Origin: Faecalimonas sp.
GTDB lineage: Bacteria; Bacillota; Clostridia; Lachnospirales; Lachnospiraceae
Assembly: GCA_045593805.1 (NCBI GenBank)
Contig: JAZNXJ010000009.1
Span: 5,759 to 69,758 of the forward strand
Direction: 5' to 3'
DNA: 64,000 nt
Both the position numbers and the translations under genes were made by a program. The notes below the pieces were generated by a model. That model saw only the letters and a program-made list of their open reading frames with translations. It made no database searches and was not told the origin of the DNA. This document shows, one piece after another, positions 1-64,000 of the stretch (position 1 is its first letter; each line of letters begins with the position of its first letter).

Positions 1-132
1 CATTGTGTAAATATTGTTCAAACGCTGATAATATAAGGATTCATAGACATATATAAAGATATATGGATTTATATGAAATTCGGCTCACAAATTACAATTC
101 CTAATTTCATAATTAATCTATCTCCTTTGTTA

Positions 133-795
133 TTAAATATAACTATCTCTGGTCTCCATCAGAATAATTGTCCCGGTTGGAAACATAATTTTCACTTCCG
201 TCTCCTGCAGCTCATTACTCACACACATGCTGCTGTTTGGACAAAGTCTGTAATGAGAAAGTGGGTACTTTGCACCTTCTATGGAAATATCCTCCACAAC
301 TCCGCCAAACGGAAATATAGAAAAATAATCTCCAAAACTCGCCTCTTTACAAAGCTTTACCGCTTTTTCTGCCAGAGAAATGCGATTGTTTGTGTCCTGC
401 AAATATGCCTTTACTCCATGTTCATGGGCAATTTTTAAAATCTGAATGTTTGCCATAACATGGTCAAGGCGGAAACCCGTACCTCCAAAAATCCAAACCT
501 TCTCTGCCCCTAATTCAATCGCCAGATGTAATGCAATCTCCGTATCTGATGCATCTTTTTCCGGTCTAAACTTCTGAATCGGCACCTGGGTTTGTCTTTC
601 ATAGTACTCCACAAGCTCTGCTTCCACACTATCAAAGTCTCCCACAATGTGGGTAGGCAGCACGTGGTTTCGATATAAAAATGTAAGTCCCTTGTCTACG
701 CCAATCACATATTCTGCTTGTATTTCATTTAACATCTGCAGCACGAATTTATCATCAATCATGCCACCGCTAATAATTACTGCTTTTTTACTCAT
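133..795 (-). CDS. thiN: thiamine diphosphokinase
   Basis: 220-aa ORF with GDFDS and GGTGxRxDH motifs. Start overlaps rpe stop by 8 nt. Confidence 0.85.
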   Translation of the reverse strand: MSKKAVIISGGMIDDKFVLQMLNEIQAEYVIGVDKGLTFLYRNHVLPTHIVGDFDSVEAELVEYYERQTQVPIQKFRPEKDASDTEIALHLAIELGAEKVWIFGGTGFRLDHVMANIQILKIAHEHGVKAYLQDTNNRISLAEKAVKLCKEASFGDYFSIFPFGGVVEDISIEGAKYPLSHYRLCPNSSMCVSNELQETEVKIMFPTGTIILMETRDSYI

Positions 796-1447
796 ATTTT
801 TTTAATATATCCATCATATCGATTGTGTTTTGCTTCGTATCGCCATTAAATACAGCCGAACCTGCCACAATAATATTGGCTCCTGCTTTTAATACCTCTT
901 CCACATTGTGAGTATAAATTCCACCATCCACCTGAATGTCTACACTCAAACCATTTTCATCAATCATGGCTTTTGTTTCCGATATTTTTTCAAGTGAACT
1001 TGGAATGAATTTCTGTCCTCCGAAACCTGGCTCTACTGACATAATTAAAATCATGTCAACCTTATCTAAATAAGGCTGTAATGCCGAAACAGGAGTATTC
1101 GGTTTAATGGAGATACCCACTTTACATCCGCATTCCTTGATTTTAGCAATCGTGGCATTCACATCCTCACATGCCTCCAAATGAATGGTAATCAAGTCTG
1201 CGCCTGCTTTCGCGAAATCTTCCACATATCGAATTGGCTCCGTAATCATTAAATGCACATCGCAAACCAAGTTCGTTCCTGGGCGAATGGATTTTAATAC
1301 TGGCATACCAAATGAAATACTTGGTACAAAAATCCCATCCATCACATCGAAATGTAAGTATTTCGCTCCATTTTCCTCAATTGCCTGAATTTCCTTACCT
1401 AATTCTTTAAAATCTGCTGATAGCATTGATGGGGCCAAAATTGTCAT
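788..1447 (-). CDS. rpe: ribulose-phosphate 3-epimerase
   Basis: 219-aa ORF with APSMLSADF and HFDVMDGxFVP motifs typical of Rpe. Confidence 0.95.
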   Translation of the reverse strand: MTILAPSMLSADFKELGKEIQAIEENGAKYLHFDVMDGIFVPSISFGMPVLKSIRPGTNLVCDVHLMITEPIRYVEDFAKAGADLITIHLEACEDVNATIAKIKECGCKVGISIKPNTPVSALQPYLDKVDMILIMSVEPGFGGQKFIPSSLEKISETKAMIDENGLSVDIQVDGGIYTHNVEEVLKAGANIIVAGSAVFNGDTKQNTIDMMDILKKYE

Positions 1448-1448
1448 G

Positions 1449-2327
1449 CTAATATCTCCTTTTCTCCTTCAGTTCATTGTACATTTCCAAATAATTTGCA
1501 TATCTTACCGGATGAATCTTTCCTTCATCCAAGGCATGCTTGACTGCGCAGCCGGGCTCATGGATATGGTCGCAGCCCAAGAATCTACACTGTCCTTCAT
1601 ATTCCGAAAATTCTGTAAAATAATACTTTAACTCTTCTTTTTCAAACTCATTGGTATATAGGGAACTAAATCCAGGGGTATCCATGATATAGGTATTATC
1701 CTCAATCCAGATTAATTCACTGTGTCGGGTCGTGTGTTTTCCTCGCTCTATCTTTTCGCTAATGCTTCCTGTCTCCATGTTGGCATTCGGTTGAAAAATA
1801 TTAATAAGGGAAGATTTCCCCACTCCGGAAGGTCCTGCAATTGCAGTTGTTTTACCTTGAAGAAGTTCCTTTAATTCTTCTGTATTCTCCTCTTCCACAG
1901 CACTGGTAAACACAATTCTGTAACCACATTTTTCATAAATATCTCTCAATTCCTGAATCTCCGGCTCTGTTGCAATATCCTTCTTGTTAAAACAAAGCAC
2001 TACCGGAATACCCTTGCTTTCCATCATAATAAGAAAACGGTCTAATAAATTGAAATGCGGTTTTGGCTTTGTGACTGCGAAGACCACCAACGCCTGGTCA
2101 ATATTAGCTACCGCCGGACGAATTAACTCATTTTTGCGTTCTATGATTTCTGTAATATTTCCCTTTTTTTCTGTTTCGTCTAAAATATCTATCTCAACAA
2201 TATCGCCAACCAAAGGTTTCATCTTTTCTTTTCGAAAAATCCCTTTAGCCTTACATTCATAAAGACCGGATTCTACTACATGTACGTAGTAGAATCCGGC
2301 AATTCCTTTTATAATCTTTCCTTGCAT
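1449..2327 (-). CDS. rsgA: ribosome small-subunit-dependent GTPase A
   Basis: 292 aa. Permuted GTPase motifs NKKD then GPSGVGKSSL, plus a C-terminal Cys/His cluster CRFLGCDHIHEPGC. Confidence 0.95.
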   Translation of the reverse strand: MQGKIIKGIAGFYYVHVVESGLYECKAKGIFRKEKMKPLVGDIVEIDILDETEKKGNITEIIERKNELIRPAVANIDQALVVFAVTKPKPHFNLLDRFLIMMESKGIPVVLCFNKKDIATEPEIQELRDIYEKCGYRIVFTSAVEEENTEELKELLQGKTTAIAGPSGVGKSSLINIFQPNANMETGSISEKIERGKHTTRHSELIWIEDNTYIMDTPGFSSLYTNEFEKEELKYYFTEFSEYEGQCRFLGCDHIHEPGCAVKHALDEGKIHPVRYANYLEMYNELKEKRRY

Positions 2328-2348
2328 AGATTAGTCCTTATATGCTTT

Positions 2349-4406
2349 CTATGGTGTAGGTCTGTTAGTTCCACCAGTGGAACCACCGTTGCCATTATCT
2401 GTGTCGGTGTTCCCCCCATCTTCCTCGTCTGGCTGCTGTGTTCCTGGGCCTGGCCCTATACTAACCTTAATGGTAATGGTAGAACCTTTTTCCACAGATT
2501 CACCTGCCTGTTCAACAGAAACAACAAACCCTTCATTGTACGTAGAACTCAAAGTTTCTTTATACTCAATCGTAAAATCACCCTTCAAGTTTTCAATCAT
2601 ACCCACAACTTGATCGGCCATCTTTCCCGCAAATTTATCGTTTGTAGGAATCTTTATCAATTCTTTCACTGCCACATAGTATTTTACAATTGTTCCTTTG
2701 TCCACTTCTTCATCTGCTTCAATTTCTTGTTTGAAAACAGTGCCATCCAGATACTCCTCATTGACCTCTTCTACAACTTCTCCAGTTAATCCCGCTGTTT
2801 TTAAAAGTTCTTCTGCCTGTTCTTTTGTTTTACCTTCAAGGTCTGGTACAAAGGTCTTACCCACACCTGTACTAATATAGATTGTAATTCTTGCTTTATA
2901 GTTTCTGCCCTCACCGGCTTCAGGATCAGTTCTAGTCGCCAAATCTTTCTTAACAGTCATGTGTTCTTCTGTTTTAACCTTGATGTTTTTTTCCTCGAAT
3001 CCTGCATCCACTAAAGCCTTAATTGCTTCTTCTTCTGTCTTGTTACTAACGTCCGGAATCTCAATCTCTTTTAATCCGGTACTTACATATACCTGCAGTT
3101 TTGCACCTTCCGGAAGTTCTGTTCCTTTTGCTGTTAATTGCTTGAAAATATAACCTTTTTCATATTTTAGTGCTTCCTCTTGACGAGCAACAACCAAAGT
3201 AACTCCAAGCTCCTTCAATGCTTCTTCTGCCTGCTCTACTGTCATTCCGACAACATCCGGAATACCCTTGTCTTCTCCTTGCTGAACAATAGGATCATTG
3301 TCACTAAAGATGCCGGCCAAGTTACCAATCACCCATGCCATAACTCCGACAAACAAAACAGATGCTACAATCAGCAAGATTTTCATAACCTTTGACATCT
3401 TAGGGTCAATATCTGAATTTTTCTTGCCAGCTCTGCGTTCTTTTTCGTCATCGTCATAATAATCATCATAATCGTCATAATCAGAATCAAAAGCCGCTTC
3501 ACCTTGGATACGTGCCATTTCTTCTGGTGTAACAATCACTGTATTCGTTGGACTGGTAAGTGGGGCTATTTTCACGAAATCACCATCCGGCTCTTGGATG
3601 GAGCGTTTCAAATCACGTGCCAGTGCCGAAACATTTGCATAACGTCTGTCCGCACTCTTCTGTGTACATTTCATGATAATCTGCTCTAAACTATATGGAA
3701 TCTCAGGTACAAGTTCTGATGGTGGAACAATATCCTCTTGCAAATGCTTGAGCGCAATAGAAACTGTTGAATCTCCGTCAAATGGCAATTCACCTGTAAT
3801 CATCTCATACATGGTAATACCAAGAGAATAGATATCACTCTTTGCATTACTAAATCCGCCTCTTGCCTGTTCCGGAGATGTGTAATGTACAGAGCCCATA
3901 ACATTGGTACTAATTGTGTTTGATGATGTCGCCTTTGCAATACCAAAATCTGTAACCTTTACTTTGCCTTCTTTGGAAATAATAATATTCTGCGGTTTAA
4001 TATCACGATGAATAATATTATTGCTATGAGCTGCATCCATAGCTGAACTCACCTGCATAGTAATACCGATTACTTCCTTGGCTGTCAATCTTCCTTTTTT
4101 CTGAATGTAATCTTTCAGTGTAATGCCTTCCACTAATTCCATCACTATGTAGTAAAGCCCGCGGTCTTCTGCTACATCATAAACATTTACAATATTCGCA
4201 TGAGTAAGTCCTGCAGCAGACTGCGCCTCTGACCAAAACTTCTTTACAAAATTCTCATCTGCGCTAAATTCTTTCTTTAGAACCTTTACAGCAACGTATC
4301 GATTCAATACACGGTCAATTGCTTTATATACATTCGCCATGCCACCTGAACCAATTTTATCTATAATCTCGTATCTGCTACCTAATAAAACGCCTTCTTT
4401 AATCAT
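2349..4406 (-). CDS. prkC: Ser/Thr protein kinase with PASTA repeats
   Basis: 685 aa. Hanks kinase motifs (GSGGMANVYKA, HRDIKPQN, DFG), one TM helix, then repeated PASTA-like modules. Confidence 0.95.
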   Translation of the reverse strand: MIKEGVLLGSRYEIIDKIGSGGMANVYKAIDRVLNRYVAVKVLKKEFSADENFVKKFWSEAQSAAGLTHANIVNVYDVAEDRGLYYIVMELVEGITLKDYIQKKGRLTAKEVIGITMQVSSAMDAAHSNNIIHRDIKPQNIIISKEGKVKVTDFGIAKATSSNTISTNVMGSVHYTSPEQARGGFSNAKSDIYSLGITMYEMITGELPFDGDSTVSIALKHLQEDIVPPSELVPEIPYSLEQIIMKCTQKSADRRYANVSALARDLKRSIQEPDGDFVKIAPLTSPTNTVIVTPEEMARIQGEAAFDSDYDDYDDYYDDDEKERRAGKKNSDIDPKMSKVMKILLIVASVLFVGVMAWVIGNLAGIFSDNDPIVQQGEDKGIPDVVGMTVEQAEEALKELGVTLVVARQEEALKYEKGYIFKQLTAKGTELPEGAKLQVYVSTGLKEIEIPDVSNKTEEEAIKALVDAGFEEKNIKVKTEEHMTVKKDLATRTDPEAGEGRNYKARITIYISTGVGKTFVPDLEGKTKEQAEELLKTAGLTGEVVEEVNEEYLDGTVFKQEIEADEEVDKGTIVKYYVAVKELIKIPTNDKFAGKMADQVVGMIENLKGDFTIEYKETLSSTYNEGFVVSVEQAGESVEKGSTITIKVSIGPGPGTQQPDEEDGGNTDTDNGNGGSTGGTNRPTP

Positions 4407-5143
4407 AATTTCACCTCATCTGCGAATGCATCAACAGCTACAATACCAATGTTGTCTTTACCACCATTTTCATTCGCTTTGTTTATTAATTCTTCCACCG
4501 CTTCTACAATATCTCTTGAACCCTTTACAATATGCAATATTTCTGTATCTTCAACCATATTGCTCAATCCATCGGTACACATTATAATCATGTCACCCTT
4601 TTTCAGTCGATATTCATAGAAATCAACTTCTACCTGTTCTTTTGCCCCGATGGCTCTCGTAATGATATTCTTATCAGGATGGTTTTTGGCATCCTCTTGT
4701 TTGATACCGCCAAGTCTTACCATCTCCTGAACCAAGGAATGGTCTTTGGACACTTGTTTAATATCATGATTCAATAAATACAAACGGCTATCGCCTACAT
4801 TGGCAAAATATAATGTGCGTTCAATCACTGTGGCTACTACCAAAGTGGTTCCCATACCTTCTAATTTCGAGTCCTGCCTTGCTGTTTCGAGCAGCCTCTG
4901 ATTAGCAGATGTAATTGCTTGCCGAATCATTGCCTCCGGACCCTCTTCCATGCTCTTAGCCAGTTCGTCCTTCACAACTTCAACCGTAAATCGCGAAGCA
5001 TACTCACCAGCCTTATGGCCTCCCATTCCGTCCGCAACAATGAAAAGATTTGGAAGCTTGCCTACGGGCAAATCAGAAACATATACGTAATCCTGATTCA
5101 CCTCACGGACCATTCCAATATCCGTCTTTGAAAACGTCTTCAT
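4403..5143 (-). CDS. prpC: PP2C-family Ser/Thr phosphatase (Stp1/PrpC)
   Basis: 246 aa with ADGMGGH and TDGLSN motifs. 4-nt overlap with prkC. Confidence 0.93.
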   Translation of the reverse strand: MKTFSKTDIGMVREVNQDYVYVSDLPVGKLPNLFIVADGMGGHKAGEYASRFTVEVVKDELAKSMEEGPEAMIRQAITSANQRLLETARQDSKLEGMGTTLVVATVIERTLYFANVGDSRLYLLNHDIKQVSKDHSLVQEMVRLGGIKQEDAKNHPDKNIITRAIGAKEQVEVDFYEYRLKKGDMIIMCTDGLSNMVEDTEILHIVKGSRDIVEAVEELINKANENGGKDNIGIVAVDAFADEVKL

Positions 5144-5222
5144 AAAATTCTCCTTTTAATTAAGAGTACTATTTTCCTCATAACATCTTACCACACAAAA
5201 AAAGAAAGAACAAGGCTTAAAA

Positions 5223-6191
5223 TTACCGTGTTACTTCACTCTTTATCCTATCCATACACATATGAACACCCATACAAAGCCTACTGCTCTCTTCATATTG
5301 TTCTAACATTTTTCCCTGAATAAAGTCAGCAAAGGCAGAAGCCTCGTAACTCATAAGAACATCCTTCTTTTCTTCTATGTATAGTGCCCTTTTCTCCCCG
5401 TTCACAATTAAATAAGCACCCATATATAGTCCGACTCGTTCAATGACAACTGAACCCTTATCTCCAATGATTTCACACGGGGTTACGCTCTGACCTATCT
5501 TACTATAAGACAAAACTGCCGGAAACGTCTCATACTCAAAAATGGCTCCTCCACTTCCATCAGCTCCGTTATACAAATACGTTGCGGTTGCCTTAATATC
5601 CTTAGGTACTCCAAGCAAATCAACAGCTGCATATACGCAATAGATACCTAAATCCATAAGTGTTCCAGCCGCCAGAGACATGTCAAAAATATTCACATGT
5701 TCCCCACGCATGAATGCATCATATCTACTGGAAAGTTGACAATAATCTATTTTTGCCATCACGATATTACCAATCATACCAAGAGCTTCCTTGATACGTT
5801 CGCTACTCTTTCCAAAAACAGGAATAATTGCTTCCATGTATATTAACCCATGCTCATCTGCTAACCGTTTTAAACGCTTATATCCTTCTAAAGATGTTGC
5901 AATTGGTTTTTCACAGATAACGTGCTTTCCCCCTCGCAGCAATTGCTCGCTCTGCCACTCATGGCAACTATTTGGAGAAGCTATATACACTGCTTCAATT
6001 TCCGTATCGTTAACTAAGTCGGTAATATCTGTGTATACCTTAGATACGCCTTGCTTATCCGCATATTCTCTTCCCGTCTCTACTTGACGTGAATATATAG
6101 CTTCTAATTGAAGTTTTCCACTCAATCTTGCTCCCTCTATAAAAGTGTCTACAATCTTGCCGCGCCCTATTACTGCATATTTTATCATCAC
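5223..6191 (-). CDS. Gfo/Idh/MocA family oxidoreductase
   Basis: 322 aa. N-terminal Rossmann YAVIGRGKI and EKP motif. Start may be the second Met. Confidence 0.8.
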   Translation of the reverse strand: MMIKYAVIGRGKIVDTFIEGARLSGKLQLEAIYSRQVETGREYADKQGVSKVYTDITDLVNDTEIEAVYIASPNSCHEWQSEQLLRGGKHVICEKPIATSLEGYKRLKRLADEHGLIYMEAIIPVFGKSSERIKEALGMIGNIVMAKIDYCQLSSRYDAFMRGEHVNIFDMSLAAGTLMDLGIYCVYAAVDLLGVPKDIKATATYLYNGADGSGGAIFEYETFPAVLSYSKIGQSVTPCEIIGDKGSVVIERVGLYMGAYLIVNGEKRALYIEEKKDVLMSYEASAFADFIQGKMLEQYEESSRLCMGVHMCMDRIKSEVTR

Positions 6192-6216
6192 TTCACCTCA
6201 ATTATTGAATTATGCT

Positions 6217-7254
6217 CTATTTCCTTTCAACATAACGTCGTCTCAACTGTCCACAGGCTCCGTCTATATCCGAACCCATTTCTCTTCTTATCGTGACATT
6301 AACCCCGCTTTTTTCAATTTTATTTTTAAAATCTTCCGCACTTCTCCTGCTTGGTTTCTGAAAATCTCTCTCTTTTATCGGATTTACCGGAATCAAATTC
6401 AAATGACAATTCCTAGGTTGAAGGATGCCGATTAACTCGCTTGCATCTTCATCCCTATCATTTACTCCTTGCACAAGGCTATATTCGAAGGTGATTCTTC
6501 GTCCTGTTTTTTCGAAATAATAGTCGCATGCTTCCAGCACCTCTGAGAGCTCATATTTATTTGCAATTGGCATCAATGTCTTACGTTTTTCCTGTGTGGA
6601 ACCATGTAATGACAACGCTAATGTAATTTGAAAGCGCTCCTCTGCCAGAAGCTTCATGTTTGGTACAATGCCACAGGTGGACACAGTAATGTTTCTCTGG
6701 CTGATATTGAGTCCATTTTCATCGGTTACCAAGCGGATAAATCGTACAAAATTTTCATAGTTATCAAGCGGTTCACCGGTTCCCATAATCACTATATTGG
6801 AAACACGTTCTCCTGATATTTTCTGAATCTGATAAATCTGTCCAAGCATCTCTGACGAAAGCAGATTTCTCTCCAAACCGCCAATGGTAGATGCACAGAA
6901 TTTACATCCCATTCTGCAACCAACCTGTGAAGAAATGCATACAGAGTTGCCGTGTTTATAGCGCATTAACACACTTTCCACCACATTTCCATCTTCCAAT
7001 TGAAACAGAAACTTATTGGTTCCATCCATCTCTGAAACCTGTCGTTCCAACATTTTCACACTTGGAATGCGGTATGCGGCATCTAGTTTCTCCCGCAAGC
7101 CTTTAGAAAGATTGGTCATTTCATCAAAGGAATCTGCAAGCTTTGTATGTAGCCATTCATATACCTGTTTGGCACGAAAGGCTTTCTCACCTATGCTCTC
7201 CATTTCTATTTTCAGTTCGTCTAACGATAAAGATAAAATGTCTTTTTTATCCAT
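6217..7254 (-). CDS. rlmN: 23S rRNA/tRNA (adenine-C2)-methyltransferase, radical SAM
   Basis: 345 aa. CRMGCKFC radical-SAM motif and conserved C-terminal GxDIDAACGQL. Confidence 0.95.
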   Translation of the reverse strand: MDKKDILSLSLDELKIEMESIGEKAFRAKQVYEWLHTKLADSFDEMTNLSKGLREKLDAAYRIPSVKMLERQVSEMDGTNKFLFQLEDGNVVESVLMRYKHGNSVCISSQVGCRMGCKFCASTIGGLERNLLSSEMLGQIYQIQKISGERVSNIVIMGTGEPLDNYENFVRFIRLVTDENGLNISQRNITVSTCGIVPNMKLLAEERFQITLALSLHGSTQEKRKTLMPIANKYELSEVLEACDYYFEKTGRRITFEYSLVQGVNDRDEDASELIGILQPRNCHLNLIPVNPIKERDFQKPSRRSAEDFKNKIEKSGVNVTIRREMGSDIDGACGQLRRRYVERK

Positions 7255-8542
7255 GTTTCACCTTCTTAAATTTCGCAATAAAAAATCCGTCACTTTCATG
7301 CACGCCCGGAAGGAGTTGTTGACTGAAAACCAGTTCAAAATCTGAGTTTTCAGAAAGAAACCACTCTACATTTCCCATATTCTCTGCCTCATGAATGGTA
7401 CAGGTACTGTAAACCAAAGTGCCGCCCGATTTTACATACTGCTTAACGATTGACAAAATCTCCCGCTGCAGTTTCACAAGTTCTCCCTGTGTCAACTCTG
7501 TCATCTTATATTTCAAATCAGTCTTTTTACCAAGAACGCCAAGTCCGGAGCATGGCAAATCTGCAATTACAATATCTGCCTTTTCTACTGCATTTTCATC
7601 TAATATTGTCGCATCCCAGCGTACCGCTTCGATATTCTTCATACCGGAGCGCATAATATTTTCTTGAATCAAGTTCACTTTATAATCGGTTAAATCTCTG
7701 GCTTCCACATGTCCTGTCCCCTGTAAAAGTTCCGCCATGTGAAGTGCCTTTCCACCTGGTGCTGCACAGACATCGATGACAACATCTCCCTCTTTAGGTT
7801 CTGCCATATGAGACACCAGCATAGAACTGATATCCTGTACATGGAAAGCCCCTTGTTGAAATGCTTTTAAGTCCGCAAGGTAATCGTAGCCCGATATCTG
7901 AAGCGCATATGGTAGATATGGATGTTCTTCCGCCTTTACACCTTCAGCCTTCAGTTCCTCCATCAGTTGTTCCTTGGACATTTGATTCAGATTGCAACGA
8001 ATGGTAGTCGGTTGTTCCTTCTGAAAATCTGCTAACATTGTCTCAACTGTTTCTCTATCATACCTTGACAGCCACTGTTCTAAAATCCACTCTGGCATGG
8101 AATATTTCACATGCAAATATTCTATTAGATTCGTCTCTTCCGGATATGTAATTGTTTCCAGGTTTCGCTCGATATTGCGAAGTACCCCGTTTACAAAACC
8201 TTTTAAAGTAGAAAATCCCTTCTTGGTCGCCAGCTTTACTGCTTCATTGCATGCCGCCGAGTTTGGAACACTGTCCATATATTTTAGTTGATAAACCGCA
8301 CTTCTTAAAATATTGCGGATGACCGGCTTCATCTTATTTACCTTGACTTTTGAAAACTGATTGATGATATAATCCAACTCAATCATATGCTCCAAAGTTC
8401 CTTCCGTCACCCTTGTGATAAATGCGCGCTCTTTCTTATCCAGATATTGATATTTATTTAAAACATTGCGAAGCGCAATGTGGCTATATTCCCCGTCGCG
8501 CGTCACTTCCAATAATATTCCAAGCACTAGTTCCCTAGTCAT
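7247..8542 (-). CDS. rsmB: 16S rRNA (cytosine967-C5)-methyltransferase
   Basis: 431 aa. NusB-like N-terminus, DVCAAPGGK SAM motif and DLPCSGLG motif. Confidence 0.93.
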   Translation of the reverse strand: MTRELVLGILLEVTRDGEYSHIALRNVLNKYQYLDKKERAFITRVTEGTLEHMIELDYIINQFSKVKVNKMKPVIRNILRSAVYQLKYMDSVPNSAACNEAVKLATKKGFSTLKGFVNGVLRNIERNLETITYPEETNLIEYLHVKYSMPEWILEQWLSRYDRETVETMLADFQKEQPTTIRCNLNQMSKEQLMEELKAEGVKAEEHPYLPYALQISGYDYLADLKAFQQGAFHVQDISSMLVSHMAEPKEGDVVIDVCAAPGGKALHMAELLQGTGHVEARDLTDYKVNLIQENIMRSGMKNIEAVRWDATILDENAVEKADIVIADLPCSGLGVLGKKTDLKYKMTELTQGELVKLQREILSIVKQYVKSGGTLVYSTCTIHEAENMGNVEWFLSENSDFELVFSQQLLPGVHESDGFFIAKFKKVKHG

Positions 8543-9242
8543 TCCGTCTTCTTCCTCCTGTTAAAAGGATGATTCGAAGGAGCTGTAAAATCGCAGTTGC
8601 TGCACTCGCAACATAAGTAAGAGCTGCTGCATTTAATACCTTTCTCGCCGCCACAATTTCTTCTCCATGCATCATGCCGCTATCTGCAATCATACGAATG
8701 GCACGGTTAGATGCGTTAAATTCTACAGGCAGTGTAATAAGCTGAAATAAAACTGCCCCTGAAAATGCAATAATTCCTAAATTGATAAACAAACTAGAGG
8801 ACTCACTGGTAAACAATAAGCCGATTAAAATCAACGGCCATGCAATTTTTGCGCCGAAATTTGCAATCGGCACCAATGTACTTCTAAGTTTTAACGGCGC
8901 ATATCCCTTTGCATGCTGAATGGCATGTCCGCATTCGTGGGTTGCAACGCCTACGGCTGCCACGGATGTACTTCCATAAACCGTATCCGAAAGACGAAGC
9001 ACCTTGTTTCTCGGGTCGTAATGGTCCGTCAGATTTCCTGCAATACGCTCGATTCTTACATCGTAAATTCCTGCTCTATGGAGCACCTGCTCTGCTGCCT
9101 CTGCACCAGTAATCCCCCTGCTGTTCCTCACATTAGAAAATCTCGCAAAGGTAGTTTTTACCTTTCCAGATGCAAGTAAACTTAATGCTACTCCAATTAA
9201 TACTAAAAAATATGTTGGATCAAAATAAAATGGATAAAACAT
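8535..9242 (-). CDS. membrane zinc metallopeptidase (Zn_peptidase_2-like)
   Basis: 235 aa. HECGH(A)IQH HExxH motif and TM segments. Confidence 0.8.
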   Translation of the reverse strand: MFYPFYFDPTYFLVLIGVALSLLASGKVKTTFARFSNVRNSRGITGAEAAEQVLHRAGIYDVRIERIAGNLTDHYDPRNKVLRLSDTVYGSTSVAAVGVATHECGHAIQHAKGYAPLKLRSTLVPIANFGAKIAWPLILIGLLFTSESSSLFINLGIIAFSGAVLFQLITLPVEFNASNRAIRMIADSGMMHGEEIVAARKVLNAAALTYVASAATAILQLLRIILLTGGRRRND

Positions 9243-10180
9243 TAGCCTAAAATCTCTCCTTCTCTTACTTGATACCCTCTCATAAATGCACCCGCATCCA
9301 TACGCTTCTTCCCAGGAATCTGAAGCTCACATACTTTTAATAAGCCATCTCCTGTCTGCACGTAAAATGCGTCCTTTTCTACTTTTACAATCATTCCAGG
9401 CGCTGCGCCGTCTGCTTTCTCTGATTCTTCCAATGCACAGGCATCCCAGATTTTCATTACCTTCTCATTCCAATTTGTATAAGCGCTTGGCCAAGGTGAA
9501 AGACCGCGAATCAAACGTTCAATGGCCTTTGCTTCCCTTTTCCAATCAATACTTCCCAACTGCTTATCCAACATTTTTGCATATGCAGTTGTCGTTTCTC
9601 CTTGTGGAATCGGAGTCACTGTTTTTTCTTCTAAAGCCTTTAACGTCTCGACGCAGAGCTTTGCCCCTGCCTCTGAGAGTTTATCATGAAGGCTGCCTCC
9701 TGTTTCCTTTGAGTCCATTGGAATCTCGGTTTTGAGTAACATATCTCCTGTATCCAAACCTTCATCCATCTGCATAGTTGTAACTCCGGTTACTTCCTCT
9801 CCGTCAATGATTGCCCATTGTATCGGCGCTGCACCACGGTATTTTGGAAGCAAGGATGCGTGTACATTCACACAACCATATTCGCACATTTCCAAAATCT
9901 CTTTTGGTAAAATCTGCCCAAATGCTACAACGACCATTATATCCGCCTCATATTTCCGAAGCTCCTCGATACACTCCAGTTCTCTCACCCTTCTTGGTTG
10001 ATACACAGGAATGTTAAATTTTAGTGCACACTCCTTCACAGGTGTGAACTGCATCTCTTTTCCTCTGCCTTTTGGTTTGTCCGGCTGAGTCACGGCAAGA
10101 ACCACTTCATGTCCTGCTTCTACCAAAGCCTCCAAAGTTCCCACGGAAAAATCAGGAGTTCCCATAAAAATTACTTTCAT
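9242..10180 (-). CDS. fmt: methionyl-tRNA formyltransferase
   Basis: 312 aa. MKVIFMGTPDF N-terminus and HASLLPKYRGAAPI motif. Confidence 0.95.
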   Translation of the reverse strand: MKVIFMGTPDFSVGTLEALVEAGHEVVLAVTQPDKPKGRGKEMQFTPVKECALKFNIPVYQPRRVRELECIEELRKYEADIMVVVAFGQILPKEILEMCEYGCVNVHASLLPKYRGAAPIQWAIIDGEEVTGVTTMQMDEGLDTGDMLLKTEIPMDSKETGGSLHDKLSEAGAKLCVETLKALEEKTVTPIPQGETTTAYAKMLDKQLGSIDWKREAKAIERLIRGLSPWPSAYTNWNEKVMKIWDACALEESEKADGAAPGMIVKVEKDAFYVQTGDGLLKVCELQIPGKKRMDAGAFMRGYQVREGEILG

Positions 10181-10192
10181 TAGCCTTCCTCC

Positions 10193-10678
10193 TTATTCTT
10201 CTTCCATTTCCTCATCTTCATACGTTACATCGTGAATTTCTCCTTCCACTTTTTCCACGTATAAATGTCCGTCTAAATGGTCAATCTCATGACAAAAGGC
10301 TCTCGCAAGCAAACCTTCTCCTTCGTATACAACTTCTTTCATATTTTCATTCAAAGCTTTAACTTTTACATAATTTGGACGAGTAACACAGCCTGCTTTT
10401 CCTGGTACACTAAGGCAACCTTCATCTCCGGTTTGTTCCCCTCTGGTTTCCAAAATCTCAGGATTGATTAAGATGATTGGACCTTCTCCAACATCAATTA
10501 CTACAATTCTTCGAAGTACTCCAACCTGTGGCGCCGCCAGACCAACACCCTGTGCTTCATACATGGTATCCAACATATCCTCAATGAGAATTGCCATGCG
10601 AGGTGTCATCATCTTGACCTCTTTACATGCTTTCGTCAGTACTTCATCACCCATTGTTCGAATTTCTCTAATCGCCAT
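10193..10678 (-). CDS. def: peptide deformylase
   Basis: 161 aa with GVGLAAPQ, EGCLS and HEIDH motifs. Confidence 0.95.
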   Translation of the reverse strand: MAIREIRTMGDEVLTKACKEVKMMTPRMAILIEDMLDTMYEAQGVGLAAPQVGVLRRIVVIDVGEGPIILINPEILETRGEQTGDEGCLSVPGKAGCVTRPNYVKVKALNENMKEVVYEGEGLLARAFCHEIDHLDGHLYVEKVEGEIHDVTYEDEEMEEE

Positions 10679-10696
10679 CTTTTTATAGTCTCCTTT

Positions 10697-12925
10697 TTAA
10701 AATATACCCATCGGGTTAAAATCAAACTGTATTCGTAGTTTCTTAAATCCTGCATTTACTTCAATATATTGCTCTAATTTATCCTTCATTAAGGTTAGCA
10801 TCTCATAGCCTGAATGTTTGAAATACAATACCCTTCGATGCACGTTGTTTACTTTGCCAACATATGGACTTGCCGGCCCGATGACATGCACTTCCTGTTT
10901 TCCCACTCGCTCTGCATATTTTTTCAAATATGAGCAGGCTGTTTCAAGAAGTTCCTCGTCCTCTCCTTCTGCTAAGACTGCCAACAGTTGGTCTACTGGC
11001 GGATATCCCATCAGTTTTCTATAAGAAATCTCTTTCTCATAAAATGTTTCATAATCCTGCTTTGCCGCAGTCTCAATGGCATAGTGGTCCGGACTGTAGG
11101 TTTGGATGACAACCTCACCCTTTTCACTGCCTCTTCCTGCCCGTCCTGCTGCCTGTGCAAGCAACTGGAAGGTTCGCTCACCTGCACGGTAATCATCTGC
11201 ATACAAGGATAAATCTGCTGCCAGCACGCCCACCAAAGTGACATTTGGAAAATCATGTCCCTTCACAATCATCTGGGTTCCAACTAAGATATCCGCATCA
11301 CCATTTGCAAAAGCCTCTAATATCTTTTCAAAACCGTCCTTTTCTCTGGTGGTATCCATATCCATACGCAGCACTCTGGCCTGCGGGAATTCTGCCTTTA
11401 CTAAATCTTCTATCTGCTGTGTGCCTGCCCGAAAGCCCCCAATATGTTTGGAACCGCATTCCGGGCAAACTTCATATGCTCTCTCTTCATATCCACAATA
11501 ATGGCAAACCAATTTGCCACCTCGATGTGATGTCAAAGACACATCGCAATGAGAACATTTTGCCACATAACCACAAGAACGGCAAGAGATAAATCCTGCA
11601 TAGCCTCTGCGGTTGATAAATAACATCATCTGCTGCTTTTTATCCAAACGATCCCTCATCAGTTCTCGTAATTTATCACTTAAAATGGAACGGTTGCCTG
11701 CTGTTAATTCTTCCCTCATATCCACAGTATAGACTTCCGGCAGACTTTGCTTTTGGGAACGTTCCTTCAAAGTAAACATCTCATATTCTCCACACTGAAC
11801 TCTGTAAAAACTTTCCAATGACGGAGTCGCTGAGCCAAGCACCACAACTGCACCTTCTAATTCTGCTCGTCTGATTGCAGTTTCTCGGGCATGATATCTA
11901 GGAATCTGCTCACTTTTATAAGTATGCTCATGCTCCTCATCTATGACAATCAATCCTAAGTTAGGAAACGGTGTAAAAAGTGCAGAACGTGGTCCAATCA
12001 TAATGTCGATTGCGCCCTCTTTGGCACGCATCATCTGATCGTAGCGCTCCCCATCAGTCATTCTCGAATTTAAAATCGAAATACGATTGCCAAATCTTCT
12101 ATAAAAACGCATGACCGTCTGATAGGTCAATGCAATTTCCGGAATGAGAACAATTGCTTGTTTACCATCACGAAGCACTCTCGCAATCATTTCCATATAA
12201 ACCTCTGTCTTTCCACTTCCAGTTACACCATACAAAAGGTAGGTTTTCTTTTCTCCTTTTAAATAGTCTTCACGAAAACGGTCAATGGCATTCTGTTGTT
12301 CTTCATTATATTCAATCGGCTCCCATGCGGCTTTACTTTCCTTAATCGGATTGCGAAAAACCTGCTCCGACTCAATCCTTACGACACCTTGTTTATCTAA
12401 GGCATCGATCACGGATTTTGAAACATTTAATTTCTTTATAATAAAGTCCTGCTCTAAAACCTGATTTTCCAAAAGCGCTGCCATAACTCTTGCTCTGGAT
12501 TTCATGCGCAAATCACTTAAAAATTCTGCTAATTTTGCTCTGCCCGCTTCTTCATCCAGTAGCAGACGGACATATCTTTTCTCGCGTATCACCGTTTCCT
12601 TCTTTACAGGAAGAACAGTCTTCAGCGCCTGAATCATGGTTCCACCGTAGTGCTCCTTCATCCAGGCTGCAAGTGCAATTAAGTTCTCTTCAATGGCATT
12701 TCTCTTAGATGCCGGCCTTAAGATATCCTTGACCTTTGCAGGATCAAACTCACAGACCTCGCTGATTTGTACAATGTAACCGCTAATTTCTCGGTTCCCG
12801 TTTCCGAATGGTGCAACTACTTCCATGCCCACTTTTAGCACTCCTTCTAATTCAGAAGGAATGTGGTACTCGAATACTTTATCCAGTTGTTCATGAACAA
12901 TGTCTACGATAACCTTCGCGTACAT
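10697..12925 (-). CDS. priA: primosomal replication protein N' (PriA helicase)
   Basis: 742 aa. Walker A GVTGSGKT, DEEH box and Cys-rich zinc insert (CRSCGY..CSHC..CHYCGY..CPECGS). Confidence 0.95.
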   Translation of the reverse strand: MYAKVIVDIVHEQLDKVFEYHIPSELEGVLKVGMEVVAPFGNGNREISGYIVQISEVCEFDPAKVKDILRPASKRNAIEENLIALAAWMKEHYGGTMIQALKTVLPVKKETVIREKRYVRLLLDEEAGRAKLAEFLSDLRMKSRARVMAALLENQVLEQDFIIKKLNVSKSVIDALDKQGVVRIESEQVFRNPIKESKAAWEPIEYNEEQQNAIDRFREDYLKGEKKTYLLYGVTGSGKTEVYMEMIARVLRDGKQAIVLIPEIALTYQTVMRFYRRFGNRISILNSRMTDGERYDQMMRAKEGAIDIMIGPRSALFTPFPNLGLIVIDEEHEHTYKSEQIPRYHARETAIRRAELEGAVVVLGSATPSLESFYRVQCGEYEMFTLKERSQKQSLPEVYTVDMREELTAGNRSILSDKLRELMRDRLDKKQQMMLFINRRGYAGFISCRSCGYVAKCSHCDVSLTSHRGGKLVCHYCGYEERAYEVCPECGSKHIGGFRAGTQQIEDLVKAEFPQARVLRMDMDTTREKDGFEKILEAFANGDADILVGTQMIVKGHDFPNVTLVGVLAADLSLYADDYRAGERTFQLLAQAAGRAGRGSEKGEVVIQTYSPDHYAIETAAKQDYETFYEKEISYRKLMGYPPVDQLLAVLAEGEDEELLETACSYLKKYAERVGKQEVHVIGPASPYVGKVNNVHRRVLYFKHSGYEMLTLMKDKLEQYIEVNAGFKKLRIQFDFNPMGIF

Positions 12926-12971
12926 GTGTAATGCTCCTTTTCTTCATCCTTATTCAAAATCCAATTGCATT

Positions 12972-14450
12972 TTAGCGGATTAAGTTTTCTCTCTTACTTT
13001 CTTTCACAACTTCGGCAATTAAAACGCGCTCATCCATATCGTATTTCACGCCCTTAATTTCCTGATAATCCTCATGGCCTTTGCCTGCCAACACAATCAC
13101 ATCACCAACCTGTGCCTCGTCAATCGCATAACGGATAGCTTCTTTTCGATCAATGATTTCCACATATTTTCCATTTGTTTTACTGATACCTGTTTTAATA
13201 TCATTGATAATATCCTGTGGTTCTTCAAAACGTGGGTTGTCAGAGGTAATAATAGTCAAATCTGCCAGATTTCCTGACACCTCACCCATCTCAAAACGTC
13301 TCGCCTTTGCACGGTTACCTCCGCATCCAAAAAGACATACCAAACGCTTCGGATTGTATTCTTTTAAGGTGGTCAAAAGACTTTCCAAGCTCATTGCATT
13401 GTGTGCATAGTCAATCATCAACGTGAAGTCGTCTGACACCTTCACCATCTCAATACGGCCTTTGACTTTTGCAGTTTTTAAGGCTTCTGTAATCCTTCCT
13501 ACCGGCACATCAAAATGCCTGCATACTGCAATGGCAGTCAAAGAATTGTACACACTAAATGTGCCCGGGATATCAATCTCCACCTCGAAATTCAGAAGTC
13601 CACTTGCCTTGTAAGCTACACCTAGATGTCCCGGACTTGACACCAATTTTACATCATTTGCACGCAAATCTGCTTTTTCTGAAAAACCAAACGTCTCTAT
13701 TTGGCAGGTTGCTTCCTTAAATACATCTTCAAAATGTGCATCGTCTACATTTGCAATACCAATTTTGCATTGCTTGAATAATAACCCTTTGCAACGTTTA
13801 TAATCATCAAAATCCTTGTGTTCATTCGGACCAATGTGGTCTTCTCCAAGGTTTGTGAAAATCCCAATTTCAAATGGAATTCCTGCAGTTCTGTGAAGCA
13901 TGAGTCCTTGCGAAGAAACCTCCATAACCACCGCGTCGCATCCTGCATCTACCATCTTTCTGAAATACTGGTGAATCGTGAAAGATTCCGGTGTAGTATT
14001 TTTGGCAGGAATGATTTCATCTCCAATAATTGCCTCGATTGTTCCAATTAACCCCACTTTATGTCCTACACCCTCCAGAATGGATTTCACCATGTAGGTT
14101 GTCGTTGTCTTTCCTTTGGTTCCCGTAATACCGATAACCTTTAATTCATCTGCCGGATAACCAAAATATGCCGCTGATGTAAGCGCCAATGCGTATCTTG
14201 TATCCTCTACCTTAATAACAGTCACATGTGCCGGAGCTTTCACTTCCTTCTCTACAATTACGGCTGTAGCACCTTTTTCTGCAACCTCCTGCACGAAGTC
14301 ATGTCCATCACGCACAGCACCTGTAATGCAGACAAATACACTGCCTTCCTTCACATTTCTCGAGTCATTTGTAAGCTCTGTAATCTCTATCTCATCACTG
14401 CCTTGCAGCACCTTGTAATCCAATCTTTCCAATAATTTTGTCAGTTTCAT
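12972..14450 (-). CDS. murE: UDP-MurNAc-L-Ala-D-Glu--2,6-diaminopimelate ligase
   Basis: 492 aa. GITGTKGKTTT P-loop and DNPR motif (TSDNPRFE). Confidence 0.92.
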   Translation of the reverse strand: MKLTKLLERLDYKVLQGSDEIEITELTNDSRNVKEGSVFVCITGAVRDGHDFVQEVAEKGATAVIVEKEVKAPAHVTVIKVEDTRYALALTSAAYFGYPADELKVIGITGTKGKTTTTYMVKSILEGVGHKVGLIGTIEAIIGDEIIPAKNTTPESFTIHQYFRKMVDAGCDAVVMEVSSQGLMLHRTAGIPFEIGIFTNLGEDHIGPNEHKDFDDYKRCKGLLFKQCKIGIANVDDAHFEDVFKEATCQIETFGFSEKADLRANDVKLVSSPGHLGVAYKASGLLNFEVEIDIPGTFSVYNSLTAIAVCRHFDVPVGRITEALKTAKVKGRIEMVKVSDDFTLMIDYAHNAMSLESLLTTLKEYNPKRLVCLFGCGGNRAKARRFEMGEVSGNLADLTIITSDNPRFEEPQDIINDIKTGISKTNGKYVEIIDRKEAIRYAIDEAQVGDVIVLAGKGHEDYQEIKGVKYDMDERVLIAEVVKESKRENLIR

Positions 14451-14595
14451 AATAGAAGCCTCCTATTTTTCCACATAGCTATTTATATGATAGCACACTT
14501 TTGAAAATCTTGCAAAAATCCATTGATTTTAATGGTTTTTTTATGTATAGTTAATTGGAATTTTATAACAAAAATTTACATAGGAGGTGCAAGCA

Positions 14596-15783
14596 ATGTT
14601 TCAACTATTACTTGCTGTCATCTATTTATCATTTATCAGTCTTGGACTTCCAGATTCCTTGCTTGGTTCTGCTTGGCCGACTATTTATCCTGAATTTGAA
14701 GTTCCCATTTCATACGCAGGCATCATTTCCATGATCGTTTCAGCAGGAACCATTATATCCAGTTTGCAAAGCGACCGTTTAACAAAGAAATTCGGACCCG
14801 GAAAGGTAACTGCATTCAGTGTACTTACAACCGCAATTGCTTTGTTCGGTTTTTCGACTGCTTCCTCTTATTGGATGCTTGTTTTATGGGCAATTCCATA
14901 CGGTCTTGGTGCCGGTGGTGTAGATGCTTCTCTCAATAACTATGTTGCACTTCATTATGAAAGTAAACATATGAGCTGGCTTCACTGCATGTGGGGCGTT
15001 GGTGCAAGTGTAAGTCCATACATTATGACTTATGCTATTGCAAGTGCGAACGACTGGCATATGGGATATCGATACGTTTCCATTATTCAAATTACGCTGA
15101 CTGCGTTTATTATATTCAGTCTTCCACTTTGGAAGAAGGTAGGTGTTGCACCATCGAACATTTCTAAAATTAATGTGCAGGACACTGCAAATAACAAGGT
15201 GCTTTCACTAAAAGAAATCCTTCAGATTCGGGGTGCAAAATCTATTATGCTTGTTATGTTTGGATACTGTGCTTTGGAGCAAACTGCTGGTTTATGGGCA
15301 AGTAGTTATCTTGTTTTAAACCACAGAGTAGATGTAGAAGTGGCTGCAAGCTTTGCAAGTCTTTTCTATATTGGAGTTACCGTCGGACGTGGAATTAGTG
15401 GTTTTATTACAGTGAAGCTCAATGATAATCAGATGATTCGTTTAGGACTTTCTTTCATTGGTATTGGTATTGTACTTATGGTACTACCATTTGGACATTG
15501 GTCTGCTTTGCTCGGACTAATTGTAATTGGGCTTGGGTGCGCACCGGTATATCCATGTGTCATTCACTCTACACCGACAAACTTTGGTCCTGAAAAATCG
15601 CAGGCTGTGGTTGGGGTACAAATGGCAAGCGCATACATAGGAAGCATGCTTGCCCCTGCAGTATTTGGTTTAATTGCAAACCATATTAGTATCAAACTGT
15701 TTCCTGTTTATCTGTTTATCATGCTACTCTTGATGTTTATCATGCATAGCAGATTAATAAAAACAAGCCCCAAAAATGACTAG
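14596..15783 (+). CDS. MFS transporter
   Basis: About 12 hydrophobic segments. ATG at 14596 preferred because AGGAGG lies 7 nt upstream. Confidence 0.85.
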   Translation: MFQLLLAVIYLSFISLGLPDSLLGSAWPTIYPEFEVPISYAGIISMIVSAGTIISSLQSDRLTKKFGPGKVTAFSVLTTAIALFGFSTASSYWMLVLWAIPYGLGAGGVDASLNNYVALHYESKHMSWLHCMWGVGASVSPYIMTYAIASANDWHMGYRYVSIIQITLTAFIIFSLPLWKKVGVAPSNISKINVQDTANNKVLSLKEILQIRGAKSIMLVMFGYCALEQTAGLWASSYLVLNHRVDVEVAASFASLFYIGVTVGRGISGFITVKLNDNQMIRLGLSFIGIGIVLMVLPFGHWSALLGLIVIGLGCAPVYPCVIHSTPTNFGPEKSQAVVGVQMASAYIGSMLAPAVFGLIANHISIKLFPVYLFIMLLLMFIMHSRLIKTSPKND

Positions 15784-15808
15784 TGGTTGTCCACTAGTCA
15801 CTCTTACA

Positions 15809-17038
15809 TTAAATACTCCCCCTCTTTATTACATCATTTCCAAATTTCTTACGAATCTCATCCATCGTTTTATCAAGTTTGGCGTGTTTTTCATACTTTT
15901 CTGTCACATTCTTTGTAGGTTTGCTCCTATCAGCACTTGTAAGTTCATTTTGATAATCAAAAATACTTATCTGCTCCGGTGCTTTTTCATCCACCAACTT
16001 GGATGTGCGTATTCCAAGTAAACGAATTGGCTCCCCGCTCCACAATTCGCGAAACAATTCGCACGCGGTCTCGTATATAGCCTGTCCATTACTGGTTGCT
16101 TTTAACAATTGCTTCTGATGAGAAACACTTTGAAACGTATTATATTTAATTTCCACACTTACCATCTGCGCCCGCTGACCTTCCCCGCGCAATCGCTCTG
16201 CTACCTTTTCCGCCAGTTTCATAAGGATTGGCTTTGCCTCCTCCTCGCTGGTCAAATCCTTTGGGAGTGTGGTGGAGTTTCCAATACCTTTATTTTCTAC
16301 ATGCTCGCGAATGACCCTGTTTCCACCTTTTCCATTTGCAAATTCCCACAGGGTTCTCCCATGGCTTTTTAAATGCAATTCCAGCAAATCCGGATTGGCT
16401 TTTGCCAGTTCGCCAATGGTACGTATCTCTAATTTTTGCAAGACTTCCACGCTGGAACGCCCTGCCATATATAACTCAGACACAGGCAATGGCCACATTT
16501 TCACTGGAATCTCTTCCGGCCACAGTGTATGCACCTTGTTAGGCTTTTCAAAATCCGATGCCATCTTGGCTAGCAAACGATTGCTTGAGATTCCTATATT
16601 TACCGTAAAACCAAATGTTTCATATACCTTATCTTTAATTTCCTTTGCTGCCACAAATGGTGATGAAAATTTGTGTGCAATTCCGGTGAAATCCATATAG
16701 CATTCATCCACGCTGACCTGCTCGATATCCGGTGTATAACCTTTCAAGAACTCCATCAATCTTACACTATATTCACTGTACATCCTATGATTTGGCGGAA
16801 ACATCTGAATCTCAGGACATTTTCGCAGGGCATTTACAATCGGTTCTCCTGTTACGATGCCGTATTTTTTCGCAGAGACAGATTTAGCCAGCACAATACC
16901 GTGACGTAACTTTTGATCGCCGCCAATAATCGCAGGTATCTCTCTGATATCTTGCTCGAAGCCATTTTTCAGTTGTTCTACAGCCGTCCAACTAAGGAAA
17001 GCAGAATTCACATCGATATGAAAAATTATCTGACCCAC
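15809..17038 (-). CDS. dinB: DNA polymerase IV (Y-family)
   Basis: 409 aa. HIDVNSAFLS and SVDECYMD motifs. GTG start. Confidence 0.92.
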   Translation of the reverse strand: MGQIIFHIDVNSAFLSWTAVEQLKNGFEQDIREIPAIIGGDQKLRHGIVLAKSVSAKKYGIVTGEPIVNALRKCPEIQMFPPNHRMYSEYSVRLMEFLKGYTPDIEQVSVDECYMDFTGIAHKFSSPFVAAKEIKDKVYETFGFTVNIGISSNRLLAKMASDFEKPNKVHTLWPEEIPVKMWPLPVSELYMAGRSSVEVLQKLEIRTIGELAKANPDLLELHLKSHGRTLWEFANGKGGNRVIREHVENKGIGNSTTLPKDLTSEEEAKPILMKLAEKVAERLRGEGQRAQMVSVEIKYNTFQSVSHQKQLLKATSNGQAIYETACELFRELWSGEPIRLLGIRTSKLVDEKAPEQISIFDYQNELTSADRSKPTKNVTEKYEKHAKLDKTMDEIRKKFGNDVIKRGSI

Positions 17039-17056
17039 GTCCGTCTCCTTCTCCTT

Positions 17057-19642
17057 TTATACCTTCACTCTGGCACTTAAATGTCCATCTGTTACATCAA
17101 TGATTATCACATCTCCTCGGCCAACATTTCCTTCCAAAAGCAGTCTGGCAGCCAAAGTTTCTACATGTTTTTGCAGATATCGTTTCAGTGGTCTTGCACC
17201 GTACATTGGCTCATAGCCGCCTTCTACCACGAATTCTTTTGCTGCGTCAGTCAACTCTATGGAAACCTCTCGTTCCACCAAACGTTTATTCACATCACGA
17301 ACAAGTAAGTCAATAATCTGTCCCACATCTGCCTTGCTAAGTGGCTTGAACATGATGGTTTCATCCAGACGATTTAAAAACTCCGGTCTGAAATGGGCAC
17401 GCAATTCGTTCATGACCATGTTTTCAGCTTCGGAACTGATTTCTCCATTTGCATCAATTCCCTCCAGCAAATAGGAAGAACCAATATTAGAAGTCATAAT
17501 GAGTATCGTGTTTTTAAAGTCTACGGTACGACCTTGAGAATCCGTAATGCGACCATCATCCAACACCTGTAGCAATACGTTGAATACATCTGGATGAGCC
17601 TTTTCTACCTCATCAAAAAGGACTACTGAATATGGTTTTCTGCGAACAGCCTCTGTAAGCTGTCCTCCTTCATCATATCCCACATATCCCGGAGGTGCTC
17701 CAATAAGACGGGATACGGAATATTTCTCCATATACTCACTCATGTCAATGCGGACCATATTGCTTTCGTCATCAAATAAACTCTCTGCCAAGGCTTTGGC
17801 AAGCTCTGTCTTACCCACACCAGTAGGTCCAAGAAATAAGAAAGAGCCAATCGGTTTACTTGGGTCTTTAATACCGGCTTTGGATCGGATAATTGCCTCC
17901 GTTACCTTGGTAACACCTTCATCCTGTCCAATTACACGTTTGTGAAGCTCCTCATCCAGATGCAAGGTTTTGTTGCGCTCACTTTCATTTAATTTGGAAA
18001 CTGGAATTCCTGTCCAACGAGAAATGATTTTCGCAATTTCTTCATCCGTCACACTTTCGTGAACCAATGACATTTCATGTTCCCTTGACTTCTCCTCTTC
18101 CTCCTCTAACTGTTTTGTTAACTGTGGAAGTTTTCCATATTGAAGCTCCGCTGCGCGTTCCAGATTATAAGTCTGTTGTGCCTTCTGAATCTCTTGATTC
18201 ACCTGCTCGATTTCTTCACGTATCTTTTGCAAACGTTCTACCGAACTTTTTTCATTATCCCATTGGGCTTTTTGCCCTGCAAATTCTTCGCGAAGCTCCG
18301 CCAACTCCTGTTGCAGATTTTCCAAACGTTCTTTACTTAGGCGGTCATCTTCCTTTTTCAAAGCCGCTTCTTCGATTTCCAACTGCATAATTCTTCGCTG
18401 CAGTTCATCCAACTCCGTCGGCATGGAGTCTAACTCTGTCTTAATCAGTGCGCATGCTTCATCCACAAGGTCGATGGCCTTATCTGGCAAAAACCTGTCT
18501 GAAATATAGCGGTTTGACAGGGTCGCTGCTGCCACCAATGCCCCATCCGTAATCTTCACGCCGTGGAACACTTCGTATCGTTCTTTCAAACCGCGAAGAA
18601 TGGAAATGGCATCCTCCACCGTCGGTTCATCTACCATAACCGGTTGGAAACGTCTTTCAAGGGCAGCATCCTTTTCGATATACTGACGGTATTCGTCTAA
18701 AGTCGTAGCTCCAATACAATGAAGTTCCCCACGGGCAAGCATCGGTTTTAACATATTGCCTGCATCCATGGCGCCGTCCGTCTTTCCTGCTCCAACAATA
18801 GTATGAAGCTCATCAATGAAAAGAATAATATTTCCATCACTGTTCTTCACTTCTTCCAAGACAGCCTTAAGACGTTCTTCAAATTCTCCGCGGTATTTTG
18901 CCCCGGCAACCAATGCTCCCATATCCAAAGCAAAGACCTTCTTATCCTTTAGGGCTTCAGGAACATCGCCGCGAACAATACGTTGCGCCAACCCTTCTAC
19001 TGCCGCTGTTTTACCAACACCTGGCTCGCCGATTAAAACCGGATTATTCTTTGTTTTTCTTGACAGAATACGAATCACGTTGCGAATCTCGGCATCACGC
19101 CCGATAACCGGATCTAATTTCTGCTCTCTCGCACGTTCTACCAAATCCTGTCCATACTTATTAAGCGTATCATAGGTTGCTTCCGGATTGTCACTTGTCA
19201 CCCTTTGATTACCTCTTACTGTAGCAAGCACCTGCAAAAATCCTTCACGGGAGATAGCAAATTCTTTGAAAATAGCTTTTATTTCCTTATTTGCATATTT
19301 AATTAACGCCAAAAATAAATGCTCTACAGATACGTATTCATCACCCATCTGTTTCGCCTCATCCTCAGCATGAACCAAGACTTTGTTAAGGTCCTGACCA
19401 ATATAGACCTGACCACCTTGTACCTTCGGGCGCTTACGTAGACCCTCTTCCACACGATTAAGAAACATCTCTTTCTGAATATTCATCTTTTCTAACAATT
19501 TCAGAATAAGACTGTACTCCTGTGTCAATAATGCATATAATAAATGTTCTTGTTCAATTTCCTGATTGCCATACTCATAGGCAACTTTCTCGGTGGCTTG
19601 TACCGCTTGTAATGAATTCTGAGTAAATTTGTTAATATTCAT
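17057..19642 (-). CDS. clpB: ATP-dependent chaperone ClpB
   Basis: 861 aa. Two AAA+ modules ([16 protein letters not shown]) separated by a long coiled-coil middle domain. Confidence 0.97.
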
Positions 19643-19701
19643 ACCAATACCTCCGTTTTGATTTAGATTTCACTTGTTATAGGTCTGGTATAACATAAAA
19701 A

Positions 19702-19728
19702 TTAGCACTCGTCAAGAGAGAGTGCTAA
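19702..19728 (-). promoter_or_regulatory. CIRCE operator (HrcA binding site) upstream of clpB
   Basis: TTAGCACTC-N9-GAGTGCTAA, an exact match to the consensus, 60 nt upstream of the clpB start. Confidence 0.85.
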
Positions 19729-19736
19729 TAATTTTA

Positions 19737-20381
19737 TTATTTCTTTATAAATACCGATTTCGGCTGTTTACAAACCGGACATACGAATTGCTCCGGTACT
19801 TCTTCAAATGGAATCTCTCCTCTGTACTCATATCCGCAAATACTGCATACCCATTTTTCCTCTTTTTGAACAGGTTCTTCTTCAGCTATGTATGTAGGTG
19901 CATTCTTTGGACTCTTTCCTTTTACTACTTTATGATAGTATGCATAGGTCATTGCATCTTCGTCTTTGAGCACATCTGCCGCAATTACTTCTCCTAAGAA
20001 TACGGTGTGTGTAGCTGTCTCCATCTTGTTAATTACCTTGCACACCAGATAGCTGCATGCATCCGCAACTACAGAAAGTCCTTCTTTTTCTAAAGCTTCC
20101 ACTCCATCAAATTTGTTTACATCTTTTCCTGATTGGAAACCGAATGTTCCGATTAATCCCGGATCTGATTGCTCTGTTAAAATGGATATTGCAAACTTCC
20201 CTGTTTTTTCAATACAAGCATTTGTATAGTTATCATGGTTGATGCTAACAGCAATCGTAGCTGGCTCAGAAGTAATTTGCATAGCACTATTGGCAACACA
20301 TCCAGTTGGTCTTTCCCCATCTAACGTAGATACAATATAAACTCCATATGACATATTACGAAATGCATTCTTATTAATCAT
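19737..20381 (-). CDS. flavin reductase domain fused to rubredoxin
   Basis: 214 aa. Flavin-reductase-like N-terminus and C-terminal CSICGY...CPVC rubredoxin knuckles. Confidence 0.85.
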   Translation of the reverse strand: MINKNAFRNMSYGVYIVSTLDGERPTGCVANSAMQITSEPATIAVSINHDNYTNACIEKTGKFAISILTEQSDPGLIGTFGFQSGKDVNKFDGVEALEKEGLSVVADACSYLVCKVINKMETATHTVFLGEVIAADVLKDEDAMTYAYYHKVVKGKSPKNAPTYIAEEEPVQKEEKWVCSICGYEYRGEIPFEEVPEQFVCPVCKQPKSVFIKK

Positions 20382-20468
20382 AATCTATCCTCCAAATCTA
20401 TATATCAGTAATAATTACTATTATTATAACATATATTTCCAGAATTGCAATACAAAAGCAGTAAACTT

Positions 20469-20503
20469 TTTTCATGTGATAGGAATTTCCTATCACATGA
20501 AAA
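20469..20503. repeat. 35-bp perfect palindrome (17-bp arms)
   Basis: TTTTCATGTGATAGGAA-T-TTCCTATCACATGAAAA between two minus-strand genes. No 3' U-tract in either orientation. Confidence 0.9.
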
Positions 20504-20539
20504 CGCTCAACGATGATGTGCAGAGGTGCGTAAGTTCAT

Positions 20540-22471
20540 TTATAATTCATTAGTTGGAGGTTGACAGCTTTGTCCTCGACATATATAAAAGGTGGTTTTG
20601 TCATCTTTCAATGGATATTCTTTCGTAGGCCCTACTACTACATGTGCCAGAACATGCAATGGAATTCGCGTAGGCAAATCTTTTAGCTCCTCTTTTGTTT
20701 TAACCACAATGGTCATTTTCTCCGGTGCTTCCATATAATCAGACAACGCCGTTAGATACATTGCATAACCCGTAGGATAACGCCCTACCTCACTTGCCAT
20801 ATAATCCAATTGACGTTTTGCAAGGTTGTAGTATCTTGTATCGTCTGTAAGATAATATAACTGAACAAAATTATATGCCATCAGAGAATTTCCACTTGGA
20901 ACCGCACCACCATTGTTTGCTTTCGGCTTTATAATAAGCTGCTCATTCTCATCGCCATACAAGAAAAAGCCACCATGCTTTTCATCCAGGAATTCTCCAA
21001 GAACCTTATCACAGAATAATTTTGCTCTTTCCAGATATCCCTCACAGAACGTAGCTTGATATAACGCTAATAGCGCAAAAATCTCATTTGCATATTCATC
21101 CAGAAATCCGCTCTCACCGTGCTTTCCATCTCGATAGCTTACAAAAAGCGTATTTCCTTTGCAAAGTTTACGCTCAATAAACTCCTGTGCTTTTACAGCT
21201 GCATCCAAATATTTCTGTTCATTGCTGATGCGATACAGCTGAGACATAGCCGCAATCATAAGTGCATTCCATGATGTCAATATTTTATCATCCAAGTGCA
21301 AAGAATATCGCTGCTTTCGGTATTCATAAATCTCTTTCAGATACGGTTCAAATTCCTCAACACTTTTCTCATGTTGTAACAAATTCGGGATACTTTTACC
21401 TTCAAAATTTCCTTCCTTTGTAATGTCAAACTTGTTGTTGAATGCAGCCCCTGTTTCTTCCCCGAGGATATCCATGATTTCTTTTGGTTCAAATACATAA
21501 TATTTTCCTTCCACACCTTCACTATCTGCATCCTGTGCACTGTAAAATCCACCTTCCGGTGAGGTCATTTCCCGCAGAATATACATGGCCGTTCTTTCGG
21601 CAACTTTTAAATATAATGGTTCATTTGTAATCTGATATGCTCTGCAGTATGCCATAATTAACAAGGCATTATCGTATAACATTTTTTCAAAATGGGGCAC
21701 CAGAAAATATTGGTCAGTAGAATATCTGGAAAATCCACCGCCGATGTGGTCAAACATACCGCCTCGATACATTTGCTGCAATGTCTTGCTAACCATTTTC
21801 ATTGCATCTTCATCCCGACTCTTTTCATAGTGCGTCATAAGAAACAACAGGTTATGGGCTGTAGGAAATTTAGGAGCACGTCCAAATCCACCGAACCTTT
21901 TGTCAAAGCTTTGCTTATAATATTTCAAAGCTGTATCCAGAAGCTTTCTATCTGCTTCACCCTCTGCTGCTTCTCCTACATTAATTAGCGTAAGAATCTG
22001 GTTTGCAGAATCTAGCAAAACCTTTCTATTTGTTTGCCAATTTTTATGAATAGACAGCAGAAGTTCTCGAAACCCCATTTTCCCATAGCGTGCGGTCCTT
22101 GGAAAGTATGTTCCCGCATAAAAAGGTTTCTGTTCTGGTGTTAAAAAAACAGATGTTGGCCAGCCACCACTTCCGGTAAGCACCTGACACACGGTCATAT
22201 AGATACTATCTATATCCGGTCTTTCCTCCTTGTCTACTTTTACAGAAATAAAATATTGATTCAAAATATCTGCGATTTCCTGGTCTTCAAAGCTCTCATG
22301 TGCCATAACGTGGCACCAGTGGCAGGTACTGTAACCAATACTTAAGAAAATCGGTTTATCTTCTGCTTTCGCCTTGTCAAATGCTTCTTTCCCCCACGGA
22401 TACCAATCCACAGGATTGTTCACATGTTGAAGCAAATAGGGACTTACTTGGTCTTTTAAATGATTTTGCAT
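20540..22471 (-). CDS. thioredoxin-domain protein (DUF255/YyaL-like, epimerase-like C-terminus)
   Basis: STCHWCHVM thioredoxin-like motif near the N-terminus. Start at MQNHLKD preferred because GAGGTG lies upstream. Confidence 0.88.
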
Positions 22472-22574
22472 GTCGATCACCTCACTAAAATATAAGATCA
22501 TTATTCCATGTCCGAGAGTTTTTTACACAAAAAAATACAGCAAACATTAAGTTTACTGTATCTTTGGTCCTCTT

Positions 22575-22757
22575 TTACTTTGGAATAATAATTGCGGCAA
22601 CAATATATGCAAGGATTCCGGAACCACCTAAAGCCGAGAAAAGAACCCACCCTAATCGCACTAATGTAGGATCAATATTAAAATATTCTGCAATCCCTCC
22701 GCATACGCCAGCCAGCATATAGTTTGTTGATGAACGATACAATCTTTTATCTCCCAT
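22575..22757 (-). CDS. PspC-domain membrane protein
   Basis: 60 aa. RLYRSSTNYMLAGVCGGIAEYF motif typical of the PspC domain. Confidence 0.8.
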   Translation of the reverse strand: MGDKRLYRSSTNYMLAGVCGGIAEYFNIDPTLVRLGWVLFSALGGSGILAYIVAAIIIPK

Positions 22758-22788
22758 AATCTATAACCTCCTTTTTATAATTCGTAAT

Positions 22789-23607
22789 CTATTGTTCCTG
22801 AAATTTAATTATAATTTCGCCAACACCACACTCTATGTCTGCGAATCGTTCTGCACCCTGGTTGGAAATTTTTTGTTCTGTTTTAAGTCCGCTATAACTA
22901 CTTTCCCCGATTTTCAACTGCCCTATACCGCACTCCAGCTCATAACTGTAATCGGTTTGTTTCCCAACCAATTCTGCATACAATTTACCGGCACCAGTCT
23001 TAGTATCAAACTTCTTCGCATCTAAACCTGTCACATTCATCTCTCCGGCACCAAGTTCAATATCCACTTGGTTTGCTTTCAGGTTTGCTATATCCGCCTT
23101 TCCGGCCCCTACTTCCAAATCCACTTCTTGGAATACCATATCCTTTGGAACTACAATGGTAATTTCTCCGTCATGATCGGAATTATTTACTTTTATCTTT
23201 TGATTGCCTTCAATGTGTAAGGCACCTTCCTCAACATAGCAACGATATTTATCCACATCTTTTTGCTTGATTTGAAGCTTTTCTACATCACCGTACTTTA
23301 TCTCCAAAACGCCATAACCAATTTCTATATCAAGACTATGGAAATCCTCCTGAACTGCGGCGAAACCGTTGTCCTCCTTCTCCGGGGACTGTATGTTGTC
23401 TTGTGCTATATCTTCCTGTTCTTGATTGATATCTAAGTATAGTTGCCCGTCATCATCGCTGAAATCAAAACTGAATTTTCCTTTATCCAACATATTGCCA
23501 ATTGAATCCCATGTGAGTCCCATCGCAAATGAGCCTATCACGCTAACCAAACCAACACTAAATAAAACTACTGCAAGTATTAATGCTATCTTCGTAAACC
23601 TCTTCAT
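22789..23607 (-). CDS. DUF4097-like beta-helical protein with N-terminal TM anchor
   Basis: 272 aa. Repeated xGAGxxxx strands. Lies in the usual PadR-DUF1700-DUF4097 neighbourhood. Confidence 0.65.
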   Translation of the reverse strand: MKRFTKIALILAVVLFSVGLVSVIGSFAMGLTWDSIGNMLDKGKFSFDFSDDDGQLYLDINQEQEDIAQDNIQSPEKEDNGFAAVQEDFHSLDIEIGYGVLEIKYGDVEKLQIKQKDVDKYRCYVEEGALHIEGNQKIKVNNSDHDGEITIVVPKDMVFQEVDLEVGAGKADIANLKANQVDIELGAGEMNVTGLDAKKFDTKTGAGKLYAELVGKQTDYSYELECGIGQLKIGESSYSGLKTEQKISNQGAERFADIECGVGEIIIKFQEQ

Positions 23608-24272
23608 ACTCCCTTCCTCCTTTCACATCTTTGAAATAATCTCTGAATCAAATTAACAGTTCCTCGGAACAATGCCGGAATCCATTTAAATGCGCACCAA
23701 ACAAACAATACGGCAAACAGGATTCCAATTGCCAGCATTAAGCTTCCTAAACCTACTGTAATCAAGCCTTCTACCGGAGAAATAAATACTCGCACAATTC
23801 CAACTGCGAAACACACAAGCCCTGCAATCAGAAGAGCCAGACCACAAATAACAATGGCAATTGCAATACCAAGTAGTGCTCCAGCCACTCCCAGGACTGC
23901 TCCGAACAAGCCACCGAAAGTTCCAATCAGCAACGGAGATGCAAATACAAGCAACACGATAATCAGTGGCCACGGAAGACCTTTTTTCTGCTTCGGAGCA
24001 TTGTAACCGCATTCTTTTCTGGTTGGAAGATTTGCCCCTTCACCATTATGTTCTGTATACGTAGTATGTTCATCCCTGCTGGCATTCAAGTCAGCCTTGA
24101 TAATCGCTGCCACTTTGCCTGGACTTCCCAACTCACGAATCACCTGCGCCTCATTTTCCACACCGGCTTCATCAAAATAATCATTATAATATGCAATTGC
24201 ATCCAGTCGGTCATGTTCCGGTATATCCCCTAGCAAACGTTCCAACTGTTTCATAAATTCTACTCTATTCAT
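23604..24272 (-). CDS. DUF1700-like membrane protein
   Basis: Start at MNRVEFMKQLERLL, overlapping the PadR stop (ATGAATAG). C-terminal TM helices. Confidence 0.7.
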   Translation of the reverse strand: MNRVEFMKQLERLLGDIPEHDRLDAIAYYNDYFDEAGVENEAQVIRELGSPGKVAAIIKADLNASRDEHTTYTEHNGEGANLPTRKECGYNAPKQKKGLPWPLIIVLLVFASPLLIGTFGGLFGAVLGVAGALLGIAIAIVICGLALLIAGLVCFAVGIVRVFISPVEGLITVGLGSLMLAIGILFAVLFVWCAFKWIPALFRGTVNLIQRLFQRCERRKGV

Positions 24273-24591
24273 TTTCTTTTCCTCCTTCGAACAGTTTGCT
24301 GATTTTTGATGCATAAGATTTCCATTCAATCTGATACAAGCGTAACTGAACAGCCCCCTTTTCAGTCAGCTTATAATATCGACGATTACGCCCTGCATAT
24401 TCCATGTCATATACCTCTAAACACTCATCCTTTTGCAATCGCCTAAGCACTGGATACAAGGTGGATTCTGATACATCTAACACCTGTCTAACATCCTGTG
24501 TAATCTTATAACCGTATGTTCCTTGCTCATCTTGCGACACGACTGCAAGCACAATCGCATCTAACAGAGTGGCACCTGTATTAAATACCAT
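24265..24591 (-). CDS. PadR family transcriptional regulator
   Basis: 108 aa. Winged-helix GYKITQ...STLYPVLRRLQKDE motif. Confidence 0.9.
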   Translation of the reverse strand: MVFNTGATLLDAIVLAVVSQDEQGTYGYKITQDVRQVLDVSESTLYPVLRRLQKDECLEVYDMEYAGRNRRYYKLTEKGAVQLRLYQIEWKSYASKISKLFEGGKENE

Positions 24592-24738
24592 GTTTACACT
24601 CTCCTTAGCTCAATGTTTTATTTTTATAATATTATATGTTGTATAGTATTGTTGTACTTATAACATATGACATATAGTATGAAATGTCAATAGCATTTTT
24701 GAAAAATTCTACAAAAAAAGAGCTCGCAAAGCAAGCTC

Positions 24739-25143
24739 TTAATGTCCTCCGCAATGTGAACCGCATCCATGTGAACCACATCCACCTTCATGATGGTGGT
24801 GTTCTTCTCCGTGGTGGTTACATGTTACATTCGGGTTATATTGTAATGTTTCCTTTAACAAAGCATCTACTGCCATATCCGCATCACCGGATACCCCGCC
24901 AAATAATTGAATTCCTGCTTCTGCGAGTGCCATCTGTGCACCGCCACCGATACCGCCGCAGATTAAAACCTCCACACCTTGTGCCTGCAAGAATCCGGCC
25001 AATGCACCATGACCGCTTCCGTTTGTATCCACTACTTCAGAAGAAACCACTTCTCCCTCTACAACCTCATAGATTTTAAATTGTTCTGTGTGGCCAAAAT
25101 GTTGAAAAATTTGGCCATTTTCATATGTTACTCCGATTTTCAT
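24739..25143 (-). CDS. NifB/NifX-type (dinitrogenase FeMo-cofactor-binding fold) protein with His/Cys-rich tail
   Basis: 134 aa. FGHTEQF and GGIGGGA motifs. Tail reads HHGEEHHHHEGGCGSHGCGSHCGGH. Confidence 0.78.
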   Translation of the reverse strand: MKIGVTYENGQIFQHFGHTEQFKIYEVVEGEVVSSEVVDTNGSGHGALAGFLQAQGVEVLICGGIGGGAQMALAEAGIQLFGGVSGDADMAVDALLKETLQYNPNVTCNHHGEEHHHHEGGCGSHGCGSHCGGH

Positions 25144-25201
25144 AATTCTCGTCTCCCTTTCTTGCTGTTATTTTGTTCAGACTTCCAATGCAGTCTGGTA
25201 A

Positions 25202-25636
25202 TTATTGAACTTCTCCATCCAAGTTTGCTCCGCATTTCGGGCAGAAATTCACTCCTGATTCCAAACGCGCATCGCACTTTGGACAAACTTCCAATCCTTT
25301 TAATTTTGCAATCTCTTCCTTCGCTTTACAGATACTGTCTTCACGTTCAGAAATCGCTTCGCAAAGTTCGATAAATTCACCATCTATCACTTCGCCATTT
25401 TTATATCTCTCATAAATCATCTTACCAATATCTTTGTAATCGCGTTCATTGTTGCGTTCCATTGTACCGATTTGACTCTTGATTTTTGTTATCTCTACAG
25501 TTTCCTCTGCTTTCTTTGATATAACATCAACTGCTTCTCCTGCCTTTTGTGATACTACATCAACTGCTTTTCCTGCCTTCTTTGATATAATCTTTCCTAA
25601 ATCTTCTAAATTTGCAAAAAAGTCTGCCATTTTCAC
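25202..25636 (-). CDS. zinc-ribbon domain protein
   Basis: 144 aa. C-terminal CPKCx10CPKC and N-terminal KKAGxAVDV-type repeats. Confidence 0.6.
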   Translation of the reverse strand: MKMADFFANLEDLGKIISKKAGKAVDVVSQKAGEAVDVISKKAEETVEITKIKSQIGTMERNNERDYKDIGKMIYERYKNGEVIDGEFIELCEAISEREDSICKAKEEIAKLKGLEVCPKCDARLESGVNFCPKCGANLDGEVQ

Positions 25637-25652
25637 TTCTTCCTTTCATCTG

Positions 25653-27356
25653 TTATATTTGCCTGATTGTCTCAAATGTATTGAATACATTCAGTGTCCC
25701 ATAGCCCCACTCTCGATTCGGATACTCCTCGTTCGGTCTTTTTTCCGTTCCTATTACGAGAAGATTTCTGACCTGGGTAGAATCAATGGTTCTCTGCTGC
25801 AAGCCATACACCACCCACTCCATAATCAGTGCCGCCGCCCCTGCAGTAATCCCTGCCGCAGCGCTGGAAGCGGTTCGTGTTACGAATTGGTTTCTGGTTG
25901 TGGCACCGGTCACATTGACACCGGGAGCAACAAAATCAGGCTTTACTCTGTTACCTCTAGTATAGCCTCTCCCGGACTGAATGGCAATAGAATTGTCATT
26001 TCCATTATAAAATCCTACCGTCATGGCAGATAGCGTACTTCCGGGTTCCGTAATCGTGTAATCTGGATTGGATTGAAGGAAAAATACTTCATTTTCCAGA
26101 AACTCTGTCATTGGAAGCCACATATGAAAGGTTCCATCCTCCAACTGAATCGGTTCCACCGAAACCTTCCAGATTCCCGGCGTCGGATTAAGAAACCGAA
26201 AGAAAACTAGTTCCGAATTTAGCCGTTCTACAAACACTTTATAATCAACAGTTACTGTTGTTCTCTCCAGCACAAATGTATAGCTTGCGGTCTGCTCACT
26301 TCGTATCGGAAATCGATAGGTCTGTTCCCCACTTGGGGATATAATGGAAACAGCAAATAAATCTAAGGCATCAGACCAAAGCTCCATACAGAAGCCGGAT
26401 ACATTTTCACCTACTCGAATCTCCACCTGCTGGGTATCATTCACATTATCCGCAGTTCCAAGAAAATGATGTCTTTGATTGGCTTCATTTCCTGCTGCAA
26501 TCACAATTGCTCGGTTGGCAATATTTCCATAAATATCAAGTACACTTGCAAGTGGCGAGTTAGCTGTCCGTCCCCCAAAATTGGTTCCCAATGCAATACA
26601 GATAACAAGGGGAAGTCCAAGTCTGTCCGCCAACTGATTTAAGTAAGTAACCCCAAGCATGATATCATTTTCCTGATAGCAAGGTGCATCGGTGCGAATG
26701 AGATAGAAATCCTTCAGATATTGCTTGGCAGGTTTTAATTTCACTACTGCTATTTGCGACTCAGGTGCCGCTCCCAAGAACTGATTTTCCTCGCTGGCAC
26801 TCCCGGCCGCTACACTGGCTACAAAGGTTCCATGCCCATTTTCATCTCTACTTGGTACAAGTTCCAATGGATTTTCACCCCGAAGTGCTGCATCAATCTG
26901 CTCCTGGGTATATTCACTTCCATACGACAGTCCCTCTGGCGGCTGTCCTTCCTGTATGGTCTGGTCCCAAATCCCAACAATCCGGCTACTGCCATCCAGA
27001 TTGCGGAAGATGGGGTTCTGATAATCAATTCCGGTATCAATAAATCCGATTAACACACCGCTTCCTTGCAGGTTCAAGGTAGGGTAATTCTGCACCTGAA
27101 TGATACCCGACTGCTCTAAGGCCTGTGTATCTAAAAGTGTATAGCATTTAGGCACGGAATTATAGGGGTATCTTCCAAACTCTATAGGGTCAGCTAACTG
27201 ATTTTCTACATAGATAGATTTGTAGAATTCCCCTGCCCTCTGCTCACAGACTACGCCAGGGAATCTTACTTCAAACAAGTCCTCCTGCAAAGCGCTTACA
27301 ATAAAATCTCTATAATTCTCTGATAAAATTTGCTCACGACATGAATCTAAAGGCAT
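25653..27356 (-). CDS. S8 subtilisin-like peptidase, Csp (germination protease)-like
   Basis: 567 aa. IDTGID, HGTFVA and a Ser-region motif. No signal peptide. Paralogue of 48505-50226. Confidence 0.82.
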   Translation of the reverse strand: MPLDSCREQILSENYRDFIVSALQEDLFEVRFPGVVCEQRAGEFYKSIYVENQLADPIEFGRYPYNSVPKCYTLLDTQALEQSGIIQVQNYPTLNLQGSGVLIGFIDTGIDYQNPIFRNLDGSSRIVGIWDQTIQEGQPPEGLSYGSEYTQEQIDAALRGENPLELVPSRDENGHGTFVASVAAGSASEENQFLGAAPESQIAVVKLKPAKQYLKDFYLIRTDAPCYQENDIMLGVTYLNQLADRLGLPLVICIALGTNFGGRTANSPLASVLDIYGNIANRAIVIAAGNEANQRHHFLGTADNVNDTQQVEIRVGENVSGFCMELWSDALDLFAVSIISPSGEQTYRFPIRSEQTASYTFVLERTTVTVDYKVFVERLNSELVFFRFLNPTPGIWKVSVEPIQLEDGTFHMWLPMTEFLENEVFFLQSNPDYTITEPGSTLSAMTVGFYNGNDNSIAIQSGRGYTRGNRVKPDFVAPGVNVTGATTRNQFVTRTASSAAAGITAGAAALIMEWVVYGLQQRTIDSTQVRNLLVIGTEKRPNEEYPNREWGYGTLNVFNTFETIRQI

Positions 27357-27416
27357 AGTTATTCTTAACCTTTTTGTTTATTATATGAAAAAGAGTCTGT
27401 TTTGACAGACTCTCTC

Positions 27417-28844
27417 TCACGAAACTATATGGTTCATCCGCGCCTGACCACGCATAGTAATCATCGGCGAACCGTTTCCTTCCACATATTCTTTTGTGAT
27501 TGTCACAACTCCAATGTTATCGTCTTTCGGAATCTCGTACATGATATCCAGCATGAATTCTTCAATAATAGAACGAAGTGCTCTTGCCCCTGTATCCTTC
27601 TTCATTGCCTTTGCCGCAATTGCATGAAGTGCCTCGTCTGTGAAATCAAGCTTCACTTCATCCAGCGCTAACAGCTTCTGATACTGTTTTAAAATCGCAT
27701 TCTTTGGTTCTCGCAAGATTTTCACGAGCATGTCTTCATCCAGACCTTGCAGTGTGAAAATAATCGGAAGACGTCCGATAAATTCCGGTATCATACCAAA
27801 ATTGCGAAGGTCTTCTACTGTCACTTTCGAGAGCAGATTTTTCTCTTTATCATATTTATCTTTTAAATCTGCGATAAATCCCATGGACGATTGCTTATTC
27901 AAACGCTCTTTAATGATGTTTTCCAAATCCGGGAATGCACCGCCACAGATAAACAAAATATTCTTCGTATTTATCGTAGTAAGCGGAACCATGGCATTCT
28001 TGCTATTGGCTCCAACCGGCACTTCCACTTCGCTTCCTTCTAAAAGCTTCAACATTCCTTGCTGAACAGACTCGCCACTAACGTCTCGCTGACTGGTATT
28101 TTTCTTCTTGGCAATCTTATCAATCTCATCAATAAAGATAATGCCCTGCTCTGCCTTTTCCACATCATTATCGGCTGCTGCAAGCAGTTTTGAAACAACA
28201 CTTTCAATATCGTCACCTATGTAACCCGCTTCTGTGAGAGATGTTGCATCCGTAATTGCCAGAGGTACATCCAAAAGCTTCGCCAATGTTTTCACCAAAT
28301 ATGTTTTACCAGAGCCTGTTGGTCCAATCATCAGCATGTTGGACTTTTCAATCTCGATATCATCCATAGTGTCGGTAGCTACACGCTTATAGTGATTGTA
28401 AACAGCTACTGCCATTGCCTTCTTCGCATGCTCCTGCCCAACCACATATTCATCCAACTGAGCCTTGATTTTGTGCGGTGCCGGAATATCCTTGATATCA
28501 ATAATCGGCTTCTTTGGCTCACCCTCTTTTTTCTTCTTCACTTTCTGTTTCTTTGGAAGAATCCCTTCCAAATCTGACATATTCATGAAATGTATGCCCG
28601 GCGTATTAGTAAGTTGACTTAAATCGAACGGCATATTGTTCATTGCATCAAAGCTCTTTTGCATACAATCCTGACATACACAAATGTTGTTTGGAAGGTC
28701 TATCATCTTCCCAGCAACACCCTCCGGACGGTGACACATGAAACAATATTTTTCATAGCCCTCGTCGTCTGCAATTTCTGGTTTATCTTCTATAATATCT
28801 GTTTTTCTCTTATCTTCCTCTGTGAAATCTATCCTGTCTGACAT
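27417..28844 (-). CDS. clpX: ATP-dependent protease ATPase subunit ClpX
   Basis: 475 aa. CxxC...CxxC zinc domain, GPTGSGKT Walker A and IGF-like loop region. Confidence 0.92.
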   Translation of the reverse strand: MSDRIDFTEEDKRKTDIIEDKPEIADDEGYEKYCFMCHRPEGVAGKMIDLPNNICVCQDCMQKSFDAMNNMPFDLSQLTNTPGIHFMNMSDLEGILPKKQKVKKKKEGEPKKPIIDIKDIPAPHKIKAQLDEYVVGQEHAKKAMAVAVYNHYKRVATDTMDDIEIEKSNMLMIGPTGSGKTYLVKTLAKLLDVPLAITDATSLTEAGYIGDDIESVVSKLLAAADNDVEKAEQGIIFIDEIDKIAKKKNTSQRDVSGESVQQGMLKLLEGSEVEVPVGANSKNAMVPLTTINTKNILFICGGAFPDLENIIKERLNKQSSMGFIADLKDKYDKEKNLLSKVTVEDLRNFGMIPEFIGRLPIIFTLQGLDEDMLVKILREPKNAILKQYQKLLALDEVKLDFTDEALHAIAAKAMKKDTGARALRSIIEEFMLDIMYEIPKDDNIGVVTITKEYVEGNGSPMITMRGQARMNHIVS

Positions 28845-29072
28845 ATATTTTCCCCTTTTTGTATTTCGTACAGAATATATTATAGCGCAGAGCGATTATT
28901 TATGGAAGCGAAATTTCCTACAAAACAAGAAACTGAGTATAAACAGAATCTTTTGAGAACGTTATACCCAGTAACAAGCTGAAAAAACAGTAAAAATAGG
29001 CCTCTAGTAGTTGCACTTTCTATAAAACGGTCTGAATCTGTACTGGAATCCACACACTATCATTTACTGTAA

Positions 29073-29228
29073 TTAGCATAATGCGGTGATTTTCTCTTGC
29101 CCTGTAATGTCTGTATCTTCATAATTGTCTTCCTGAAACACATCCAACAAAAGATTCTTTGTATAGATACGTTCACATTCAGGTGTCAGACCTGTATCAA
29201 TACCATATTGTACTAATTTTTTATATTT
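29073..29228 (-). pseudogene. galT: remnant of the galT N-terminus (Gram-positive type galactose-1-phosphate uridylyltransferase)
   Basis: Frame reads KYKKLVQYGIDTGLTPECERIYTKNLLLDVFQEDNYE then stops after about 50 codons. The candidate ATG at 29239 with GGGAGG RBS is out of frame across an A6/T5 run. Confidence 0.5.
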
Positions 29229-29253
29229 TTAAAAAACATATCCTGCCTCCCGA

Positions 29254-30417
29254 TTATAAAACGTGTGCTCCGTCTCCGATATCCACTACATAGAATTCTG
29301 CTTCATGTCCAACCTTTTCAGCGTATGCTTTGCCGATAGTAGATACAAAGTTATCTACTGCACCATTTTTCACAATACTTACCGTACATCCGCCGAATCC
29401 GCCTCCTGTAATACGAGAACCGATCACACCCGGTGTTGCCCAAGCAAGGTCAACTAAGATGTCGATTTCTTCACATGATACTTCATAATCATCACGGAGA
29501 GAAACGTGGGAAGCGTTCATTAATTTACCAAATGTTTCCACATCGTTTTCCTTCAATGCTGCTACTGCTTTGATTGTTCTTTGGTTTTCATACACCGCGT
29601 GTCCTGCACGTTTTCTTCTAATTTCACATTTGATTACATCTTTGTTTGCTTCAAACGCATCTTCCGTCAATTCTCCAAGCGCTTGAATATCCACAACAGC
29701 TTGCAATTCTTTCAATGCAGTTTCACACTCATTCCTTCTGTCGTTGTAAGCAGAATCAACCAAACTGTGTTTTACTTTACTATTGATGATAACGATTTTC
29801 GCATCTTCCAAAACAACCGGAACATATTCATATTCCAATGTATTAGCATCCAAGAAAATGGCATTATCCTTCTTACCCATTGCGCTTGCAAACTGGTCCA
29901 TGATACCACAGTTACAACCATTGTAATTGTTTTCTGAATATTGTCCCATTAATGCAATGTCCACCATAGAAACATCAAATCCATATAAATCTTTTAATGC
30001 AAGCCCTGTAACTACTTCTAAGGATGCAGATGAAGAAAGTCCGGAACCATTTGGAATATTTCCGTAAATCACAACATCAAGACCTACCGGAAGGGTCATA
30101 CCTCTCTTTTCAAATGCCCAGATAACTCCCTTTGGATAATTGGTCCAGCCGGCTTCTTTCGTTGGAACTGAATCATTCAAATCTGACTCTACAATACCTC
30201 TGCCTTCAAAATTCATCGAATAGAAATTCAACTTATTGTCTTCTCTTTTTCTTGCAACTGCGTATGTACCAAGTGTCAATGCACATGGAAATACATGACC
30301 GCCATTGTAATCCGTATGCTCACCGATTAAATTCACTCGACCTGGTGCAAAATATGTACGGATATCCCCGTAAGCGCCAAATTTTTCTTCAAATACTTTT
30401 CTGATTTTTTCTAACAT
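29254..30417 (-). CDS. galK: galactokinase
   Basis: GRVNLIGEHTDYNGG and PNGSGLSSSAS motifs. Start taken at MLEKIRK. Confidence 0.95.
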   Translation of the reverse strand: MLEKIRKVFEEKFGAYGDIRTYFAPGRVNLIGEHTDYNGGHVFPCALTLGTYAVARKREDNKLNFYSMNFEGRGIVESDLNDSVPTKEAGWTNYPKGVIWAFEKRGMTLPVGLDVVIYGNIPNGSGLSSSASLEVVTGLALKDLYGFDVSMVDIALMGQYSENNYNGCNCGIMDQFASAMGKKDNAIFLDANTLEYEYVPVVLEDAKIVIINSKVKHSLVDSAYNDRRNECETALKELQAVVDIQALGELTEDAFEANKDVIKCEIRRKRAGHAVYENQRTIKAVAALKENDVETFGKLMNASHVSLRDDYEVSCEEIDILVDLAWATPGVIGSRITGGGFGGCTVSIVKNGAVDNFVSTIGKAYAEKVGHEAEFYVVDIGDGAHVL

Positions 30418-30535
30418 AATAGTTCCGTCCCTCTCTTGCAAACATTTTTAATTTGCCTTATGTTTATCATTATAATGAGATTTTTAATCTGTCACAATAA
30501 CAATATTGGATATTTTTATAAGGATATTGAGATTT

Positions 30536-30869
30536 ATGCAAATAATTACACAAGAAAATCAAAAAGAATTAAAAGAACATGGAAATTATGCTTTCCCGGT
30601 TCACATAAGTTTGGAGAAAATCCACTCCTACGAAAAGGGCGTTTTTCTCTGGCATTGAAGTGAATGTTGCCGCTTTTTTCAAAAAGCAAATGGGCATGAC
30701 CATTTTTGATTACATGTTGTATCTGCAAATCCAAAACAGCCTACCGCTGTTAAAAAAGGAGGACATCATTACAGAGGTTGCTGCTATGGTGGGGTTCTCC
30801 AGCCCTTCCTACTACAGTCAGATTTTCAAAAGATATATGAAATGTACGCCTATGGAATACAAGAAATAG
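30536..30869 (+). pseudogene. AraC-family regulator with internal deletion/frameshift
   Basis: 41 codons of sugar-binding N-terminus (..HGNYAFPVH..FLWH) run into TGA at 30659. In another frame only the C-terminal HTH follows (VGFSSPSYYSQIFKRYMKCTPMEYKK). Confidence 0.7.
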
Positions 30870-30930
30870 TTGTTGATTGGAGTATTAACTGTTATAATAA
30901 ACGAATAGGATAAAGGGGAGGAATTCTCAA

Positions 30931-31854
30931 ATGTACAATTTCATTGTAAACCCAAACGCTCGGTCCGGTCTTGGGCAAGCCGTTTGGAATGACTTGGAAG
31001 CAATTTTAATAAAGGAAAATATACAATATCAGGTTTTTTTCACAAAATATCAAAAGCATGCAACAGCAATTGTTCGCGATATTACCTCTAACGGTGAAGA
31101 AAACATCGTTGTTGCACTTGGTGGAGACGGAACTGTAAACGAAGTAGTAAATGGAATTGTAGATTTCAGCAAAACAATTTTAGGCTACATACCAATCGGC
31201 TCTAGCAATGACTTTGCAAGAGGACTTGAACTTCCCACCAATCCTGTGGATGCATTAAACACCATTTTGACCTGTCCGCATTTGCATCCAATGAATGTTG
31301 GTGAAATGCGTTATCGCAACAAATTACGTCGCTTTGCAGTAAGCGCCGGTGTTGGATTTGATGCAGATATTTGTCACGAAGTGGTTGTATCTCACGTGAA
31401 AAAATTTTTAAATAAATTAGGCCTGGGAAAGCTTACCTATGTATGCGTAGCGCTCCATCGTTTAATCGTAACTTCCCCATGCAAATATGAAATTACATTA
31501 GACGAAAATAAAAAGATTACATATGAAAAGGCATATTTTGCTGCCATCATGAATAATCGTTTTGAAGGTGGCGGCGTAAAGTTTGCACCAGATGCAAAAA
31601 ATGATGATGACAAACTGGATGTATGTGTAGTTGCCAATATCGGAAAATTAAAAGCACTGATGCTATTCCCAATGGCTTTTGCCGGAATTCATACCAAATT
31701 CAAAGGGGTACATATGCACAGAGCGGCAGATTGTCGTATTCAGACATCACGCGCCCTTCCATTGCACACAGACGGGGAACCAATCTTTCTTCAAAATGAT
31801 ATCTTTTTTCGCTGTGCGCCTAAGAAATTACGCGTGATTACAACAAAACCATAG
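30931..31854 (+). CDS. diacylglycerol kinase family lipid kinase
   Basis: 307 aa. NPNARSG and GGDGTVNEV motifs. Confidence 0.88.
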   Translation: MYNFIVNPNARSGLGQAVWNDLEAILIKENIQYQVFFTKYQKHATAIVRDITSNGEENIVVALGGDGTVNEVVNGIVDFSKTILGYIPIGSSNDFARGLELPTNPVDALNTILTCPHLHPMNVGEMRYRNKLRRFAVSAGVGFDADICHEVVVSHVKKFLNKLGLGKLTYVCVALHRLIVTSPCKYEITLDENKKITYEKAYFAAIMNNRFEGGGVKFAPDAKNDDDKLDVCVVANIGKLKALMLFPMAFAGIHTKFKGVHMHRAADCRIQTSRALPLHTDGEPIFLQNDIFFRCAPKKLRVITTKP

Positions 31855-31874
31855 AAACTTGCGAGGTAGATGCT

Positions 31875-32531
31875 TTGAAAACTTTTTTGCAAAAATATAA
31901 ACATGCCTGGGTGTCAATATACGCCTTAATATATTTGCCTTGGTTCTATTATTTAGAGCAGACAATAACACAACACTATAGTTTAATCCAAACATCCTTT
32001 GATAAAAAAATTCCTTTTATTGAATTTTTTATCATTCCATATTTGTTTTGGTTTTTATTCATGGCTGTAACTGTTTGTTATTTCTTCTTTAAAGATAGAA
32101 ATGAATTTTACAGACTTATATCGTTTTTAGTGATTGGGATGACCTTATTCCTCATCATATCAACCCTATGGCCGAATGGTCAGGCTTTGAGACCAAAATA
32201 TTTTGAACGTGACAATATTTTTGTGGACATGGTAAAACGTCTATACGCCACAGATACTCCAACCAATGTATTTCCAAGCATTCACGTATACAATACACTT
32301 GGTTGCTATATCGCTGTGAAAAAGAGCGAACATTTAAAAAACGTTCGCTGGGTTCAAAGCGCCACATTTATTACAACTGTTTTGATTATCTTATCAACCA
32401 TGTTTTTGAAACAGCATTCAATCATTGATGGAATAGCTGCCGGTATATTTGCAATTATTTCTTATGTGATTGTTTATGGTGATGAATTGAAACGTGAACA
32501 CGCTTATAATCAATTGCCGTTAAAATTCTAG
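31875..32531 (+). CDS. PAP2-superfamily membrane phosphatase/phosphotransferase-like protein
   Basis: 218 aa, multi-TM. PSIH and HSIIDG motifs resemble PAP2 C2/C3. TTG start after GAGGTA. Confidence 0.6.
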   Translation: MKTFLQKYKHAWVSIYALIYLPWFYYLEQTITQHYSLIQTSFDKKIPFIEFFIIPYLFWFLFMAVTVCYFFFKDRNEFYRLISFLVIGMTLFLIISTLWPNGQALRPKYFERDNIFVDMVKRLYATDTPTNVFPSIHVYNTLGCYIAVKKSEHLKNVRWVQSATFITTVLIILSTMFLKQHSIIDGIAAGIFAIISYVIVYGDELKREHAYNQLPLKF

Positions 32532-32609
32532 TAAACCATACTAAACAAAGGGGTCTATGCATTAACAAAAAATGCATAGACCCCTATATTTTTACTATTC
32601 ATCTGAACA

Positions 32610-33224
32610 TCAAATGATACGAGTTTTAAATAATGCTGTTCCAACTGCACCTGTCACAATTGTCGATACAATCATTTCAACTACTGCATTGACTCCCACA
32701 AATGCACATGCGAACAGAATAATATTTTGTCCACCAATTAGTCCCCTCATATACTCAGTGTTTCCATATAGTAGTATCAAGGAACTCATAAAAAACACTG
32801 TATTTAAAAACGCTGCCAAAAATCCGGTAACTGATGTAGCAAAGGATATACCTTTAATTTTTTTTGCCCACCGAAAAATATATCCCAGCAAAAAGCCAAC
32901 TAAAGCTCTTGGGACAAATCTCTGTATAAAGGCCAAAAATGGATTGATGCCAAATAATATGGCTCCCATTGCACTAACACCTATACCCAGTCCTCCAAAA
33001 CATTGGCAAAAACTTGTGATGCCGAATACAGAACCCGCAATTACACCACCTGCAGGCCCCAAAGTGATGGCACAAATAGCAACTGGAATCATATTAAATG
33101 TTATGGCCAAAGGACCAATGTTTAAATATCCTAAAGGGGTATATGGCAACAATATAAGAATTCCTACCATGAGTCCCAAAATTGTTAACCGCCGTGTTGA
33201 AAATGACATTTCCTTGTCCTTCAT
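32610..33224 (-). CDS. ECF transporter S component (possibly pantothenate-specific)
   Basis: 204 aa with 5-6 TM segments. Sits 18 nt downstream of coaBC. Confidence 0.7.
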   Translation of the reverse strand: MKDKEMSFSTRRLTILGLMVGILILLPYTPLGYLNIGPLAITFNMIPVAICAITLGPAGGVIAGSVFGITSFCQCFGGLGIGVSAMGAILFGINPFLAFIQRFVPRALVGFLLGYIFRWAKKIKGISFATSVTGFLAAFLNTVFFMSSLILLYGNTEYMRGLIGGQNIILFACAFVGVNAVVEMIVSTIVTGAVGTALFKTRII

Positions 33225-33242
33225 TTCCTTCCCTCCATGTTG

Positions 33243-34445
33243 TTATTTACTCTTCCTCTGTCTCAGTATCTCATCTAAAATCTGCTCTGCAACTTCATCC
33301 TTACTCATCAGCTCCAGTGCAATTTCTTTCCCCGGAGTAATCATAGTAATCACATTCGTATCCACTCCAAAACCTGCGCCCGCCTGCTTCAAGTTGTTGG
33401 CAACAATCATATCCAAATTCTTATGAATCAACTTTCTGCGTGAATTTTCAAGCATGTCCTTTGTTTCCATAGAGAACCCACATAAGAATTGGCCTTGTCG
33501 TTTATTCATGCCAAGATATTTTAAAATATCCTTTGTGCGCTCTACCGGAATCACCATATCATCATCCGATTTCTTCATCTTATCATCACTCACTGTTGCC
33601 GGTGTGTAATCTGCAACTGCTGCCGCTTTGATAATAATGTCCTGTTTGTCAGCACAAGAAGTTACAGCCTCAAACATGTCCTCTGCACTCTTTATGTTTA
33701 CCACATCCACAAAGCGCGGTTTTGCAATAAAGGTTTCACCAGTTACCAAGGTTACATTGGCACCACGAAGCATAGCGTTTCTTGCAATAGCATACCCCAT
33801 CTTGCCTGTAGAATGATTGGTAATGTAGCGAACAGGGTCCAGTGCTTCTTGAGTAGCTCCAGCCGTAACAAGCACATTCATCCCTTTCATATCCTTCTCA
33901 AAGGCAATAGCTTTTAAAATATAGTCCAAAAGTACGTCTGTCTCCGGAAGTTTCCCCTCTCCAATATCTTTACATGCAAGCATACCTGTGGCAGGTTCGA
34001 TAATTTCAAATCCATAATGTTTTAATATCTCAATATTATCCTGCGTAATCGGATTATGAAGCATCTGCGTATTCATGGCCGGCGATACTATCTTAGGACA
34101 ATTACATGCAAGCACCGTTGTTGTAAGCATATCATCCGCCAAACCGTGCGCCATCTTTGCAATTACATTTGCCGTAGCCGGAGCAACAAGCACCACATCC
34201 GCTTGCTTTGAAAGCGCCACATGCTCCACACTATATTGGAAATTGCGGTCAAATGTATCTACAAGACATTTGTTATTTGTCAATGTTTCAAATGTAATTG
34301 GATTTATAAAATTCGTGGCATTCTTTGTCATAATCACATGCACATTACAATGTAGCTTAGATAGTTTGCTTGCAAGGTCTGCAATTTTGTAGGCAGCAAT
34401 GCTGCCGGTTACACCAAGAATGACTGTTTTTCCTTTTAACATCAA
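33243..34445 (-). CDS. coaBC: phosphopantothenoylcysteine decarboxylase / phosphopantothenate-cysteine ligase
   Basis: 400 aa. GVTGSIAAYK flavoprotein N-terminus and a CoaB half with the AAAVADY motif. Confidence 0.95.
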   Translation of the reverse strand: MMLKGKTVILGVTGSIAAYKIADLASKLSKLHCNVHVIMTKNATNFINPITFETLTNNKCLVDTFDRNFQYSVEHVALSKQADVVLVAPATANVIAKMAHGLADDMLTTTVLACNCPKIVSPAMNTQMLHNPITQDNIEILKHYGFEIIEPATGMLACKDIGEGKLPETDVLLDYILKAIAFEKDMKGMNVLVTAGATQEALDPVRYITNHSTGKMGYAIARNAMLRGANVTLVTGETFIAKPRFVDVVNIKSAEDMFEAVTSCADKQDIIIKAAAVADYTPATVSDDKMKKSDDDMVIPVERTKDILKYLGMNKRQGQFLCGFSMETKDMLENSRRKLIHKNLDMIVANNLKQAGAGFGVDTNVITMITPGKEIALELMSKDEVAEQILDEILRQRKSK

Positions 34446-34456
34446 AGTTTCTCCTC

Positions 34457-34987
34457 TTATCTTATCAACTTCTGTATCTTCTTACTCGTCTCCGTTCCTG
34501 CCACCTTCAAAAGTTCAAACAACAAAGACTCATAGGTTGTCACAATTGCACCTTCCTGACGAGCACGCTCAATCGCAACCTGCTTGTCCGATTCCTTTCG
34601 GCTGGAAATGCAGTCAGCAACCAGCACTGGCACGAATCCTGCTGCCTTCAAATCAATTACTGTTTGAAGCACACAGATGTGAGCCTCGATTCCACATACA
34701 ATTACGTATTTCTTGGAACTAAGTTTGTCCTTCACGCAATCAAATGCTGTAAATGAAATCTTGTCTATATATTCGGAAGTCCCTGCTGCCTCTGTAATCT
34801 CCTCTACTGTCATGCCAAGCCCTTTTGTGTACTGCTGAGTAACTACCATCGGCACGTCCAGTATCTTTAATCCCTCCAATAAAATACAAGAATTGTGAAG
34901 CAACTTGTCCTTATCGTTCATCACTGGAACCAATTTTTCCTGATAATCCACCACGATGGCTGTGGTGTGCTCTCGTTCGATTCTCAT
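34457..34987 (-). CDS. isochorismatase-family hydrolase
   Basis: 176 aa with VCGIEAHICV catalytic Cys motif. Confidence 0.85.
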   Translation of the reverse strand: MRIEREHTTAIVVDYQEKLVPVMNDKDKLLHNSCILLEGLKILDVPMVVTQQYTKGLGMTVEEITEAAGTSEYIDKISFTAFDCVKDKLSSKKYVIVCGIEAHICVLQTVIDLKAAGFVPVLVADCISSRKESDKQVAIERARQEGAIVTTYESLLFELLKVAGTETSKKIQKLIR

Positions 34988-34997
34988 GGCAATCCTC

Positions 34998-35750
34998 CTA
35001 TTTCAAATCAAGCTGTACCGGGCAGTGGTCAGAGCCCAGCACATCGGTTAAAATCTTAGCATCTTCCAATCTGTCCTTCAAGCACTCCGATACACAAAAG
35101 TAGTCAATTCTCCACCCTGCATTCTTTGCTCGAGCACTAAAGCGGTAAGACCACCATGAATAAACATCCTTCAAATCCGGATAAAAATATCGGAAGGTGT
35201 CAATAAATCCTGCCTTCAAAACTTCGCTAAATTTGCCACGCTCCTCATCTGTAAATCCTGCATTCTTGCGATTACTTTTGGGATTCTTAAGGTCGATTTC
35301 CTGATGCGCCACATTTAAATCGCCACAGAAAATCACGCCCTTCTTTTCTTCCAGTTTCTTTAAATACGCAAGGAAATCTGTCTCCCATTGCATGCGGTAA
35401 TCCAGTCTCTTAAGCTCGTCCTGCGAATTTGGTGTATAAACAGTCACCATGTAGAAGTCTTCAAATTCCAAGGTAATTACTCGACCTTCATGGTCATGCT
35501 CCTTTATCCCAATACCATACTGCACAGAGATTGGCTCCTGCTTCGTAAAAATAGCTGTTCCCGAATATCCCTTTTTCTCTGCATAGTTCCAATATTGATG
35601 GTAGCCCTCTAATTCCAATTCCAGTTGGCCTTCCTGCATTTTGCTTTCCTGAATACAGAAAATATCAGCATCCACTTCTTTGAAAAAATCTAAAAATCCT
35701 TTCTGCACACAGGCGCGAATGCCATTTACATTCCACGAAATTAATTTCAT
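34998..35750 (-). CDS. xth: exodeoxyribonuclease III
   Basis: 250 aa with [15 protein letters not shown] and SDHCPV motifs. Confidence 0.95.
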
Positions 35751-35763
35751 CTATACTTTTCTC

Positions 35764-36216
35764 CTATTTTTCCAATATCTTTTTAATCTCTGACATAAAT
35801 GTATTTACATCCTTAAACTCACGATAAATCGATGCAAATCTTACATATGCCACTTCATCCAACTCTTTCAATTTTTCCATAACAATTTCACCAATCACAC
35901 TGGTTGGAATCTCTTTTTCTTCACGGCTAAAAATTTCCGTCTCAATCTTCTCAATTGTCTTTTGGATATCTGTCGCTGAGATTGGACGTTTGTAACACGC
36001 ACTCAAAATACCACTCTCTATCTTAGAACGGTCATACTGTTCGCGATTATTATCTTTTTTTATTACTATAAGTGGAATTGTTTCTATCTTCTCATATGTG
36101 GTGAAACGTTTGCCACATTCATCACAGCAACGTCTTCTACGAATAGAACTTCCATCCTCTGCCGGTCTTGAATCTATAACTCTTGTATCGGTTGCACTAC
36201 AATATGGGCATTTCAT
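35764..36216 (-). CDS. nrdR: transcriptional repressor NrdR
   Basis: 150 aa. MKCPYC...CxxC zinc ribbon plus ATP-cone. Confidence 0.95.
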   Translation of the reverse strand: MKCPYCSATDTRVIDSRPAEDGSSIRRRRCCDECGKRFTTYEKIETIPLIVIKKDNNREQYDRSKIESGILSACYKRPISATDIQKTIEKIETEIFSREEKEIPTSVIGEIVMEKLKELDEVAYVRFASIYREFKDVNTFMSEIKKILEK

Positions 36217-36273
36217 TTTGTCATCCTCCTAGTAAATATAAATCTACCTTTGTATTCTAACAGAAATGTTTCA

Positions 36274-36531
36274 CTATTTGCAACCTTTCAGGCATTTTTC
36301 CTCGCTAATTTCTACCATAATGAAGTCTTCCCCAATTTTTTTAATACAATCAAAGGGAATCACAAACTCACAATCACTCCCAAAGATACCACAAAACTTA
36401 GTATGCTCCGGCACAACAAGTGCCTGAATGCAGCCATCACACAAGTCAAACACTAAATCCTCCACACACCCTAACCGCTTGCAAGTACACAAATTAATTA
36501 CTTCTTTCTCACGAAGTTCACAAAGCCTCAT
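36274..36531 (-). CDS. YlmC/YmxH family sporulation protein (PRC barrel)
   Basis: 85 aa. LREKEVINxxxCKRLG motif. Confidence 0.82.
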   Translation of the reverse strand: MRLCELREKEVINLCTCKRLGCVEDLVFDLCDGCIQALVVPEHTKFCGIFGSDCEFVIPFDCIKKIGEDFIMVEISEEKCLKGCK

Positions 36532-36696
36532 AGAATCACCTGTTTTTACTTCTTATAATCCACTATATGCTGAAAGACTTGTCATCTCCACTCCATCCAC
36601 CCCTCCACTTTTCACATTTTTTTCACACTTCTTTCACAGTTCGTTTATCTTTGAGTTTTATGATTTGTACAGTAGAAAAATTTACCACAAGGAGAT

Positions 36697-37431
36697 ATGC
36701 TCATGTCATATCAAACCATCTTCAAACGACATGAATTAAAATACATATTGACAAAAGAGCAGAAAAACATTGTTCTAAAGGCAATGGAGCCACACATGTC
36801 ACCCGATAAATACGGGCGCACCACCATCCGCAATCTTTATTTTGACACGGATAGCTATCGGTTAATCCGGCGCTCCATTGAAAAACCCGCTTACAAAGAA
36901 AAACTTCGCATCCGGAGTTATCACAAAGCAAGTCCGGACACTACCGTCTTTGTGGAATTAAAGAAGAAATACAAAGGAGTTGTATATAAACGACGAATTC
37001 CTCTTCCTGAGAAGGACGCTGTAAACTGGATTTGCGCAGGAAATACTTGCACGGACCAGACACAGATAACCGATGAAATCGACTATTTTCTCGCATATTA
37101 TGGAAATTTGCATCCAACCGTCTTTCTTTCCTATGAACGCGAAGCTTTTTTTGCAAAAGACGGCTCTGATTTTCGCGTAACCTTTGATGAAAATATTTTA
37201 TGCCGCCAATCAAATTTATCACTGGAATCAGATGTTGGTGGCAATTTAATCTTAGAAGACGGGCTGACTTTGATGGAAATTAAATGCTCCGGCGGCATTC
37301 CTCTGTGGATGACTGAGATACTATCCAAGGAGCAGATTTATAAAACATCCTTTTCTAAATACGGAACTGCATATCAAACATTAATTTATCCAAAACTAAA
37401 GGAGGAAACTATTTATGGAAACATTATTTAA
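36697..37431 (+). CDS. VTC-domain (polyphosphate polymerase-like, CYTH fold) protein
   Basis: 244 aa. FKRHELKY and IRSLYFDT-type motifs. Confidence 0.82.
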   Translation: MLMSYQTIFKRHELKYILTKEQKNIVLKAMEPHMSPDKYGRTTIRNLYFDTDSYRLIRRSIEKPAYKEKLRIRSYHKASPDTTVFVELKKKYKGVVYKRRIPLPEKDAVNWICAGNTCTDQTQITDEIDYFLAYYGNLHPTVFLSYEREAFFAKDGSDFRVTFDENILCRQSNLSLESDVGGNLILEDGLTLMEIKCSGGIPLWMTEILSKEQIYKTSFSKYGTAYQTLIYPKLKEETIYGNII

Positions 37432-38107
37432 AGGAATTTTTGACTCAGAACTGACAACCGTAATCAGTGTATCCGATTTTTTATTATGTATCGGAGTATC
37501 ATTAATAATCGGTCTTCTCATCGCGTTTAGCTACATGTATAAAACGCGTTACACCAAAAGCTTTGTCGTGACTCTTGCACTGTTACCTGCAGTTGTCTGC
37601 GTGGTGATTATGATGGTAAATGGAAACGTAGGAACTGGAGTAGCGGTAGCGGGTGCATTTAGTCTGGTACGTTTCCGGTCCGTTCCAGGAACTGCAAAAG
37701 AAATCGGAACCTTGTTCCTAGCCATGGGTGCTGGTCTCATTGCCGGTATGGGTTATCTTGGCTTTGCGGTGTTATTTGCTATCATCTTAGGTGCAATCTT
37801 CTTACTCTACAGCCAACTTGATTTTGGCACAAAGAAAAAATCTGCCATGTACAAAACACTTAATATCACCATTCCCGAGGACTTGGATTATAGTGGCGTG
37901 TTTGATGAAATCTTTTCGCAATACACAAGTTCATTTGAACTTACAAATGTAAAAACCACAAACATGGGAAGTATGTTCCGCTTAACATACGATATCGTTT
38001 TAAAAGATGCTGCAAAAGAAAAAGAATTCATTGATAAACTCCGTTGTCGCAACGGCAACTTGGAAATCAATGTTTCTAAGCAATCCACAATTACAATGGA
38101 ACTCTAG
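37415..38107 (+). CDS. DUF4956-like membrane protein
   Basis: 230 aa, TM-rich. Overlaps the VTC gene by 17 nt, the usual partner arrangement. Confidence 0.75.
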   Translation: METLFKGIFDSELTTVISVSDFLLCIGVSLIIGLLIAFSYMYKTRYTKSFVVTLALLPAVVCVVIMMVNGNVGTGVAVAGAFSLVRFRSVPGTAKEIGTLFLAMGAGLIAGMGYLGFAVLFAIILGAIFLLYSQLDFGTKKKSAMYKTLNITIPEDLDYSGVFDEIFSQYTSSFELTNVKTTNMGSMFRLTYDIVLKDAAKEKEFIDKLRCRNGNLEINVSKQSTITMEL

Positions 38108-38128
38108 AATGATTGGAGGTATTACTTT

Positions 38129-40039
38129 ATGAGAAACGAAGTTTCCTATAAAGCCAAAAAACTTCTCGTCCTGCTTCTGGCGAGCATGCTCGTTCTTTCG
38201 GGATGTGAGAAAAATTCTTCTACAGAAGGCAATGAATCTGGCACCAGTACGAATAATACAAGCAATGATACAACAAATGATGAAGTTACATCTACAGTAA
38301 TCAATGAGTCGGAAATGTTTACAGACCGTGACTTTGAAACGGATTACGAAGAAAGTAAATCTATTGCAGTCACTCTAAGTGGCGATTCTGTTTCTTGCAA
38401 ATCTGATGCAGTAAAGATGAAGGGTACTACCATCACTCTTTCCGAAGAAGGAACGTACATTTTTTCTGGAACCTTGGATGATGGTATGATTGTTGTAAAT
38501 GCAGATGACAAAGCCAAACTTCAGATTGTGTTGGATAATGCTTCAATTACAAGCAAAACCTCTGCTGCGCTTTATATCTTAGAAGCCGACAAGGTATTTG
38601 TAACATTGGCAGCAGGAACCTCCAATACGTTGGCAAATGGCGGAACATTTACTGCTATCGATGATAACAATATTGACGGCGCCGTATTTTCCAAACAAGA
38701 TTTAACCTTTAATGGTTCTGGTAGCCTTACTGTTACTTCTCCTGCTGACCACGGAATTATCTGCAAGGATGATTTGGTTTTCACAGGCGGAACCTATACG
38801 ATAAACTCCGCATCTCATGGACTTGATGCAAATGACAGCGTAAGAATCACGCAGGCTTCTATCACAGTTGCCTCTGGTAAAGATGGAATCCATGTAGAAA
38901 ACTCGGATGATACCTCACTTGGTTTTGTTTATGTGAAAGATGGATCCTTTGATATTGCTGCTGAAGGCGATGGCATCAGTTCCGGAAACTCTATGCTGAT
39001 TAATAATGGTACATTCAGCATTGTTTCTGGTGGAGGTAGTGAAAACTCGTCCAAGCAGTCTTCCGACTCGTGGGGTGACTTCATGGGCGGACCGGGAGCT
39101 GGTATGGGCGGACCTGGTGGTATGGGTGGACGCCCTGGACGTAAAACAACAAATCCGTCTGGTTCAACCAACAACACTGCTTCCTCAAATTCATCTGACA
39201 CAACTGCGTCCTCAGACACAGAATCAGACGATAGTAGCTCTAGCATCAAGGCAATTAAATCAACGGGTCATATGTTAATCAAAGGTGGCGCATTTACCAT
39301 TGATTCTGCAGATGACTCCGTACATTCTAATTCTTCCATCACTGTAAATGGTGGTACTTTTACTATTGCTTCCGGTGATGATGCTTTTCATGCAGATGAG
39401 ACACTAACAATTACAAACGGAACGATTGATATCAGCGAAAGTTATGAAGGATTAGAAGCCCTCGATATTCTTGTTTCTGGTGGTGATATCAAACTAGTAG
39501 CAAGCGACGATGGGTTAAATGCTGCTGGTGGAACAGACGAAAGCGGCTACGGTGGAAACCGTGGAAACGATCAGTTTGGTGGTCGCGGTGGCATGGGTGG
39601 TTCCTCTTCTTCCAATGGTAGTATAAAAATTACTGGTGGGAAATTATATATCAATGCTTCCGGTGATGGAATTGACGCAAACGGTTCGCTTGAAATCTCC
39701 GGTGGTTATACCGTTGTTGTTGGTCCTACACAAGGTGACACCGCAACCTTAGATTATGATACAAGTGCAATCATTACCGGTGGCACTTTTATTGGAACTG
39801 GTGCATCTGGTATGGCACAGACCTGCAGTGATTCTGAGGAAGGTGTTTTTGCAGTCAGCGTTGGAAACCAAGTTTCCGACACAAAGATTGAATTAAAAGA
39901 CTCTAAAGGAAATGTGATTATTTCGTATGAACCGGAATTGTCTTTTGCGGTTGCTATTCTAAGCAGCCCTGATATTAAAAAAGGCGAAACCTATACGATT
40001 ACCGTTGGTTCTACCACTGGTGAATTTGAAGCGAGTTAA
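38129..40039 (+). CDS. lipoprotein, beta-helix carbohydrate-binding-domain protein (Cthe_2159-like)
   Basis: 636 aa. Lipobox LVLSGC, repeated xDGIxSxxSxxINGG strands and two Gly-rich linkers. Confidence 0.65.
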   Translation: MRNEVSYKAKKLLVLLLASMLVLSGCEKNSSTEGNESGTSTNNTSNDTTNDEVTSTVINESEMFTDRDFETDYEESKSIAVTLSGDSVSCKSDAVKMKGTTITLSEEGTYIFSGTLDDGMIVVNADDKAKLQIVLDNASITSKTSAALYILEADKVFVTLAAGTSNTLANGGTFTAIDDNNIDGAVFSKQDLTFNGSGSLTVTSPADHGIICKDDLVFTGGTYTINSASHGLDANDSVRITQASITVASGKDGIHVENSDDTSLGFVYVKDGSFDIAAEGDGISSGNSMLINNGTFSIVSGGGSENSSKQSSDSWGDFMGGPGAGMGGPGGMGGRPGRKTTNPSGSTNNTASSNSSDTTASSDTESDDSSSSIKAIKSTGHMLIKGGAFTIDSADDSVHSNSSITVNGGTFTIASGDDAFHADETLTITNGTIDISESYEGLEALDILVSGGDIKLVASDDGLNAAGGTDESGYGGNRGNDQFGGRGGMGGSSSSNGSIKITGGKLYINASGDGIDANGSLEISGGYTVVVGPTQGDTATLDYDTSAIITGGTFIGTGASGMAQTCSDSEEGVFAVSVGNQVSDTKIELKDSKGNVIISYEPELSFAVAILSSPDIKKGETYTITVGSTTGEFEAS

Positions 40040-40075
40040 AAATTGATTACATGAAGAAGACCATATGGATTGAGA

Positions 40076-40345
40076 TTATATTCCTCCTTCCATATGGTCT
40101 TTATTTTTCATCAATTCTTCTTTCTCTTTTCTCGCCATATGCTTTATCACATACTCTCGGCGCATCGCTTCTTCCTTCGTCTCAAACATCTCATGATAGA
40201 TTAAAACTACCGGCCGTCTTGCTTTCGTATATTTTGCACTTTTTCCATCATTATGGTCTTTCAACCGCTTTTCCAGATTATTGGTCCAACCAGTATAATA
40301 GGTGCCGTCTTTACACTCCAAAATATATGTGTAATTCATCTTCAA
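40076..40345 (-). CDS. GIY-YIG nuclease family protein
   Basis: 89 aa. YILECKDGTYYTGWTNNLEKRLKDHN motif. Confidence 0.88.
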   Translation of the reverse strand: MKMNYTYILECKDGTYYTGWTNNLEKRLKDHNDGKSAKYTKARRPVVLIYHEMFETKEEAMRREYVIKHMARKEKEELMKNKDHMEGGI

Positions 40346-40357
40346 ACACCCCTACTC

Positions 40358-40759
40358 CTACAAATTCTCTGGCCTAAAACTCACCGGTAACAGTTGCTCC
40401 AACGTATAAGTTTCTATACCATCCGGTTTCAACAAATGAATTTCGAAATCATCTGCACAGAATTCGCGCATCACCTGCCTGCACACACCACATGGTGGAA
40501 ACAAACCTTCAATTACTCCGTCTTTCCCGCCACAAACTGCGATTGCTGCAAATTCTTTTTTGCCTTCACTTACGGCTTTAAAAAATGCTGTACGTTCTGC
40601 ACAATTTGTCGCAGAAAAACTTACATTTTCCACATTGCACCCTGTATAGACACTGCCATCTTTGCACAGCAATGCCGCGCCAACTTTATACCCCGAATAC
40701 GGGCTATAAGCCCTCTCCATAGCTTCTTTTGCCATTGTAGCTAATTGTTCTTTCGTCAT
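40358..40759 (-). CDS. cdd: cytidine deaminase
   Basis: 133 aa with CAERTA and PCGVCRQ zinc motifs. Confidence 0.93.
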   Translation of the reverse strand: MTKEQLATMAKEAMERAYSPYSGYKVGAALLCKDGSVYTGCNVENVSFSATNCAERTAFFKAVSEGKKEFAAIAVCGGKDGVIEGLFPPCGVCRQVMREFCADDFEIHLLKPDGIETYTLEQLLPVSFRPENL

Positions 40760-40806
40760 AGCAAATCACCTCACTATTGATGTTTATATATCATAGCAAA
40801 AGCAGG

Positions 40807-41457
40807 TTAGTTTGTAAAGTTAACCTCTATATACTCCTCCAAACAAACATCCTCTTCAAACATCTCCTTTGCCACATCCTCACCAACATATCTATAATGC
40901 CAAGGCTCATAATTAATTCCCGTAATCTCTGTCTTATCTTCCGGATAACGTTGAATGAATCCATACTCATGCGCATGTTCAGCAAGCCAAGTATACACTT
41001 CTGAACCAGAGCTATTAATGCCATCCGCATTAATATCCACAGCGATACCTAGTTGGTGCTCACTTGTCCCCGGAACAGCTACCCATTTTTCTGCGTACCA
41101 CCTTGCAACAAATTTAACTTGAACCTTTTCTTTATATTCTTCCACCTTATCATCCATCAGTTTCTGTTGGTCTTCCTGAGTTCGATACCCTTCCCTCACA
41201 ATCATGTAAATACCTTCTTCCTCCGCTGCGTCAAACATATCCTGCAGCGCCGGATAGACTCTCGCATCCACACGTTCACCATTATCCAGCTTCGTTAATT
41301 TCACCGCATAATTTTGTGGCACATAATAATCATCATTTACCAAGATTAAATTCCAGCCATTTATATCTGTGGCATATTCCGTTCTTTCTGAAAAGATAAA
41401 ACCACAAATACATGACACTACAAATATCCCGAAAAATGTATTTACAAATTTTCTCAT
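40807..41457 (-). CDS. M15-family D-alanyl-D-alanine carboxypeptidase (VanY-like)
   Basis: 216 aa. N-terminal TM, SEHQLGIAVD and EPWHYRYVG motifs. Confidence 0.88.
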   Translation of the reverse strand: MRKFVNTFFGIFVVSCICGFIFSERTEYATDINGWNLILVNDDYYVPQNYAVKLTKLDNGERVDARVYPALQDMFDAAEEEGIYMIVREGYRTQEDQQKLMDDKVEEYKEKVQVKFVARWYAEKWVAVPGTSEHQLGIAVDINADGINSSGSEVYTWLAEHAHEYGFIQRYPEDKTEITGINYEPWHYRYVGEDVAKEMFEEDVCLEEYIEVNFTN

Positions 41458-41556
41458 TCCTTAATCCTCCGTATACTAGTAAGTATACCCAAGTTTCCTT
41501 AAGGAAATTGTTGGTAAAATATAAAGTGTTTCTTAAAAAAATCTTATGCTTTCCAT

Positions 41557-41586
41557 TGAAAAACGGATGCTCTTTATGAACATCCG
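41557..41586 (-). terminator. intrinsic terminator
   Basis: CGGATG-N11-CATCCG hairpin followed by a T-run on the minus strand. Overlaps the stop of ORF 41574-41801. Confidence 0.45.
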
Positions 41587-41801
41587 CTGGATTTTTTGCT
41601 CTTTTCATAATCGTTAATTTGTTTCCAGAGATTTTCTTTAAGTTTCTTTGGAACTTTAACATCTTTTAACAAAGGATTGGAATTCCCTTGATAAAGAATT
41701 GTTTCTAGTTCTGCATCGAAAAGCTGTGTAATATACTGCTTCCATTCTTCATCTGAATCTGTGCTTGGTGGATAAATATACTCTGTATTCCTCTTTAACA
41801 T
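41574..41801 (-). CDS. hypothetical small protein
   Basis: 75-aa ORF with its own downstream hairpin. No recognisable motif. Confidence 0.35.
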   Translation of the reverse strand: MLKRNTEYIYPPSTDSDEEWKQYITQLFDAELETILYQGNSNPLLKDVKVPKKLKENLWKQINDYEKSKKSSGCS

Positions 41802-41890
41802 TTTTCCCCTTTCCGAGACCCTTTGTATATTATATATTAAGATTTATAACAGTTCCAGCCCTTATCAATGTCCCTAACAATTTTTAGTTA

Positions 41891-42021
41891 AATTTGCGTA
41901 CAACAAAAAGACCACCTACTGCTGGTCTCGTGCTTCTATTAAGTTTGTTGATATTAAGCTGCTCTTATAATCTGCATTCGGTTTCTTGGATGCTTGTTTC
42001 GCAGAATCTCCGCCTGCTTTT
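41891..42021. repeat. 131-bp direct repeat, left copy (orphan recombinase 3' end plus terminator)
   Basis: Matches 44693-44823 with 4 mismatches. Contains the last 22 codons and stop of a recombinase reading frame. Confidence 0.95.
41901..41928 (-). terminator. hairpin plus T-tract inside the left repeat, probably terminating the ABC operon
   Basis: AGACCA-N8-TGGTCT followed by TTTTTGTTG on the minus strand. Confidence 0.45.
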
Positions 42022-42034
42022 AAGTCAAAATCTC

Positions 42035-43003
42035 CTACTTCTTGGCTGTATAGATTTCTTTAATAATGTCTTCAATAGGAGTACTGCTAATTTTAATATC
42101 TTCTATTCTTGCCACATGCGAAAGCCTACTCATTACGTCATCAATAGATATCTCTTCCAAATCAATTACAAATGATTTCTTCTTTCCATTATCAGAAATC
42201 ATTTGTATTTTTTCATCAGGGATAACAACTTCTTCAGATAACTCAACATCTATAAAACGTCGTCTTCCATGAATATCTGCAACCTGATCCATTGCTCCCT
42301 GATAAACAATATTTCCATTATCTATTACAATAAGATCTTTACAAACATTCACAATATCTGCCATATCGTGTGAAGTGACCAACATTGTGACATCTTTTTC
42401 CTTGTTTAAATACGAAATAAAATTTCTAATCTTCTCCCTTGCCACAATATCCAGTCCTATTGTCGGTTCATCAAGGAAGACAATTTGTGGGTTATGCAAA
42501 AAAGCAACTGCTATTTCACAGCGCATCCTCTGACCTAGACTCATCTGACGAACAGGTTTATGTACAAAAGAAGATAAGTCCAAAATATCAGAAAATAATT
42601 GCATATTTTCTTTATACATCCATGTTGGTATCTTATAAATCTCTTTGAAGAGTTCAAATGAATCTATCGCGGGTAAGTCCCACCACAACTGACTTCTATT
42701 TCCAAAAACAACTCCTATCTGCTTTACATATTCTTTTCGGTGTTTTATGGGCGATAACCCATTCACCAACAAACTTCCGCTTGTAGGTTTCAAAATTCCG
42801 GTGAGCATCTTAATCGTTGTAGACTTTCCCGCTCCATTCGGACCAATAAATCCCACACTATCCCCCTTTTTTATATTAAGGTTAATGCCATTGACCGCCT
42901 GTACAATTTCTTTTTGCGGAACAAATAAACTTTTTAAATGATGATTTTTATTCTTTACAACTGTGTAACTCTTTGATAAATTCACAGCTTCGATAATACA
43001 CAT
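42035..43003 (-). CDS. ABC transporter ATP-binding protein
   Basis: GPNGAGKST Walker A, LSLGQRMR signature and FLDEPT Walker B. Start at MCIIEAV after AAAGGAG. Confidence 0.92.
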   Translation of the reverse strand: MCIIEAVNLSKSYTVVKNKNHHLKSLFVPQKEIVQAVNGINLNIKKGDSVGFIGPNGAGKSTTIKMLTGILKPTSGSLLVNGLSPIKHRKEYVKQIGVVFGNRSQLWWDLPAIDSFELFKEIYKIPTWMYKENMQLFSDILDLSSFVHKPVRQMSLGQRMRCEIAVAFLHNPQIVFLDEPTIGLDIVAREKIRNFISYLNKEKDVTMLVTSHDMADIVNVCKDLIVIDNGNIVYQGAMDQVADIHGRRRFIDVELSEEVVIPDEKIQMISDNGKKKSFVIDLEEISIDDVMSRLSHVARIEDIKISSTPIEDIIKEIYTAKK

Positions 43004-43017
43004 AGTGAGTTCTCCTT

Positions 43018-43800
43018 TCAACTTCCTGCACTGTTATAATGTTCTATTGAGATTTTCCATATGAAAATAGCAAAACACGAAAGAATCAAAGCTACTGGAA
43101 GCGTCATAAAATTCAGTATATTCATAGAATTTTCCCGTTCCAAAATATATAGCGAGGGATAATAGTTAACAAAGGCTAACGGTAGTATATACGTTAAAAA
43201 AGCAACTACCTTTTTCCCATATACATACAAAGGATAATTTAAAAAGTCTTTAAACACGAAAAATATTCTTTCCAAGTTGCTAGAATGCATCGCCCAAAAT
43301 GCAACACTCCCAATTAACAAAAACAATGCCATCTGTATGAATGCACCACCAATAATAGCTCCTAGCAAAACTAATATCTTACACATTGTCCAATGAATCT
43401 GATTATATATGCAAGAAATAAACAATACTATCACCGAAGGCAAAAGCTGCGAAAATATTTCCATAACACTAAGATTACTAAAAATAACCCCATAGAGAAT
43501 GGGCAGCGGTTTAATAAAATATGTATCTAGTCCACCGCTTATTACAAAGTTTTCTATATACCTCAGAGTACGGCAAAACACCTGCGCTATGCTATATGAA
43601 GTCAATAAAACACCATATAGGAAAATTAGGTTCCAACCATCCCAAGTACCAAATCCATTAAATCTCTTTGCAACAAACCACGAAAACAACATCTGTATTA
43701 AGTGAATTGGCGCCACAGAAATACAAAGCAATATAAAATTCAACCGATACTGAAGACTTCTTTTCAAATTCATCTTAAAATATAATCCAGCTAATTTCAT
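43018..43800 (-). CDS. ABC-2 family permease
   Basis: About 6 TM segments. Start at MKLAGLYF after GGGAGGG. Confidence 0.8.
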   Translation of the reverse strand: MKLAGLYFKMNLKRSLQYRLNFILLCISVAPIHLIQMLFSWFVAKRFNGFGTWDGWNLIFLYGVLLTSYSIAQVFCRTLRYIENFVISGGLDTYFIKPLPILYGVIFSNLSVMEIFSQLLPSVIVLFISCIYNQIHWTMCKILVLLGAIIGGAFIQMALFLLIGSVAFWAMHSSNLERIFFVFKDFLNYPLYVYGKKVVAFLTYILPLAFVNYYPSLYILERENSMNILNFMTLPVALILSCFAIFIWKISIEHYNSAGS

Positions 43801-43801
43801 A

Positions 43802-44590
43802 TTACCCTCCCTGTACACTTAATTTTTTTACTGCTATACGCCAGATAACCAACACCAAAACATATAATCCGATAATCCATCCTAATTGCAGCAAAATTAT
43901 TCGAAAATAATCTATTCCAACCACACTGCTATCCCCTGGGCTTCCCATATATATACTGATAGGTTTTTGATATATCCATACAAACGGAAGAACGTTCATA
44001 ATTTTTTCAAGCCATGCCGGCATCAACCATGATGGCAAAAACTGTCCTGATAATAAATCAACCACCACGCTGATTAAAATGAGAAGCGAAGAAGCTTCTA
44101 TTACCCAAAAGCAAGCCATAGACACTAAAATCCCAACCAAAAAGAGAAGCATGAACCCCAAAAATGCAGACAATAAAAACAGAAAAATATTTTCAACCGG
44201 TGGAATCTGCATATTAAACAGTACTTTTGCTGAAACAATAAAAACTATTCCTGATGATAATAAATTACCTATAATCGCGCCAATATCTTCAAATACTAAG
44301 GCATTTATGTACTCCCACGGTCTTAATAATTGTACTGAAATCGAACCATCTCTGATATTTGCCGACAATATGTTGGGTGAATGTATCCGATATGCAATAC
44401 CCAATATCTGTGAAACAATTGCATAATTAGCCATATACGAATACTGTGAGGAGTTATTTCCATATAACGCAAGCCAAAATTTCCGCAAAATAAATACACT
44501 CGCTATATTCGCAATTAAAAGCAACACAATGCTGGCTTTATAAGCAAACACTCTCTTAAAACCTAATTCTGCAATTTTAATATACTTCAT
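43802..44590 (-). CDS. ABC-2 family permease
   Basis: 262 aa, about 6 TM segments. First gene of the three-gene operon. Confidence 0.8.
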   Translation of the reverse strand: MKYIKIAELGFKRVFAYKASIVLLLIANIASVFILRKFWLALYGNNSSQYSYMANYAIVSQILGIAYRIHSPNILSANIRDGSISVQLLRPWEYINALVFEDIGAIIGNLLSSGIVFIVSAKVLFNMQIPPVENIFLFLLSAFLGFMLLFLVGILVSMACFWVIEASSLLILISVVVDLLSGQFLPSWLMPAWLEKIMNVLPFVWIYQKPISIYMGSPGDSSVVGIDYFRIILLQLGWIIGLYVLVLVIWRIAVKKLSVQGG

Positions 44591-44629
44591 AACTTACGTT
44601 CCCCCCCTTCTCTACAATATTTTGACACT

Positions 44630-44659
44630 AATCATACCATATTCATTTTCCAACATCAA
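44630..44659 (-). promoter_or_regulatory. candidate sigma-A promoter of the ABC operon
   Basis: On the minus strand, TTGATG - 18 nt - TATGAT, about 40 nt upstream of the start codon. Confidence 0.35.
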
Positions 44660-44692
44660 CAGCATATAATCTAATAGTTTGCACCTTAACTT

Positions 44693-44823
44693 AATTTGCG
44701 TACAACAAAAAGACCACCTACTGCTGGTCTCGTGCTTCTATTAAGTTTGCTGATATTAAGCAGCTCTTATAATTTGCATTCGGTTTCTTGGATGCTTGTT
44801 TCGCAGAATCTCCGCCTGTTTTT
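44693..44823. repeat. 131-bp direct repeat, right copy (3' end of the intact recombinase gene plus terminator)
   Basis: See 41891-42021. Confidence 0.95.
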
Positions 44824-45673
44824 CAATTGCAACATGAACATATATCTGAGTAGTTTTTATTGAGCTATGACCAAGAATCTCTTTGACACAACTAATATCT
44901 ACTCCCTCTTCAATCAAATATGTTGCAAACGAATGCCGGAACATATGAGGGGTGATATTTCTATCAATACCTGCCAGTTTTGAATACTTTTTCATCATCA
45001 ATCGTATCGATTGCTCCGTATACCTAGCACCCCTTTTATTTACAAAAAAGTAACCACTTTTCTTAATGGCATCTTTGTTTTCTTCATAATACTCCCGAAG
45101 TAGTTTGACTAACGAACTATCGCCAATTTGAACATATCTCTCTTTTCCGCCTTTTCCCATGATTCTTATTGAACCCGTAATTAAATCGACGCAATCAGCA
45201 CCAATATTGGAAATCTCGTATACTCTGGCTCCTGTCCCAAAGAATACCTCTACGACTGCCATATCACGTAGCCAATACTTTTTCTCTAGATAATTGCTCT
45301 TGGCGCCATGAGAATACATATAGTTCAATAACTGCTCAATTTCATTTCTTGGAATAATGCGTGGAAGCACAATGGTTTCTTTAAATTTCACCTTAATCTT
45401 CCTAAAAGGACTCTCCTCTATAAATTCCTCTTCTTCCAGATAATTATAAAAGGCTTTGACACTGGCGATTTTTCTTTTCACTGTTTTTTGCTTATAAGTC
45501 TTGTGCAAATCCGTAATATAATTCTCAATTTCCTCCTTACTCGGCTCTTTGCTTGATACTGCTTCGAAAAATTGTCGCAAATCAATCCGATATGCCTTTA
45601 ATGTTTTTTGATCCAACGCTCGTCTGAACTCGCAATATTCTAAATATTGCCCTACTTTTTCTTTCATGTACAT
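44756..45673 (-). CDS. tyrosine-type site-specific recombinase (XerC/D-like)
   Basis: 305 aa. GARVYE (Arg), HMFRHSFAT (HxxR) and GHSSIKTTQIYVHV (His..Tyr) catalytic motifs. Confidence 0.92.
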   Translation of the reverse strand: MYMKEKVGQYLEYCEFRRALDQKTLKAYRIDLRQFFEAVSSKEPSKEEIENYITDLHKTYKQKTVKRKIASVKAFYNYLEEEEFIEESPFRKIKVKFKETIVLPRIIPRNEIEQLLNYMYSHGAKSNYLEKKYWLRDMAVVEVFFGTGARVYEISNIGADCVDLITGSIRIMGKGGKERYVQIGDSSLVKLLREYYEENKDAIKKSGYFFVNKRGARYTEQSIRLMMKKYSKLAGIDRNITPHMFRHSFATYLIEEGVDISCVKEILGHSSIKTTQIYVHVAIEKQAEILRNKHPRNRMQIIRAA

Positions 45674-45745
45674 AACCTTACACCTCTGACCTTTTTTTCG
45701 TTAGTGTAACACACGCAAAGTACAGATGCATTCAGAAATATGTCA

Positions 45746-45787
45746 ATAACGGATAATTGATAGTTATCCATTGTTGCATAAAAATAA
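45746..45787. repeat. 42-bp inverted repeat, left arm
   Basis: ATAACGGATAATTGATAGTTATCCATTGTTGCATAAAAATAA is the perfect reverse complement of 48088-48129. Ends at the RBS of the GT2 gene. Confidence 0.95.
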
Positions 45788-45800
45788 AGGAGGAATTGTT

Positions 45801-46721
45801 TTGAAAAATACTCTTGTGTCCGTTATTATTCCCGTATATAACGGTGAAAAATACATTGCTCGTTGTATTAATTCAATTTTGAATCAGTCATATAAAGATT
45901 TAGAAATAATAATAGTAGATGATAATTCCAAAGATAAAAGTGCCGAAATAATATGTGAACATATGAAAAGAAGCAACAATATCAAATACTTAAAAAACGA
46001 ACATACAATAGGACCAGCAGAAACCAGAAACAAAGGACTAATATGTGCAAATTCAAAATATGTTTTGTTTCTTGATTGTGATGATTGGCTTGACTTGAAT
46101 TGCATAGAGAAAGCTGTAGATAAATTTAATTCTGATGCTGATATAGACATTGTATTATGGGAGATAAAAACAGCTTTTAATTATAGTAGAATTTGTTCAA
46201 GATATGAATACCTATACAACAATATTCTAGATAGCGAGATGGCTTTAAATTTATTGTCTCATACTTATGAAAATGAATTTTTTTTAAGTCCATTATTGGG
46301 ATGCAAATTATTCAAAAAAAGCCTTCTTGTTAATCACAACATTGTCTTTCCAGATACCATATATGAAGACGACATGTTCACTTTTTTGGCATTTTTATAC
46401 GCTAAAAAAATTGCGTTGACTACGGGAAGTTGCTTATATTACTACCAACATTCAGAATCTCTTACGCACCATTTTACAGATAAGAATATTACAGATTTCT
46501 TCAAGACCTTTAAATCTCTTTATACATACATAAACAAGGAGAAAAAAGACGCTTACTATAAATATTTAAATAAGAGTTTAATGTCTATGCTCGACAGTCT
46601 GCATAATAATGTCCAAAACTCGAGCGAACAAAGCAGATATAAATCGATGATATTCTCTTACTTTTACGAGAACATAAATGTAGAAGAGTATTATACATAC
46701 TCTTTCTCATTAACAATATAG
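45801..46721 (+). CDS. family 2 glycosyltransferase
   Basis: VSVIIPVYNGEKYI and IIIVDDNSKD motifs. TTG start 7 nt after AAGGAGG. Confidence 0.88.
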   Translation: MKNTLVSVIIPVYNGEKYIARCINSILNQSYKDLEIIIVDDNSKDKSAEIICEHMKRSNNIKYLKNEHTIGPAETRNKGLICANSKYVLFLDCDDWLDLNCIEKAVDKFNSDADIDIVLWEIKTAFNYSRICSRYEYLYNNILDSEMALNLLSHTYENEFFLSPLLGCKLFKKSLLVNHNIVFPDTIYEDDMFTFLAFLYAKKIALTTGSCLYYYQHSESLTHHFTDKNITDFFKTFKSLYTYINKEKKDAYYKYLNKSLMSMLDSLHNNVQNSSEQSRYKSMIFSYFYENINVEEYYTYSFSLTI

Positions 46722-46737
46722 ATTGCGTTTACGCAAT

Positions 46738-48069
46738 CTATATTGTATTATTTTGAACTAATAATTCAAAATATTTATCATCAAATTCCTGCAAAGCTTT
46801 TTGAGGATCAATTTTTATCAAAGCATTTCGAAAATGTTTTAAGATAAAATAATCTTGATTTTTTATCACAGTCGTTGCGTTTGTTTTCAGCCAATCTTGA
46901 ATAGCATCCAAAGATTTTTTACTATGTATTTTCCCTAGTGCTTCCACGATACTAGAAATTGTGTATTTATTTTGTTCTCGTTTAAGTTGAGTTATCAAGT
47001 TGTCTTCCGCAATATAAAGCATCTTTTCACCTGCTATATCAGCCATATGTTCACGAACATATTTGTTATCTGAAATAAGTGCATTTACAATATACTCATC
47101 AACCTTTTCCAAATCAGTTTTTAACAAAAAGGCCTCCAGTTTATATCTGTTCAAATCCACTTTTGTAGATTTAGAACGCTGAAAATATTCTATAATCCAT
47201 TTGAGACTTATTTCATTTAATTTGGAATTCTCTGCCAGTTTTATTGCTAGATTTGTTTGGTATGGCAAAAGACCATTATCATATAAACTACCGTATTCTT
47301 TGTGATTTAAAAATTCATCGATAAATTTTTGGATTTCATCACTCCTGCAACAGGACAACAGAAGTTCAAAAAAAAGTTTAAACAGGGTTGATATGTAATC
47401 CTCACAGTCTATTTTGTTCATTTCTTTTCTTAGGGTTTGATCAAATTCCCATATTGCGTTAACTACTTCGGAGGACGGCGAGACTGCCAATGTAGCGTCT
47501 TCTAACAAAGAGGTGTATACTAATATTTGTTCCTCTGAAAAAAGTTTTGAAAAATAATTAACAAAATCATCAATATCCTCAGGTTTAAGAAACTGTTTTG
47601 CTGACAACGCTCTTTTAAATGAATTTTTAAACTGATTTGCTTTCAGTCTCTTTAACAATTCAAAGGCAAGCGCCTTTAAATTGTTTTTGTCATATGGAAT
47701 ATATTGAAGGTGTTGGATGTCAAAAGGAGTGTTTCTTGATTGTTCCTTAATTATAAACACGTTTTCAAAATCTTTAATTGTATGAGTTATTCCCAGTTCA
47801 TAAAACACATTGGCATTAGTCTCCGAAATATCAACAATTATATATTGTGATGTTGCGATACCATTTAATATTAAGTTAATAATTGGAACAGATGCGGATA
47901 AGTTATTATCTACGCGTACACATTTGTAACCTGAGTTTTCCATGTACAATACAAGAGTATCATACAGATTTGTGTATTCCGCCGAAAAAGGCATAGCAAA
48001 AAAGCATTGATTTTCACTCACTGATATTTTCATTTTATTGATTTGTTTAGGATAAAAAATATTTTTCAT
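46738..48069 (-). CDS. TIR/nucleoside-2-deoxyribosyltransferase-like N-terminal domain fused to HEAT-like repeats
   Basis: 443 aa. CFFAMPF...IIVDISETNANVFYELGITH N-terminus. C-terminus has VREHMADIAGEK and IVEALGKIHSKKSLDAIQDWL HEAT-like repeats. Confidence 0.55.
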   Translation of the reverse strand: MKNIFYPKQINKMKISVSENQCFFAMPFSAEYTNLYDTLVLYMENSGYKCVRVDNNLSASVPIINLILNGIATSQYIIVDISETNANVFYELGITHTIKDFENVFIIKEQSRNTPFDIQHLQYIPYDKNNLKALAFELLKRLKANQFKNSFKRALSAKQFLKPEDIDDFVNYFSKLFSEEQILVYTSLLEDATLAVSPSSEVVNAIWEFDQTLRKEMNKIDCEDYISTLFKLFFELLLSCCRSDEIQKFIDEFLNHKEYGSLYDNGLLPYQTNLAIKLAENSKLNEISLKWIIEYFQRSKSTKVDLNRYKLEAFLLKTDLEKVDEYIVNALISDNKYVREHMADIAGEKMLYIAEDNLITQLKREQNKYTISSIVEALGKIHSKKSLDAIQDWLKTNATTVIKNQDYFILKHFRNALIKIDPQKALQEFDDKYFELLVQNNTI

Positions 48070-48087
48070 AGACACCTCATTAAAGAA

Positions 48088-48129
48088 TTATTTTTATGCA
48101 ACAATGGATAACTATCAATTATCCGTTAT
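48088..48129. repeat. 42-bp inverted repeat, right arm
   Basis: Perfect reverse complement of 45746-45787. Ends 18 nt upstream of the 443-aa gene start. Confidence 0.95.
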
Positions 48130-48504
48130 ATATTTCATTAAAAAATGCAAGAAAATAAAACGTGTCCTCCACGTCATCTCCTTGCACTGATTCCTCGACC
48201 ATATTCTAGCACAAATAAATAGGTTTCACAATATATCTTTTAAATTGTTCTAACGAATATTTTTTCTGTTCCTTCAATGCGGGACCTAACCGTAAAAATA
48301 TAATGAAAAAAAGTGGCCTTCAACCACCTTAAATCTTCTGCTGGAGGTAACATTTCCAGTTTAATACCTCTTTCACCAAGCATTCCATATAAATCTTTCT
48401 CTTCGACATTATAATTTGTCATTTCAAGCTTGCAAGTTCTATAATATAAGTATACTATACATTCGCATTCATTTCAAGACTTTTTCGAACATTTGTTCTT
48501 TGTC

Positions 48505-50226
48505 TTATCCGGGCAAACTATCCTCCACACACAACGCCCCATACCCAACCAACGGACTCGGGTACTGTGTAATTCCCACAAAAGGCCTTGCACCGCGTTG
48601 AAAGTATGCCTTCACCTTTTCTCCGTACAGATATGGGTCATTTCCTTTCACAATCCCCCACTCCATCATCAGTGCAGCACTCCCTGTTGCAAATGGTGTC
48701 GCAAATGACGTGCCACTTAGGGTTGCAAAGGTACCACCCGGAACGGGCGCAAGAATATCCACCCCCGGAGCCACAATATCAGGTTTGGCACGCCTGCCCG
48801 GTCCTGCCGGTCCTCGCCCGGAAAACTCTGCGTACGTAAAGGTCGCAGGGGCATATGCTCCCACACCAATTGTTCCATAAGAAGTAGACGGAATCGTAAG
48901 CGTTCTTTCTTCTGTCGGAAATAAAAAACCAGTCCCTACATTTAATACAGCCTGACTTGGAAGCCACAACGCATACTCTCCGTTCACTATATCTCTTGGC
49001 GTTAATACAATCCGCCACACACCACTATCAATATAGGTGTCTCTAGGTAGAAAATCGATGAAAATCTCCTGGTCGATACTAAATGGACTAGGCTCCCCAT
49101 AATACAATAAAATCTGGGTATTTCCAACCACAAACCGTTGAGAACCCAACTGCTCCTGAATAGGACCAATCCTCACACCTGAAGGTGTTATTAAAGATAT
49201 ATCTACCAAATCAAAATAAGCCTTCCAGATTTGCACATTTACAGTTGGTTCATTTTCCTGTATGGCAAGCTCTATCACCACTTCCTCGTCATCTGATAAA
49301 ACTCCCGATGTATGTCCGGCACTACTCCCCTCATTTCCGGTCCCAATACAAATGACACTCTTCCATGTGTTTGCAATATCCTCTATAAATCGTTCCAGCA
49401 GTCCACTGCCGTCATGGGGACCATAGGTATTTCCAAAACTCAGATTAATGGCAACAGGCAACTGGTACTCCAATGCTTTTCGCACCACATAATCCAATGC
49501 CTGAATAAGTTCCGTGGTTCTCGGAAATCCTCCCTCTCTTGGTGTTCCAAGCTTCACCACTAACAAATCGCTTCGAAAAGCCACTCCCTGATACGCATCT
49601 GAATTTCCTGCTGCAATTCCAGCAACAGATGTCCCATGTCCTGAGAAATCCTGACTTGGCACAATTTGTAGACGTTCCTGACGAGTCCCTGCCTGAAGGG
49701 CTTGGTTAAGCTGCTCCTGTGTATATTCAGTTCCAATCACATAGCCTTCCGGTGGATTTCCTGCTATGGTCTGGTCCCACAGATTACGGATTCTGGTTGT
49801 TCCATCTGTATTCCGAAAGACCGCATTTTCATAATCAATCCCGGAATCTATCACCGCAACCAGAACACCTTCACCCGACAACGACTCCGGTGGTAGCTGC
49901 ACTGTTGTAATACAAGAGGCCCTCTTTCCATTCTCTATCTGGAAAAAGAGCCTCTTTGGTTTCTCAACATAATCTACTGCCGGACAGTCTGACATGGCAT
50001 CAATTAGACTTTCCCGAATGGTCACAATGGCAAATTCATTCTGCATTTCCACCACCTGAGCCCCCAGTGCCCGCACACAATCTAAAGAACCGGAATACTT
50101 GATAATTAAATCCCACTCCCTGTTTATTGGATTGTAACCCACATTTAATTCCAAAGATTTGTCCCTCTCCTCTTCCGTGGCATCTAAAGCAAGGTTTAAT
50201 AAATTCTCCAACTTTTGGTCTGGCAT
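48505..50226 (-). CDS. S8 subtilisin-like peptidase, Csp (germination protease)-like
   Basis: IDSGID, HGTSVAG and SGTSFATP triad motifs. Start at MPDQKLE after AGGAGG. Paralogue of 25653-27356. Confidence 0.85.
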   Translation of the reverse strand: MPDQKLENLLNLALDATEEERDKSLELNVGYNPINREWDLIIKYSGSLDCVRALGAQVVEMQNEFAIVTIRESLIDAMSDCPAVDYVEKPKRLFFQIENGKRASCITTVQLPPESLSGEGVLVAVIDSGIDYENAVFRNTDGTTRIRNLWDQTIAGNPPEGYVIGTEYTQEQLNQALQAGTRQERLQIVPSQDFSGHGTSVAGIAAGNSDAYQGVAFRSDLLVVKLGTPREGGFPRTTELIQALDYVVRKALEYQLPVAINLSFGNTYGPHDGSGLLERFIEDIANTWKSVICIGTGNEGSSAGHTSGVLSDDEEVVIELAIQENEPTVNVQIWKAYFDLVDISLITPSGVRIGPIQEQLGSQRFVVGNTQILLYYGEPSPFSIDQEIFIDFLPRDTYIDSGVWRIVLTPRDIVNGEYALWLPSQAVLNVGTGFLFPTEERTLTIPSTSYGTIGVGAYAPATFTYAEFSGRGPAGPGRRAKPDIVAPGVDILAPVPGGTFATLSGTSFATPFATGSAALMMEWGIVKGNDPYLYGEKVKAYFQRGARPFVGITQYPSPLVGYGALCVEDSLPG

Positions 50227-50314
50227 AAAAACACCTCCTATTCTCAACATATGTTTGTAAAACTGATTTTGATATGCTAATATTAGATTTAGCACAAAAG
50301 AAGTGAGGTACATT

Positions 50315-51451
50315 ATGAACAAGAAAGAAATCTTAGAAATCCGCAAGCAATACAAGCCGGAAGAGTGCTCTATCACTCGCATCTGCGGTTGTTATGTAAA
50401 TGGGAATAAAGAAATCGTTGCTACGTCAAAAGATGCATTTTTATCTCTTCCAGAGGAAGAAATATTTAAATATTTAACCATATTCAAACAGACACTTTCA
50501 GGAACAATCGGAAAGAACCTGATTAATATGGAATTTCCACTAGACCAGGAAATGCCGGGCGGAACCCAAGAATTCTTATTACAATTGCGTAATTCGAAAT
50601 TACAAAATGATATGCTGACCGAACAGTTCTATGAAAAAATTATCGAGAACTACAACTACGGCGAAAATTATTACATAATTCTGATTCATGTAGCCTACGA
50701 CGTTCCTGGCAAATCTACAGATGGCAGTGAGATGTTTGATGCTTCTGATGAAGTATATGAATATTTACTTTGTAGCATCTGTCCTGTACATTTATCAAAA
50801 GAAGGCCTTAGTTACAATCCAGAAACAAATCGCATCGAGAACCGTGTCCGCGACTGGTTAATTGAACCACCAGCAAAAGGCTTCCTTTTTCCAACCTTCA
50901 ATGACCGCAGTACAGATATCCACAGCGTTTTGTATTATTCAAAACAGGCGGAGGATTTACAACCGGAATTTATTGAAAATGCACTTGGCTGTACCTTCCC
51001 AATGTCAGCCGGAAGCCAAAAAAGCACCTTCCACTCCGTAGTGATGAATACCCTTGGCGAAGAATGCGAATATGATGTGTTGCGTAACATTCATGAAAGT
51101 TTAAATGAAATGATTGATGAAGCGAAAGACTCGCCGGAACCTCCTGTTTTGACAAAGCCGGAGATGAAACGCCTCCTTGCCAACAGCGGTATCACAGAGG
51201 AAAGAATTGAAAGCTTTGATACGAACTTCGACCATATTGCCGGAGAAAAGGCAGAATTTCTTGTAACAAATATTGCCGAAACACGCAAGTTCAGTATTGA
51301 AACTCCAGACGTTGTAATTAAGGTAAACCCTGAACGTGCCGATTTAGTTGAAACCAAAGTAATCAATGGAAAACAATGTCTTGTTATTGAAATTAACGAC
51401 CAAGTAGAAGTAAACGGTGTACCAATACGTTACAGTACAAGTGATGTTTAA
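50315..51451 (+). CDS. DUF4317-like protein
   Basis: About 378 aa. N-terminal MNKKEILEIRKQYK..RICGCYV as recalled for DUF4317. Confidence 0.6.
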   Translation: MNKKEILEIRKQYKPEECSITRICGCYVNGNKEIVATSKDAFLSLPEEEIFKYLTIFKQTLSGTIGKNLINMEFPLDQEMPGGTQEFLLQLRNSKLQNDMLTEQFYEKIIENYNYGENYYIILIHVAYDVPGKSTDGSEMFDASDEVYEYLLCSICPVHLSKEGLSYNPETNRIENRVRDWLIEPPAKGFLFPTFNDRSTDIHSVLYYSKQAEDLQPEFIENALGCTFPMSAGSQKSTFHSVVMNTLGEECEYDVLRNIHESLNEMIDEAKDSPEPPVLTKPEMKRLLANSGITEERIESFDTNFDHIAGEKAEFLVTNIAETRKFSIETPDVVIKVNPERADLVETKVINGKQCLVIEINDQVEVNGVPIRYSTSDV

Positions 51452-51519
51452 TACCCTATGCGCCTCTGCACATCCCCGCGGAACGTTTTGTAAGGTATAA
51501 CCTCGCAAAAAAGAGCTCA

Positions 51520-52128
51520 CTAGTTGAGCTCTTTCGTTTTATATGGCGCTAATTCTAATGGAATGAAGTACCCTTTTTCATATCTGCAGACCGGACAAAC
51601 ACCTGGAACCTTCTTTCCTGTATGAATATTTCCGCAATTTAAGCACATCCACTTCTCACTTTCCTTTGTTTCAAAATAAGTGCCATTTTTGAGCATCTCT
51701 GCTAACTGCCCGAAGCGGTCCCCGTGTATTTTTTCAATCTCTGCTATTTGATAAAATGCCGAAGCAACCTCCATGTAACCCTCTTCCTTTGCTTCATTTC
51801 CAAAGGCTATATAAACATCATCCGCTTCTTCATATTCATTGTGCTGAGCCGCCTCTAATAACCCTTCTACTGTGTCCTGCTTATCAACCGGAAAACTACC
51901 GCTAATGTCTATTGTCTCCCCTGACAAGCTTTTCAGTAAATCGTAAAATCTCTCTGCATGAGCACGTTCTTGGTTCGCAGTAAATAAGAACACCTCTTGA
52001 ATTGCGTACAAACCTTGTTCTCTCGCTTCCTCCGCTGCAAATGTATACCGATTTCTCGCTTGACTTTCTCCCGCAAATGCCTTCATCAAATTCACTTTTG
52101 TCTGACTATCTTTAAATTGAATACCCAT
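51520..52128 (-). CDS. rbr: rubrerythrin
   Basis: Ferritin-like ExxH motifs and C-terminal CxxC...CPVC rubredoxin domain. Start at MGIQFKD. Confidence 0.92.
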   Translation of the reverse strand: MGIQFKDSQTKVNLMKAFAGESQARNRYTFAAEEAREQGLYAIQEVFLFTANQERAHAERFYDLLKSLSGETIDISGSFPVDKQDTVEGLLEAAQHNEYEEADDVYIAFGNEAKEEGYMEVASAFYQIAEIEKIHGDRFGQLAEMLKNGTYFETKESEKWMCLNCGNIHTGKKVPGVCPVCRYEKGYFIPLELAPYKTKELN

Positions 52129-52181
52129 AATAAATTCTCCTTGTCTTTTTATCATAGTATCTCCAATTTTTTCTATTTATA

Positions 52182-53198
52182 CTAGTTAAATCCAAAAATT
52201 CTGTTTGCAACAGTATATGCCAGAGACGAGACCTTTCTTCCCGGTTTTCCCGGCAAATTCATAGTCTGCCCGAGGATTCCATAGCGAATCTTTACATACA
52301 CTTTTGGGTCTTTCTCTTTCAAATACTTCCAAAGTTCTGTTTTCTTCTCCAAATTTTCCGGATTCTTAGAACGAATCGCAATGATAGAAGAAACAGTCAT
52401 CATAATAGCCAGGTAATTAATCATATACGCTCTTAATTTTTTATTAGAAATTTTATGCATCTGATACATGTCAATCATTGTTTTATTCACGAATAATTGC
52501 TGGTCGATGCGCTTAATCATATTTTGTTCATTTACAGACTGTCCATCTCTTCCAATAAAATAACGATAGAAATTTACATTAAGATAATATATGGTCTTAA
52601 CATGTGGCAATGGATAATAAACATAAATATTGTCTACATAAAAAGTGTGCTTTGGAAGTTCAAGTCCGCACATTTTTAAGAGTTCTGTACGATACATAAC
52701 AGAATGCATTAAAATGTACTGTCCAATTCGAAAATGCCCCATTTCTCTCCATGTAATCACTCGTTCTTCCGGCATAACATTTTGGTAGTGAATCACTTTT
52801 TTACGTTTTACCCCAACCTTCTCATAAACATAGTTGGATATGAGCATATCCACCATTTGCTTTTTATCGACCAATTCATGAAGTGTTTCAAGAATCTTCA
52901 TATATGCAGCCTCATCAACCCAATCGTCGCTATCAACAACTTTAAAATACAACCCTGTTGCATGCTGAAGTCCTGCATTTACGGCATCACCATGTCCGCC
53001 ATTCTCTTTATCAATGGCCTTCACAATCGTTGGATATTCTCTTTCATATCGTTTTGCAATCTCGAGTGTGTTGTCCTTAGAACCATCATTTACAATGATA
53101 ATTTCCACATCTTCTCCGCCCTTTAAAATCGACTGGATTGCTTTCTCCATATATTCTTCCGAGTTATAGCATGGTATAGCAAAAGATATATACTTCAT
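52182..53198 (-). CDS. family 2 glycosyltransferase
   Basis: Start MKYISFAIPCYNSEEY after GGGGGA. IIIVNDGSKD and VDSDD motifs. Confidence 0.88.
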   Translation of the reverse strand: MKYISFAIPCYNSEEYMEKAIQSILKGGEDVEIIIVNDGSKDNTLEIAKRYEREYPTIVKAIDKENGGHGDAVNAGLQHATGLYFKVVDSDDWVDEAAYMKILETLHELVDKKQMVDMLISNYVYEKVGVKRKKVIHYQNVMPEERVITWREMGHFRIGQYILMHSVMYRTELLKMCGLELPKHTFYVDNIYVYYPLPHVKTIYYLNVNFYRYFIGRDGQSVNEQNMIKRIDQQLFVNKTMIDMYQMHKISNKKLRAYMINYLAIMMTVSSIIAIRSKNPENLEKKTELWKYLKEKDPKVYVKIRYGILGQTMNLPGKPGRKVSSLAYTVANRIFGFN

Positions 53199-53199
53199 T

Positions 53200-54612
53200 C
53201 TATTTTCCCCCATCTTTCCAATAATCAACTTCATGTGGAAGACCAATGTCTTGTGCTCTGAAAACAGGTTCTTTTCCCGCTTTCCGTTGCTTTGTATAAT
53301 CATCCAAAGCACGAACAGCGTATTTGTGCAAAACAAGTATCACCGGAAGATTAATTAGAGTCATCGCGCCCATCGTAAGGTCCGCAAGATTCCAAAGCAA
53401 ATCTGCACTAAGTCCTGCACCAAGAAAAATAACAAAAGCAGCCAAAATATAGTACACTGTATTAAATGCTTTGCTTAGATTTTTACCGGCAATATAGCAA
53501 AATGCCTTTTCCACATAAAACAGATTCCCCAATAACGTTGTAAATGCAAAAAAAATCATTGCAATCGTAATAAATATCGGACCAAATTTACCTAATGTTG
53601 CAGTCATTGCTTCCTGCACATAAGGCGCTCCTGAAAGCTTAGCTGTCGGTTCAACTCCGGATGCCATGCACATAAATGCTGTGGCCGAACAAACAAGAAT
53701 GGTATCAATAAACACAGAGAGAATCTGTACCAAACCTTGTTTTGCAGGATGGGATACTTCAGCAGATGCCGATGCATTTGGTGCAGAACCTACACCTGCT
53801 TCGTTACTGAAAAGTCCTCTCTTAATTCCATACATAATGCACGAACCTGAAAACCCTCCAAAAATAGCTTTAAAATCAAAAGCTCCAGCAAAGATTTCTC
53901 TAAAAATTGTTGGCAATTCGGATACATTCATAAGCGTAATAATTATCGCAACTAAAATATATGCCATTCCCATAAACGGAACGAGAAATGTGGTAGCATT
54001 CACAATTCTCCTTCCACCACCGAACAAACAAAAACCTACAATCACCGCTAAAATCAATCCTATAATCCATGGCGATGTTTGCGGATTATACATCTCATAT
54101 GATGCAAATGTCGACTGCAAGTTATAAGATGCTAACATATTAAATCCAACACCATATGTAAGTATTAAAAGAACAGAGAAAACAATTGCAAGTGGACGGC
54201 TCTTTAACGCAGCCTCGATATAATAAGCCGGTCCACCATAGCTTCCTTCTGTTCCTTTCTTCTTATAAATCTGTGCAAGTGTACTCTCTACAAAAGCGGA
54301 TGCTGAACCAATAATAGCAATCAACCACATCCAAAAAACAGACCCAAAACCTCCCATGCATAGCGCTGTGGACACACCAATAATATTTCCTGTTCCCACA
54401 CGCGATGCAGTAGAAACCATGAGCGCCTGAAATGAAGATACACCCTTTCCATCTGCCGGTTTTTCCATAACAGCATGAAATTGCTCTTTCAACAGGCGAA
54501 ATTGTACAAATTTAGTCTTAAAACTAAAATAGAGTCCTCCAAGCACTAAAGCAATAATCAGAATATAACTGTATAGTGCATCATTCATTAACGAAATCAA
54601 TTTTTCAAACAT
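53200..54612 (-). CDS. alanine/glycine:cation symporter (AGCS family)
   Basis: 470 aa, multi-TM. GTGNIIGV and FSNEAGxGSAP motifs. Confidence 0.92.
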   Translation of the reverse strand: MFEKLISLMNDALYSYILIIALVLGGLYFSFKTKFVQFRLLKEQFHAVMEKPADGKGVSSFQALMVSTASRVGTGNIIGVSTALCMGGFGSVFWMWLIAIIGSASAFVESTLAQIYKKKGTEGSYGGPAYYIEAALKSRPLAIVFSVLLILTYGVGFNMLASYNLQSTFASYEMYNPQTSPWIIGLILAVIVGFCLFGGGRRIVNATTFLVPFMGMAYILVAIIITLMNVSELPTIFREIFAGAFDFKAIFGGFSGSCIMYGIKRGLFSNEAGVGSAPNASASAEVSHPAKQGLVQILSVFIDTILVCSATAFMCMASGVEPTAKLSGAPYVQEAMTATLGKFGPIFITIAMIFFAFTTLLGNLFYVEKAFCYIAGKNLSKAFNTVYYILAAFVIFLGAGLSADLLWNLADLTMGAMTLINLPVILVLHKYAVRALDDYTKQRKAGKEPVFRAQDIGLPHEVDYWKDGGK

Positions 54613-54706
54613 CCCTCTTCCTCATCTTTCCATACGATTCTACTCTGCGATATTTTACCACATTTTTGCATAGTTCACAATGGAAAAATACTTATTTAGA
54701 CGCCCT

Positions 54707-54838
54707 TTATACCTGTCTTCTTTTCGCATCTACGCCTTCTTTTCTGACATTATGATGCTGATTTTGATTTTCTGGTTTCGCTTTATTAGTAACACTATTA
54801 AACTTTTCTCGGTCTTTCTTTTCATATCTATCTTTCAT
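54707..54838 (-). CDS. hypothetical small basic protein
   Basis: 43-aa ORF (MKDRYEKKDREKF...) with GGGGTG 5 nt upstream. Absent from the ORF track because it is under 60 aa. Confidence 0.25.
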   Translation of the reverse strand: MKDRYEKKDREKFNSVTNKAKPENQNQHHNVRKEGVDAKRRQV

Positions 54839-54886
54839 TTTATCACCCCATAATTATTGTGTAATAAATGTGTGATTTTATGCAAT

Positions 54887-54926
54887 AAAAAAGCACCTCG
54901 AGTTTTCTCGAAGTGCTTTTATTTCT
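54887..54926 (-). terminator. bidirectional intrinsic terminator after tRNA-Arg
   Basis: AAAAGCACCTCGA-loop-TCGAAGTGCTTTT with T-runs on both strands. Confidence 0.7.
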
Positions 54927-54929
54927 TAA

Positions 54930-55003
54930 CGTGGGCGAGAAGATTCGAACTCCCGACCTTTTGGTCCGTAGCCAAACGCTCTATCCAGCTGAGCTACGCC
55001 CAC
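54930..55003 (-). tRNA. tRNA-Arg (anticodon ACG)
   Basis: Cloverleaf folds by eye. Anticodon loop CTACGGA. Identical to 62437-62510. Confidence 0.9.
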
Positions 55004-55006
55004 ATA

Positions 55007-55039
55007 TAAAAGAAACATTACCATGTAATGTTTCTTTTA
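55007..55039. repeat. 14-bp-stem perfect hairpin in the tRNA spacer
   Basis: TAAAAGAAACATTA-ccatg-TAATGTTTCTTTTA. Absent from the equivalent spacer at 62511-62514. Confidence 0.85.
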
Positions 55040-55040
55040 A

Positions 55041-55061
55041 TGCCGCAAACCGGAATCGAAC
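55041..55061 (-). repeat. attL core: orphan 3'-terminal 21 nt of tRNA-Leu
   Basis: TGCCGCAAACCGGAATCGAAC is identical to 62515-62535 inside the intact tRNA-Leu. Confidence 0.88.
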
Positions 55062-55119
55062 AAATTTGGAACACCAAAAACATTGAAAGAAAGGGGCTTT
55101 CCGAACTCTCTGACTGTAT

Positions 55120-55139
55120 GTACATACAAAATACATACA
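55120..55139 (+). repeat. tandem TACATACA motif (candidate integrase arm-type site), left end
   Basis: GTACATACAAAATACATACA. A near-identical direct copy lies at 62298-62316. Confidence 0.4.
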
Positions 55140-55235
55140 CATTACTAATCACATCAATTTTGGTGATTATTTCTACCGTGCCTCAATATCTACAATATTA
55201 AGACACGGTATTTAAACAGTTAAGGCAATATAATC

Positions 55236-56105
55236 TTACTTTTTAACTACCGGTATCCAAATTTCACTACGATAATCGGAACTACCCATATCACCTTCGG
55301 TATAAGCTTCAATGTCCATTTCATAAGTTGGCTGATAACCGGATATCGGAAAAAATTCTGAAGTTATTTTGTGCCACATATCCTGCATTGCTTTTGGTAT
55401 TGCTCCTTTGCACTCGAAAACTGCCCAAGTACTTGCAGGAATGGTATTTCTGCGGAATCCTTTTGGAACAACAGCATTTTTATTATATACCGCTCCAATA
55501 GAATAGTCGAAAGTCTTTGCACCGTCACCTATATTGCCATAACAAACACCCAAAATGAATGTCCTGTCGGTTGTGTTTTCTAGTAAAGTTTTCACGGTAC
55601 CATCATTATGCGATTTTGTCCAAAAATCAGGAATGCTTTTTGTATTTACATCATTTTCAATGCTATGTGCTTCAACCTTCTCGATGATATCAAAAGCTTC
55701 CTTTTCAACAATCTTATAGTCCATCATAGAACCTCCATTCAATGTGATTTTTACTGAAAGACGAGAAAACGATTTGAGCTTTGTACCATTTTTCTTTGCT
55801 TCAGACGGTGTTATTCCGTGAAATTTAGAAAAAGCTCTTGTAAAGCTCTCTGGACTTTCATAACCATACTTGAATGCAATATCTATTACTTTTATGTCAG
55901 ATGCATTCAGCTCATTGCCGGCAAGAGTAAGCCTTCTATTGCGAATATACTCCCCAAGAGGGATTTCGCACAGAATACCAAAAATTCTTTGAAAATAGAA
56001 ACTTGAACAAGCAGCTTCTTCAGCTACGTTGTCATAATTGATTTCTTCGGTCAAATGCTCCTCTATATAGTTGATAGCATTTTGTATTCCGGTAATCCAA
56101 TCCAT
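55236..56105 (-). CDS. AraC-family regulator with GyrI-like effector domain
   Basis: 289 aa. N-terminal dual HTH (SSFYFQRIF, GYESPESFTRAFSKFHGITPSE) and a C-terminal GyrI-like domain. Confidence 0.88.
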   Translation of the reverse strand: MDWITGIQNAINYIEEHLTEEINYDNVAEEAACSSFYFQRIFGILCEIPLGEYIRNRRLTLAGNELNASDIKVIDIAFKYGYESPESFTRAFSKFHGITPSEAKKNGTKLKSFSRLSVKITLNGGSMMDYKIVEKEAFDIIEKVEAHSIENDVNTKSIPDFWTKSHNDGTVKTLLENTTDRTFILGVCYGNIGDGAKTFDYSIGAVYNKNAVVPKGFRRNTIPASTWAVFECKGAIPKAMQDMWHKITSEFFPISGYQPTYEMDIEAYTEGDMGSSDYRSEIWIPVVKK

Positions 56106-56447
56106 TGTTACTCTCCTTTCGTGTAATTACATTATAAAACAAAAATAATAATTTACCTGATTTCTTATGTCCACATATGCAATATATCAATTATGTTTTA
56201 ATGGTTTTATATGTAATCATAACATAACTTCACTTACACATAAACAACATAAAAGATATGACTCATTTTCACCCCTATTGTAGCACAAACATATCACATT
56301 ATTAGTTACTCCACAACACACAAATAAATTTTTATTTTTTCCAAAACTGCCGATTTTGGAACGATTTTAAGTCAAAAAAAGTGGTAACAAATTAACTTGC
56401 ATTTGTTACCACAAAAATATTAACAAACGAAAGGAGATTTTGTTACA

Positions 56448-56846
56448 ATGGAAAATCCAAAGACAATTTCAACCAACGAAAAACTGCCTAGACCCTACAA
56501 AGACAAAAGCAATAAAGAATTACTAGATATTCTTGCCACGAAAGGACTCTCTACCGCCAATGCCCTATATGCTCTGATAGAATCAAATGCACGCAAGGAT
56601 AAACAAATCGCCAACCTTATGCACCGAGTATCTGTCCTTGAAGAAAAAGCGGCAAAGAAAATTGGAAGGAAACGTCAATCATTCTCTCTCAACGGAAAGG
56701 AGTTGACGGATGATGATATTATCTATTATGTGGATAATGACTATATGACGATATCCGAATTAGAGAAGGATGTCGGAGCCAAAAAGAATCAACTCCGCAA
56801 CAGATACAACAGGCGAAAAAAACAGTTCTCCATCTCTAAAATATAA
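56448..56846 (+). CDS. hypothetical protein (basic, possible DNA-binding)
   Basis: 132-aa ORF with AAAGGAG RBS. No confident motif. Confidence 0.5.
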   Translation: MENPKTISTNEKLPRPYKDKSNKELLDILATKGLSTANALYALIESNARKDKQIANLMHRVSVLEEKAAKKIGRKRQSFSLNGKELTDDDIIYYVDNDYMTISELEKDVGAKKNQLRNRYNRRKKQFSISKI

Positions 56847-56906
56847 TATATTGTTAACAATATTTGACACGTTTTAACATTTTTTTCGTTATATTTGTTA
56901 TTCTTG

Positions 56907-56935
56907 TTGACATTATTTTCGTTTTCTGATATAGT
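56907..56935 (+). promoter_or_regulatory. near-consensus sigma-A promoter of the XRE gene
   Basis: TTGACA - 17 nt - TATAGT, 24 nt upstream of the start codon. Confidence 0.55.
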
Positions 56936-56958
56936 TTTCAATAGGAAGGTGACTAAAG

Positions 56959-57483
56959 ATGAACAATTTAAAACTTATTAGAGAAATTTACGGTGCTACG
57001 CAAGATGAAATTTCTACTGCAATCAATGTAAATCGTGCTACGATTTCCATCTGGGAAAACAGTGAGGATAAGAAGGCTTCTCATGCCATTTTAGAAAAAA
57101 TGTCTCTTTTTTATGGTATTGGTCCTGAATTCTTTTATGAACAGCCATTAGATGATACCGCACGAGAAATGCTTAGAGATAATGCAAAGCGCCAAAAAGA
57201 ATTAGAAGCAAAAAAAGATTCTTCGCATAGCAAAGCAGAAGAATTACGTCAATTATTATCAAATATAAGCTTTGACGATGCCATCACTCAATATATGCTT
57301 GCAATGAAACTTTTCCTTACTACACTTGATGAGGGTCCTCTCTCCAAACTAGAGACCGCATTAAAAATTAATCAAAAAATGGGAAAGCGATTGGAAACAG
57401 AAATCGAACTCAAAAAATCTGAACAAGCAAATAATGAAGAATCCTTATCTGATTTGCTCGACAGTTTAACCGTTGATAATTGA
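56959..57483 (+). CDS. XRE-family helix-turn-helix regulator
   Basis: 174 aa. N-terminal HTH GATQDEISTAINVNRATISIWEN. Confidence 0.85.
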   Translation: MNNLKLIREIYGATQDEISTAINVNRATISIWENSEDKKASHAILEKMSLFYGIGPEFFYEQPLDDTAREMLRDNAKRQKELEAKKDSSHSKAEELRQLLSNISFDDAITQYMLAMKLFLTTLDEGPLSKLETALKINQKMGKRLETEIELKKSEQANNEESLSDLLDSLTVDN

Positions 57484-57742
57484 CCATATCAAAAGAAAAA
57501 GACCTTGATAACATTATGTATTAATCAAGACCTTTTCAAAATCTGGTATATCTTCAAATGAGACCACCAAACCCTACACACGTTTGATTTTACCTCATTT
57601 GAATTTATACGTCAACAGTTTTTGGCTACCAATGTTTGGAAAGGAGATGCGCATTAGTCAAAACAAGCTCTTTTGATATGGTTTTATAAATATATGTAAC
57701 TATAAATTGATTTCAGTGCGTTTTGCACACGAGGTGAAAATT

Positions 57743-57952
57743 ATGACAAAATATTATATTAACAAAACAAAAGACAATAATCAGAAGAATGAAGTACATA
57801 AATCCAGTTGTTTCTGGTTGAGTCTCGCTTCTAAAACTGAATATTTAGGTGAATTTAATAATGCTATTGATGCAGTTGCTTATGCCAAGCGAATCGGCTA
57901 CCCTTCTGCTGATGGCTGTAAAACTTGTTCACCAGAAGCACATACTGCATAA
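57743..57952 (+). CDS. small Cys/His (putative zinc-binding) protein
   Basis: 69 aa from ATG after GAGGTG. HKSSC ... GY ... CKTCSPEAH pattern. Stop lies 15 nt before the next gene. Confidence 0.6.
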   Translation: MTKYYINKTKDNNQKNEVHKSSCFWLSLASKTEYLGEFNNAIDAVAYAKRIGYPSADGCKTCSPEAHTA

Positions 57953-57967
57953 GAGGGAGGTTATATT

Positions 57968-59005
57968 ATGAAAGCAAAATATACTCCTATTTTGAGATGG
58001 AAAACAGGTGAACGAAATTGTCTTGAAAATTTGGCCGCTGATATTTCAAACAATATTATGCCATTTATCGAAGTTGCTTTACCAGCACCTGCCCAAGACG
58101 AAGATGCCACCAAGAAAAAAATAGAAAAACTCATTACTACCTTTAATCTCAGTTGGGAAAGAAAGCCGTTTTATTTATACTTGTCAGAAGATTGGTACAG
58201 CGAAGCAGATAGCCCTTCTCAGATTCCTGAAATATATAGTGATTTTTTCAAAAGAGTGAACCATCCAAAAGCAATCCCTGCTTTTGATATTACAGATATG
58301 TTAAACATCTGTGCAGTTCCTCATCTTACAACTGATAATGGTATATGTCTGCGTATAAGCGGGTCTAATTTTGAAGCAATACGTGATACCTTAAACGGTT
58401 ATGTTCATAATTCTTGGATTATCCCTGAAACCACAGACCTCTTGCTTGATTTAAGATATGTTACTGATGATACTTATCCCGCAAAATCAGCTTTGGCTGC
58501 TGTAGTTGCTGACATTCCAAACATTGCCACTTATCGACGCATCATTATTGCAAGCTGCTCGTTTCCTAAAGACGTTTCAAATCTTTTGCCCGATGTAGTA
58601 AATGAGTTTACACGTCACGAAGTTGCTATCCATGCAAAAGCCTTGGAATTACAGAAAACTTACGGATTTAATTACGTTTATGCCGATTATGGTCCTATGA
58701 ACTTAAATGACACAGCATTTGTACTTGGAATGATTCCAAATTTTAAAATCAAATATACCACTTGTGATAAATACCTAATTGTAAGAGGAATCTCTCTAAA
58801 AAAAGGTGGACTTGACTTAAACAAAGTAGCTTCTTGTTGCATGCAGTTAGTAAGCCATCCACAATACTCCGGTATGAATTTTTCACATGGCGATAGAATC
58901 ATCTCAGATACTGCCAATGGTATTAATATCAAAAGTGGAAATCTTACAAGTTGGGTAGGTTACAGTTTTAACCATCACATAACGTTAATTGTTTCTTGGC
59001 TATAA
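57968..59005 (+). CDS. Beta_protein (PF14350) / sce7725-like family protein
   Basis: 345 aa. N-terminal YTPILRWKTGERNCLENL matches my recollection of the Beta-protein signature. GAGGGAGG RBS. Confidence 0.6.
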   Translation: MKAKYTPILRWKTGERNCLENLAADISNNIMPFIEVALPAPAQDEDATKKKIEKLITTFNLSWERKPFYLYLSEDWYSEADSPSQIPEIYSDFFKRVNHPKAIPAFDITDMLNICAVPHLTTDNGICLRISGSNFEAIRDTLNGYVHNSWIIPETTDLLLDLRYVTDDTYPAKSALAAVVADIPNIATYRRIIIASCSFPKDVSNLLPDVVNEFTRHEVAIHAKALELQKTYGFNYVYADYGPMNLNDTAFVLGMIPNFKIKYTTCDKYLIVRGISLKKGGLDLNKVASCCMQLVSHPQYSGMNFSHGDRIISDTANGINIKSGNLTSWVGYSFNHHITLIVSWL

Positions 59006-59032
59006 ACCAATATTGGAGGAATTAGAATATGT

Positions 59033-59593
59033 CTAATCCCTCCAATTTTTTCTACTTTTTATTGTTTCACGTGTGAATTCCTTTACCTGTTTTAAAGAAA
59101 TATTATCCATTACCATTTGACGCAATACCCGTCTATTTTTTCCCGATATTCCTTTAATTCCCGCATTTTTCAATAATGAAACCACTTCTTCTTTCCAGAG
59201 TAACTCTAACAACGCTGAAGCATCAATATTTTTATTTACTTTTGCAGATCGCTTCTTTCTAATCTTGCATCCATCCATGTTTTCACTTGCTATATAAATA
59301 CCCCAATGTTCGGGAACATGAGTCTCAATTTTATCCTTAAATTTTTCTCCTACAACAATTGATATCGTATCAAATGTTCTATCGTAGCATTTCTGTTGCA
59401 AGGAAAGTCTTTCTAGAGTATCTGCATCACTCTTTATTTCATATCCACATAGTCTACCGTTAGCAACCGCTACATCTACTCTCGCTTCTCCATCACACAC
59501 AGTCATCTCTTCAATTATTCTATAGTCGTGCTGAGCATTAATTCTATTTAATTCATCAATTAGAGTTCCTCTAATATCACAATCTTTTAGCAT
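59033..59593 (-). CDS. PD-(D/E)xK nuclease-fold protein, sce7726-like
   Basis: 186 aa. DIRGTL..., GEARVDVAV and GYEIKSDADTLERL (D...ExK) motifs. Confidence 0.6.
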   Translation of the reverse strand: MLKDCDIRGTLIDELNRINAQHDYRIIEEMTVCDGEARVDVAVANGRLCGYEIKSDADTLERLSLQQKCYDRTFDTISIVVGEKFKDKIETHVPEHWGIYIASENMDGCKIRKKRSAKVNKNIDASALLELLWKEEVVSLLKNAGIKGISGKNRRVLRQMVMDNISLKQVKEFTRETIKSRKNWRD

Positions 59594-59830
59594 TGCGCAC
59601 CCCCAGCACTTATTATGATAAGAATTATACCACGTTTTGCTTTTTCACTCAATTCCTAAAATATAAAAATACTCACATTTTGAAAAAAATATTTATGTCA
59701 CTATCCGTATGACTCCCATACAGGTCACCATGCCTCTTCTTGCAAAAAAGTGTACTGTTCTCACTCCCAGCTTTCCTAGCGGTTTACCATCTAATGCAAC
59801 AATCTCTTCAATTCTATAAATTCATATTTG

Positions 59831-60196
59831 TCACTCCACCATTATTTTTTTCTGCTCTTTCTTGCTAAATTTTAAAAAAACTGTCTCATATGCTAAATCT
59901 ATCATATTTAATAATTCATCATCTGGAAAGTCATCTAAATATATTGTATTCCAATATGGTTGCTGAACAGGTGGGCAATGATACCCTCTAACAACTTTTT
60001 GAGGATATGCCATTCTATAAAATTGTCCTGCATCGTTGGTGCACTTCAAAGTAATTTTATAATCATATTCATATGGATACAGTTGAGCAAATATTTTGCC
60101 ATTTAACTTATAACATATCGGAACATCACCAAACGGAAATTCTTCCGTAACTTTATGTTTATTTTTGCAATATGCCTTTATTTCTTCAATCTTCAT
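59831..60196 (-). CDS. MmcQ/YjbR family protein
   Basis: 121 aa. IKAYCKNKHKVTEEFPFGDVPICYKLNGKIFAQL motif. Confidence 0.8.
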   Translation of the reverse strand: MKIEEIKAYCKNKHKVTEEFPFGDVPICYKLNGKIFAQLYPYEYDYKITLKCTNDAGQFYRMAYPQKVVRGYHCPPVQQPYWNTIYLDDFPDDELLNMIDLAYETVFLKFSKKEQKKIMVE

Positions 60197-60593
60197 AATT
60201 CACCTGTTTGATAATGGTTTTATAGAAAGGGTTATCCGATAGCATTTTTCTAATTGAACCAAACTTGCACTCGCATAATTTCTCACATAAACCTAACACT
60301 TCATCATTTACATAATCATTAACTTCATATCTTTTAAAACCATCTTCTAAATGGAATAAAAAAACAACTTTATCCTCTGTCAAATATTCATTCCAATATT
60401 CCACTTCCAAATGTTTTTTTATAAATTCTTCCCACAACTCAGCCTTTGACTCTGGAAAAGACACCTTATAATTATTTCCATCATTCCGAATTAAAAAGCC
60501 CTGTTGCTTTAAACTAAAAATACTATTATCTATTCCCATAACATATGTATGATACATTTTATATAACCTCCACAAATTTGAATTTTCTTTCAC
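60186..60593 (-). CDS. hypothetical protein
   Basis: 135-aa ORF overlapping the YjbR start by 11 nt. The true start may be an internal Met. Confidence 0.45.
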   Translation of the reverse strand: MKENSNLWRLYKMYHTYVMGIDNSIFSLKQQGFLIRNDGNNYKVSFPESKAELWEEFIKKHLEVEYWNEYLTEDKVVFLFHLEDGFKRYEVNDYVNDEVLGLCEKLCECKFGSIRKMLSDNPFYKTIIKQVNYED

Positions 60594-61067
60594 TTATTGT
60601 ACACTTGAATTGTTATCACGTCAATAAAGCATGCTCGCAACTGCCACATCTCAACTAGTCATGTGATCGTTACAATATTTTACCTTTCTTTTTTAAATTC
60701 CTCAAATTCCTCTTTTTCAACTAATCACATATACGTCTATGTAAATATACTCATTTTTTAGTTGCAACTTAAATCTGCTGCTTTCCACACGTCATTGCAT
60801 TTCTATATGTTTATAAAAATTTATTAATTTTACCTCTTGACATGGCATTTTTTCTAATTACACATTTACGTCAAAAACGTATGCGGAATTACACATTTTC
60901 CCTCCTTTTTGTGTCAACGCTGCGTCCTTATTACACATATCCCCCTAAAAATGCCATTTGTTATAATAATTCCGATAGCAATATCAAATATATCGGGAAG
61001 GAGTAGGAATATCTTTGTGATTAAGTCTTCATTCGGACGTAGCGCGTTGATATTCTGTAAGTGAAGT

Positions 61068-62282
61068 ATGGAAAAACAGAATATCGACCAACAGATTCTC
61101 ATTAATGACTTGCTTTCTTCCATAGGTGATGGTACACTCACCCCATCAGAGATTTCGGAAAAAGTACTGTATATGATGAAGAAGCAGGAAATTGAAAAGA
61201 AATATCATGACTTAATCAAACAAAGAAAGGATGGCAGACAATACTACATTTACATCAACCGCAAGCAGTACAACGCTACTACTTATGACGGATTGATAAA
61301 GATTCTTTTTGACTTGGAGAATAGCAAAGTAAAATCAAGTCTGACGGATATATTTCCGGAATGGATGTTATGGCGTAGAGATTATACTTCCGTCAGTAGC
61401 AAGACATTAAAAGAAGATACGTTCAATTGGAATAAGTATCTGAAAGACAAGAAAGTTTCTACAACGCCTTTATTAGATTTGGCACCTAAAGACTTCGTGC
61501 AAGAGTTTCGGCTATGGACAAAAGACCGACAAATGACACGAAAACAATTTAACAATGTCAGAAGTCTTATCAACAATCTGTATGCATACGCTATTGAAAA
61601 TGAAATCGTAGCGTATAACCCTATAAAAGAAATAAGCAGCAGACAATTCACTTTTAAACCAGTCAACAATTCGGATGACGTCTTTACGATTGAAGAACGA
61701 GAAATCTTATTGAAGCACCTAGCCGATAATAACGATATGTATTCACTTGCAATTCAATTAGACTTTCATCTTGTGGCACGTATAGGCGAATTGCTTTCAC
61801 TTCGTTGGAGTGATATTAAAGGAAATACCATTCACATTCAAGGACAACTGTTGACCGACTTCCACATGAATGATGATTTGACCTTCAGTTCAAAAGAACA
61901 TGTAAATGTAGACCACATCAAAGGGAACACAGAACAAGGTTTCCGTTATCAGCATTTAACCCAAGAGGCATTACGGATATTAGACGAGATAAGAAAACAA
62001 AATCCTGATGGTGAGTTTATTCTGATGAAAGATGGCAAGCAACTGACGTATGACACGTTCAATAGACGATTAAAACAATACTGCAATGAATGTGGTATTA
62101 AAGCATATTCAAGCCATAAAATAAGGTTTTGCACCGCTTCCTTACTCTATGTCAAAGGAATGCCGATTACAGACTTACAGAAACTACTCGGACATACAAA
62201 GGTTGCTATGACATGGCACTATTTAAGGAATGTAGCACCTACTCAAAATACGGCTGATATTATGGAAACTGCATTAGGATAA
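61068..62282 (+). CDS. int: tyrosine-type site-specific integrase
   Basis: 404 aa. ARIGELLSLRWSDI (Arg), HKIRF (HxxR) and LLGHTKVAMTWHY (His..Tyr) motifs. Confidence 0.92.
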   Translation: MEKQNIDQQILINDLLSSIGDGTLTPSEISEKVLYMMKKQEIEKKYHDLIKQRKDGRQYYIYINRKQYNATTYDGLIKILFDLENSKVKSSLTDIFPEWMLWRRDYTSVSSKTLKEDTFNWNKYLKDKKVSTTPLLDLAPKDFVQEFRLWTKDRQMTRKQFNNVRSLINNLYAYAIENEIVAYNPIKEISSRQFTFKPVNNSDDVFTIEEREILLKHLADNNDMYSLAIQLDFHLVARIGELLSLRWSDIKGNTIHIQGQLLTDFHMNDDLTFSSKEHVNVDHIKGNTEQGFRYQHLTQEALRILDEIRKQNPDGEFILMKDGKQLTYDTFNRRLKQYCNECGIKAYSSHKIRFCTASLLYVKGMPITDLQKLLGHTKVAMTWHYLRNVAPTQNTADIMETALG

Positions 62283-62297
62283 TGTGTAAAAAACAAC

Positions 62298-62316
62298 GTA
62301 CATACAAATACATACA
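62298..62316 (+). repeat. tandem TACATACA motif (candidate arm-type site), right end
   Basis: GTACATACAAATACATACA, a direct copy of 55120-55139 with a 1-nt indel. Confidence 0.4.
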
Positions 62317-62375
62317 AATTTTCGAACGGAAAAAGAAAGATTTTAGAACAGATTCTTTTCTTTCAAGGCATTAAA

Positions 62376-62406
62376 AAAAGTACTTCGATTAAGAAGTACT
62401 TTTCGT
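62376..62406 (+). terminator. intrinsic terminator after int
   Basis: AAAAGTACTTC-loop-GAAGTACTTTT hairpin. Confidence 0.65.
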
Positions 62407-62436
62407 CAAACCCTTGATTTTCAGGGCTTTTATCAA

Positions 62437-62510
62437 CGTGGGCGAGAAGATTCGAACTCCCGACCTTTTGGTCCGTAGCCAAACGCTCTATCCAGCTGAG
62501 CTACGCCCAC
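62437..62510 (-). tRNA. tRNA-Arg (anticodon ACG), element-borne copy
   Basis: Identical to 54930-55003. Separated from tRNA-Leu by only 4 nt. Confidence 0.9.
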
Positions 62511-62514
62511 ATAA

Positions 62515-62601
62515 TGCCGCAAACCGGAATCGAACCGGTACGGGAGTATAAGTCCCGCAGGATTTTAAGTCCTGTGCGTCTGCCAGTTCCGCCACTGCGG
62601 C
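62515..62601 (-). tRNA. tRNA-Leu (anticodon UAA)
   Basis: Long variable arm and anticodon loop CTTAAAA. The 3'-terminal 21 nt form the attR core. Confidence 0.9.
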
Positions 62602-62624
62602 ATTCCACCTAATTTCTTAGGTAA

Positions 62625-62697
62625 TGGGACCAATAGGGCTCGAACCTATGACCCTCTGCTTGTAAGGCAGATGCTCTCCCAGCTGAGCTATGATCCC
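62625..62697 (-). tRNA. tRNA-Val (anticodon UAC)
   Basis: GGGATCATAGCTCAGCTGGGAGAGC... with anticodon loop CTTACAA. Confidence 0.88.
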
Positions 62698-62928
62698 ATA
62701 TGTGTTCCAAACGGAACAATGACTATTATATTGAAGAGACCTCGATTTGTCAAGTATGAATTTTCATATATTCACTAAATTTTTGATAAAACTGATACAA
62801 CTTAAATCTATTATCATTTTAGCCCGTATTTTGGCAAGAATCCCATCAAATTGAAAAAACGGATTGAAATCATATATCTGATACGTTATACTTGATATAA
62901 TGATTACATTGTATCGGAGGACAACACA

Positions 62929-63315
62929 TTGGAAGAAAAAAGACGTGCAAAACGCATTCAGGTGGAACTCAATCTCAAAATCTCATCCCTGTTCATGCAG
63001 GATAATGTAAAAGTAGAAAATATTGACGCTCCTATCAATGTTGTCAACATTTCCAGAGGCGGCATCGGCTTTATCACAGAGAGCGTTTTACCGCTCGGTT
63101 ACTACTTCAACGCAACACTGAATCTCGGTGAATCCGACGACGCTGCTCTTTACTGTGTTGTAAAGATTATCCGTACCAAGGATCTTGCAGATGGCATGCA
63201 TTTGTATGGTTGTGAGATGATTGGTCTTGCACCGGTTCTGTCCTATATCTTCGAAAACTACGAAAAAAACCTTGTATCCGACGAAGCCCCCGACGATACT
63301 TCTGATACAGAATAA
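62929..63315 (+). CDS. PilZ-domain protein
   Basis: 128 aa. RRAKRI (RxxxR) and NISRGGIGF (D/NxSxxG) motifs. TTG start after GGAGGA. Confidence 0.82.
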   Translation: MEEKRRAKRIQVELNLKISSLFMQDNVKVENIDAPINVVNISRGGIGFITESVLPLGYYFNATLNLGESDDAALYCVVKIIRTKDLADGMHLYGCEMIGLAPVLSYIFENYEKNLVSDEAPDDTSDTE

Positions 63316-63333
63316 TTACTTCTCTATACAACA

Positions 63334-63369
63334 AACGGCATCAGGAAACTCCTGATGCCGTTATTTGTT
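63334..63369. terminator. bidirectional terminator between convergent genes
   Basis: AACGGCATCAGG-aaact-CCTGATGCCGTT followed by ATTTGTT. Confidence 0.75.
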
Positions 63370-63407
63370 ACAATTCACACCCTATTCAGCATTTATTATA
63401 ACAACGA

Positions 63408-63605
63408 TTACAGCTTCGTTACGTTAGCTGCCTGCGGTCCCTTCTCGCCGTCAATCACTTCGAATTCAACCTTGTCGCCTTCATCAAGTACCTTGAAGCC
63501 TTCCATGTTCAAAGCGGAAAAATGTACAAATACATCATTTCCTTCATCTGTGGAAATAAATCCGAAACCCTTCTTTGCGTTGAACCACTTAACTGTTCCT
63601 GTCAT
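63408..63605 (-). CDS. cspA: cold-shock protein (CspA family)
   Basis: 65 aa. [15 protein letters not shown] and [12 protein letters not shown] motifs. Confidence 0.95.
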
Positions 63606-64000
63606 AATGGTAAACCTCCCAAAACATAAATCCGAATATCTTTTTGATATTCTGTATCCAACATACCACCATTTTACAATTTTGTCAAATTTCTTTGTAT
63701 TTTAGCATCTTTCCCCTTATGCTAAAATCAAACAACAATGAAATAAACCATTGAAAAATAATATACAACAGCTACAATAGAAACATACTTATTATAACAA
63801 TTCTGTACAACACCAAGTAACAAATCCCCTATCTGCTCCCTGACGTTGTACACTAAAGAAACGGACGTACCATACCATGAATACAGTAAATCAAACCACT
63901 TCTAGAAATCTCTTGTATCGACTCATCGCATTCTTTACGGTAAGCCATATGAGCAAAAACACAGAACTTCACGGCGAACTTCCCTCTACCGGAGAACTTT

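Follow-up and report, generated by a model that had tools for sequence, protein, structure and literature searches.

A likely either/or switch in Faecalimonas: a 2.4-kb two-gene segment between inverted tyrosine recombinase sites

Known DNA inversion switches mostly flip promoters or exchange parts of a single surface or tail-fibre gene. In phage Mu (G segment, Gin) and P1 (C segment, Cin) a serine invertase works together with an enhancer and Fis, and what changes places is the variable 3' portion of a single tail-fibre gene, fused to a constant part that lies outside. Gene-switching inversion by a tyrosine recombinase takes place at vsa of Mycoplasma (HvsR). A switch of the same type, with a XerC-like enzyme, operates at mba/UU376 of Ureaplasma (PMC3047005). 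What these Mollicutes systems switch are paralogous surface antigens, at sites placed inside the 5' coding or leader region. Promoter invertons (fimS of E. coli with FimB/FimE, those of C. difficile with RecV (PMC5903667) and those of Bacteroides) flip a promoter-bearing piece of a few hundred bp next to genes that do not move. The pdif/dif modules of Acinetobacter plasmids (PMC6449649, PMC13141974) are bounded by inverted Xer-type sites and are shuffled or replaced between replicons; their sites are 11-6-11 XerC/XerD hybrids, many to a plasmid, served by the host XerCD with neither a dedicated recombinase nor any outside-promoter logic.

Within the window, the stretch of 64,000 nucleotides analysed here, positions 45746-48129 are likely to form an invertible segment that acts as an either/or switch for two genes and is flipped by the adjacent recombinase. 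With Gin/Cin the locus shares convergent alternative gene sets inside, one fixed outside promoter (predicted here) and an invertase gene alongside, but it lies in a bacterial chromosome, exchanges entire genes, each equipped with its own ribosome-binding site, and carries an unrelated pair, an enzyme and an immune-type protein. Its enzyme is a tyrosine recombinase of the Phage_integrase family, so a Gin/Cin/Hin-type serine invertase was rejected. The Mollicutes switches are alike in their Xer-like enzyme, in having short inverted sites close to the 5' ends of genes and in two genes alternately expressed (a prediction here) at one site; the family described below differs in having two functionally unrelated genes and a cargo that varies by locus. 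The locus resembles promoter invertons in its tyrosine recombinase, its short inverted repeats and a flip that would, as proposed here, produce phase variation, but a fimS-type inverton was discarded, as here 2.4 kb with two complete genes would flip and the promoter is predicted to be fixed outside. A pdif/dif module with 28-bp XerC-6-XerD sites was likewise set aside on account of the 7-nt spacer, the near-identical, near-symmetric half-sites, the dedicated recombinase adjoining the cassette and the single site pair per genome. The switch family is widespread in gut bacteria, and no description of it was found in the open-access literature searched.

The left, recombinase-proximal arm (45746-45787, plus strand) is the exact reverse complement of the right, distal arm (48088-48129, minus strand) over 42 nt (100% identity; 0 matches expected from shuffles), as the original prediction had it, and the GGATAA-N7-TTATCC dyad noticed there is present in both. 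A genome-wide search located two copies of the 42-mer in the 1.88-Mb genome, both at the locus, and no alternative-junction contig was seen in the window's own assembly. The conserved part of the repeat is the core recombination site, ATAAC-GGATAA-TTGATAG-TTATCC, whose asymmetric 7-nt spacer is inverted between the cassette ends. In the left arm the outer half GGATAA occupies 45751-45756, the spacer TTGATAG 45757-45763 and the inner half TTATCC 45764-45769; in the right arm the inner half is placed at 48106-48111, the spacer at 48112-48118 (CTATCAA on the plus strand) and the outer half at 48119-48124. The stretch common to relatives is 45746-45770 (a core of about 26 nt), and arm-to-arm identity over the inner stretch 45771-45787 (about 16 nt) is restricted to the window genome. 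The near-identical 8-mers immediately outside the arms (ATATGTCA and ATATTTCA) are present, but their reading as a decayed target-site duplication did not hold. The equivalent flanks in three relatives are ATGTATCA/ATATTTCA in L029, ATGTATCA/TTGCTTCA in G018 and ATGTTTGA/TCCCTATT in G050, and since these mismatch each other there is no target-site duplication. A transposon or MITE with terminal inverted repeats was rejected on the unconserved 8-mers and on there being only two arm copies in the genome.

The gene immediately to the left of the cassette, with its start 72 nt from the arm, encodes a XerC/XerD-like tyrosine recombinase of 305 aa, the presumed invertase (44756-45673, minus strand; Pfam Phage_integrase, 9.6e-42, plus an N-terminal SAM-like domain). 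Its R-K-H-R-H-Y set is intact, and the residues (R150, K174, H243, R246, H269 and Y278) are invariant in four homologues. Against the NCBIfam equivalogs it reaches 242 bits for XerC (cut-off 335) and 232 bits for XerD (cut-off 330), below the threshold in both cases, and identification as the chromosome-dimer resolvase XerC/XerD was dismissed for this reason. A predicted promoter of the recombinase gene with an extended -10, TGtTACACT (45703-45711, minus strand), points away from the cassette; a TGnTACACT-like motif is kept at the same place family-wide in the recombinase-proximal flank of 68-94 nt.

Inside the arms, the first gene (45801-46721, plus strand, TTG start at 45801) codes for a family-2 glycosyltransferase (GT2) of 306 aa (Pfam Glycos_transf_2, 3e-35), which matches GT2 families of polysaccharide and teichuronic-acid type in NCBIfam, all under cut-off. 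The second, convergent gene (46738-48069, minus strand, ATG start at 48069) codes for a protein of 443 aa whose N-terminal domain resembles TIR weakly and whose C-terminal part is a HEAT-like solenoid. Both Pfam matches of this protein are sub-cut-off (CAP12-PCTIR_TIR, 5e-4; HEAT_2, 2e-4), and PADLOC returned a TIR effector (3e-5) and PDC-S35. The AF2 model has a confident C-terminal solenoid that matches alphaRep/HEAT structures, and an N-terminal domain with pLDDT below 50, a low confidence explained by an alignment that held only 6 sequences; the TIR assignment of the N-terminus is thus weak. As predicted, the arms end just before the ribosome-binding sites of the inward genes, with AGGAGG abutting the left arm for GT2 and GAGGTG 9 nt after the right arm for TIR-like/HEAT. 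Between the two convergent genes lies a perfect hairpin with a 16-bp stem (46713-46746), a putative two-way terminator.

The segment occurs naturally in both orientations, and the breakpoints coincide with the sites. The congeneric Faecalimonas genome G050 holds the same cassette, at 95.5% identity, turned round with respect to both flanks, whereas L029 has the orientation of the window. The junctions in G050 fall exactly in the core, so that each flank keeps its outer half-site and the inner half-sites travel with the cargo. The difference between the window genome and G050 taken alone could reflect a rare event, because they are different species-level genomes. In another genome, G049, the contig ends at TTATCCAA, the last base common to both alternative inner arms, which is where the assembly should branch if the two forms are present together; this genome was assembled by MEGAHIT with k = 141, far longer than the repeat. 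The same design was seen in 79 gut-metagenome loci with recombinases about 70% identical. Among these, 83 locus pairs show inverted segments of at least 600 bp beside the recombinase, among them L088/L107 (5326 bp, 99.98% identity), L054/L066 (3966 bp, 100%) and L040/L041 (2393 bp, 99.9%), the last with the GT2 and TIR-like/HEAT pair of the window. Of 83 real contig ends, 14 are no more than 80 nt from a site versus 1.7 expected, an enrichment of about 8-fold. Flipping may be frequent within a population.

Family-wide, the gene sets are convergent in every segment and the start codons lie a median of 41 nt inside the sites. An internal extended -10 was found in only 2 of 64 segment ends, and an inward extended -10 (TGnTATAAT-type) is confined to one flank (28 of 32 unique flanks versus 1 of 32). 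For segments upstream of the recombinase the inward promoter is on the distal flank (11/15), and the possibility that it comes from the recombinase side was eliminated, with none among 16 unique proximal flanks; where the segment lies downstream, the proximal flank carries it (17/17, versus 1/16 distal). In the window, the predicted fixed outside promoter, TTGTGA-17-TGcTAGAAT (48203-48231, minus strand), was located by promoter scan and is aimed into the cassette from the recombinase-distal flank only; G018 and G050 have TGaTAAAAT at equal spacing, 17 nt before the terminator hairpin described below. All promoters given here are predictions from sequence. As assembled, the TIR-like/HEAT gene faces the promoter-bearing flank and GT2 the promoter-less one.

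From these data the following mechanism is proposed. The recombinase would bind the two core sites in inverted orientation, the half-sites (ATAAC)GGATAA and TTATCC framing the spacer TTGATAG in each, and strand exchange would turn the 2.4-kb block with its two complete genes. The flip probably lets only one gene face the single outside promoter, reading inward from 48231 to 48203, and so would decide which gene is transcribed, because both genes start within about 35 nt of a site, too close for either to have its own promoter there, and the inward promoter is one-sided. In the assembled state the TIR-like/HEAT gene would be transcribed and in the opposite state GT2; expression would track orientation and the population would mix two cell types. 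Of the three options put forward, with no preference among them, in the original prediction, this corresponds to a recombinase-invertible segment that swaps the gene facing an external promoter, and it gained support from the flip in the congener, from the inverted copies at 99.9-100% identity and from the one-sided promoter.

Some of the data fit an unlikely second explanation, namely that the segment inverts and yet orientation does not select the gene, the sites being mainly a by-product of cassette capture. The genes would then be insulated on weak in-site promoters, by a terminator on one side and the recombinase promoter on the other, or the pair would be turned up and down jointly. A strong 19-bp hairpin with a U-run, a conserved intrinsic terminator in this lineage (48140-48188, minus strand), lies directly outside the right arm. 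It folds with z = -3.1 as a single sequence and gives a consensus structure of -21.4 kcal/mol over four Faecalimonas loci, with no compensatory changes. Its position between outside promoter and arm implies that read-in is attenuated or conditional, or that the promoter assignment is wrong. An Rfam search of the hairpin and right flank gave no match, and a leader peptide or riboswitch in this flank was discarded on that result and on the lack of conservation of the 17-codon ORF in G018. In addition, both window arms contain a promoter-like match, TTGATA-17-AAAAAT, and the ATP-grasp gene of G018 has an inner leader of about 90 nt containing TATAAT. The in-arm match, whose TTGATA had been proposed as a -35 box, is however missing in the sister loci G018 and L037, only a weaker TTGATA-17-ACAAAT remains on the TIR-like side in L029 and G050, and on the GT2 side transcription from it would start within the AGGAGG ribosome-binding site; an in-arm promoter was thus rejected as a general mechanism. 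The very strong family-wide promoter asymmetry and the short distance from sites to gene starts also stand against orientation being without effect.

Among the cargo pairs of the family there is one of TIR and ThsA. These two normally act as partners, and because they cooperate this pair fits a strict either/or expression poorly; its need for both partners counts in favour of orientation not selecting the gene.

A quite unlikely third explanation is that the block is primarily mobile, similar to a pdif module, moving between loci by site-specific recombination with inversion as an incidental outcome. Between the same flanks, and beside recombinases that are 96-98% identical, G018 carries ATP-grasp and STAND-TPR genes and L037 a 4.8-kb three-gene set; in the course of evolution one cargo has clearly taken the place of another between these sites. 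The GT2/TIR-like pair is found with three different spacers, L101, L110, L114 and the near-complete genome G014 have nested double sites at a distance of 36 bp, and the cassette has a G+C content of about 0.29 versus 0.35-0.47 in the flanks. On the other hand, the genome has only two sites, inverted sites are unable to excise a circle, the 8-bp flank repeat is not conserved, and near-identical copies vary chiefly by inversion in place. The mobile cassette of the original prediction, with its target duplication, is not supported as stated, the 8-mers being unconserved and other copies absent, although cargo has been replaced between the sites. A duplicated promoter/operator co-regulating two convergent genes without recombination would account for the 42 nt of identical 5' region, the dyad and the -35/-10-like match, but is extremely improbable given that the dyad is precisely where the cassette is inverted in G050, and likewise across the family, that identity past the 26-nt core is limited to the window genome and that the in-arm match is absent from sister loci.

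Across the family, conserved cargo pairs keep returning in which a modifying enzyme is accompanied by a protein of immune type (TIR-like, STAND/TPR, SIR2-STALD/ThsA or pentapeptide). A tentative and rather doubtful extension of the either/or switch is that the arms are matched 'modifier versus sensor' pairs kept mutually exclusive by the flip, proposed because such arms recur across many cargo types and the same pair is conserved across diverged switches. One state would make an enzyme adding a sugar, amino acid or methyl group to a cell or phage component, and sibling cells would make a TIR/STAND/SIR2-type immune protein incompatible with the mark or responding to it. If true, this would be a population-level division of labour in anti-phage immunity carried on one flippable cassette.

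The family exchanges whole unrelated genes behind one (predicted) promoter. The site is compact, at about 26 nt; its spacer probably sets the specificity, and one recombinase would serve several types of spacer, so that it could become a source of orthogonal inversion tools. If expression follows orientation, metagenomic gene catalogues and defence-system censuses would miss the active state, and abundant human-gut Lachnospiraceae would hedge, at many loci, between two phage- or surface-related states.

The arms of the cassette (45746–45787 and 48088–48129) are perfect reverse complements over 42 nt, as originally predicted, a match absent from shuffled sequences; a search of the 1.88-Mb, 68-contig genome yielded no copy of this sequence beyond the two arms. 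Gene calls and domain matches agree with the gene content first described: a 305-residue tyrosine recombinase (44756–45673, minus strand), which scores below both the XerC and the XerD equivalog cut-offs, a family-2 glycosyltransferase (GT2) with a TTG start (45801–46721, plus strand) and a 443-residue protein with weak TIR-like and HEAT matches (46738–48069, minus strand), in which the HEAT-like solenoid is confident and the N-terminal domain weakly TIR-like. A perfect 16-bp hairpin lies between these last two, convergent genes, and the cassette (G+C about 0.29) is more AT-rich than the surrounding DNA. In the neighbouring region, a 131-bp direct repeat (97% identical; 41891–42021 and 44693–44823), whose right copy is the 3' end of the recombinase gene plus terminator, brackets an ABC-2 transporter operon (42035–44590). 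In the three Faecalimonas relatives (G018, G049 and G050) the 131-bp sequence occurs once and the operon is missing, which makes the operon an insertion specific to the window genome.

Each arm contains ATAAC-GGATAA-TTGATAG-TTATCC, two inverted half-sites separated by an asymmetric 7-nt spacer, which is how the core site of a tyrosine recombinase is laid out. Comparison with the arms of relatives left only about 26 nt in common (ATAAC through TTATCCA), so the 42-nt length reflects a local conversion event and is not the functional unit. In G050 and in locus L029, the closest relative of the cassette, the inner sequence on the side of the TIR-like gene differs from that of the window and reads AAYRTCAAACACAAATGATTATTTAAC; GT2-side sequence has overwritten about 16 nt on this side in the window. 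The flanking 8-mers, initially said to resemble a target duplication, disagree with each other in G018 and G050 and agree less closely in L029 than in the window, and that reading was rejected. Each outer half-site of L029 (595–615 and 2952–2972) carries one substitution (ATAAaGGATAA and ATAACtGATAA), probably tolerated, as both also serve natively at other loci of the family.

Inversion of this cassette is seen directly in G050, which represents a different species-level genome within the genus and carries the same two genes (95.5% identity). Both flanks align with the window in one direction and the cassette in the opposite one; resolved to single bases, the outer half-sites remain with the flanks and the inner half-sites move with the genes. 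L029 has the window orientation. The G049 contig, from an assembly whose k-mer length (k=141) far exceeds the repeat, ends at ...TTATCCAA, exactly the last base common to both alternative continuations, as a mixed population would produce. Cargo differs as well: G018, whose recombinase is 96% identical and whose flanks are the same, has 3.6 kb of other cargo (genes for a Ddl-like ATP-grasp enzyme and a STAND/TPR protein, convergent here too) between sites with spacer TTGTTAG, and L037 a third cargo with spacer TTCATAG.

A metagenome scan with the window recombinase retrieved 79 loci at about 70% identity, mostly from human-gut assemblies. Their GGATAA-N7-TTATCC sites form inverted pairs with matching spacers, lying either upstream of the recombinase, 68–124 nt before its start (the arrangement in the window), or about 150–290 nt past its stop (most 197–289). 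At L032, whose invertible segment is downstream, a lone dyad site (9901–9925, spacer TTAAGAA) lies just upstream of the recombinase; this site, together with the site-to-start distance in upstream-type loci, suggests possible control of the recombinase promoter by the recombinase itself. All-against-all comparison gave 83 locus pairs with an inverted segment beside the recombinase, among them L088/L107 (5326 bp, 99.98%), L054/L066 (3966 bp, 100%) and L040/L041 (2393 bp, 99.9%), the last with a GT2 and TIR-like/HEAT pair homologous to that of the window. Real contig ends fell within 80 nt of a site in 14 of 83 cases (1.7 expected). Some recombinases have a separate invertible segment on either side (L045, 6037–7932 and 9156–14953; also L066 and L073), and the two segments differ in spacer, for example TTGAGAA on the upstream side and TACCTTA on the downstream side. 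This implies that the switches are kept independent by their spacer sequences. Nested double sites, an outer one (TTAGTAG or TTAGGAG) and an inner one (TACCTTA) 36 bp apart at each cassette end, occur in L101 (9128–9182 and 13524–13578), L110, L114 and L116 (G014:C3; 4053–4107 and 8881–8935), and give the impression that one cassette, sites included, was captured within a second pair.

All family segments hold convergent gene sets, with start codons a median of 41 nt inside the sites, and an internal extended -10 is present at only 2 of 64 unique segment ends, so their transcription has to come from outside the segment. A predicted inward extended -10 promoter (TGnTATAAT type) occupies one flank, usually 3–41 nt from the site. 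In upstream-type segments it is on the distal flank (11/15 unique, against 0/16 recombinase-proximal flanks), and in downstream-type segments on the proximal one (17/17, against 1/16 distal). In the recombinase-side flank of upstream-type loci, a conserved TGnTACACT motif points away from the segment and presumably is the promoter of the recombinase gene itself. One-sided promoters and convergent genes point to a fixed promoter facing a flippable gene pair, in which inversion would set the gene that faces the single outside promoter. The promoter scan placed that of the window at 48231–48203 (minus strand, TTGTGA-17-TGcTAGAAT); G018 and G050 have TGaTAAAAT with the same spacing. The gene facing it is TIR-like/HEAT in the window as assembled and GT2 in G050.

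A conserved 19-bp hairpin with a U-run behind it (48140–48188, minus strand; consensus -21 kcal/mol) separates this predicted promoter from the right arm and looks like an efficient intrinsic terminator. It has AAGGAG in the 5' arm of its stem and GGAGGA in its loop, and an Rfam search gave no match. It is kept in four Faecalimonas loci and absent from other family members, where the promoter lies directly against the site. Read-in at the window locus must therefore be attenuated or conditional, which lowers confidence in the on/off assignment there.

Cargo clustering revealed conserved pairs; most were seen in either orientation, and some occur with several types of spacer. The pairs are GT2 with TIR-like/HEAT; GT4 with an nSTAND3 protein; NTP-transferase/GNAT plus ATP-grasp with an 838-aa protein; Ddl-like ATP-grasp with TPR proteins of about 770–820 aa; ATP-grasp-radical-SAM with a pentapeptide-repeat protein; and methyltransferase with a 333-aa protein. 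The recurrent pairing of a modifying enzyme with an immune-type protein suggests that the two arms are functionally linked. A further cassette, in one orientation so far, has a TIR protein opposite a bona fide ThsA (SIR2-STALD; PADLOC 4e-99; L084, 9204–11449; L051, 4110–6352), a Thoeris-like pair split over two convergent arms. It is awkward for a strict either/or switch, because these partners normally act together.

A promoter inverton was rejected as the class of the window locus, and so was a pdif module (PMC6449649, PMC13141974), whose shuffling the replacement of cassettes between constant sites resembles. Searches of open-access full-text literature found no description of this recombinase/cassette family. 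The functionally closest known systems are the Mu G and P1 C segments, which likewise have convergent alternative genes, a fixed outside promoter and a neighbouring invertase, but whose serine-type invertases swap portions of a single gene. The locus is also similar to the Xer-like gene-switching inversions of Mollicutes (PMC3047005), although those switch paralogous antigens. The inversion in G050, the inversions across the family and the one-sided predicted promoter support the first option of the original prediction, a recombinase-invertible segment swapping genes before an external promoter. At the sequence level, these comparisons support a whole-gene either/or inversion switch with a dedicated Xer-like recombinase, a variant of known inversion switches.

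Follow-up and report, generated by a model that had tools for sequence, protein, structure and literature searches.

A gop-less relative of the phage P4 gop-beta-cII system as cargo of a tRNA-integrated island in a low-GC host

Background

Does a compact three-gene locus, carried by an island at a tRNA gene, represent a defence system that had escaped description, or a new form of one that is already known? The locus lies in the window, i.e. the whole stretch of 64,000 nucleotides that was analysed, and a preliminary description made from its sequence had put it forward as a candidate undescribed defence system consisting of a small Cys/His protein, a Beta-type protein and a convergent nuclease. 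Judged by its sequence, the locus is a variant of the known gop-beta-cII anti-phage system of phage P4. Since beta and cII make up two of the three genes of that experimentally validated system, the earlier proposal was overstated.

In phage P4, gop-beta-cII provides protection from lambda and P1; without beta, which neutralises it, gop is toxic (Rousset et al. 2022, PMC9122126). The three-gene cassette sits in the P4 defence hotspot, is non-essential to P4 and, when cloned alone, protects against unrelated phages (PMC9122126). The trigger of its cell-death activity was reported to be the phage protein orf184 (bioRxiv 10.1101/2023.04.06.535777). So far, all reports of the system are from Proteobacteria; DefenseFinder names it Rst_gop_beta_cll and PADLOC gop/beta/cll. 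Our literature searches found no mechanistic work on PF14350, Beta_protein or beta family proteins, or on sce7725.

Results and discussion

Identification of the Beta and cII proteins

The three open reading frames, the 15-nt and 27-nt gaps between them and the motifs quoted in the preliminary description were all found at the positions it had given. The module comprises the following features.

57743..57952, plus strand: small soluble protein of 69 aa with a putative zinc site (phrog_4298, 6.5e-17)
57953..57960, plus strand: ribosome-binding site GAGGGAGG for Beta, in the 15 nt between the small gene and Beta (read from the sequence)
57968..59005, plus strand: Beta protein, 345 aa (PF14350, 2.2e-43)
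59012..59046, both strands: bidirectional terminator hairpin (15-bp stem) that occupies the convergent gap and overlaps the 3' end of cII (terminator scan)
59033..59593, minus strand: cII/sce7726 family protein, 186 aa, candidate effector nuclease (NF033832, 6.2e-49)

The small gene ends with TAA and is followed by GAGGGAGG and, after the 15-nt gap, by the ATG of Beta. The 27-nt gap separates the convergent stop codons of Beta and cII, and the hairpin found there has a fold energy of -16.4 kcal/mol on the plus strand (z -4.5), followed by a U-run, and of -22.2 kcal/mol on the minus strand (z -6.0).

Assignment of the 345-aa protein to the Beta_protein family, proposed in the preliminary description, was borne out over practically its full length (PF14350, residues 5-339). 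It also matched phrog_9159 (2e-47) and, among PADLOC models, PD-Lambda-2_C (PDLC03983 at 7.1e-38, PDLC03984 at 2.4e-37) and 'beta' (7.3e-8). BLASTP aligned it with P4 beta over the full length (22% identity, E 1e-6). An alignment of 17 divergent Beta members contained 16 invariant columns, E15, R129, D161, D240, S306 and H337 being among the invariant residues, and a sequence search of the PDB returned no relative. The alternative label of sce7725 was not reproduced: neither this Beta nor 14 other Beta proteins matched sce7725 at E<=0.1 in NCBIfam, a library in which the presence of the sce7725 model was not independently confirmed.

The 186-aa protein belongs to the sce7726 family, as had been proposed, scoring 166 bits with the NCBIfam model sce7726_fam (NF033832), whose cut-off is 70. 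It matched the PADLOC model 'cll' at 2e-41 and P4 cII at 30% identity (E 2e-25), and its homologues are assigned to PF26915 Phage_P4_cII in precomputed annotation. The motifs GEARVDVAV and GYEIKSD are present, and E29, D40, E52 and K54 were invariant in alignments of the family (D40, E52 and K54 in two of them), so that the proposed D..ExK residues are indeed conserved. An AF2 model, predicted with the use of database homologues (pLDDT 93.9), showed an alpha-beta-beta-beta-alpha-beta core (helix 4-18, strands 25-32, 37-44 and 48-54, helix 63-73, strand 76-81), in which strand 2 contains D40 and strand 3 E52-x-K54, and a C-terminal helical domain after it. This strand order is that of the PD-(D/E)xK reading made earlier. 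The best Foldseek matches of the model were PD-(D/E)xK-type proteins, albeit weak ones (E 1e-3 or weaker): SfsA (E 1.8e-3, probability 0.98) and AF1548 came first, AF2093, Cap4, Cas4 and RecE ranked lower, and none was at E<=0.001. No significant match of cII to any solved structure came from a sequence search of the PDB. On the basis of the model, cII is a predicted nuclease with an intact PD-(D/E)xK-type site.

In PADLOC, 'gop', 'beta' and 'cll' stand for the P4 proteins themselves. In the P4 record a small gene is followed by beta and then by convergent cII, with a convergent gap of 27 nt in which the cII terminator is annotated, and the RefSeq name of P4 cII is 'sce7726 family protein'. 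Because Beta and cII are homologous and syntenic to P4 beta and cII, the locus represents a new variant and not an undescribed system. The pair had been described as lacking an assigned function under the names sce7725/sce7726; it corresponds to P4 beta-cII, and its Beta also matches component C of PD-lambda-2. These two homologies make the anti-phage role proposed earlier plausible.

The small protein as an accessory

The 69-aa protein matched the phrog_4298 profile over its full length (residues 1-68), and its annotated ATG start is common to all homologues. Its putative zinc site consists of H19-x3-C23 and C59-x2-C62-x4-H67; among 60 aligned family members H19, C23 and C62 were invariant, and C59 and H67 were conserved in at least 90%. 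Clustered at 50% identity, the family falls into 916 clusters, and at 90% identity into at least 1,415; the alignment of its divergent members was too variable for pattern building. No match was obtained for the protein in Pfam, NCBIfam or PADLOC families, nor for any of the 60 members in Pfam, and scans of IMG/VR with the protein gave zero confirmed matches. The resemblance to an Ada-like zinc module that had been noted earlier found no counterpart in Pfam or, despite an AF2 model of pLDDT 95.6, among the folds of the PDB and BFVD at E<=0.001. BFVD matches displayed a weak, non-significant excess of GIY-YIG-domain proteins (E 0.2-2), which was not relied on. Homology with gop was considered and rejected, BLASTP against gop being empty and gop being a 2-TM protein, whereas the small protein is soluble.

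The small protein could be an obligate partner of Beta, acting as sensor or modifier in a true three-component system with the nuclease as effector. Several observations would suit such a system, among them the short distance to Beta (15 nt here and 14 nt in the related locus L002, with a strong ribosome-binding site in each), the position of the small gene, which is that of gop in P4, and the strong conservation of the zinc-site residues. Additionally, one family member was found directly upstream of a Mrr-type nuclease, after an AAA_15/21 ATPase. We nevertheless hold this possibility to be quite improbable. The small gene was absent from all 12 other genome loci and all 16 viral loci with Beta-cII (about 30 in all), as well as from a close Beta-cII relative with a 70%-identical cII protein, and the protein itself has no similarity to the 2-TM gop. 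Its family, with its 1,415 or more clusters, is mostly made of stand-alone genes in unrelated settings: the lysogeny region of a prophage, an inovirus, the vicinity of a LexA/ImuB cassette, or a position before varying Prok-E2 or SIR2 cargo. Co-occurrence of the small protein with Beta, which the preliminary description proposed to check, was not encountered at these other loci; the small protein is an accessory of the Beta-cII module rather than a part of its core.

The island and the upstream XRE gene

The following features surround the module.

54922..55061, minus strand: left island boundary repeats, i.e. a copy of tRNA-Arg(ACG), a hairpin spacer of 33 nt and 24 nt copied from the tRNA-Leu 3' end
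56907..56935, plus strand: promoter-like site (TTGACA-17-TATAGT with TG) upstream of the XRE gene (11/12 positions, best of the scan; consensus match only)
56959..57483, plus strand: XRE-family HTH regulator, 174 aa (PF01381, HTH_3, 4.3e-5)
59624..59652, minus strand: promoter-like site (TTGAGT-17-TATAAT with TG) upstream of cII (10/12 positions; consensus match only)
61068..62282, plus strand: tyrosine integrase of the island (PF00589, 1.9e-21)
62429..62535, minus strand: right island boundary repeats, i.e. the other copy of tRNA-Arg(ACG), directly adjoining the intact tRNA-Leu(TAA) at the 3' end of the latter

The tRNA-integrated island of the preliminary description is real. Its boundaries are marked by the duplicated tRNA-Arg (85 nt at 98% identity) and the repeated 3' fragment of tRNA-Leu (24 nt at 100% identity), spaced by 7,507 and 7,474 nt, and the tyrosine integrase lies between them; the module is mobile-island cargo, as had been assumed.

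The N-terminal part of the XRE protein is an HTH_3 domain; its C-terminal part, some 110 aa long, is helical and contains no peptidase domain. Its identity as the Xre-peptidase of PD-lambda-2 (component B) was considered and rejected, as it has no similarity to a true B protein. The module had been placed directly downstream of an XRE switch of the island; an XRE gene does lie upstream, but it is not simply an island switch, being part of a conserved four-gene block. In the closest locus found, that of an Acetatifactor MAG (L002), the XRE gene and the three downstream genes are co-conserved, and the blastn match extends from the start codon of XRE to that of cII. In the relative carrying Beta and cII only, similarity to the window was limited to the Beta-cII part. 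Neither a significant terminator hairpin after the XRE gene (z -0.87) nor, in the promoter scan, a strong promoter between this gene and the small gene was detected, and the site at 56907..56935 is likely the promoter of a transcript of the XRE, small and Beta genes.

No gop was found in the island (zero PADLOC gop matches, and only noise, E>=0.45, in a phmmer search of gop against all island ORFs), nor was any plausible membrane ORF present among the island ORFs. The module could consequently be seen as an inert remnant, that is a P4-type cassette that has lost its toxin, and the split of cII into two fragments in a metagenome copy of a related locus (L004) is in line with such decay. We consider this very unlikely, because all ORFs are intact, the catalytic-type residues are invariant, and the four genes have remained intact in another genus-level genome (L002) at 69.5% DNA identity while the flanks differ. 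Moreover, Beta-cII is commonly found, in various phyla, with no partner gene upstream, which argues that gop is no ancestral requirement.

Conservation and contexts of the Beta-cII pair

Genome loci seeded with cII contained a convergent Beta in 12 of 13 cases, and IMG/VR viral loci seeded with Beta contained a convergent cII in 16 of 18. Most plasmid matches were annotated as 'beta family protein | sce7726 family protein', and the pair spans many phyla; cII without Beta was seen at loci L015, L031 and L034. The conserved core thus consists of the Beta protein (PF14350) and the convergent cII/sce7726 protein, with a bidirectional terminator hairpin common to both genes. The genes upstream of Beta vary and can be gop, HigB with an Xre-peptidase, a nuclease (SNase-like), a membrane protein, or none. 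As the preliminary description had anticipated, homologous pairs are associated with mobile contexts, including prophages (a Mu-like one among them), plasmids (an E. coli phage-plasmid) and the present island; a Beta-cII element of C. botulinum carries Mob_Pre and small terminase genes together with Abi_2.

Alternatively, the pair could be a housekeeping device of mobile elements, either a lysogeny/maintenance control or an addiction cassette, with cII as a DNA-binding or processing factor of the element and any anti-phage effect incidental. It occurs almost always on prophages, satellites, plasmids and islands, often near repressor and integrase genes, and P4 cII owes its name to a clear-plaque, i.e. 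lysogeny-related, phenotype. The C-terminal helical domain of the cII model could bind DNA, and the relation of gop to beta resembles that of a toxin to its antitoxin (PMC9122126). We judge a housekeeping role unlikely in view of the P4 findings, where the cassette lies in a defence hotspot, protects against unrelated phages on its own and is dispensable to its element (PMC9122126). A phage protein moreover triggers the system (bioRxiv 10.1101/2023.04.06.535777), and the Beta-like protein of PD-lambda-2 is required for defence (PMC9519451).

Another possible reading extends the argument beyond this locus. Beta and convergent cII may form a universal, self-sufficient two-gene immune core, made of a sensor or controller and a PD-(D/E)xK nuclease, with toxins or modulators plugged in upstream of Beta; we regard this as conceivable but doubtful. 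The phyla concerned would be Bacillota, Pseudomonadota, Actinomycetota, Spirochaetota, CPR and Chloroflexota, along with their viruses, and the plug-ins would be gop, HigB with the Xre-peptidase, SNase-like nucleases, membrane proteins and, here, XRE with the zinc protein. If it were true, such a core would unify the separately named gop-beta-cII and PD-lambda-2 systems, and phrog_4298 would represent a new class of small modulators ahead of defence cargo.

Proposed function

Taken together, the locus is probably a gop-less P4-type Beta-cII module, carried as cargo by a tRNA-Leu/tRNA-Arg island of about 7.5 kb in a low-GC host, and its likeliest function, by homology, would be anti-phage defence of the abortive-infection type. 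The sequence analysis establishes homology and synteny, the conservation of the pair and of its catalytic-type residues, and the mobile setting. The functional roles of all module genes are inferred, and the anti-phage role of a gop-less Beta-cII pair is an extrapolation from other systems. In this clade, the Beta-cII core would have gained an XRE regulator of its own and a small zinc-binding protein drawn from a promiscuous accessory family of mobile elements. One transcript probably spans the XRE, small and Beta genes, and XRE may keep expression of the operon low. Beta would act as controller or sensor and the small zinc protein as a non-obligate add-on, possibly a regulator or modulator. 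Because gop, HigB and the Xre-peptidase are all absent from the module, the cII nuclease would be its sole candidate effector; this assignment is a guess, given that the known toxic component of P4 is gop and not cII.

In defence annotation tools, gop-beta-cII and PD-lambda-2 are defined by separate sets of three genes each, while the present locus and its relatives display Beta-cII as a conserved unit. The pair, widespread on mobile elements in many phyla, would probably be overlooked as an incomplete system. The minimal, toxin-less version offers a simpler object for the study of what Beta senses and of a possible nuclease effector function of cII. The small zinc proteins of phrog_4298 type, for their part, constitute a large family with a confidently predicted fold that is wholly without annotation.

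Comparison with known systems

According to published HHpred results, P4 cII is linked to MmcB-like (99.8% probability), NucS and DpnII-type PD-(D/E)xK families. MmcB-like, NucS and SfsA-type proteins resemble cII in their alpha-beta-beta-beta-alpha-beta core, where strand 2 bears the D and strand 3 the ExK; cII differs by the lack of significant sequence matches to solved structures and by Foldseek values of 1e-3 or weaker.

Regarding the sce7725/sce7726 pair, whose members are neighbours in genomic islands according to RefSeq (e.g. in Leptospira), the 186-aa protein is a clear sce7726 member, whereas the Beta of the window has no sce7725 match. RefSeq calls the usual partner of sce7726 'beta family protein', and sce7725 could be another partner family or a narrower one.

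PD-lambda-2 shares with the window a Beta-type component, its C models being those against which the Beta of the window scored best (7e-38), and an XRE-family gene upstream. The Beta-like PD-lambda-2C is needed for defence (Vassallo et al. 2022, PMC9519451) and not for toxin neutralisation. The window differs by lacking a HigB-like A and an Xre-peptidase (ImmA/IrrE) B: no scanned island protein matched PD-Lambda-2_A, for which true A proteins score 5e-31, and in PADLOC the XRE protein, with its HTH domain only, did not match PD-Lambda-2_B. Complete A/B/C loci in CPR, Dehalococcoidia and other MAGs also carry a convergent cII. The E. coli PD-lambda-2, in contrast, has no complete cII as cloned; it was protective with a flank of at most 396 bp, which leaves no room for a full cII, and Beta is thus able to take part in defence without it.

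The closest known counterpart is the P4 system. It is known from reports in Proteobacteria only, whereas the window comes from a low-GC host of Clostridia type. The proteins are only 22% (Beta) and 30% (cII) identical, and P4 cII has a C-terminal extension of about 80 aa that the 186-aa cII of the window lacks. The window has no gop, the place of this 133-aa 2-TM protein being taken by the unrelated, soluble 69-aa protein of zinc type, and it has an added XRE regulator. Both modules nevertheless combine a homologous Beta (PF14350) with a homologous cII (sce7726) in identical order and orientation, with a small gene directly upstream of beta, a convergent cII and a 27-nt convergent gap bearing a terminator hairpin, and both are cargo of a mobile element that bears an integrase.

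Gene organization and expression signals

Downstream of the XRE gene, three open reading frames were read from the sequence:
57743-57952, + strand, small Cys/His protein gene (69 aa)
57968-59005, + strand, Beta gene (345 aa)
59033-59593, - strand, cII gene (186 aa)

All three were located exactly as in the preliminary description, and the peptide motifs quoted there were found in the sequences. The gap between the small gene and Beta is 15 nt (TAA stop, then GAGGGAGG, seven bases, ATG), and the convergent stop codons of Beta and cII have 27 nt between them. A hairpin with a 15-bp stem lies between Beta and cII (59012-59046); both strands fold well (z -4.5 and -6.0), and a U-run follows it on the Beta strand. 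The best promoter-like site of the scan was located before XRE and another before cII, and the terminator/fold check revealed no significant terminator after XRE, suggesting that XRE, the small gene and Beta are likely carried on one transcript and cII on a convergent one.

Family assignment

In HMM searches, the 345-aa protein matched PF14350 (Beta_protein) over residues 5-339 (2.2e-43) and the 186-aa protein matched NCBIfam sce7726_fam (6.2e-49, 166 bits for a cut-off of 70), in agreement with the two families first proposed. The additional attribution of Beta to sce7725 was not reproduced, as 15 Beta proteins (that of the window, P4 beta and 13 others) gave no NCBIfam sce7725 match at E<=0.1. 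PADLOC recognized Beta as PD-Lambda-2_C (7.1e-38) and 'beta' (7.3e-8), and the 186-aa protein as 'cll' (2e-41), the 'beta' and 'cll' models representing proteins of satellite phage P4. The window cII shared 30% identity with P4 cII residues 1-183 (E 2e-25), and Beta was 22% identical to P4 beta over its full length (E 1e-6). The premise of a purely hypothetical pair lacking any assigned function has thus been overtaken: P4 gop-beta-cII and PD-lambda-2 have already been published.

Distribution of the Beta-cII pair

Beta was immediately convergent in 12 of the 13 loci recovered from species-representative genomes with cII as seed. Likewise, a Beta-alignment search of IMG/VR viral contigs found a convergent cII in 16 of 18 loci, Beta being truncated in both of the others. 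The Beta-seeded plasmid search yielded 15 records (from Escherichia, Agrobacterium, Rhizobium, Sinorhizobium and Rhodococcus, among others); most are labelled 'beta family protein' and 'sce7726 family protein', the two genes overlapping at their 3' ends. A few loci (L015, L031, L034) contained cII without Beta. Upstream of Beta, no partner was present in several Clostridia, E. coli phage-plasmid pSTEC1024_3 and Rhodococcus; this position was occupied by gop in P4, by a long XRE protein in Agrobacterium, and by HigB and an Xre-peptidase, with strong PD-Lambda-2_A/_B matches, in CPR, Dehalococcoidia and FCPU426 MAGs, where cII was present too. HigB and Xre-peptidase were also seen without Beta. 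Such near-constant pairing, together with the varied upstream genes, indicates at the level of gene order that the Beta-cII pair is the conserved unit, with freely swapping genes upstream of Beta.

Several individual loci deserve mention. Among these MAGs, loci L017-L022 (e.g. L017 5770-9134) carried full PD-lambda-2 A/B/C with a convergent cII directly after Beta (PADLOC: A 5e-31, B 1.8e-138, C 2e-50, cll 7e-29). Directly upstream of Beta, IMG/VR contigs encoded a 208-aa multi-TM protein, possibly a gop analogue (L045 3341-3967), an SNase-like 180-aa nuclease (L056 3328-3870) or a pair of XRE and ImmA-like peptidase (L052 2823-3802). Close cII homologues unpaired with Beta (67-75% identity) either converged with a 473-aa protein of no family match (L031-L033, 6001-8056) or stood by themselves, with no partner (L034).

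Module limits and genomic island

A blastn comparison with the Acetatifactor MAG locus L002 gave a single block (56959-59592, 69.5% identity), delimited exactly by the XRE start codon and by the cII start codon, the flanking genes being different. With L028, a relative possessing only Beta and cII, the alignment was confined to these two genes (57954-59530). In L004 (7297-7902), a metagenome copy of the Acetatifactor-type locus, cII is in two fragments and XRE, the small gene and Beta are intact; either the silencing of a gene that is costly or an artefact of assembly may account for this.

The module lies inside an island of about 7.5 kb that carries a tyrosine integrase and has a GC content of 0.30-0.36, versus 0.38-0.47 outside. 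Its boundaries are:
54922-55061, left, tRNA-Arg(ACG) copy and 24-nt repeat of the tRNA-Leu(TAA) 3' end
62429-62535, right, tRNA-Arg(ACG) copy and tRNA-Leu(TAA) 3' end

These repeats comprise the full tRNA-Arg(ACG) (85 nt, 98% identity) and an exact 24-nt tRNA-Leu(TAA) 3' end; a 33-nt hairpin spacer (55005-55037) is found in the left copy only. Also in the island are a 289-aa AraC-type HTH protein (55236-56105, -), matching over its full length phrog_30333, a phage-associated regulator family (4e-83), and a basic protein of 132 aa (pI 9.8; 56448-56846, +) without family match, whose gene immediately precedes the conserved block, has its own promoter-like site (56420-56449) and could serve in island regulation or excision. 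The stretch from cII to the integrase contains a further two-gene cargo unit (59831-60593, -), encoding a 121-aa YjbR-family protein (PF04237, 5e-20) and a 135-aa protein without family match, with an 11-nt overlap between the two.

The small protein

Close homologues of the small protein formed ten clusters only, and profile searches extended the family to 916 clusters at 50% identity and, in a second search, to at least 1,415 at the 90% level. Nearly every member is a stand-alone protein, about 68-70 aa long and labelled 'hypothetical'. The small protein matched phrog_4298 (6.5e-17) and no Pfam, NCBIfam or PADLOC family; it is a putative zinc protein from a large, unannotated family. In the family alignment, H19, C23 and C62 were invariant, and C59 and H67 nearly so; the AF2 model, although confident (pLDDT 95.6), had no significant fold match in PDB or BFVD.

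The settings of family members varied widely. Streptococcus Javan prophages carried them in their lysogeny region, and others were found in a Vibrio inovirus, beside a LexA/ImuB cassette and, in Tenacibaculum, among a series of small genes. In L006 (5-1959), the gene of a homologue with 59% identity follows that of an AAA_15/21 ATPase (AriA/PtuA/GajA-like) and precedes that of a 231-aa nuclease with Mrr_cat and Zn-ribbon domains, the ATPase and nuclease possibly forming a defence pair that encloses the small gene. Contigs L065-L067 share one 68-aa member (4001-4207) after a PIN_4 gene, and their downstream cargo differs (Prok-E2_A/Prok-JAB or a 922-aa SIR2_2 protein), which looks like a variable defence hotspot.

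None of the other Beta-cII loci examined contained the small gene, L028 included, where cII has 70% protein identity to that of the window and the DNA aligns at 65%. From this absence, we conclude that it is an accessory gene recruited in the window's clade and not a defining component; the obligate three-component system of the preliminary description, with the small gene translationally linked to Beta, is accordingly quite doubtful.

Conserved residues and predicted folds

From Clostridia to CPR and P4, cII retained E29, R38, D40, E52, K54, S55, D58, R62 and Q66. Its AF2 model (pLDDT 93.9) has an alpha-beta-beta-beta-alpha-beta order with D40 on strand 2 and E52-x-K54 on strand 3, the canonical PD-(D/E)xK layout, followed by a C-terminal domain of four helices. 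Foldseek matches were all weak, with SfsA and AF1548 at the top and AF2093, Cap4, Cas4 and RecE lower. Among 17 divergent Beta proteins, 16 columns were invariant (including E15, R129, D161, D240, S306 and H337), a pattern that fits an enzyme better than a passive antitoxin. An inert remnant, of which these intact genes would be the vestige, appears very improbable. PDB sequence searches found no solved relative, and literature searches no published mechanism, for Beta or cII.

Proposed function and relationship to known systems

We favour, as the probable reading, a gop-less P4-type Beta-cII module for abortive-infection-type anti-phage defence, in which, by inferred roles, Beta would be controller or sensor, cII the sole candidate effector, XRE a control of expression and the small protein an add-on. 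That the module serves lysogeny or maintenance of its mobile element instead of defence is unlikely; P4 gop-beta-cII, once cloned, protected against lambda and P1 (Rousset et al., PMC9122126), and, according to a preprint (bioRxiv 10.1101/2023.04.06.535777), the phage accessory gene orf184 sets off cell death via gop-beta-cII.

In P4 itself (NC_001609), only 2 nt separate gop (133 aa) from the beta gene (355 aa) that follows it, and cII (264 aa) is convergent across a 27-nt gap containing an annotated terminator, in a position like that of the window hairpin; RefSeq names P4 beta 'beta family protein' and P4 cII 'sce7726 family protein'. Rousset et al. described gop as a 2-TM protein, and their HHpred table related cII to MmcB-like (99.8% probability), NucS and DpnII-type PD-(D/E)xK families (PMC9122126). 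The window module differs in lacking gop, and the small protein, considered as a gop homologue, was rejected because comparison found no relation.

PD-lambda-2 comprises a HigB-like component A, an Xre-peptidase B, toxic by itself, and a PF14350 component C, described as 'related to a P4 phage antitoxin' and required for defence but not for neutralisation (Vassallo et al., PMC9519451). The flank in the E. coli clone was at most 396 bp (PMC9519451), so this system functions without a full cII. The locus is a variant of the already known P4-type system. Rst_gop_beta_cll has been reported from Proteobacteria only; the spread of Beta-cII is far wider, and, judging from gene content, it is the common core joining two separately named systems, P4 gop-beta-cII and PD-lambda-2.
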